NCBI RefSeq assembly: GCF_001194135.2
Contig: NC_068991.1
Location: 71,751,833 to 71,809,086, forward strand
DNA length: 57,254 nt
Direction of reading: 5' to 3'
From: Octopus bimaculoides
Taxonomy: Eukaryota
Positions 1-57,254 of the stretch are shown piece by piece (position 1 is the first letter of the stretch; each line of letters opens with the position of its first letter). Both the position numbers and the translations under genes were made by a program. The notes under the pieces are model-generated. The model was not told where the DNA came from. It saw nothing but the letters and a program-made list of their open reading frames with translations, and did not search any database.

Positions 1-337
1 ACCCTTTTACTTGTTTCAGTCATTTGACTGCAGCCATGCTGGAGCATCGCCTTTTAGTTGAGCAAATCGACCTCAGGACTTATTCTTTGTAAGCCTAGTA
101 CTTATTCTATCAGTCTCTTTTGCCGAACCGCTAAGTTACGGGGACGTAAACACACCAGCATCGGTTGTCAAGCGATGTTGGGGGGACAAACACAGACACA
201 AACATACACACACGCACACACATATATATATATGACTATATACAACAGGCTTTTTTCAGTTTCCGTCTACCAAATCCACCCACAAGGCTTTGGCCCGAGG
301 CTATAGTAGAAGACACTTGCCCAAGGTGCCCCGCAGT
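1..337 (-). mobile_element. tRNA-derived SINE family B (CORE-like ccttgggcaag motif), head truncated
   Basis: Matches the copies at 13547, 24160 and 27915: ttacttgtttcagtcatttgactgc...ttcagtttccgtctaccaaatcc...gcccaaggtgcc. Confidence 0.9.
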
Positions 338-699
338 AATATATTATATTATATTAATATTTAGCAGAAGTGAAAGAATTTTGTTCGTTTGCATTCATCA
401 AACTGATTTCATAAATGTCAGCGCATGAAACTCTCAGACCTTAAGTCACTCTGTTACTTCTGCTAAATATTAATAAAAATAATACATGTACTCATATTTT
501 AAGTTCTATTTTTCCCGTTTGCGTCAACATACGAAATATAAATATATATATATATATATGTATATACATAATATAGCATTCGTAATTCTAAAAATATAAA
601 AATTTTTATAAGAATAAATCTTTCCTATAAAACAGTTTTTAATTCACTGAACATCTTATTTAAATTAGGATAGTGTAGAATTGTCTCTAGAATAGAGGT

Positions 700-830
700 A
701 GAAGTTCTGCGAATTTTAAAATTTAGTTTACTGTGCCAGTCACCGAAAGTACCAGCTGAGTATTAAGGTCGATCTAATCAACTAACTACCTCCCAACAAA
801 TTTTAGGCGTTGTGCCTATAGTAGAAAGGA
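700..830 (+). mobile_element. SINE family C, degenerate 3' part
   Basis: aaagtaccagctgagtattaaggtcgatctaatc...gtgcctatagtagaaagga. Confidence 0.6.
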
Positions 831-851
831 CTACTACTATTGCTGCTGCTG

Positions 852-922
<71 letters not shown>
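831..922. repeat. (CTA)n microsatellite
   Basis: Direct reading. Confidence 0.95.
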
Positions 923-923
<1 letters not shown>

Positions 924-1439
924 AGCCAAGTAATAACTCACACGTGTTAAATATTTTTTCAGCGCATTAATTAAATATTCATTTTGAAAATAATCTACTT
1001 CTGAGAACATTTCTTTAAAATAGCAAATCCGTTTCCGGTGGCAATTCACTATTCCTCTTCGCAGCGTCTCTGCCAATGCACGCTGAGACAGTAGGGTTTC
1101 CGTTTTCATTTTTTTTTTCCAGGAAGTTATCGAGTGAAAAAATTTGACGTGAAAGTTAACAAGGGACTGAAATACTCAAGTTGACGCCGTTTTTGTATAG
1201 ACCCGTTTCAACCCTGAGTAACTAAAAAGCTGTCCATTAGTCCCACTTATTCCGGATCCAGTAAACCTGGATAACATCAAAAGTATCCTGGACATAACCA
1301 TCATATATCCGAGTTAACATTCTTGGCGTAATTTGAAAATGATTCGACTAATTTGAAAGATAATCTAAAGACTGATTCAGTAGATTTCCAACTATCAGCT
1401 TCTCAGATATTTTTTTCAGCTATAATGTATTCAAAGTGA

Positions 1440-1812
1440 GGAGGCGCAATGGCCCAGTGGTTAGGGCAGCGGACTCGTGGTCATAGGATCGCGGTTTCGA
1501 TTCCCAAACCGGGCGTTGTGAGTGTTTATTGAGCGAAAACACCTAAAGCTCCACGAGGCTCCGGCAGGGGATGGTGGTGAACCCTGTTGTACTCTTTCAC
1601 CACAACTTTCTCTCACTCTTACTTCCTGTTTCTGTTGTGCCTGTCATTCAAAGGGTCAGCCTTGTCATACTGTGTCACGCTGAATCTCCCCGAGAACTAC
1701 GTTAAGGGTACACGTGTCTGTGGAGTGCTCAGCCACTTGCACGTTAATTTCACGAGCAAGTTGTTCCGTTGATCGGATCAACTGGAACCCTCGACGGAGT
1801 GCCAACAAACAA
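1440..1812 (+). mobile_element. tRNA-derived SINE, family A, full length with 12-bp TSD
   Basis: A-box TGGCCCAGTGG, B-box GGTTTCGATTCCC. TSD aatgtattcaaa at 1424-1435 and 1820-1831. Highly similar to the inverted copy at 22477-22857. Confidence 0.9.
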
Positions 1813-2324
1813 TAAAAAAAATGTATTCAAAACTATATTATCTAATTCGTCCTTTCTATTTAAAAATGGTGGAATTTGGTTTTAGGTATATTTGGGTACT
1901 ATGTTCTAGCAGGTAGACAGCGTAAAGGTTTCTTTATTGCTTCGTGATGTTCATATTTTCCCCCAAAGTATTACCAAACATATGAAATAAATAAGCTGAA
2001 ACCGTTACAATCAAGAACAGCAGAAGCAGTTTATCAAGAGTTTGCCTTCGTTTCAGATATCTGTTACATTACACACCTGTGTGCAATTTCCACTCGCAGC
2101 TTGTATCAAAATACATATAATGCTCTTCCTAATTGGACAGGCTAAACCCAAATTCAGTTCAACGAAGTGATGAAGAGGATCATTTTTTCCCCCACTAATT
2201 CGGCATACTCCCGAAGCTCGAAGTACCGATGGACCCCAGAAATTGTGAGAGAGATGGAAATTTTTCCAACCTATCTTTTCTCATTCTTTTTCTCCCACTA
2301 CCTTTACTAATTCGTTTATTTTTT

Positions 2325-2352
2325 CTGATGAAGGATTAGTGTCCGAAGCGTC
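2325..2352 (+). ncRNA. Degenerate minimal hammerhead motif (GAAA to GAAG) in a Penelope-like end
   Basis: ctgatgaaggattagtgtccgaagcgtc followed by ...aagctaatacatttgtt. Confidence 0.45.
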
Positions 2353-2514
2353 AAGGCATTTCCCTTCTTTTTAAGCATTAAGCTAATACATTTGTTAAAA
2401 CTCCCAAAATATCAAACTGGATTACTGCCCTTGCAACCAAGTGGACTCCACTAAAATTAGACAAAGGCTAGAGATGGCGTTAAATTAAACAGCAGATTTT
2501 AGTCTGCCACCTAA

Positions 2515-2745
2515 GAAGGTCGCGGCGAAATTTGAACTCACGCCACAAATTGCTGGAATAAAATCCGCAAAGTATCACACTACCGTTTCCGCTAGTCAAC
2601 TATTCCGGCATTTTATTTACCAATCCCGGAAGGAAGAAAGACAAGGAAGGCCACGGCAAAAACTGAACTCATAACACAAGGATCCAAAATAAACCTAGGC
2701 AGTAATTTAACCCAACCTTCTAACGCCTCTGCCAATTCGCTGCGA
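2515..2745 (-). mobile_element. Two tandem degenerate family-C-like SINE fragments
   Basis: aaatttgaactcac... and aaactgaactcataac...ttctaacgcctctgccaattcgctgc. Confidence 0.5.
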
Positions 2746-3686
2746 AAGTAGTGACGCTGATTGTGAAAATCGTATTTGCATTAAATATGTAGAACACTCA
2801 CCCGAGATATTTTCCATTAAACTATATTGTGAAATTAATATTATGCTCCTTATTGTCACGTTCATGTTTGACCTTGACTCTGAAAAATATATTAACACAG
2901 AATCGACCCATACGTGACTTTAGCTTTATAGAAAATGTAAATATTTATTACTACTCACCATATACAAGAATAGTAATTATAATTTGACCAATAGTATTAA
3001 TGAAATTCGTGTTATATTTTAGTGGTATTTCGGGTTTATTGTTCTATCAATGTCAATCATGTCTTTTCTGCTATTAATCTGTCTTTCATAATTCAAAATC
3101 CGAGCATTCACCATCAGACATGAATGCTGCTCCCTTGTGTGTTTCACACTGGTTTCCCAGTTTTCAACCCCTGATATAATTTTACGAAATGTTTTATTAA
3201 TAGAACGTCTATATACTCAATGTAATTCTTTTCTTCATTCACGGGTCTGGCAGTATATAGAGAATTTGAGACACGAATCTACTGGAGTTTGCAAGAGATA
3301 CATTGAACGAGACTGCTAGAGATAGACACACTGCGTTTCAGTTTCACACAACCCGAAATAAACTGACGAAATATCCGGACAAAGAGAGAAAACGTATATT
3401 GTCAATTGATAGAGAATCTACTTTGTAAAGTACTGAGATTTTGAAAGCTCTCATCTTCTTGTGATTTTACTAGAGACATCAGGAGCGAGCTCATTACAGC
3501 AGCTGAAAACCGAGACTGCAATGTGAAAGGTATGGAAGATGCATTAAAGATGAGTTTGGTCCAGTCTGTTGAATTTGATAAGGGACATCAAGGATGACCC
3601 TAGATATAGAAACCTGTACAGCATTTCAAATTTGTGATCTGCTCATTTCAATGTTACCGTTTTGTGAATCCCCAATCCTTTGAAAC

Positions 3687-4285
3687 GGCAGCGAAGTGGC
3701 AGAGTCGACAGAGAATCGGATATAATGCCTCACAAGTGCTTTTTCCAACTCTCTGCATTCCGAGTTCATATTCCTGCTAAGTACACGTCGCTTTTCATTC
3801 TTTCGGGGTTCAGTATATAGAAAGGGCCAATCCAGCGCAATGGAGTGATGGAACTGCTAGAGCACAAAACACGATACCCTGTGGCATCTGTTCCAATTCT
3901 CTGCGTTCCGCTCAAGTACACTTTGCCGTTCATTCTTTTCGGGGTTCATAAAAAAGGACCAATCCGGAGCAGCAAAACTGCTAGAGGTGTCAGATGTAAC
4001 GCCCTATGATATCTGTTCCAACCTTTCGCGCTCCAAGTTCAAATCCTGCCGACGTACATATCGATTTTCATTCCTTTCGGGGTCGATAAAAAGAATTATC
4101 AATCTAGGGTGGTGGGGTTACCGAACTCTTAGAGAGCCAGATGCGATTTCCTGTATTATCTGTTCCAAGCCTCTGAGTTCCAAGTTCAAATCTCGCTGCG
4201 ATACGCTTCGCAGTGGGCTGGCGAAACTTTTAGAGTACCAGACGTGATACCTTGTGGTAATTATTCTGACCGTTTGCGTTCTGAC
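3687..4285 (+). repeat. Head-to-tail array of about 5 degenerate family-C-like SINE monomers (period roughly 130-150 bp)
   Basis: Recurring ...ctgctagag...atctgttccaa...ttccaagttcaaat...ttcattc(c/t)tttcggggt(t/c) modules. Confidence 0.7.
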
Positions 4286-4531
4286 AACAGTGCCTGGTGT
4301 CATGCATTACCGGTCTTAGGGCGGCAGCCCATCGCCATAGATAAAATCGGTGACGTGCAAAGGGGACATTCGCATGTCAGTCTTTCACATAAATAAACTT
4401 TGCCCAGGCCTGCCTGTGCATACAGATTCATATACATGGGCGACCCTCACCGACGGAAGGACCAGATTCATTCGGATTATTCTAAAACTGCAGGTTGTCT
4501 AGGGCAGAAGATCATCAACTAGGTCACCTTA

Positions 4532-4620
4532 GTGATGATGAGGACGACGACGACGATAGTGACGACAATCACCACGACGACGGTGATGACGGTGATGACG
4601 GTGATGACGATGTCGACGAT
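4532..4620. repeat. (GAY)n imperfect trinucleotide repeat
   Basis: gatgatgaggacgacgacgacgat...ggtgatgacggtgatgac. Confidence 0.85.
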
Positions 4621-4788
4621 GAACACACACATACACACGTACGTACCTATACATATGCATGCATACAAATACATATATAAATACATACATACACACATAC
4701 ACATATAAAGCATATTACTCTACCTCTGGTATTCGAGTACTATTTTTTCCACCTTGTTTTGCATGTATGAGCTTACTCTGGTCTCTGG

Positions 4789-4832
<44 letters not shown>

Positions 4833-4844
4833 TGCGTGTGTATA

Positions 4845-5121
4845 CAATAATGCCTCACCATATCGCGGTTCACCTATCGCGGTTCACCTATCGCGGTTCA
4901 CCTATCGCGGTTCACCTATCGCGGTTCACCTATCGCAATTTATTATTTAAGCTCACGTCGACTCCTCCGTGGTATTATTTTGCATTTATAATAAAATAAA
5001 TATATACAAACTATAAAAATAACAAAACAAAAATATACACTACAGTACTGTTTCTACCGTGGGTTTTCACCTATTGCGGGGATTTGGGAACGTAACAGCC
5101 GCGATAGTCGAGGGATTACTG
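4845..5121. mobile_element. Tigger/pogo-like MITE with an expanded 14-bp subterminal repeat
   Basis: Left TIR caataatgcctcaccatatcgcgg follows TA; right TIR (reverse complement) is cagtaatccctcgactatcgcgg. (tatcgcggttcacc)x5 at 4861-4930. Confidence 0.8.
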
Positions 5122-6127
5122 TGACACTTTCAAATTTATCAGAATATTTGGGCTGAAGATTGGAATAGTGAAATTTTCATTCGCTTAACCATGAAACGAT
5201 TCGTATCCAATTAACTAAAGACTTGTTTTGTTTACGCTTTTCCCTCCGGTTTTTTGTTCTATGTGTGCCATAAATATCGCCATCCGTTTAGAGAAAAATT
5301 TGTAGTTTAGAATCAGTAGTTCTTTGACTGCTATTTCTAAATTTTCAGTATGTTGGAGAAGCAACTCAATGCTAATCCCTGNNNNNNNNNNNNNNNNNNN
5401 NNNNNNNNNNNNNNNNNNNNNNNNNNNNNNNNNNNNNNNNNNNNNNNNNNNNNNNNNNNNNNNNNNNNNNNNNNNNNNNNNNNNNNNNNNNNNNNNNNNN
5501 NNNNNNNNNNNNNNNNNNNNNNNNNNNNNNNNNNNNNNNNNNNNNNNNNNNNNNNNNNNNNNNNNNNNNNNNNNNNNNNNNNNNNNNNNNNNNNNNNNNN
5601 NNNNNNNNNNNNNNNNNNNNNNNNNNNNNNNNNNNNNNNNNNNNNNNNNNNNNNNNNNNNNNNNNNNNNNNNNNNNNNNNNNNNNNNNNNNNNNNNNNNN
5701 NNNNNNNNNNNNNCACACACACACACACCCATGTATATATATAAATTAGCCAATGAGAGGTGGGGTTAAATTAGTACAATAGTTCAAGGGTCCGGGAAAT
5801 CAAGGAGGGGCTCGTCAGATATTTACGAGACCCTTCCAAATACACATACAATCGACAGTCCCACTAAAAAATTTTTGAAAGGGGACCATCCTCGCCCCGG
5901 GAGCCCGAAAGCACTCTTGTTCCGCTTTGCAAGAATTCCTCCCAGAAGCCCGTATACATACATATGCTTTCTTACACCTACTGCACCTTTAATTATTATT
6001 AGCAGCAGAAATAATGGAAATAGAGTAACTTAGTACAACAACAACCTATTCCAATTAGCGTTCAGCCAATAAAATTCCATCTATCTTAATCATTTTGTTA
6101 TACTTGTTTACTTTCTAATTTGTCACT

Positions 6128-6396
6128 CTTTATCTTTTACTTGTTTCAGGCATTAAACTGCGGCCATGCTGGGGCATCGCCTTGGAGGCTTTTAAACGAA
6201 CAAATCGAGCCCCCCCACACACACACACACATTTTTTATTTTAAGCCTAGTACTTATTCTATCGGTCTCTTTTGCCGAAACGGTACACCGTTATTGTCAC
6301 GGGGACGGAAACAAACTAACGCTGGTTGTGAAGCGATGCAGAAGGAGAAACACATACACATGCACACGCGCGCGCATACAAGCACAAGCACAGAAA
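6128..6396 (-). mobile_element. SINE family B, 3' portion running into a gap
   Basis: cttttacttgtttcagg...gcggccatgctgg...aagcctagtacttattctatcggtctcttttgccgaa. Confidence 0.8.
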
Positions 6397-6836
6397 NNNN
6401 NNNNNNNNNNNNNNNNNNNNNNNNNNNNNNNNNNNNNNNNNNNNNNNNNNNNNNNNNNNNNNNNNNNNNNNNNNNNNNNNNNNNNNNNNNNNNNNNNNNN
6501 NNNNNNNNNNNNNNNNNNNNNNNNNNNNNNNNNNNNNNNNNNNNNNNNNNNNNNNNNNNNNNNNNNNNNNNNNNNNNNNNNNNNNNNNNNNNNNNNNNNN
6601 NNNNNNNNNNNNNNNNNNNNNNNNNNNNNNNNNNNNNNNNNNNNNNNNNNNNNNNNNNNNNNNNNNNNNNNNNNNNNNNNNNNNNNNNNNNNNNNNNNNN
6701 NNNNNNNNNNNNNNNNNNNNNNNNNNNNNNNNNNNNNNNNNNNNNNNNNNNNNNNNNNNNNNNNNNNNNNNNNNNNNNNNNNNNNNNNNNNNNNNNNNNN
6801 NNNNNNNNNNNNNNNNNNNNNNNNNNNNATTAAAAA

Positions 6837-7050
6837 GGCGGCGACATGGCAGACTCGTTAAGACACCGGACAAAATGCTTAGTAGCATTTCGTCCGTCTT
6901 TACATTTTGACTTCAAATTCCACCAAGGTCGACTTTGCTTTTCATCCGTTCGTGGGGTCGAAGAAGTAAGTGCCAGTTGAGCACTGGTTTTGATCTCATC
7001 GATTTCCCCTCTCCTCCCGAATTTCAGGATTCGTGCCTTTAATAGAAAGT
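6837..7050 (+). mobile_element. tRNA-derived SINE family C (central cctttcatcctttcggggtcgataaaataagtaccag domain, tentatively Meta/MESC-like)
   Basis: ggcggcgacatggcagactcgtta...ttcaaattccaccaaggtcgactttgcttttcatcc. Confidence 0.85.
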
Positions 7051-8248
7051 CGAGTGCCCTTGTAACTGTGTTCCTTTCTTGTAGTCACTCCTAGGATGTG
7101 CCGCTGGGGCAAAGAGAAGTGGGGCCGAAAGAAAAATGTCTATGTTTACTCGCGACTATATAGGCACCTAAAAGAATTAGCGAAAGCATGGTACAAGTTA
7201 CCAAACCATACTCATTCGCGGGTGACGGTTAGCTCGACACCATGTAAGAAGTTTCCTCCTTACAATAATGAACCCATGTATAGGGAGGTGAGATGTTGAA
7301 ATGTTCCTGTTTTCTCTGAGCAAATGTAATTGATGTTCAATTCTCAAGCCACCCCTGAGGGAGTAGACCAATGACATGAGGCGTTCCAGCCGTGAATATC
7401 CAATCTTTATCCAGACAATGTACCTAGGATCTTATCACAAGTCCGCTTTACCAAGCTCGGTATTGTAACACTAAAGCACAAAAGAAACATAAGACCACGG
7501 GTTTCGTCGATTTACTAAATACATTAAACCTTTTTATCATCACAACATGCTCCATTAGGATAGCAGAAACCAACAGTCCTTCCCAGTGGAGTAGAGCTTG
7601 TGCTACCCTGCTACTCACACTCCGAAAAGCACAACAAAATACCCAACGTATCGCTTTCCCTCTCAAAAATGCCAACGAAAGTGGACCGCATCCTCGCTCA
7701 CATTTAGCCGTGTTTGTGATCCTGCCTTCTTTAAGGCATTAAGTAGACTGTGTGATATGCAGAAGGCTTGGCTGCTGTTTCTAACAGGCCGAGTGACACA
7801 CATTGATTTAGCTGCATGCGTGTATGCGTGCGTATGTGCGTGCATGCGTGTGTACGTGCATGCGTGCGTGCTTACGTGAGTGTTTTTAACCGGGAATCGT
7901 GTCAAACACACAAAATTAACAAAAGACGCGGGAAACGCAAAAAAAAAAATACAATAAAATAAATAAAGTGCAATGAAAAGCTGATAAGTATTTATTGTTT
8001 ACAGTAAAAGAAGTTGTTTTTGTGAAACCTTTTCTATTCACAGTCATAGGACCGCTAGCAGTAATATACCGTCGCGCTGTATAATATATCCACTTGTTTT
8101 ATTGTTAGCGAACAGCTGCCAGGAAATGTTTATATTCAGGTATATAACAACAGAGAAACGGGTGGGATAAGGGGTTTGGTGGGTAGCTTACTTTTAGATA
8201 GTTCACACACTACATTGAATAGCAGCTAGCGAGAAAGAGAGAGACGGG

Positions 8249-8283
<35 letters not shown>

Positions 8284-8654
8284 CAACATTATTTCGCTTC
8301 GTTTCTCCTAAGAGTAAGTGACTTCTTAGTAGACTCGCACTTGTTTATTTTAGAGGGAAATTTAATCTGAAGATTCTTTCAAACTCGACTGCGTCGCCTA
8401 ACATTCCCCAACACCCGTATATCTCTTTCCGTTACGAACAACATTTCAATTTCTCCTGATTGACAAGCAGTAAAATTGAATCTATCTATCTATCTATCTA
8501 TCTATCTTCTGTCAATCGATCTTCTGCGTGACCGTTGCGATAATACTGTCCGATGAGCGGTCAGGTGTAAACTTATTTTCGGTTTTAATAAAGAGTATTT
8601 TACTCTACTTTTGGTATTCGAGTACTATTTTTCCACCTTGTTTTGTATTAATTG

Positions 8655-8691
<37 letters not shown>

Positions 8692-8696
<5 letters not shown>

Positions 8697-8840
8697 GGGA
8701 TTCTTTCAGTTTCCGTCTACCAAATCCACTCCCATGATTTTGGTCAAACCGAGGCTTGCCCAAGGTGCCACGCAGTGCGACTGAACCCGGAACCATATGG
8801 TTGAGAAGCAAGGTTCTTCCCACAGAGTCACACGCATACG
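8692..8840 (-). mobile_element. SINE family B head
   Basis: ttcagtttccgtctaccaaatccact...ccaaggtgccacgcagtgcgactgaacccggaacc. Confidence 0.8.
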
Positions 8841-8856
8841 CGCGCACTTACATATA

Positions 8857-9655
8857 CAATCATACCTCACCCTACGTCGTTAATTGGTTCCAGGGGACAC
8901 GACTTAGGTCGAAAAACAACTTAAGTCGAAATAACCATTATTTAAATGTATAGACATGTAACAATTAAATCCTAGGCTAGCCTAGCTTGTTTTTACGTTA
9001 GCTTACGAATTCGGCTGCTTTTATATTAAAAAGAAATAATTTCAAATACTGTACTGTTGCCTACCTGATGGCTGACGTCGGTTTTACTCGTTGAGGGGGA
9101 TGTAGGATGATGATGAGGAGGAGGAGATTACATACTAGATGTCGATGGTTGGAGGTCGTCAGCTGACTCCTGTTGTGATGGTGTAGTTCGTTGAGCGAAC
9201 TTATCTAAAGTTCCTTGAAATATCTTTTTCTTCTTTACAAGGATTAGGTAATAAGTTGCAATAGTATCTTGCCAACCCCCCAATAATTTTTGGAATTGGG
9301 ATCCATTTCCTCAAATAAAGCAAGACATTTATCTAAATGAGAAAAAGCCTCTTGCATTTTCTTCAACGTAAAACGACGCAGCTCGGGATCAATGATGCAT
9401 TCTGTATTTTAACATTAATTTTAATATGCTATACAGGTTGTTTCTATTGTTCTGTTTTTTTTGTTTTGTTTTTTATTTCCCGGAGACGAATACAAACGGA
9501 ACCCATCGATACAACCCGGAACTAACAGTACAATATACTATGAACGTTATTGCTGTTTTGCCAGGCGACGTAAATTAATATTGTATTTAATATTTTAGAG
9601 AGACCGACGTATCTTCGGAAATGACGCAAGTCGAAACGACTTAACCAGAGGTATA
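8857..9655 (-). mobile_element. Internally deleted Tigger/pogo-like DNA transposon
   Basis: Left end TA|caatcatacctcaccctacgtcgttaattggttcc, right end ...acgacttaaccagaggtata. Contains a transposase C-terminal remnant. Confidence 0.7.
9128..9268 (-). pseudogene. Tigger/pogo transposase C-terminal remnant
   Basis: DTIATYYLILVKKKKIFQGTLDKFAQRTTPSQQESADDLQPSTSSM* resembles the Y..I..KKK...Q.TLDKF...PSTS tail of Tigger transposases. Confidence 0.75.
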
Positions 9656-9887
9656 CATACATACATACATACATACATACATAGTTTTTACGTTTGCTTC
9701 GCAGTATTATTGATGAAATCGTATATTGAAACCTACTTTTGTAATTTGAGATAATGCGGCCTATTAAAAAACACACACACACATAATCGTTTTATTTCGT
9801 TCCATAAATAATTAGATAATTGTTTAACTGATTAGTCAATGTTCTTTTGTCAAAGCCTGATGACCTTATCGAGGATATTGTTGTTCT

Positions 9888-9956
9888 TCATGCAATCGTG
9901 CACCGCTTGTCCTTTGCTCCTCGCTCTGCAACGATCCTCCAACGCCAAGCAATGAG
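9888..9956 (-). CDS. Candidate terminal coding exon: LIAWRWRIVAERGAKDKRCTIA* (CaaX-like end)
   Basis: Acceptor ctcttattcttag|, in frame with the 10711-10773 exon, TGA at 9890-9888, minus-strand AATAAA at 9796-9791. Confidence 0.5.
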   Translation of the reverse strand, partial: LIAWRWRIVAERGAKDKRCTIA

Positions 9957-10710
9957 CTAAGAATAAGAGGCGTGTGCGAGCGCGGACAAGGTACAAGACG
10001 GCCACATCGTAATCGATAAAGTTACAGGTTGTGACGAAGTATTTTAACAAGTCAGTTTATCAACAACAAAATCTACTTATTAGTTGACTAATCTAATTAT
10101 TGAAAATAAAACTAAAGTGAAACACAACCAGTGCACTTGTGTGTGTCTGTGTGTGTGTGCGTGCGTACATATACAAACATACATGCATACATCGTAAGCA
10201 GCAAAGAGCACCGTGCAATTAACAAGTGTTTCATCATTTAGCATTGCCACATTAAAACCCTCACGCAAATGTAGGGCAATGATAATAGGGACGTACCCCA
10301 CCCTTATGAACTGACAGTAGCTCTACTGCTTCAACATGAAATACCCATTAGCGCCCTACAAACCAAATAGCTTACAGCAATGACTCAGTAGTCAATATGA
10401 AAACTTACGCTGCATGAGAACAGCACGAGTCTTTCACAACCTTAAATCCACGGAAATAGTTTTTAGTGTTGTTTCCACCATAATATGCTACATAAGCTTT
10501 CATCATCTATGGCCTTCATATGAAATATATATATACTTCGAAATGGAATTCATTTACCTCATTTATTCTCTTCTTTTCTTTTCCTTTCGTGTTTCTTTTC
10601 TCTTTTCTTTTCGTAATTGTTCTCGAGATTTTTGAGATGTCGCTGCGCAGAGTGTTCTTATTATTTTCGTAGGTTGTTTGTTTTGATTAGGCATCTTTGT
10701 ATTTTCTCAC

Positions 10711-10773
10711 GTTTTGCTCCACAAAGAACCCTGCTGGTCCAATAGTTGCTTCAGATTCAGCTGCGCAGCGATT
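10711..10773 (-). CDS. Candidate coding exon (63 nt, phase 0-0): NRCAAESEATIGPAGFFVEQN
   Basis: Acceptor gttcacttttag|, donor AAC|gtgaga, length a multiple of 3, GC-richer island in AT-rich DNA. Confidence 0.55.
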
Positions 10774-10961
10774 CTAAAAGTGAACACACAAACCTGCACT
10801 CTTGACACCAATCGCTTGCTTACTGTACCTTCTATCTTGTAACAATACTCCATTATAAGTACACTGCAACAGAACTTTTTTTTTTATTTCCTTTTTTTTG
10901 TTGTTGTTGCTGTTTTTTCTTTGACATTCCATGTACGACCTCCTCGATTCATCGTATTTTC

Positions 10962-11003
<42 letters not shown>

Positions 11004-11019
11004 GAGAGAGAAGCATACA

Positions 11020-11152
11020 ACAGTCTTCCACACAGTTTCCGTCTAGCAAATTCACTCACAAGGCACTGGTCGGTCTGGGGCTACTGTAGAAGACACTAGC
11101 CTAAGGAGCCCCGCAGTTGGGACTGAAACCGAAACGACGTTTTTGCAAAGTG
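11020..11152 (-). mobile_element. SINE family B head, diverged
   Basis: cagtttccgtctagcaaattcactcacaaggc...gggactgaaacc. Confidence 0.7.
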
Positions 11153-11220
11153 NNNNNNNNNNNNNNNNNNNNNNNNNNNNNNNNNNNNNNNNNNNNNNNN
11201 NNNNNNNNNNNNNNNATATA

Positions 11221-12050
11221 TACTAGCTGACGTACCCAGTAATTCCCGGGAAAGCGGGGCTTATCCCTTGGTTCTGTCCTCATAATTGTTTCGCTAATCC
11301 AATAACAACAATACAAAGTATGTAGCCCTTAAAACAGTTTTTGTGCATTTTCAGAGAATACCAAACTGTCTTACACAAGGTCTTGTTTTTTAGGAATTCC
11401 CAAACTGTGAAGTCAGTTATGTAATAACATGAAATTAGTTACCCGATAGTAAGAATTCAAATAAAGTAGCCCCGAAAAGGGCTTTAATGCGTTCCCAGAG
11501 AATATAGAACACAGGACGAAATACTAATAAAGTATGTATACTAAAATCATGAAGCATGTTACGTAATAACAGGCTAATCAGGTATGAGATAATAACAATT
11601 CAAAGTAAATAACTCTGAAAAGGGCTTTTGTGCGTTCCCAGAGAATATTACCCTCAGGAGCGCTAGTGTTGATATATTCGTGAATAATCACTAACTGAAA
11701 TAAGTGGATCTATTGCTTAGGAAAGTACTATTTATTTGTTTAAGGGTTATACTGGATAAATTGCGAAAATAACTAACAGTTCAAATACTAAGAAATAATC
11801 ATGCTCAATTTCATTTTTACCAAATAATTTAGGAAAATGAATGAGTTGGCTTTTGAAATAAAATATATTGGATATATATAAGGATCCCTTCCAGGGGCCC
11901 TATTATCGATTTTCAACAATCTGAGTATACCATGAGGTTTCCAGACCTGAGTTCTACTCACGTGTGAAGTTTCATCAAAATCGATAAAACGCTGTAGGAG
12001 GAGTTAGCTAATAACTCCACAAACACACCCACAGATAGAATTTCCCACAT
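11221..12050 (+). mobile_element. Non-autonomous Helentron/DINE(HINE)-like rolling-circle element
   Basis: Starts tactagctgacgtaccc, ends with gtgtgaagtttcatcaaaatcg...gtaggaggagtt. Internal direct repeat gaaaagggcttt..tgcgttcccagagaatat at ~11474 and ~11617. Confidence 0.6.
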
Positions 12051-12059
12051 ATTTTTTTA

Positions 12060-12315
12060 AGGCTGATACTTATTCTATCGGTATCTCCTGCCAGACCGCT
12101 AAGTTACAGCGATGCAAACACACCAATACCGGTTGTGGTGGAGGACAAACACGGACAGAAACACACACACAGATATGCATATACATATATATGCACGACA
12201 GGCTTCTTTCGGTTTCTGCCTACCAAATCCACTCACAAGGCTTGCCTAAGATGCTACGCAGTGGGACTGAACCCGGAACTATGTGGTTGGGAAGCAAGCT
12301 TGTTACCACACAGCC
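12060..12315 (-). mobile_element. SINE family B, internally deleted
   Basis: tacttattctatcggt...gaccgctaagttac...taccaaatccactcacaaggc...gggactgaacccggaac. Confidence 0.8.
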
Positions 12316-13343
12316 TTTGTGTGTGTGTATGAGCAACAATAGTATCTGCTATTTTTGCTTATTTATTTATATTTACGTACATTTTCGCATATATTAACTT
12401 CATTTGAAAGCTAATGACTCAACATATTTTTTCGTTTATAATCATATTTTAGTAACATTAATAATAACTCGTTCGCTGCTATTTTAGTCGTTTTTAATAT
12501 AACAGCACTTCCACATTTTCGAAACAGCTTAGACAGAAGACTCGGCACCATAACCAATTAGATTTACAATATAGGCGTGCTGGTTGTTTGTTGAAAACCA
12601 CAATTCCATAACGCGACTGATAGCAAATGTTACATATTTTGGTCTAACTCTTGCTTTAGGCCATTATATGATTAATTAGGAAATATCTGTTTTGAAATAA
12701 TACCACTAACAAAAGACACGGAAGACTTTCGTTCCGTTTGAAGAACGCAGAATGCCATACAAAGAAAATCGTGTTATCCATTATCTTAATTCCTTGTTTT
12801 ATATAACGATATTAACTGGGATGTCATTTTGTCAGTGATGCATGGCATACACAAACATACATGCACGCGCGCGCACACATACACAAACATACACATACAC
12901 ACACACACTCAGGTCTTAGTGTCAGATAAAATACATTCCGATATTTGTTCAGGCTCTCTATTCTCTAGGTTCAAATCTCACTGATGTCAAATTCACTATT
13001 CGTTCTTTCTAGGGTCGAACACAGAAAATACTGGTCTAGTGCTGCTGGTACCACCTTATCTCTCTCTTAGTTGTTCCGTCAGGTAAAAAATGTGAAAGCT
13101 GAGAAAATATCGATATCTGGGCACGACTATAGAGGTTCCTGAAACACATAAGGGAAGCGTGGTAAATGTTACTAAGTCACTTTCGATTCCGAGTGACGGC
13201 CGAGGTTGATATATATATGTTTGTGTATATATGTGCGTGTAGTTGTAGTCGTGTGACCCCCACAAGTTCGCTCTGATCAATCTGACAACTGATAAAAAGT
13301 GTTCGGCTGTGACTAATCTGTCTCGTATTGGATATCTAGTAAA

Positions 13344-13546
13344 GGTGGCGAGCTGGTAGAATCGTTAGCACATTGGACAAAATGCTTAGCAGCATTTCTT
13401 GCATCTTTACATTCTGAATTCAAATTCCGCTGAGGGTCAACTTTGCTTTCATCCTTTCGGGGCCGATAAAATAAGTACGAGTTGAACACTGAGGTTGAAT
13501 TAATCGACTATTTCCCTCCCCCAAAATTTTAAGTCTTGTGCCTATA
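13344..13546 (+). mobile_element. SINE family C
   Basis: ggtggcgagctggtagaatcgttagcac...gaattcaaattccgc...ctttcatcctttcggggccgataaaataagtac. Confidence 0.9.
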
Positions 13547-13911
13547 CTCTTTTGCTTGTTTCAGTCATTTGACTGCGGTCATGCTGTAGCACCGCCTTTT
13601 AGTCGAGCAAATCGACCCCAGGACTAATTCTTTGTAAGCCTAGTACTTATTCTATCGGTCTCTTTTGCCGAACCGCTAAGTTACGGAGACGTAAACACAT
13701 CAGCATCGGTTGTCAAGCGATGTTGGGGGGACAAACACAGACACACAAACACACACATATATATATACATATATACGACGGGCTTCTTTCAGTTTCCGTC
13801 TACCAAATCCACTCACAAGGCTTTGGTCGGCACGAGGCTATAGTAGAAGACACTTGCCCAAGGTGCCATGTGGTTGGTAAGTACTTGCCACACAGCCACT
13901 CCTGCGCCTAT
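13547..13911 (-). mobile_element. SINE family B, near full length, lacking the 25-nt B-box segment; inserted at the tail of a family-C SINE
   Basis: Family B sequence from ctcttttgcttgtttcag to cctgcgccta; head reads aggtgccatgtggttgg. Confidence 0.9.
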
Positions 13912-15040
13912 AGTTAAAAGAAAGAATAAATATCTAGGACTACATCGGTTAATGTGTCCTTTCTTTGTTATGAGATTAGAGTGTGCAAGACCTTTTTCTT
14001 TTGCATTTATCATCTGTATTAAGAGATACTAGAAAATAAAATTGTCTATCACTGGAAATCAAAACCGAGTCTCAAAACACTAAAATATAGAAACTGGAGT
14101 CAAATCCGTATACGAGAGGGTTAACAGCAACTGTCATAGCAACAATAGTTTTAAATTACAGAGCTTTCTCCTCCAACACATATACTCGTAGAACTTGATA
14201 CTTGATACACCAACAGCAGAAATATTTTTTTAACATGAGCACAAAAATCACACATCTTGGTGGGAGGGTGAAGTTAGACGAAACCCTACGGCTGTCAGGG
14301 GCAAACTGCAGCCTGTGCGACAATCTGAATGACATTCTGAATTTGTTAGTAGTGCGACCTACCTTCGGAAAATGTTACCCATGTCTGCCCAAGTATTTGA
14401 TTGGTACCTTATTATATCAACTCCTTCGAAGGTGAAAGGTATAAAGTAGACTTTGGTAAGTCTGCTTTACCTCAGAATGTAAAGGGGCGTAACTGAATAC
14501 CGCAAAAAATTTTATACGTCACTCCATAGATTCTCTGCTTTCCGACACTAACTACGACTAATAGCCAACGAGGAATTCGCTATGTGGTTGGTTACTAAAA
14601 TGCTAAAAATAACAACCAAATGTTCCCTAAATTACATCTTAGTATCTTAACAAAACCGAACTATACACTGTATAGTGTAATACTGTTTTACATAATATAT
14701 TTATGAATTTTAGTCAACAGCGTATATATAGACCAATATGATGTTCTTGTCTTTATATACATTATTTTCATGGAAACAGTAAAAAGATATTGACCAGCAT
14801 AATACCATTCTAGTGCTGGGGCTTCATGAGAGACTAAATTCCGTCTTAAACTGCCCGCGGAAACATTGCTTGTAAACTTACTATTTTCCAAATGTTTAAA
14901 TAAACTGGGCAAACTGATTTGCATAGATAACGCATTCTTTGGTGGGTCTCATTTTTTTTTTCTGTTGCAGCTGCTTTCAGTTAGTTAGAGTGGTATCAAT
15001 CTTGGTGTTGCAGATCAGGTTTGCTTAAAGCAGGTTTAGC

Positions 15041-15296
15041 CAGTACCGTCTTAAGGCACGGGCACACTAGGGGCCTCACCAGTCTAGAGACCCAATTCCG
15101 ATCTATGTATATTGTGACTTGTTGCCAATAGATATATACTACAGGGGGCCCAATGCACTGTTTTTTTTTTTCGAGGGCCTCACTTGTCTAAGTGCCTAAT
15201 TTTGATCTATGTTACTGTGACTTGCTGTTAATAAATACTTTAGGGTCCAGTGCAACGATTGGTCCGAGATCTTATAATGTTTCTAAGACGGCCCTG
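15041..15296. mobile_element. hAT-type MITE with a perfect 8-bp TSD
   Basis: TIRs cagtaccgtcttaag and (reverse complement) cagggccgtcttaga. TSD ggtttagc at 15033-15040 and 15297-15304. Confidence 0.9.
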
Positions 15297-16206
15297 GGTT
15301 TAGCCCTGTAATACAAAACACCAAATTGTTCCGAGAAGAGTTAATCTCTAAAGAAAGCTCACACGTGGTGTCAATGCTGAACTTGCAAGTCAATCAGTTA
15401 TAACGCAAGCTATTAAGTACGTTTTCTTTTGTACGATACGTGTAATTGAATGTAAAAGCAACTCTGTTTCTATGAGCTGCTTCCAGCAAGTGAGCAATAT
15501 ACCACCATTTCTATATATAATACGTTATTAACTAACACTTAATCCGCTACAAATGAATCACATCTCATTCTTCTCACAAACTGTTTCCGCTTAAAAACTC
15601 ATTTCTCTTCCCTTTAATATTTCTGCTCTTCCACGTCATGTGTTCAGACATTTTTTTTTCTTGCCCTTTCTGTTTTTCTAGCTCATTTCTCAAACTTCAT
15701 TCATGTAACCCCACTCATAAAACCCTCGTGACCCTCCTCACCAGCACAGCCCTTAATGCCGCATGACTGGCACCACCGCCATCAAATAATATCAGCGAAA
15801 ACATAAAAAGAGAAATCTTGGCTACTAATACGAAATAGCTTTTTAAATGTGAGCCTATGGACAAAGTATATATATATATATATATATATATATNNNNNNN
15901 NNNNNNNNNNNNNNNNNNNNNNNNNNNNNNNNNNNNNNNNNNNNNNNNNNNNNNNNNNNNNNNNNNNNNNNNNNNNNNNNNNNNNNNNNNNNNNNNNNNN
16001 NNNNNNNNNNNNNNNNNNNNNNNNNNNNNNNNNNNNNNNNNNNNNNNNNNNNNNNNNNNNNNNNNNNNNNNNNNNNNNNNNNNNNNNNNNNNNNNNNNNN
16101 NNNNNNNNNNNNNNNNNNNNNNNNNNNNNNNNNNNNNNNNNNNNNNNNNNNNNNNNNNNNNNNNNNNNNNNNNNNNNNNNNNNNNNNNNNNNNNNNNNNN
16201 NNNNNN

Positions 16207-16244
<38 letters not shown>

Positions 16245-16360
16245 TCACCGACCACCTCCTTCTGGCCAATTCAATATGTGAAACCGTTAATCCAGACATG
16301 TTTTTTTCTTTCTCTATCCGTTTTCTTTCCTCTCTCCATGTTTTGTTTCCTCCTATCTTT

Positions 16361-16388
16361 CTATAGAAGAGCGTAGGCTTGAAACGTC
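16361..16388 (+). ncRNA. Degenerate minimal hammerhead motif (CUGAUGA to CUAUAGA) in a Penelope-like end
   Basis: ctatagaagagcgtaggcttgaaacgtc; stem I tcttt/aaaga; downstream aaactaatacac. Confidence 0.4.
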
Positions 16389-16634
16389 AAAGACTCTTCC
16401 ATTTTTTTCTGAGCGTCAAACTAATACACTGTGTTTGTTGTTCCCTCACCTGTCTTTGTCTTCTGTTTTTTGTTGTTGTTGTTTTGCACATTTTGAATCA
16501 CACACACACATATATATAAATCTGTTATGTAGCAGAAGTAGTATTAGATTAAAATAGCTATACGTTTATCATACTTAATGCAAACACATCATGACACACA
16601 CATGTGTATACATATAAATACCACTAGAACGTAG

Positions 16635-16975
16635 GTGCAGCGAGGCCGAATGATTAAGAAGTTCAGTTTCCAAACACGATATCTCTAGTTTATCAAAGTG
16701 GGTGGTGACAAATTGGGTAAATGTAATTTTTCTATATATAGCCTTGTGTGTGAAATTGGGTAGACGGAAACTGTATAGAAGACTGTCGTTCAGTATTGTC
16801 ACATATTGTGTTACCCGGGTACTGCCTGAAATGTTATGTTAAAGGTTCCTTTGCCTGTGTCTGTGGAATACTCAACAACATACACGTTAGTTGAGGGTTA
16901 AGAATTTCAGTTTATTGTACAACGGAATCGTCATCGTCAAACGACGGAAATCCATCACTACTAATGACATCACTG
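16635..16975 (+). mobile_element. Old SINE with a family-B-like 5' half and a family-A-like 3' tail
   Basis: gggtagacggaaactgtatagaagactgtcgt (family B) followed by gtgtctgtggaatactcaac...acgttagtt...gacggaa (family A tail). Confidence 0.55.
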
Positions 16976-17129
16976 AAGAATAGGACTTGATAGTAAATAC
17001 CATGCTTTCATTAATAATTTTCGGTGTTCATTAGGCGCGAGCAAAACCGGACACCTACTCAACCCTGCCAACCTTTATTCCAGAGAGAGACAGAGAGGAG
17101 GGGTTGCACCAGTACTAGGGCGGGACTCA

Positions 17130-17235
17130 TTTTTCAGCTGAGGGAAAATGAAGTGTCTTGTTCAAGAATATAGCGCGTCGCCCAGTTCGAGATTTCGAAC
17201 CTAAGGTTTTGCGATCGTAAGCTTAACGTCCACCT
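17130..17235 (-). mobile_element. tRNA-derived SINE fragment of a further family
   Basis: aaatgaagtgtcttgttcaagaa...gcgtcgccc...ttcgaacc: CORE-like segment plus B-box on the minus strand. Confidence 0.5.
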
Positions 17236-17254
17236 TAATCACTTCGTTTATTTC

Positions 17255-17287
<33 letters not shown>

Positions 17288-17915
17288 AGATACACACTCC
17301 AACACATATATTTTATATTTATCATGATATACAGAAAAGAAAATGAAAAGATTAATGGAATTGACAGAATGGTAATTTGACCATAAATATATCTTCATTC
17401 TTCTCGCATTCGAATTGAATCTAAAATAAATAATTCTACACCAGTTTTCTAATGCATAGATTTCTTGATATTCAAAAAAATTTCCTTTCTTTTTTTTTTT
17501 TCTTCTCTTTTTTGAAAGATTTCACATTATTATAGAGTTGCTTGTTCATTTTCGTGAACTTTTATCAAATGAAGACAAAATGGAATATTCAAAGAATGTT
17601 ATTTTCGTATCTACGCAATTGTATGTAAATAAGAAATCCAATTTATTCAAGAAAGTCATTTCCGGTCGCCAGAGAATGTGCAACACACGAGAAATGACGC
17701 AGTTATCTTTCAAATGATTTTGTGTTTGCTTGTTTGTGTGTATGTTTTTTCAAAACTTTTGATATGAAATACACAAAACGCCGAGTCAACAGTTTCAAAG
17801 ACTAGTAGTGAGTCTCAACCGAAATTATAGGGAAAACAATGTTACATATAATCAGAAACATGGATTTTATTTTTTAAATCGACCAAAAATCTCGTACACG
17901 GAATAGGGATTGTCG

Positions 17916-17990
17916 AAGAAAATAAGTTTAAAAAGAAAAAAAACACGCACACAGTAAAATAAGGAAGAATACATCAAAGAATCACTTGCT
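17916..17990 (+). promoter_or_regulatory. A-rich leader directly upstream of the PABP start codon (possible autoregulatory sequence)
   Basis: aagaaaataagtttaaaaagaaaaaaaacac...aaaataaggaagaatacatcaaagaa directly before the ATG. Whether it is transcribed is not known. Confidence 0.3.
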
Positions 17991-19184
17991 ATGAGTATTG
18001 CAGCAGAAGTTTTACCAGTGGCTTCCTTATATGTTGGAGATCTTCATCCCGATGTTACGGAAAAAATGCTATACGAGAAGTTCTCGACTTGTGGAACTAT
18101 CATTTCAATCCGAGTGTGTCGAGACATGGTTAAAAGGCGATCTCTTGGATATGCCTACATCAATTTTCAGTCAGATTCAGATGCCAAATTAGCTATGGAA
18201 AGGATGAATTTCGCTAATTTCATGGGACGTCCCCTTAGAATAATGCAATGGCAGAGAGATCCATCCCTTCGTAAATCTGGACTAGGAAACGTATTTATTA
18301 AAAACCTGGATAAAGACATCGACAACAGAGCTTTGTACGACACCTTCTCTTTATTTGGTGACATTCTCTCCAGTAAGATTGTATCGGATGAGAACGGTTC
18401 AAAAGGATACGGGTTTGTGCATTTTGAGAGTGAAGAAGATGCGCGAAATTGTATTGAGAAGACAAACGGGATGTTACTGAATGGTAAGAAAGTGTTCGTT
18501 GGTAAATTTGTGCCCCACCGAGAAAGAAATCGAAATAAGGCATATAGAGGATTTACAAATATATACATTAAAAACTTTAGCGATAAGCTCAACGATGAGT
18601 CCCTTCGCAAACTGTTTGAAAAATACGGCGCTATAGTTAGTGCCAAAGTAATGACAGACAATTCTGGTAAGTCGAAAGGGTTTGGATTTGTAAACTTCAC
18701 GGACAGTCAAGATGCCGAGAAAGCTGTGAGAGAAATGAATAGTGTTGAGATTAATGGTAAAGAACTGTACGTTGGACGAGCACAAACAAAACTAGAGAGA
18801 TTACTGTCTATCAAGGACAAATGTCACACTTTAAAGGGATCACAAAATAAAATTGAAACTGAAGGTACGGACAGCATTATTGTATATGTAAAAAATCTGG
18901 ACGCAAACATTGATGATGTACTTTTAAAGAATTACTTTGCCAAATTCGGTAAAATTGATTGTGCAAAAGTTATGACTCAGAACGGTCGATCTAACGGATT
19001 CGGATTTGTGAGTTTTTCTACACCAGAAGATGCAACGAAAGCTGCGAGAGCGATGAATGGCAAAATACTCAACTCGAAGAAACTGTACGTTTCATTGGCT
19101 TTAAGTAAAGAAGAACGCAAGGCACAGTTATCGAACAGTTTACTCCAGAAACTCCATTCTAAACCAACTCAATTATGTTTTTGA
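17991..19184 (+). CDS. PABPC: Intronless cytoplasmic poly(A)-binding protein paralog, 4 RRMs only (no Pro/Gln-rich linker, no MLLE/PABC domain), 397 aa
   Basis: Uninterrupted ORF colinear with human PABPC1 as I recall it, through RRM2. RRM1 [26 protein letters not shown] linker, RRM2 [17 protein letters not shown]3 [17 protein letters not shown]4 [14 protein letters not shown]. It ends shortly after RRM4 ([10 protein letters not shown]...QLCF*). Confidence 0.96.
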
Positions 19185-19367
19185 CACCAACTGCGAAAAA
19201 TGTATAAACAATAACAAACAGGATTCTCATCGCTTTAGATAACAACGACATACGCAATCGACACTCGAATATTATAATAATAGACATCATCATGTAATTT
19301 TCTATCATTTTTGTTGTCTTGTTATTGATTATTGTTCGATTATGTTCGTACCATTATTATCAGATTT

Positions 19368-19578
19368 GGGACTGGCAGAATCGTTAGCACGCCGGGCGAA
19401 ATACTTAGCAGAATTTCGTCCGTCTATAAGTTCTGAGTTCAAATGCCGCCGAAGTCGATTTTGCCTTTCATTCGTTTGGAATCGATAAATTAAGTACCAG
19501 TGAAACAGTGGGATCGACGTAATCGATTCGTTCCCTCCCACAAAATTTCAGGCTTTGTGCCTATAGCAGAAAAGATTA
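19368..19578 (+). mobile_element. SINE family C, about 185 nt downstream of the PABP stop codon
   Basis: ctggcagaatcgttagcacgccgggcgaaatacttagc...gagttcaaatgccgcc...gtgcctatagcagaaaagatt. Confidence 0.9.
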
Positions 19579-19987
19579 TGAGATTGGGAGCACGAGTTAA
19601 AACGGCCAACAAGCTACCTTACAGTATTTAGTTATCTTATATAATCCTACATTCTGAATTTGAAAGCCCAACGGAGTGTTAACTTTGTCTTCTTCATACT
19701 GTTCTGTGTTCAAATCGTACTGAAGTAAACTTTACCGTCATCCTTCTGGGGTTTCATAAAATAACAGCCAGTCAAAATGGGGCTTGGTTTACCTGGCGGT
19801 ACTCTCCCGGTCAAAATTTGGGATCTTGAGTTTTATGCAAGAAATCATCATTATGGTAAATGTTTATATCGAGTACGACGTAATATAAGATGTTAATGTC
19901 AGATGTAAATATATACATGTTACATGTCAAAAGGGACAAATACAACGTTACATATCAAGTGTAACGAAGTGTTACAAGCCATGCAAA

Positions 19988-20205
19988 GGCGGCGAGCTGG
20001 CTGAAACGTTAACGCGCCAGGCAAAATGCTTAGCGGCATTTCGTCTACTTTTACGTTCTGGGTTCAAATTCTGCCGAGGTCAACTTTGCCTTTCATCCTA
20101 TCGGAGTCGATAAAATGACTAAAAGCTGAGCACTGGGGTCGATGTAAGTGACTTATACCTTCCCGTAACATTGCTGGCCTTGTGTCAAACATTTGAAACC
20201 AATAT
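19988..20205 (+). mobile_element. SINE family C
   Basis: ggcggcgagctggctgaaacgtt...gggttcaaattctgccgaggtcaactttgcctttcatcc. Confidence 0.9.
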
Positions 20206-20679
20206 TACAGGTCATGCATACATGCGAACATATCTTCTAAAACCCATCACCCCATCAATCTTCTGACTGCGATATTTCTCAACCAGGGGCAGTAAATGAT
20301 ATCGCTAATCCCCCACTACCCTTCACATTGTAACCCTACTACAGTCCCTTATCACCCCATCCTCCTTCCGAACCCACACCTCTTTCCATTCCTTCCCTCC
20401 CACACCCCAAAAGGATATTCACCGCGTCCCCTTCAATCCTCATCTCTAATCATCTCACACTCACCTACCCAACCACATTTTTGTTTCTCAATCCTTATTC
20501 TCTATTTCATATTTACCTGGTATCTTGACTCCACATCTCTCTCTCTCTCTCTCTCCAGATGGGGAAGCCATGTACTCACCTTTTCGGCAAGACACTTGTT
20601 CCTGTCCTTCTATCATACATTCATATCCCTGAATACTACACCCTGCTCTGTTGAGGGGTCTTGTATTGCAGGTATTTGG

Positions 20680-20878
20680 TGAACCCCACTCGAGCTGGTG
20701 TCACGAAAAAAGCACCCAGTACACTCTTTGATGTAGTTGGTGTTAGGAAGAGCATCCAGCTGTAGAAACCGCGCCATTGGTGCTCGGCGCAGCCTTCTGG
20801 CTCCTCGGTATCTGTCGAACCATCCAACCCACAGATAAAAAGGGACGTTAAAGGATGACGATGATGATGATGATGCAT
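20680..20878 (+). mobile_element. 3' end of a retroposon (RTE-related SINE/LINE tail) ending in (GAT)n
   Basis: ggtgtcacgaaaaaagcacccagtacactc...ggtgttaggaagagcatccagctgtagaaacc...ggacgttaaaggatgacgatgatgatg. Confidence 0.6.
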
Positions 20879-21162
20879 GCCAAATGTGACACACTACATA
20901 TTACATATCAACAATATTAGGTATACTATATGCAAAATACTGCATGTTATATGTCAACTTTGACATATGCTACTTCTAAAATAAAAATTGGAATCCGAAG
21001 GCAACAATTGAATCATCTGAAAAAGTCCATTACTGTGAAGAATGATGAATTTAACGTTTCGGGTCCTTCATGAAGAGACAGACAGAAAGATAGACAGATA
21101 GGAGAGAGAGGGGGGAGGAGTGTTGTTGTTGTTGCTTGGGCTGTGTATTAGTCGCATATTAA

Positions 21163-21305
21163 GGCGGCCAACTAGCGGAGTCGTTTGAGCGTCAGGTTGA
21201 CTGCTTGGCGATTTCCATTCTGTTTTTTTTTTTTTCTTTACGCTCTGAATTCAAATCTTACCGAGGTCAATTATACTTTTCATCTTTCTGGGGTCGATAA
21301 CAATG
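21163..21305 (+). mobile_element. SINE family C, degenerate
   Basis: ggcggccaactagcggagtcgtt...gaattcaaatcttaccgaggtcaa...ggggtcgataa. Confidence 0.65.
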
Positions 21306-22476
21306 CACCAATCAAACGCTAGAAACTATTCTGCTCTTGCTCTCATTCTACTTTCTGTTTGTCTGCCTTTCGGGAAGAAATCAGCTGCGCCAGATCTTGA
21401 GATGGATAGGCTCCTCCCAGGGCTAGAAGTGTCCATAACCACGCCGTATGTCACGACAATACCCTAAAAATTCCTTCAGTGAGTCGAGGGCCCAAGACAA
21501 GGTAAGCCAACAAGTATACTAGAAGAATTTCTTAAATGCTAATTATGTCTAAAGTAGGAGAGTGCGGTTGGCAGCAAACAAAGATGCAAATTCTAAAGAA
21601 TTTGGATGCTCTTTAGAATTAATATCTGATAAAGTACTGGTTAGGCTTCACTGATGAGGGTGTCGTAATAAAGAAATATATGCAAAATTGTCACCAATAT
21701 CGCAGGAACAGGATTTACTCTCAACAATGAAGTGACCGAATCGTTAGAGCTTGATTATACAGTATGTTTCACGATATTTGTACCGACTCACTGCATTATG
21801 AGTTTATATCCAGTCGGGATCAACTTTAATTTTTTTCATCCTTTCGGGGTTGATAAAAAAAAAAAAGCATTAATCCGAGGCGATGACGATGAATTGGCGG
21901 GACTGTAAGAATGTCGGACTGGATACCTTGCGGTATTTGTTCCAACTTTTTGATTTAAAATCCCGCCATGAGTGGGATTTTAAATCAAATTTAATTTAAA
22001 TTAAATTGAGTGGCAGATTTGATTCGTCAGCAGTTTATCTCCCACCAACACCTTGAGTACTTTCCGCGGAGTCACCTCTACTACAAACATTAGGAACAGA
22101 TTTCCGGTATAAAGAAAAACACTGAGTTCTTTTAAAACGAAGTTGGGATGGAATCCATGAGTCGAAGGTACAGAAGACGTGTGGCCCAAGATCAGAGGTT
22201 TTTTTGTGAGGTAAGTGTTGGGATTTACAGATGCTCCAGTTCAGATAGAACAGTTTTTGAAGATAATGAAGTATATTTAGAGTTTTAACCCTCGACATTT
22301 AAACTGGCTATATCCAGCCAAAATATTCTACGTGTTTTATGTTTAGACCGACCGGACCACACCTCTAACATCTACTCTGCAATGTTAATTTAAAGATAAA
22401 ACAGTCACATACTGAAAATCTTGAAGCTACAAGATAATGCATGATTAACTGAAAACGTTGAGAATAAATAAGCATT

Positions 22477-22857
22477 CGTGGCACTCCATCGCTTACGACG
22501 ATGAGGGTTCCAGTTGATCCGATCAACGGAACGGCCTGCTCGTGAAATTAACGTGCAAGTGACTGAGCACTCCACAGACACGTGTACCCTTAACGTAGTT
22601 CTCGGGGAGATTCAGCGTGACACAGAGTGTGACAAGACTGACCCTTCGAAATACAGGTACAAGAGAAACCGGAAGAAAGAGTGAGAGAAAGTTGTGGTGA
22701 AAGAGTACAGCAGTGTTCGCCACCATCCTCTGCCAGAGCTTCGTGGAGATTTAGGTTTTTTCGCTCAATAAACACTCACAACGTCCGGTCTGGGAATCGA
22801 AACCGCGATCCTACGACCGCGAGTCCGCTGCCCTAACCACTGGGCCATTGTACCTCC
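22477..22857 (-). mobile_element. tRNA-derived SINE, family A, full length with 8-bp TSD
   Basis: Reverse complement of the 1440-1812 copy. TSD taagcatt at 22469-22476 and 22862-22869. Confidence 0.9.
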
Positions 22858-23234
22858 GAACTAAGCATTACATTTGACAGAATATTCTGAATGCTATAGG
22901 GTTAAAGATTTTAAATTGTTTAGTTTAATAAAAAAAATAATATTTCCTCGATCTAAAGAAGCAATAAACTCTTTGCATGATTTCGAGGGTTTGGAATCGG
23001 CATAAAAATCATTCGAAGATACACTCAAGGTATGAATTACGAATGTAATTCATGAATAGTTTGGTTTGGAGACAAATCCTTTTGCTAAGTCTGATGAAAT
23101 TTTTCAATTCGTAACAGAATATATATTCCAGTGATAAATAATTCCCCAAACGTAGTTTCATAACTCTAAACATACACATATACCAACTCCAGCAAGGTAA
23201 TAGTAGTAGTAGTAATAATAATAATAGTAATAAT

Positions 23235-23280
23235 GAGGAGGAGGAGGAGGAGGAGGAGGAGGAGGAAGAGGAGGAGGAGG
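23235..23280. repeat. (GGA)n microsatellite
   Basis: Direct reading. Confidence 0.95.
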
Positions 23281-24159
23281 ATTGAATTCTCTATTTTAAC
23301 AATATATATCTACCTTTTTCATTGAAGCGCGCTGAAATATATATTCCAGTTTGTACAAAATGCTTGGGGCAAATAAAATTGAAAATAATGTTTATATCCA
23401 TTACCAATCGCAGAAAAGACATGGAGGGAGAGAGAAAGAAAGAGAGAAAGAGAGAGAGAGAGAGAGAGAGGTGGTAACAAAGACTGTGAGGGAAAAAAGA
23501 GAGGCAGAGATACGAAACTTAATAGGGAAATTGATGATTCACGTGGCGGAACACATACACAGAGAAACGTTGACGTGTAATCACCAAAAGATATCGACGA
23601 AGAAAAGTCTTGAAAATTTGGAATATGTAAAAGAACTACAAATAAATAAATAAAAATATTTAAAAAATCTACATGGAAGGTAGCAAGATCGGTATCTAGT
23701 GTTATGGTAAGCAACTGATTAAACCTTTTATCAGGAGATTAAGATTTTAAAACGGAGCCGAAAAGGTTTCCTACATTTTTTTCTCTCTTTCTCTCTCTTT
23801 TTTTTTATCTCCCAGAGTGGAATTTCTAATTCTAAAAATCTGAAAGTTTCCTAAGAAAATATTCGCCTATCACATTTGAAACTCATCAACTTCTAGTCCT
23901 GTTAGATTCTGGGTGGTTCTTTAGAATTAAAATCTGGCAGTGTATTTGTAAGGCTTTGCTGATGAAGTGTAATTAGGCGGGAGTATGTTTAGAGTTGTCA
24001 CCCAAGTCACAAGACCAGGATTCACTCCACGCCAAGTTGACCGAGTGGTCAGATCATCATACAGAATGATTTATAGCATTTTGGTTACTGTTTGTCGTTT
24101 CTGGAGTTAATTTTGTCCATTCCATGCTACTGCAAGTAAATCTAGACAGGGGAAAGAAC

Positions 24160-24394
24160 GCTATTCTTTGTTTCAGGCATTTGACTGCGGCCATGCTGGA
24201 GCACCACCTTTAGTGGAACAAATCGACCCCAGAACTTATTCTTTGTAAGCTTAGTATTTATGCTATCGGTCTTTTTTGCCGAACCATAAAGTTACGGGGA
24301 TATAAACACACCAACATCGGTTGTCAAGCGATGGTGAGGGGACAAACACAGACACAAATATATACATACACACACACATATTATATATATATAC

Positions 24395-24436
<42 letters not shown>

Positions 24437-24572
24437 CAGTCTTCTTTTTTAGTTTCCGTCTACCAAATCCGTTCACAAGGCTTTGGTCAGCCCGTGGCTA
24501 TAGTAGAAGACACTTGCCCAAGGTGCCACGTGGTTGGTAAGCAAGCTATTTATCACACAGCCACTCCCGCGC
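24160..24572 (-). mobile_element. SINE family B, near full length, lacking the 25-nt B-box segment
   Basis: Family B sequence; head reads aggtgccacgtggttgg. Confidence 0.9.
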
Positions 24573-25180
24573 CTATATATAAAAATTTTTCTGAAAATTA
24601 CTAACTTTTTCTTTAAAGTTATAAAATCTTTTATCAGGATGCTACTAACCTTCTTGAGAAGAAATTTTTTTTCCTAGTGTGTGCGAGCACTTTCGATTAA
24701 TCTTCTTAAANNNNNNNNNNNNNNNNNNNNNNNNNNNNNNNNNNNNNNNNNNNNNNNNNNNNNNNNNNNNNNNNNNNNNNNNNNNNNNNNNNNNNNNNNN
24801 NNNNNNNNNNNNNNNNNNNNNNNNNNNNNNNNNNNNNNNNNNNNNNNNNNNNNNNNNNNNNNNNNNNNNNNNNNNNNNNNNNNNNNNNNNNNNNNNNNNN
24901 NNNNNNNNNNNNNNNNNNNNNNNNNNNNNNNNNNNNNNNNNNNNNNNNNNNNNNNNNNNNNNNNNNNNNNNNNNNNNNNNNNNNNNNNNNNNNNNNNNNN
25001 NNNNNNNNNNNNNNNNNNNNNNNNNNNNNNNNNNNNNNNNNNNNNNNNNNNNNNNNNNNNNNNNNNNNNNNNNNNNNNNNNNNNNNNNNNNNNNNNNNNN
25101 NNNNNNNNNNNNNNNNNNNNNNNNNNNNNNNNNNNNNNNNNNNNNNNNNNNNNNNNNNNNNNNNNNNNNNNNNNNNNNNN

Positions 25181-25214
<34 letters not shown>

Positions 25215-25769
25215 ACAACTCCATTACAGAAAATAACTAGTTTTAGAAGATTTAAGCTTTTTTCCTTGTGTGCTGTGCATATCTTAAACGAACTATCAAC
25301 TACAAATCTACAGAGACCAACTTTAAATATATTTAACACTCTGCGCTGTTGCTTTTGTTTGTTCTGCTTATCTGTTTATCTATTATACTATCTATTTTAT
25401 ACCCTGTATTTAGCTTTTCACTTCTGTCAAAACAAATTTCAATGCAAGTACCATGCTTATTGCATACTATAATCAAGAAATTCCATTCTGTTCTAAGATT
25501 AGACGCAGTAAAATATGTAATCATATACATCAGTCAACTTCATTTAGCGACCTGCTATGAACCTCCCACAAATCATATCATAACTTTAAAAAAAAATGTA
25601 GCACGAGTTATTAGATAGATTACTAAGTTTGAAATATAAGAAGTGGTACTCACAGTCGACAAACTTTTAATTATAGATTCACTGGATTAAAGCTGACTTG
25701 AGGCTAAACAATAACTTAATAGTGAATTCTTTTGCATCTAGACTTATCTATTTCTTTTCAATTGGCTCC

Positions 25770-26080
25770 AGGCCATCGTGGCCTAGTGGTGAGAGCAGCG
25801 GACCTCGCGGTCGAGGGATAGCGGGTTCGAATCTCAGACCGGGCGATGTGTGTGTTTATGAGCGAAACGCCTAAGCTCCACGCGGCTCCGGCAGAAGGTA
25901 ATGGCGAACTTCTGCTGACTCTTTCGCCACGACTTTCTCTCACTCTTTCTTCCTGCATCTAGCAGCACACCTGCGACGGACCGGCGTCCCGTCCAGGTAG
26001 GGAACCTATACTCCAATGAAACCGGGAAACTGGCCCTTATGAGCCAAACATGACTCGGGAAGGAACAAACAACAACAAGG
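25770..26080 (+). mobile_element. tRNA-derived SINE, family-A-related subfamily
   Basis: A-box TGGCCTAGTGG, B-box GGTTCGAATCTC, shares cctaagctccacgcggctccggcag with family A but has a different 3' part. Confidence 0.8.
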
Positions 26081-26607
26081 CCNNNNNNNNNNNNNNNNNN
26101 NNNNNNNNNNNNNNNNNNNNNNNNNNNNNNNNNNNNNNNNNNNNNNNNNNNNNNNNNNNNNNNNNNNNNNNNNNNNNNNNNNNNNNNNNNNNNNNNNNNN
26201 NNNNNNNNNNNNNNNNNNNNNNNNNNNNNNNNNNNNNNNNNNNNNNNNNNNNNNNNNNNNNNNNNNNNNNNNNNNNNNNNNNNNNNNNNNNNNNNNNNNN
26301 NNNNNNNNNNNNNNNNNNNNNNNNNNNNNNNNNNNNNNNNNNNNNNNNNNNNNNNNNNNNNNNNNNNNNNNNNNNNNNNNNNNNNNNNNNNNNNNNNNNN
26401 NNNNNNNNNNNNNNNNNNNNNNNNNNNNNNNNNNNNNNNNNNNNNNNNNNNNNNNNNNNNNNNNNNNNNNNNNNNNNNNNNNNNNNNNNNNNNNNNNNNN
26501 NNNNNNNNNNNNNNNNNNNNNNNNNNNNNNNNNNNNNNNNNNNNNNNNNNNNNNNNNNNNNNNNNNNNNNNNNNNNNNNNNNNNNNNNNNNNNNNNNNNN
26601 NNNNNNN

Positions 26608-27000
26608 GTTAGCATTCCGGACAAAATTGCTTAGTGTCATTTCTTCCGGTTTGAACATCGGGGTCGATGTAATTGACTAGCCCACCCCCTCCAAATATCG
26701 TGTCTATAGAAGAAAGAATATCAAGACCAAAACATGTTTGGAGTTGTTCGGTCGTATTTCCCAAGACCAGATCAAATGTAATATTAAGGCGGCGTGCTGG
26801 CAGAAACGTTAGCACGCCCGCCGAAATGCTTAGCAGTATTTCGTCTGCCGTTACGTTCTGAGTTCAAATTTCGCCGAGGTCGACTTTGCCTTTCATCCTT
26901 TCGGGGTCGATTAAATAGTACCAGTTATGCACTGGGGTCGATATAATCGGCTGGCCCCCTCCCCCAAAATTTCAGGCCGTGTGCCTAGAGTAAGAAGAAA
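26608..27000 (+). mobile_element. Two tandem family-C SINEs (partial 26608-26712, full 26788-27000)
   Basis: ggcggcgtgctggcagaaacgttagcacgcccgccgaaatgcttagc...gagttcaaatttcgccgaggtcgactttgcctttcatcctttcggggtcga. Confidence 0.9.
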
Positions 27001-27914
27001 GATTTATTTATTCATTTATCTATTCTAAATTAAAAGGGTGAAAAATATTATGAGAAACTAAAGAAATTCAGATTAAGACTGTAGTACAATATTTAGTTTC
27101 AACAATGTTTGAGTGCAAGGTTCAAGAACAAGTGGTGTAAATATTTGTATTTTACACATTCGGGGTATAAAAACTGAGGTACATGTAATATATTGAGCCA
27201 AATCAATTGTTCTTTAAGCCTCGTTCGTTTTTCAGAGAGTCAGCATTGCATCTATGTAAGAAATCAATATTTTATTTCCAACCAGACGCCAAATTCAAAA
27301 ATAGCATTTCTATACGGGTGATGTTGGAATCAACATGATATCATTGCAATATGAGTGCGGGAATGTAAATTTATCATTCTAAAGAACAAAATATTATTTG
27401 CTGTCCCTGGAGACGATGGAAAGAATTGGTTTCCGATAAGTGAAAATTTGCAAGCAAATTTTGTTTCGGTCTAAAATTTGGTTCGAAAATATCAAAAAAG
27501 TTTCTATAGAAATAACTTCAAAATTCAGATTTGAAAAAGTACTAAAAAAGCAAAAAAATGCATGGAAAGAAATCACAAGAATTTATTACTATTGAAAATC
27601 AGCATATTTAAGATGTAATCTTATTTTGGGTTGTTTTTTTAATTTAAAACCGCACGCTATTCCCGAAAAAGAACGTATTTTCAAACGGGGAAAAGTGTGT
27701 GTATTAACATATTGGTAAGAGAACTACGGATGACATTGTGAAGAGGGCGTATAGGCTACTAATATAAGTGTTGTTGATTCGATTCATGGCAAGAACTACT
27801 GGATGGCCCTAGCATTTAACTCATAACGTCCCAGTTCACCAGCTTGCACATATATTCAAACACAAAAAATTAAGCGCGCGCGCACACACACATACACACG
27901 CATATATATATACT

Positions 27915-28240
27915 CTTTTTACTCTTTTACTTGTTTCAGTCATTTGACTGCGGCCATGCTGGAGCACCTCCTTTAGTCGAGCAAATCGACCCCAGGACTT
28001 ATTGTTTGTAAGCCTAGTACTTATTCTATCGGTCACTTTTGCCGAACCACTAAGTTACGGGGACGTAAACACACCAGCATCGGTTGTCAAGTGGTGTTGG
28101 GGGGACAAACACAGACACACAAACACACACATATATATATATACATATACATATATACGACGATCTTCTTTCAGTTTCCGTCTATCAAATCCACTCACAA
28201 GGCTTTGGTCGGCCCGAGGCTATAGTAGAAGACATTTCTA
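27915..28240 (-). mobile_element. SINE family B, head truncated near a gap
   Basis: High similarity to the copies at 1-337 and 13547-13911. Confidence 0.9.
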
Positions 28241-29521
28241 CTATATAANNNNNNNNNNNNNNNNNNNNNNNNNNNNNNNNNNNNNNNNNNNNNNNNNNNN
28301 NNNNNNNNNNNNNNNNNNNNNNNNNNNNNNNNNNNNNNNNNNNNNNNNNNNNNNNNNNNNNNNNNNNNNNNNNNNNNNNNNNNNNNNNNNNNNNNNNNNN
28401 NNNNNNNNNNNNNNNNNNNNNNNNNNNNNNNNNNNNNNNNNNNNNNNNNNNNNNNNNNNNNNNNNNNNNNNNNNNNNNNNNNNNNNNNNNNNNNNNNNNN
28501 NNNNNNNNNNNNNNNNNNNNNNNNNNNNNNNNNNNNNNNNNNNNNNNNNNNNNNNNNNNNNNNNNNNNNNNNNNNNNNNNNNNNNNNNNNNNNNNNNNNN
28601 NNNNNNNNNNNNNNNNNNNNNNNNNNNNNNNNNNNNNNNNNNNNNNNNNNNNNNNNNNNNNNNNNNNNNNNNNNNNNNNNNNNNNNNNNNNNNNNNNNNN
28701 NNNNNNNNNNNNNNNNNNNNNNNNNNNNNNNNNNNNNNNNNNNNNNNNNNNNNNNNNNNNNNNNNNNNNNNNNNNNNNNNNNNNNNNNNNNNNNNNNNNN
28801 NNNNNNNNNNNNNNNNNNNNNNNNNNNNNNNNNNNNNNNNNNNNNNNNNNNNNNNNNNNNNNNNNNNNNNNNNNNNNNNNNNNNNNNNNNNNNNNNNNNN
28901 NNNNNNNNNNNNNNNNNNNNNNNNNNNNNNNNNNNNNNNNNNNNNNNNNNNNNNNNNNNNNNNNNNNNNNNNNNNNNNNNNNNNNNNNNNNNNNNNNNNN
29001 NNNNNNNNNNNNNNNNNNNNNNNNNNNNNNNNNNNNNNNNNNNNNNNNNNNNNNNNNNNNNNNNNNNNNNNNNNNNNNNNNNNNNNNNNNNNNNNNNNNN
29101 NNNNNNNNNNNNNNNNNNNNNNNNNNNNNNNNNNNNNNNNNNNNNNNNNNNNNNNNNNNNNNNNNNNNNNNNNNNNNNNNNNNNNNNNNNNNNNATTCAG
29201 AGGCCCTTGAAACGAAAATTAATGAATTTTGGAGGTTACTTAAACATTTTGCCATTGTACTTATCAAACAGATTGGTGTTCGAAAGTAAGCAGCAATTGT
29301 AATTCAAAGATGTTTAATTACTGAATCAAGATTTTTTGATGTTTTTACTAAAGTCCAGGAATCACTTTAGCTGTGAATTCGCACCCAAACACGACTTGAT
29401 AGAATCTCACGAAACATTTAAAGAACTAACTGCAATTCTCAACTCGTCATTAGAATTGGTAAGATTATGAAGCAAGGAAACATAATAAGTAATTCAATTA
29501 ACCACGTAGAAGATACATACT

Positions 29522-29733
29522 GGATTCAAATTTTGGCACAAGGCCAGCAATTTCGGGGGCGGGATTAAGTCGATTACATCGACCCCAGTGTTCGACTGGT
29601 ACTTGTTTATCGACTCCTAAAGGATGAAAGAAAAGTCGACCCAGGCGAGATTTGAACTCAGAAAGTAAAGACGGACGAAATGTAGCAAAGCATATTGTCC
29701 GACATGCTACCGATACTGCCAGCTCACTGCCTT
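29522..29733 (-). mobile_element. SINE family C
   Basis: Reverse complement: ggcacaaggcc...gattacatcgacccc...gatttgaactcagaa...gccagctcactgcc. Confidence 0.85.
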
Positions 29734-29961
29734 ACGTGGAAGACATGTATTAGCCATCAAAAACGCACAAAGATTGTTAACTTGACTAAACATTTATTAT
29801 TTGATGTCAGTGACCAGTGTCAGTCCATTCTGTAGCGTGTCTTCGGACCAAATAGCCCGTGGGAAAATAACTCATTTCTCCGTCCCCGCCTCTGAAGCCA
29901 TGAAAGCAGGGTCATGAGCGCTGCACTTCCTCACCGGATTAAGCTATAGAAGAAATATTTA

Positions 29962-30266
29962 CAGGGCGTTCGGGCCAAATTCCACAGTTTGCATAAAACG
30001 AAAAGAAAACACAATATCCCATGCATACATACAAGTATTTTTTTTTATAAATCAAAAGATATCAATTATATAATAGCTGGGAGATAACAGTTTACTTAAA
30101 GTAGCTGCCCTCGGCTTCTGCTACGGCCTAGAGATGACTCCGGGACCTGGCGCACGCGTTCCTTCCTGGGAAGGTTTTCGTACACTTCCTTGATTTTGGC
30201 CACCAGCTCAGCCTTGCTGTTGCAGGCAGAGCGATTGGTGTCTTTCTCAACCACGCCCCACACATA
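29962..30266 (-). mobile_element. Tc1/mariner (maT/DD37D-like) transposon 3' end with a transposase remnant
   Basis: 30266-30092 reads YVWGVVEKDTNRSACNSKAELVAKIKEVYENLPR /frameshift/ NACARSRSHL*AVAEAEGSYFK*. TA|cagggcgttcgg is a TIR-like end at 29962. Confidence 0.8.
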
Positions 30267-32357
30267 TTAATTTATGGGATTACGATCGGAGAATTAGAAG
30301 ATCAAAAATTAGAGCTGGTGAAGTCATAGAAACTGAGGCAAGAGTTAAGCTTGTTGCAGATACTGCGACGAAAATCTTGACACCAAATAATAAATGTTTA
30401 AGTGAAGTTAAGAGTCTCTGTGCATTTTTGAATGGCTAACATGAGTCTTCCACGCTGTCATTATTTTAATCTCATCTGAAGTTCTCAGATCAAATCACTT
30501 ATCAAGCAAGTACATCATCGAAATAATTATTAACTGCTTCGCCGAATGAAGAGAGAACTGACGGTTTGGTGGTATTCTCTGTCGTAGACGAATATTTTTG
30601 TTATGCATTGGAAACATTAGTCCCTACTTCTCTCAGCATTCTCACATAGTTTCCTTCATTCCTTCCCAGACTTATTCCCAGAAGTTACGTGAAGTGAGAC
30701 ACGTAGAAGCGTTTTGCTCAGAGAGATAAACAAAATGCCTTGCAGTGTATATAAAACTTCTAATCTATTTCAAGAAAGATTAATAAGTCCCAAAGGAAAT
30801 AGACAAAAATTTACCTGATAGTCTAAACTTTAACTGCTATTGCAATTCTAAAGATATATCACACACAACCTCAACAAACAGACTACGGTTTAATTATTTA
30901 ATATCGGGCGTTTATCTGTTTGAAGTGAGAGGTTATAGAAATTAATGCAGCCATCAGAGACTTCATCTCCCTCTTTGTGGCTTACTATTCCAATATTACG
31001 GCCAGCGATATTATTTTTGGAGATGTCAAACTTATTTTTCCGCCGAAGCCTAAGCTACAAAGTGATAAGAGATTTATTTACAGACTGCTGGCTTCTAATG
31101 TTAATACCAGATTCCGGTTCACATGAAAAAGTATAGACAGAACTTCTCCACTTTCTAAACTACTTTAAAAAGTTCAGGTTTTATTATGGTTGTGTAAACA
31201 AAGGGACAGATGAAACAACATTACAATAGTTTCTTATTAGGTACAAAGCGAAAGATTTTTTTTTCCTTCTAAACTCATACATCGTAGAACATTCTATTTT
31301 TCTTCTATATTACTTTTAAAGAGCTTAAAACAAAATAAATTTGAACTGCTTTGAAATAAATCTTCTCTAAAACGGTAGAATTATATAAATCAAAACAACT
31401 TCTATTCATAGAACTTACAGTCTTGATTTATTTTTTATTGATTGGGTCTAGGGAAACGAGCGGTGCCCATGGCTTTTGGGGGTCCTCCCAGACTGGTAAG
31501 ATCGATATAGTCAATGTCCCTCTTGAACAATTACAAGTGGACAATCGCGGAGAAAAACATGAGCAAGGAATGAATTTCAGAGGTCCAACTTTTGGGGGAA
31601 AGAACAGGGCGTTGTGGTTAATGCAGGACTTTGGAATGAAAACAATATGGTTGACGAAAGAAGAAAATACGAGTTTAAAATACTTTGAAACCAACAATCT
31701 ATCCAATTTATTCAGTTTTTTTCCTCTTTCAGTGGCCCACTTTTGGCCAAAGAACCTTAATCCGAAACTACGGGTTTCCCCCATTCATAAATGGCAAACA
31801 AACGTATTCCCAACTATAAACTCTCTTGGATTGCAAACGTAGCAGATGGGGCCTGCAATAAAGAAGAAGAAAGGTTGCGAACCCAGGCTTCGCTGCTTCT
31901 CAGGCTGAGAAGGGCAGACTGTCACAGTATCGGCTGCTCTCTGACAGGTCAGTGGCAGAGCCAGTGATAGTGGAGACCTCCGGTGTTCGCGGTCCCCGGA
32001 CCACATCTCAGCTCACCACTATCGAGGCGGATATGGCTATCTGCAAGTGTGACTCCCGTGGGTCAAGGTGGCTGTTGCATCACATCTTCCTCGCCATCCT
32101 ACACCGTTTAGTCCGCTGGGAACATGAGACGAGTATGAGACAAGCCTATTTAGATAAACACTTAAGTTCATGAACTGGTATCAACTAAATACCAAACCTA
32201 TTTCTCATGTAAAGAGAGAAAGAATGTGAACAAAAATGTTACGTCATGTGCAGCAACAGCAGCAGCAGCAGCAGCAAGATGGGTTAAACAAATCACGTGA
32301 TGCAATTTCATTTTCCGCAAAGAGAATAACGAATCAATGAAAACCGAATTATTCAAT

Positions 32358-32360
<3 letters not shown>

Positions 32361-32420
<60 letters not shown>
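32361..32420. repeat. (GT)n microsatellite
   Basis: Direct reading. Confidence 0.95.
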
Positions 32421-32423
<3 letters not shown>

Positions 32424-32644
32424 TGTTGTATTTTTCAATGGTCAAATCAGAGGAAGAAGGGCAGCGGCTTTCTCCTTTTCAGAGTCTCGAAGACTGGTTG
32501 GAGACAAGGAATTAATTAAGTTATATATTTTGTATCTGCTTTTTTCCCCACAAAGAATTTCAATTAATTAAAACAACTTGGCTCACTGAGTAGTTATGTT
32601 AATACTGAATTAACTATTATCTATTTGTTCGCATCTTCAACAGT

Positions 32645-32805
32645 GGAGGTGCAATGGCCCAGTGGTTAGGGCAGCGGACTCGCGGTCATAGGTTTCGATT
32701 CCCTGACCGGGCGTTGTGTTTATCGACCCCGAAACGATGAAAATCAAAGTCAACTTCGGCAGAATTTGAACTCGAACTTAGAAGACGAACGAAATGCTGC
32801 TAATA
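32645..32805. mobile_element. Family-A SINE head (+) fused directly to a family-C SINE fragment (-)
   Basis: ggaggtgcaatggcccagtgg...gggcgttgtgtttat|cgaccccgaaacgatgaaa...gaatttgaactc. Confidence 0.75.
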
Positions 32806-33289
32806 ATAAGAACTGTCACTTAGCCAAACATCTGCAGCGGATTTGAACTCGTTATCGACAGACAAACTAGTAGTCCACACTTAAACACTGTATCCTTTCA
32901 CCAATACATTATTTTCAGGAGTTCGAATAACTCAAGGATGTTTTGTTTTCATCACATTTCAAGAGCTTTCACGCTCACCAATCATAAAGCTTTCCAAACT
33001 GAATGTTCTTTTTATTATTAGCATGGCGCCACTGAAGATACTGATGGCAGATCCTGTCAATAACGTCTGTTGAAGTTACCTCACTCCCCTCGTCTTTATT
33101 TAATTATAGTTAGTTGTTCTATAGATACACCCACCCTACTCACTGTCCAGGGTCTTCATTTAACTATAGAAAGCAGTTGTCACTTTGAAGAACAATTTGT
33201 TAATAAGTGCTATGAATCATCTCAACCGACCAACCTAAAGTGAATCCTGAATTTACGCATAGAAGGGGAACTAAACGAACAGAAATATT

Positions 33290-33508
33290 CTTTTCTACTC
33301 GAGGCACAAGGCCCGAAATTTTGGGAAAGGGGGGAGGGGCAGTCGATTAGATCGACCCCAGTACACAACTAGTACTTAATTTACCGACCCCTGAAAGGAT
33401 GAGAGGCAATGTTGTCCTCGATGGAATTTGAACTCAAAACGTAAAGACAGACGAAATACCCTTAAGCATTTCGCTCGGCGTGCTAACGTTTCTGCCTCCT
33501 CGCCGCCT
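33290..33508 (-). mobile_element. SINE family C
   Basis: gaggcacaaggcccgaaattt...gaatttgaactcaaaacgtaaagacagacgaaatacc...ctcgccgcc. Confidence 0.9.
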
Positions 33509-33532
33509 TATTAAACGAATAGAGATTACCTC

Positions 33533-33600
33533 CATGTCCGGGAATCGAGACCTCGACCTTGTGCTTCTAAGTACAACACCTTAACCACTAGGCTACGCGA
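33533..33600 (-). mobile_element. tRNA-like SINE head fragment
   Basis: Reverse complement gcgtagcctagtggttaaggtg...ggtctcgattcccgg has A- and B-boxes but no complete cloverleaf. Confidence 0.55.
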
Positions 33601-33707
<107 letters not shown>

Positions 33708-33971
33708 TATTATATGTTGTGTAAGAATCCATAGGTCAGAAAAAAATGATTCGTATATTTGTCCCAAAATGTGAGTATACTAATGAAAATACACAGTATT
33801 ATAGATTCATTACAGCCGATCTTACCATTCGGTTTTTCACTGGATATTAGATGACCGAATATTATATAAGAGCGCGCTTAAGTAAAATTAGGTTCTCTTC
33901 AGAGATGGCAGGTATGGATAAAAAGAAAAGAGCATGTGGTGTTACATAACCGGGTTATTATCTAATACCCA

Positions 33972-34013
<42 letters not shown>

Positions 34014-34636
34014 NNNNNNNNNNNNNNNNNNNNNNNNNNNNNNNNNNNNNNNNNNNNNNNNNNNNNNNNNNNNNNNNNNNNNNNNNNNNNNNNNNNNNNN
34101 NNNNNNNNNNNNNNNNNNNNNNNNNNNNNNNNNNNNNNNNNNNNNNNNNNNNNNNNNNNNNNNNNNNNNNNNNNNNNNNNNNNNNNNNNNNNNNNNNNNN
34201 NNNNNNNNNNNNNNNNNNNNNNNNNNNNNNNNNNNNNNNNNNNNNNNNNNNNNNNNNNNNNNNNNNNNNNNNNNNNNNNNNNNNNNNNNNNNNNNNNNNN
34301 NNNNNNNNNNNNNNNNNNNNNNNNNNNNNNNNNNNNNNNNNNNNNNNNNNNNNNNNNNNNNNNNNNTATATATATATATATATATTAGATATTTATTTAT
34401 TTACATATTTCCACGGCCTTATGTGGGAGCGGAGTCAAATTGTCAATTGTACGAATGACGATGTCAAACTTTTAGGAGTAATCTCTTTGGGTCCTTCTGT
34501 TAAATTTTAAAAGGATTATGACAAAGAATGCGTTACATTTGCATATTGGGTTCTGTAATTTATAACTCCATTGACACAAATTAATATATACATATATGTG
34601 TGTATGTGTGTGAGAGTATGCACGTAAACACACACT

Positions 34637-34679
<43 letters not shown>

Positions 34680-35544
34680 TCTCCCTCACACACTCACATG
34701 ACCTTTATTCTGGTAACAAAATTCTGGTTGTTGTACTAACAAAAACTATAAATAAGAAAGGGGTGGCTTTGGCTATTTCTAAATGTTTTTAACTTTACGA
34801 ATAACCACAGTAGGATGATTGGGGAAAATATAAGGGGCTTAGCTAACATTACTGTCAAAGCAAACAGGCAGAGGGGACAACGACGTACGTTTCTGGCAAC
34901 TGACTTCATCAGCGGATATGTATCCTTCACCATTATCGTTGGTGCTGTAGTGAAGCGCTTATCGTATTGAATTATTCATAAAAACATCGAGTGGAAATGA
35001 GATTAATTGAATTAAACGATCAACTATAAATAACATCTCCTTTACAAATATAACTATAAACACGTCTTTATACAGGAAAACTGTTTCTTTTTCTCTTTCT
35101 TGATAAACTATATAATATAGACAACAGCTTACAAACGTTCCTCTGTTAAACGCACGCACTCACACATCCACTCACACAAACATACATATAAACGCGCTTC
35201 CTCCTCATACACACACACGCACACACGGAGTTTGTGTAACACAAGCCTATCTTTAATTACGAAAACACTTCACATAATACTCAATGCAATTTCACGTATT
35301 TGTAAGCAACAGTATATAAACAGACAAGTTATGTAGAGTGCAAATATGACTCATACCAGGATGGTTTAAGACGCACTTCTTGACACTTCATCTTTGTGGA
35401 GCAAAATGTAAGACAATGCAGCCTGTCAGAGCCCATCCACTCGCAGACAGCACCACTGGCATCTCCGCCGTTATGTAGACTATGTAGGACAATGCTGCCT
35501 GTCAGAGCCAACCTGTCTCCAGTTTATATAATAGATGTACTATA

Positions 35545-35546
<2 letters not shown>

Positions 35547-35616
<70 letters not shown>
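35547..35616. repeat. (CA)n microsatellite
   Basis: Direct reading. Confidence 0.95.
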
Positions 35617-35617
<1 letters not shown>

Positions 35618-35620
<3 letters not shown>

Positions 35621-35915
35621 GCGCGGGTGTGGTTGTGTGGTAAGAAGTTTGGCTCCCAACCACATGGTTCCGAGTTCAGTTCCACAGCGTAGTACCTTGG
35701 GCAAATTTCTCATATTTGTGTTTCCGTGTTTGTTCCACCACCACCGCTTGACAACCGATATTGACGTGTTTACGTACCTGTAAGCTAGTGGTTCGGCAAA
35801 AGAGACCGATATAGTAAGTACTAGGCTTACAAAGAATATGTCCTGGGGACGATTTCTTCGACTAAAGCGGTACTCCAGCATGGCCTCAGTCAAATGACTG
35901 AAACAAAGTAGAAGA
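35618..35915 (+). mobile_element. SINE family B, internally deleted
   Basis: tggttgtgtggtaagaagtttg...ggttccgagttcagttcc...accttgggcaa...ggttcggcaaaagagaccgat...aaatgactgaaacaaag. Confidence 0.85.
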
Positions 35916-36021
35916 ATAAAAGAATATATACATACACACATGTACACGTACACAAACACACACACACATATATACACACACATATACATGCATACATATA
36001 AATACAGAGAGAGAGAGAGAG

Positions 36022-36078
<57 letters not shown>

Positions 36079-57254: not shown

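Follow-up and report, generated by a model that had tools for sequence, protein, structure and literature searches.

What does an ORF in an octopus genome represent when it carries the four RRMs of a poly(A)-binding protein of the cytoplasmic type (PABPC) and stops short of the linker and the MLLE domain: a working gene, the 5′ portion of a longer one, or a dead retrocopy? The ORF lies within the window that we analyzed (the whole 57,254-nucleotide stretch of Octopus bimaculoides DNA) and occupies positions 71,769,823-71,771,016 of CM046611.1 in assembly GCA_001194135.2. We refer to it as type A and consider it best explained as a functional gene from a family, specific to cephalopods, of intronless cytoplasmic PABPs that lack the MLLE (with a probability of roughly 0.7).

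Architecture of the type A gene

Type A is an uninterrupted reading frame from ATG to TGA (397 codons, zero internal stops), and an in-frame TAA is found 12 codons 5′ of the ATG. As the start of the encoded protein aligns with that of full-length PABPCs, the N terminus is complete. The Pfam scan of the protein returned four RRM_1 domains (E = 2e-86) and no MLLE (PF00658). An intact, intronless frame of this length with all four RRMs had been reported in a preliminary description of the locus, and both points hold, as does its attribution of the DNA to a probable cephalopod. The top matches among solved structures were yeast Pab1 (6r5k; E = 1e-115, with query residues 11-384 corresponding to chain residues 42-415) and human PABPC1 RRM1-2 (1cvj/4f02; E = 3e-81), with which residue numbering is identical.

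Type A is 60 to 64% identical to full-length PABPCs, and the identity of ∼60% to PABPC1 is sustained over RRM1-4. An AlphaFold2 model built from a 25-sequence alignment contains four RRM folds with core pLDDT values of 84 to 95 (mean pLDDT, 79). In the alignment, the aromatic residues of RNP1 and RNP2 are intact in all four RRMs, and the RNP1 of RRM2 is exactly the human sequence. The protein thus has four tandem RRMs in PABPC order with canonical RNP1/RNP2 motifs, the same domain order and motifs as in the RNP core of yeast Pab1 and human PABPC1 (6r5k, 1cvj, and 4f02). It is not a canonical full-length PABPC; without the linker and MLLE, it is a truncated derivative. The features of the locus are collected in Table 1.

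Table 1. Features of the type A locus (positions in the window)
Feature	Position	Strand	Evidence
Upstream block conserved with Argonauta hians; putative promoter or 5′ UTR	17673..17990	+	
A-rich/oligo(A) tract, 48-75 nt upstream of the ATG	17916..17943	+	
Complete single-exon CDS, type A RRM-only PABPC, 397 aa + TGA	17991..19184	+	ORF, Pfam, structure matches, dN/dS
RRM1, aa 11-89; RNP2 SLYVGDL and RNP1 LGYAYINF intact	18021..18257	+	Pfam, alignment, model
RRM2, aa 99-175; contains eIF4G-contact region NGMLLNG	18285..18515	+	Pfam, structure match, alignment
M161 codon ATG, numbering as in human PABPC1	18471..18473	+	Sequence, structure match
RRM3, aa 189-266; least constrained of the domains	18555..18788	+	Pfam, model, omega 0.20
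RRM3-RRM4 connector, aa 267-295; longer than in full-length PABPCs; low pLDDT	18789..18875	+	
RRM4, aa 296-369; RNP1 NGFGFVSF (K to N, position 1)	18876..19097	+	Alignment, model
Pab1 linker-helix equivalent, aa 367-390; first three residues overlap the last RRM4 strand	19089..19160	+	
Stop codon TGA	19182..19184	+	All six type A sequences 397 aa
Downstream block conserved with Argonauta hians; putative 3′ UTR	19185..19332	+	

Close relatives in O. sinensis, O. vulgaris, and Argonauta hians have been named automatically by NCBI pipelines as "polyadenylate-binding protein 1-like" or "4-like," and our full-text literature searches found no description of a cephalopod RRM-only PABPC. Elsewhere in the window, there was no Rfam match and no tRNA, and four other ORFs had no Pfam match.

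An RRM-only family of retroposed origin

Octopods carry two distinct RRM-only genes, type A (397 aa) and type B (399 aa). Type A orthologs of identical length were found in O. sinensis/O. vulgaris (99% identity), in two further Octopus-like sources, and in Argonauta hians (86%), giving at least four named species; type B is 96 to 97% identical between Octopus and Argonauta. In 3/3 genomes, type B lies upstream of type A on the same strand, at a distance of 28.3 kb in O. bimaculoides (where type B is located ∼10 kb beyond the left edge of the window), ∼36 kb in O. sinensis, and ∼11 kb in A. hians. The A-B tandem pair is older than the split between Octopus and Argonauta. Window positions 17673-19332, including ∼320 bp upstream of the gene, align continuously to the type A locus of A. 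hians at 79.7% identity, and within Octopus, the gene block at 16843-19551 is 94.7% identical, compared to 89 to 91% in the flanks.

Logan contigs yielded a third RRM-only group (cluster 3, 396 aa), which is also present on a 72.8-kb ENA contig; there it is a single exon, as is every RRM-only copy examined. The cluster 3 locus had no repeats in common with the octopod or cuttlefish loci, and tblastx showed no synteny. Its flank contains a LINE reverse transcriptase. The preliminary description had proposed a retroposed copy; retroposition stands, whereas the copy is not a lone one but part of an old family made up of a tandem pair and a third group.

The nearest full-length relatives of these genes are the "alpha" PABPCs (642 aa) of the cuttlefish Acanthosepion pharaonis and its relatives, which are 64% identical to type A and 75% identical to type B. 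The alpha gene spans 27.5 kb and has nine coding exons (aa 1-66, 65-130, 129-170, 169-222, 222-251, 247-325, 324-546, 545-621, and 618-642), and six of its introns fall in the RRM region, which has none in the RRM-only genes. An intronless coding region set against an intron-bearing parental lineage points to a retroposed origin, as had been suggested from the single locus. We rejected truncation via an exon boundary or intron retention, since the stop lies inside the alpha exon encoding aa 324-546. At the locus itself, neither a poly(A) remnant nor a target-site duplication was found, and we detected no UTR or flank homology between type A and alpha transcripts or between types A and B. The missing scars are expected if the insertion is older than the saturated dS between the A, B, and cluster 3 groups, and they are uninformative rather than contradictory.

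For the phylogeny, we used a neighbor-joining tree of 387 columns with 300 bootstraps and vertebrate PABPC1 as the outgroup; PABPC5 and PABPC4L sequences were not included. Bootstrap support was 88 for all cephalopod PABPCs and 100 for each of the beta clade, alpha plus the RRM-only genes, and the RRM-only genes themselves (A, B, and cluster 3). In addition, the three RRM-only groups have in common eight derived residues (I47V, D70E, K78M, S87W, K113R, C128S, T147S, and A379S) at positions that are otherwise near invariant from molluscs to mammals. The tree, these residues, and the same end point indicate a single origin of the RRM-only family inside the cephalopods. The branching among the groups is less straightforward: neighbor joining places type A with cluster 3 (80%), and the counts of shared derived states are low (four for A and cluster 3, one for B and cluster 3, and zero for A and B). 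The grouping of A with cluster 3 may well be due to long-branch attraction.

On this evidence, an mRNA from the multiexon alpha-type PABPC lineage was the source of an intronless copy whose reading frame ends just past the helix following RRM4. The substitutions in RRM1 and RRM2 were acquired by this copy, and a subsequent duplication produced the B-to-A tandem pair.

The preliminary description had likened the ORF to mammalian PABPC4L and PABPC5 while supposing an independent origin. The layout is indeed the same: PABPC5 (X linked and ovary enriched) and PABPC4L also have four RRMs without the proline-rich linker and MLLE, and they show a similar identity to canonical PABPC (∼60 to 65%). They are lowly expressed or tissue restricted, with a divergent RRM4, and the RRM4 of type A is likewise altered. 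The genes are not orthologous, as the cephalopod ones branch beside alpha, within the cephalopod PABPCs, in a tree that does not contain PABPC5 and PABPC4L themselves. The single origin inside the cephalopods makes the shared architecture convergent rather than homologous. The cephalopod family also differs from its mammalian counterparts in having a conserved tandem pair, a full linker-helix equivalent, and defining substitutions in RRM1/2. Type A is therefore an independent instance of an already known kind, the RRM-only PABPC retrogenes.

Primate PABPC3 and rodent PABPC2/PABPC6 are reported to be testis-specific, intronless, retroposed PABPCs that are functional (PMC12151635), as proposed here for type A. 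Unlike types A and B, they keep the linker and MLLE. The octopus beta gene resembles them in this respect, being a full-length, intronless PABPC with both linker and MLLE.

The retained module and its predicted function

To compare constraint along the protein, we calculated dN/dS (omega) by the Nei-Gojobori method with a codon bootstrap (95%). Between the type A genes of O. bimaculoides and A. hians, omega was 0 in RRM1 (0 nonsynonymous versus 23 synonymous changes at a dS of 0.7), 0.02 in RRM2, 0.20 in RRM3, 0.24 in the RRM3-4 connector, 0.08 in RRM4, and 0.12 in the tail. RRM1-2 combined (omega = 0.01) are nearly frozen. Type A evolves approximately four times faster than type B, chiefly in RRM3, the connector, and RRM4, and has fixed 23 lineage-specific substitutions compared to 7 in type B, with 9 of the 23 in RRM4. 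The RNP1 of RRM4 reads NGFGFVSF in type A in place of KGFGFVCF. RRM4 is the most altered conserved domain of type A, recalling the nonequivalence of the RRM4s of PABPC5 and PABPC4L. The family-wide substitutions carried by RRM1/2 mean that RNA specificity or partner binding may differ.

The preliminary description had the protein terminating just after RRM4. This needs correction, as type A continues for ∼25 residues, covering the stretch that corresponds to the linker helix of Pab1, and ends at residue 397, 7 residues past it. The helix was mapped with the constant +31 offset of the alignment between type A and Pab1 (6r5k). In the Pab1 poly(A) RNP, residues ∼398 to 421 form a linker helix that extends RRM4 and packs on the RRM1 of the next protomer, creating an oligomerization interface, while the linker beyond the helix is disordered (PMC6547884). 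The alignment of type A to Pab1 runs from the leader through RRM4 to the linker helix; the disordered linker and MLLE beyond it are absent. In our AlphaFold2 model, a helix is predicted at residues 373-389 with low confidence (pLDDT < 50), and purifying selection acts on the tail in type A as well as in type B. Evolution has kept the entire ordered RNP-forming unit, and the disordered linker and docking domain alone were removed. Since the truncation falls after the linker helix and not after RRM4, cooperative assembly of the poly(A) RNP may be preserved in type A.

As for partner binding, type A keeps the named eIF4G contacts T118, M161, L162, and N164, as do alpha and beta; the codon of M161, a residue whose retention had been pointed out earlier, is indeed ATG. 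In human PABPC1, eIF4G is contacted by M161 together with D165 (PMC12873600, PMC10546976). Position 165 is G in all of the lophotrochozoan PABPCs that we aligned, including alpha, beta, and type A. M161 by itself is no proof of eIF4G binding, as neuPABP has an RRM2 and yet has lost the interaction (PMC10546976). The putative eIF4G site of type A is in the parental state, and its sequence is compatible with eIF4G binding.

On this basis, type A would bind poly(A) tails via RRM1-2, which are intact and strongly conserved, and would probably still stack head to tail along them through the surfaces of the leader/RRM1 and the RRM4-linker helix. The contact with eIF4G is probably preserved as well, as the site is unchanged from the parent. 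Without the disordered linker and MLLE, PAM2 proteins (eRF3, PAN3, Tob, GW182/TNRC6, and Paip1/2) would have no docking site; tails would be coated and protected, and termination coupling and regulated deadenylation would lose the route that depends on the MLLE.

It had also been suggested that the protein is uncoupled from deadenylation altogether. This is too strong, as PAN2-PAN3 recognizes RRM/linker-helix interfaces of the poly(A) RNP (PMC6547884) and BTG2 is reported to bridge the RNA-binding domains of PABPC1 to CAF1 (PMC4773420). The uncoupling of type A is probably partial. Overexpressed human PABPC5, although RRM-only, still protects mRNAs from PUM/CCR4-NOT-mediated decay (PMC12873600). 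The RRM4s of PABPC5 and PABPC4L cannot substitute for that of PABPC1.

The likeliest setting for such a protein would be stored mRNAs in a restricted tissue, with the ovary or oocyte as the leading candidate. An O. sinensis gene annotated as "Pabpc1" (EVM0003110) has an FPKM of 0.36 in testis and 829 in ovary (PMC11202624). As a housekeeping PABPC should not be so ovary biased, types A and B are natural candidates for this gene. Beta is also a possible identity, and the ovary bias is only an indirect lead toward the RRM-only genes and toward the germline restriction that the preliminary description had raised.

Type A could instead be a translational repressor or competitor that binds poly(A) while engaging eIF4G unproductively, keeping mRNAs stable and silent and excluding full-length beta. 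The principle has been demonstrated by neuPABP (PABPC1L2A/B), an intronless, MLLE-less, tissue-restricted paralog that shows that such proteins can repress translation (PMC10546976). The eight family-defining substitutions are concentrated in RRM1/RRM2 and were subsequently frozen, the pattern that a new partner or specificity would be expected to leave, and an ovary-specific PABP would fit the storage of dormant maternal mRNA. We nevertheless regard this alternative as unlikely. neuPABP has two RRMs, a unique N-terminal domain, and mutated eIF4G contacts, whereas type A has four RRMs, and its T118, M161, L162, and N164 are unchanged from parental alpha and beta; G165, being present in all lophotrochozoan PABPCs examined, represents no family-specific loss.

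Less probable still is a shift of RNA specificity away from pure poly(A), which would make the RRM-only proteins sequence-selective regulators of A-rich or AU-rich elements or of a specific ncRNA. Five of the substitutions (K78M, S87W, K113R, C128S, and T147S) lie at otherwise invariant RRM1/2 positions, the leading basic residue of the RRM4 RNP1 has been lost from type A, and the RRM4s of human PABPC5/4L are functionally divergent. The intact aromatic RNP1/RNP2 residues of the four RRMs, the RNP1 of RRM2 identical to the human one, and the level of identity to PABPC1 kept over RRM1-4 all speak against such a shift.

The stop codon, the flanks, and purifying selection

We searched for the C terminus that type A lacks. 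In a tblastn search of the whole window, the C termini of alpha and beta gave nothing beyond noise (E > 0.3), and an MLLE profile hidden Markov model (HMM) found no match in six-frame translations of the 57-kb window; the beta protein, included as a positive control, was the sole match (E = 2e-54). No MLLE was detected by the profile HMM at the O. sinensis and O. vulgaris orthologs either, over 10 kb of gap-free sequence downstream, and the gap-free A. hians locus has no linker or MLLE coding potential. Seeming linker remnants in A. hians were rejected as artifacts of (ATC)n/(AAG)n microsatellites. The preliminary description was thus right that no linker or MLLE remnant follows the stop, and the genomic searches of the window and the orthologous loci likewise bear out its view that there is no downstream MLLE exon.

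The flanks contain further candidate signals. The A-rich tract upstream of the ATG has 19 A's in 25 nt, a richness matched by ∼1.3% of random 80-nt segments of the window. The leaders of all four type A orthologs have it, as do those of type B, alpha, and beta; cluster 3 lacks it. Vertebrate PABPC1 mRNAs have an A-rich autoregulatory element in their 5′ UTR. The tract may be a counterpart of this element, inherited from the parental 5′ UTR. Downstream, O. bimaculoides type A has no AATAAA or ATTAAA within 1.2 kb of the stop, and AATAAA is present 14 to 313 nt past the stop in A. hians type A and in all type B and cluster 3 genes. Logan contigs were rejected as transcript evidence, being genomic or uninformative: those of cluster 3 begin with (TA)n and follow a genomic contig colinearly, and a further contig that is colinear with the window at 92.4% ends in repeats.

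It is very improbable that the gene extends beyond the ORF, with transcripts in which this 5′ portion is spliced to a remote exon encoding the linker and MLLE. The window does hold 5,160 N-masked bases (5.2 kb), which could in principle conceal an exon, and the canonical poly(A) signal is missing near the stop in O. bimaculoides. Against this, 38 kb of downstream sequence is devoid of MLLE or linker coding potential, as are the O. sinensis, O. vulgaris, and A. hians loci; the position of the stop is kept in 6/6 type A sequences, and types B and cluster 3 terminate at approximately the same place; the tail is under purifying selection right up to the stop; and the relatives carry AATAAA shortly past it.

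Pairwise comparisons of whole genes are given in Table 2. The type A dS within Octopus is in line with the ∼10% divergence of the flanks. Both type A and type B have been under strong purifying selection since their duplication, in accordance with the earlier expectation that the gene is kept by selection rather than having a dN/dS near 1.

Table 2. Pairwise dN/dS estimates for the RRM-only genes
Comparison	dN	dS	omega (95% bootstrap bounds)
Type A, O. bimaculoides vs O. sinensis	0.0043	0.111	0.039 (0.009-0.082)
Type A, O. bimaculoides vs A. hians	0.0765	0.81	0.095 (0.064-0.136)
Type A, O. sinensis vs A. hians	0.0759	1.01	0.075 (0.049-0.106)
Type B, O. bimaculoides vs A. hians	0.0185	0.81	0.023 (0.011-0.038)
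Cluster 3, P0007 vs P0132	0.0096	0.35	0.028 (0.013-0.049)

The idea that type A is a retrocopy, dead or drifting neutrally, with an ORF that survived by chance has nothing in its favor except the intronless state and the distance from canonical PABPC, and it is refuted by the type A omega values of 0.04 to 0.10 (upper bootstrap bounds of ≤0.14), by the absence of nonsynonymous changes in RRM1, and by intact orthologs across the Octopus-Argonauta divergence (dS, 0.8).

The roles of MLLE-less PABPCs, including human PABPC5 and PABPC4L, are still poorly understood. The independent invention of such a protein in cephalopods and its long maintenance in two copies at omega values of 0.02 to 0.1 argue for a PABP without a docking domain as a recurrent, selectable solution, and this recurrence argues against an accident of mammalian retroposition. 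Truncation right after the linker helix marks the leader-RRM1-4-helix unit as a minimal module preserved by evolution, in agreement with the cryo-electron microscopy view of the poly(A) RNP.

A broader scenario, which we put forward only tentatively and consider doubtful as a whole, is that octopods have lost the multiexon alpha gene, so that all of their cytoplasmic PABPs are retrogene derived (beta and the RRM-only pair), and that the RRM-only genes are the ovary-biased "Pabpc1" and serve as PABPs for the storage of maternal mRNA. If so, tails would be coated and RNP arches assembled in oocytes without an MLLE docking site, and the proteins would be the MLLE-less equivalent, reached by convergence, of the embryonic PABP of vertebrates; nature would thereby have supplied a separation-of-function allele of PABPC. 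The apparent absence of alpha in octopods would mean that an essential housekeeping gene had been cleanly replaced by a retrogene. Should the ovary lead hold, the octopus would be a source of abundant natural MLLE-less PABP, with which tail protection and RNP assembly could be studied apart from the PAM2-mediated steps of termination and deadenylation.

RRM-only paralogs beyond the window gene

Type B, the tandem partner of the window gene (type A), lies 28.3 kb upstream of that gene in O. bimaculoides, ~10.3 kb to the left of the window start (see the table for coordinates). It has evolved ~4 times more slowly than type A, with an omega (dN/dS) of 0.02. The Argonauta hians type B was deposited as a 390-aa model labelled "partial"; an in-frame ATG 9 codons upstream of this model yields a complete 399-aa type B protein, beginning MNPAAAILHMASLYVG.

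In the third RRM-only group, cluster 3, the length of 399 aa seen in some forms comes from a non-ATG start codon picked by a prokaryotic gene caller. The cluster 3 C terminus (NQMAWQFPVC) is still similar to the start of the linker (GQMGQMFPAS) in alpha, the multi-exon full-length cephalopod PABPC, which suggests that the original RRM-only copy reached into the linker before being shortened. A gastropod protein, P0019 of Elysia crispata, is also of RRM-only length (398 aa). As its sequence is that of a canonical PABPC and its contig is short (10 kb), P0019 probably reflects a gene model that was cut short and not a genuine RRM-only gene.

Coordinates of paralogs, leader tract, repeats, and gaps
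Feature	Location	Remarks
O. bimaculoides type B (XP_014773726.1), RRM-only, 399 aa	O. bimaculoides CM046611.1 71,740,307-71,741,506 (L015 10001-11200)	same strand as window gene
A. hians type B	L018 2974-4173 (BAAFZT010000019.1)	
Cluster 3 RRM-only genes, 396 aa	L003-L008; L010 10001-11191	
Beta coding exon, 1,893 bp, uninterrupted	L009 2001-3893 = O. sinensis CM016881.1 14,773,349-14,775,241	single exon
Oligo(A)/A-rich tract, presumed 5′ leader of window gene	window 17916-17943	kept across type A orthologs
SINE-like repeat copies	window 13342-13509, 19372-19526, 19986-20155, 26784-26952, 29562-29734, 33341-33510, 44173-44387, 45042-45274, 47619-47751, 49667-49834	
~95-bp repeat copies	window 241-335, 8696-8754, 11033-11115, 12195-12243, 13774-13866, 24432-24530, 28156-28230, 53361-53455	
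N runs	window 5382-5713, 6397-6828, 15894-16206, 24711-25180, 26083-26607, 28249-29194, 34014-34366, 44551-44969, 45968-46271, 48219-48797, 53117-53360	plus three shorter blocks
Densely packed microsatellites of (TG)n/(TA)n type	window 55986-56898	low-complexity ORFs on both strands

Leader tract and surroundings of the window gene

The A-rich tract of the presumed leader, which holds 20 consecutive A residues in the O. sinensis type A ortholog, is found in the type B, alpha, and beta leaders as well and may be a PABP autoregulatory element. Immediately downstream of the window gene are two copies of a SINE-like repeat (~170 to 230 bp) that has at least 10 copies in the window and many more at the type B locus of O. 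sinensis. Another family of short repeats (~95 bp) is common to the window and the A. hians locus, with 80 to 90% identity. No tRNA-like gene was found in the window by ARAGORN, and the window had no Rfam match.

The 14 N runs of the window add up to 5,160 bases, and (TA)n/(TG)n microsatellites border most of them. Long ORFs listed across these runs are spurious, being created by N, and the several overlapping ORFs of 120 to 220 aa that lie on either strand of the dense microsatellite region are low-complexity, microsatellite-derived sequences and not genes.

Full-length PABPCs of octopods

The sole full-length PABPC found for octopods is beta, a protein of 630 aa in which the MLLE is present. 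The gene consists of a single uninterrupted exon and is therefore probably an older retrogene. P0145, a beta protein of 645 aa encoded on an ENA contig, clusters with cuttlefish-type beta sequences; judging from this grouping, beta may be intronless outside octopods too. A published list of sex-related genes gives a "Pabpc1" of O. sinensis (EVM0003110) an FPKM of 829.37 in the ovary versus 0.36 in the testis (FDR, 9e-46) (PMC11202624).

Protein searches that covered the annotated genomes of four octopods (O. bimaculoides, O. sinensis, O. vulgaris, and A. hians) gave no alpha-type PABPC, although alpha, if present among the annotated proteins, would rank as the top full-length match. Octopods could have lost the parental alpha and replaced it by a retrogene.
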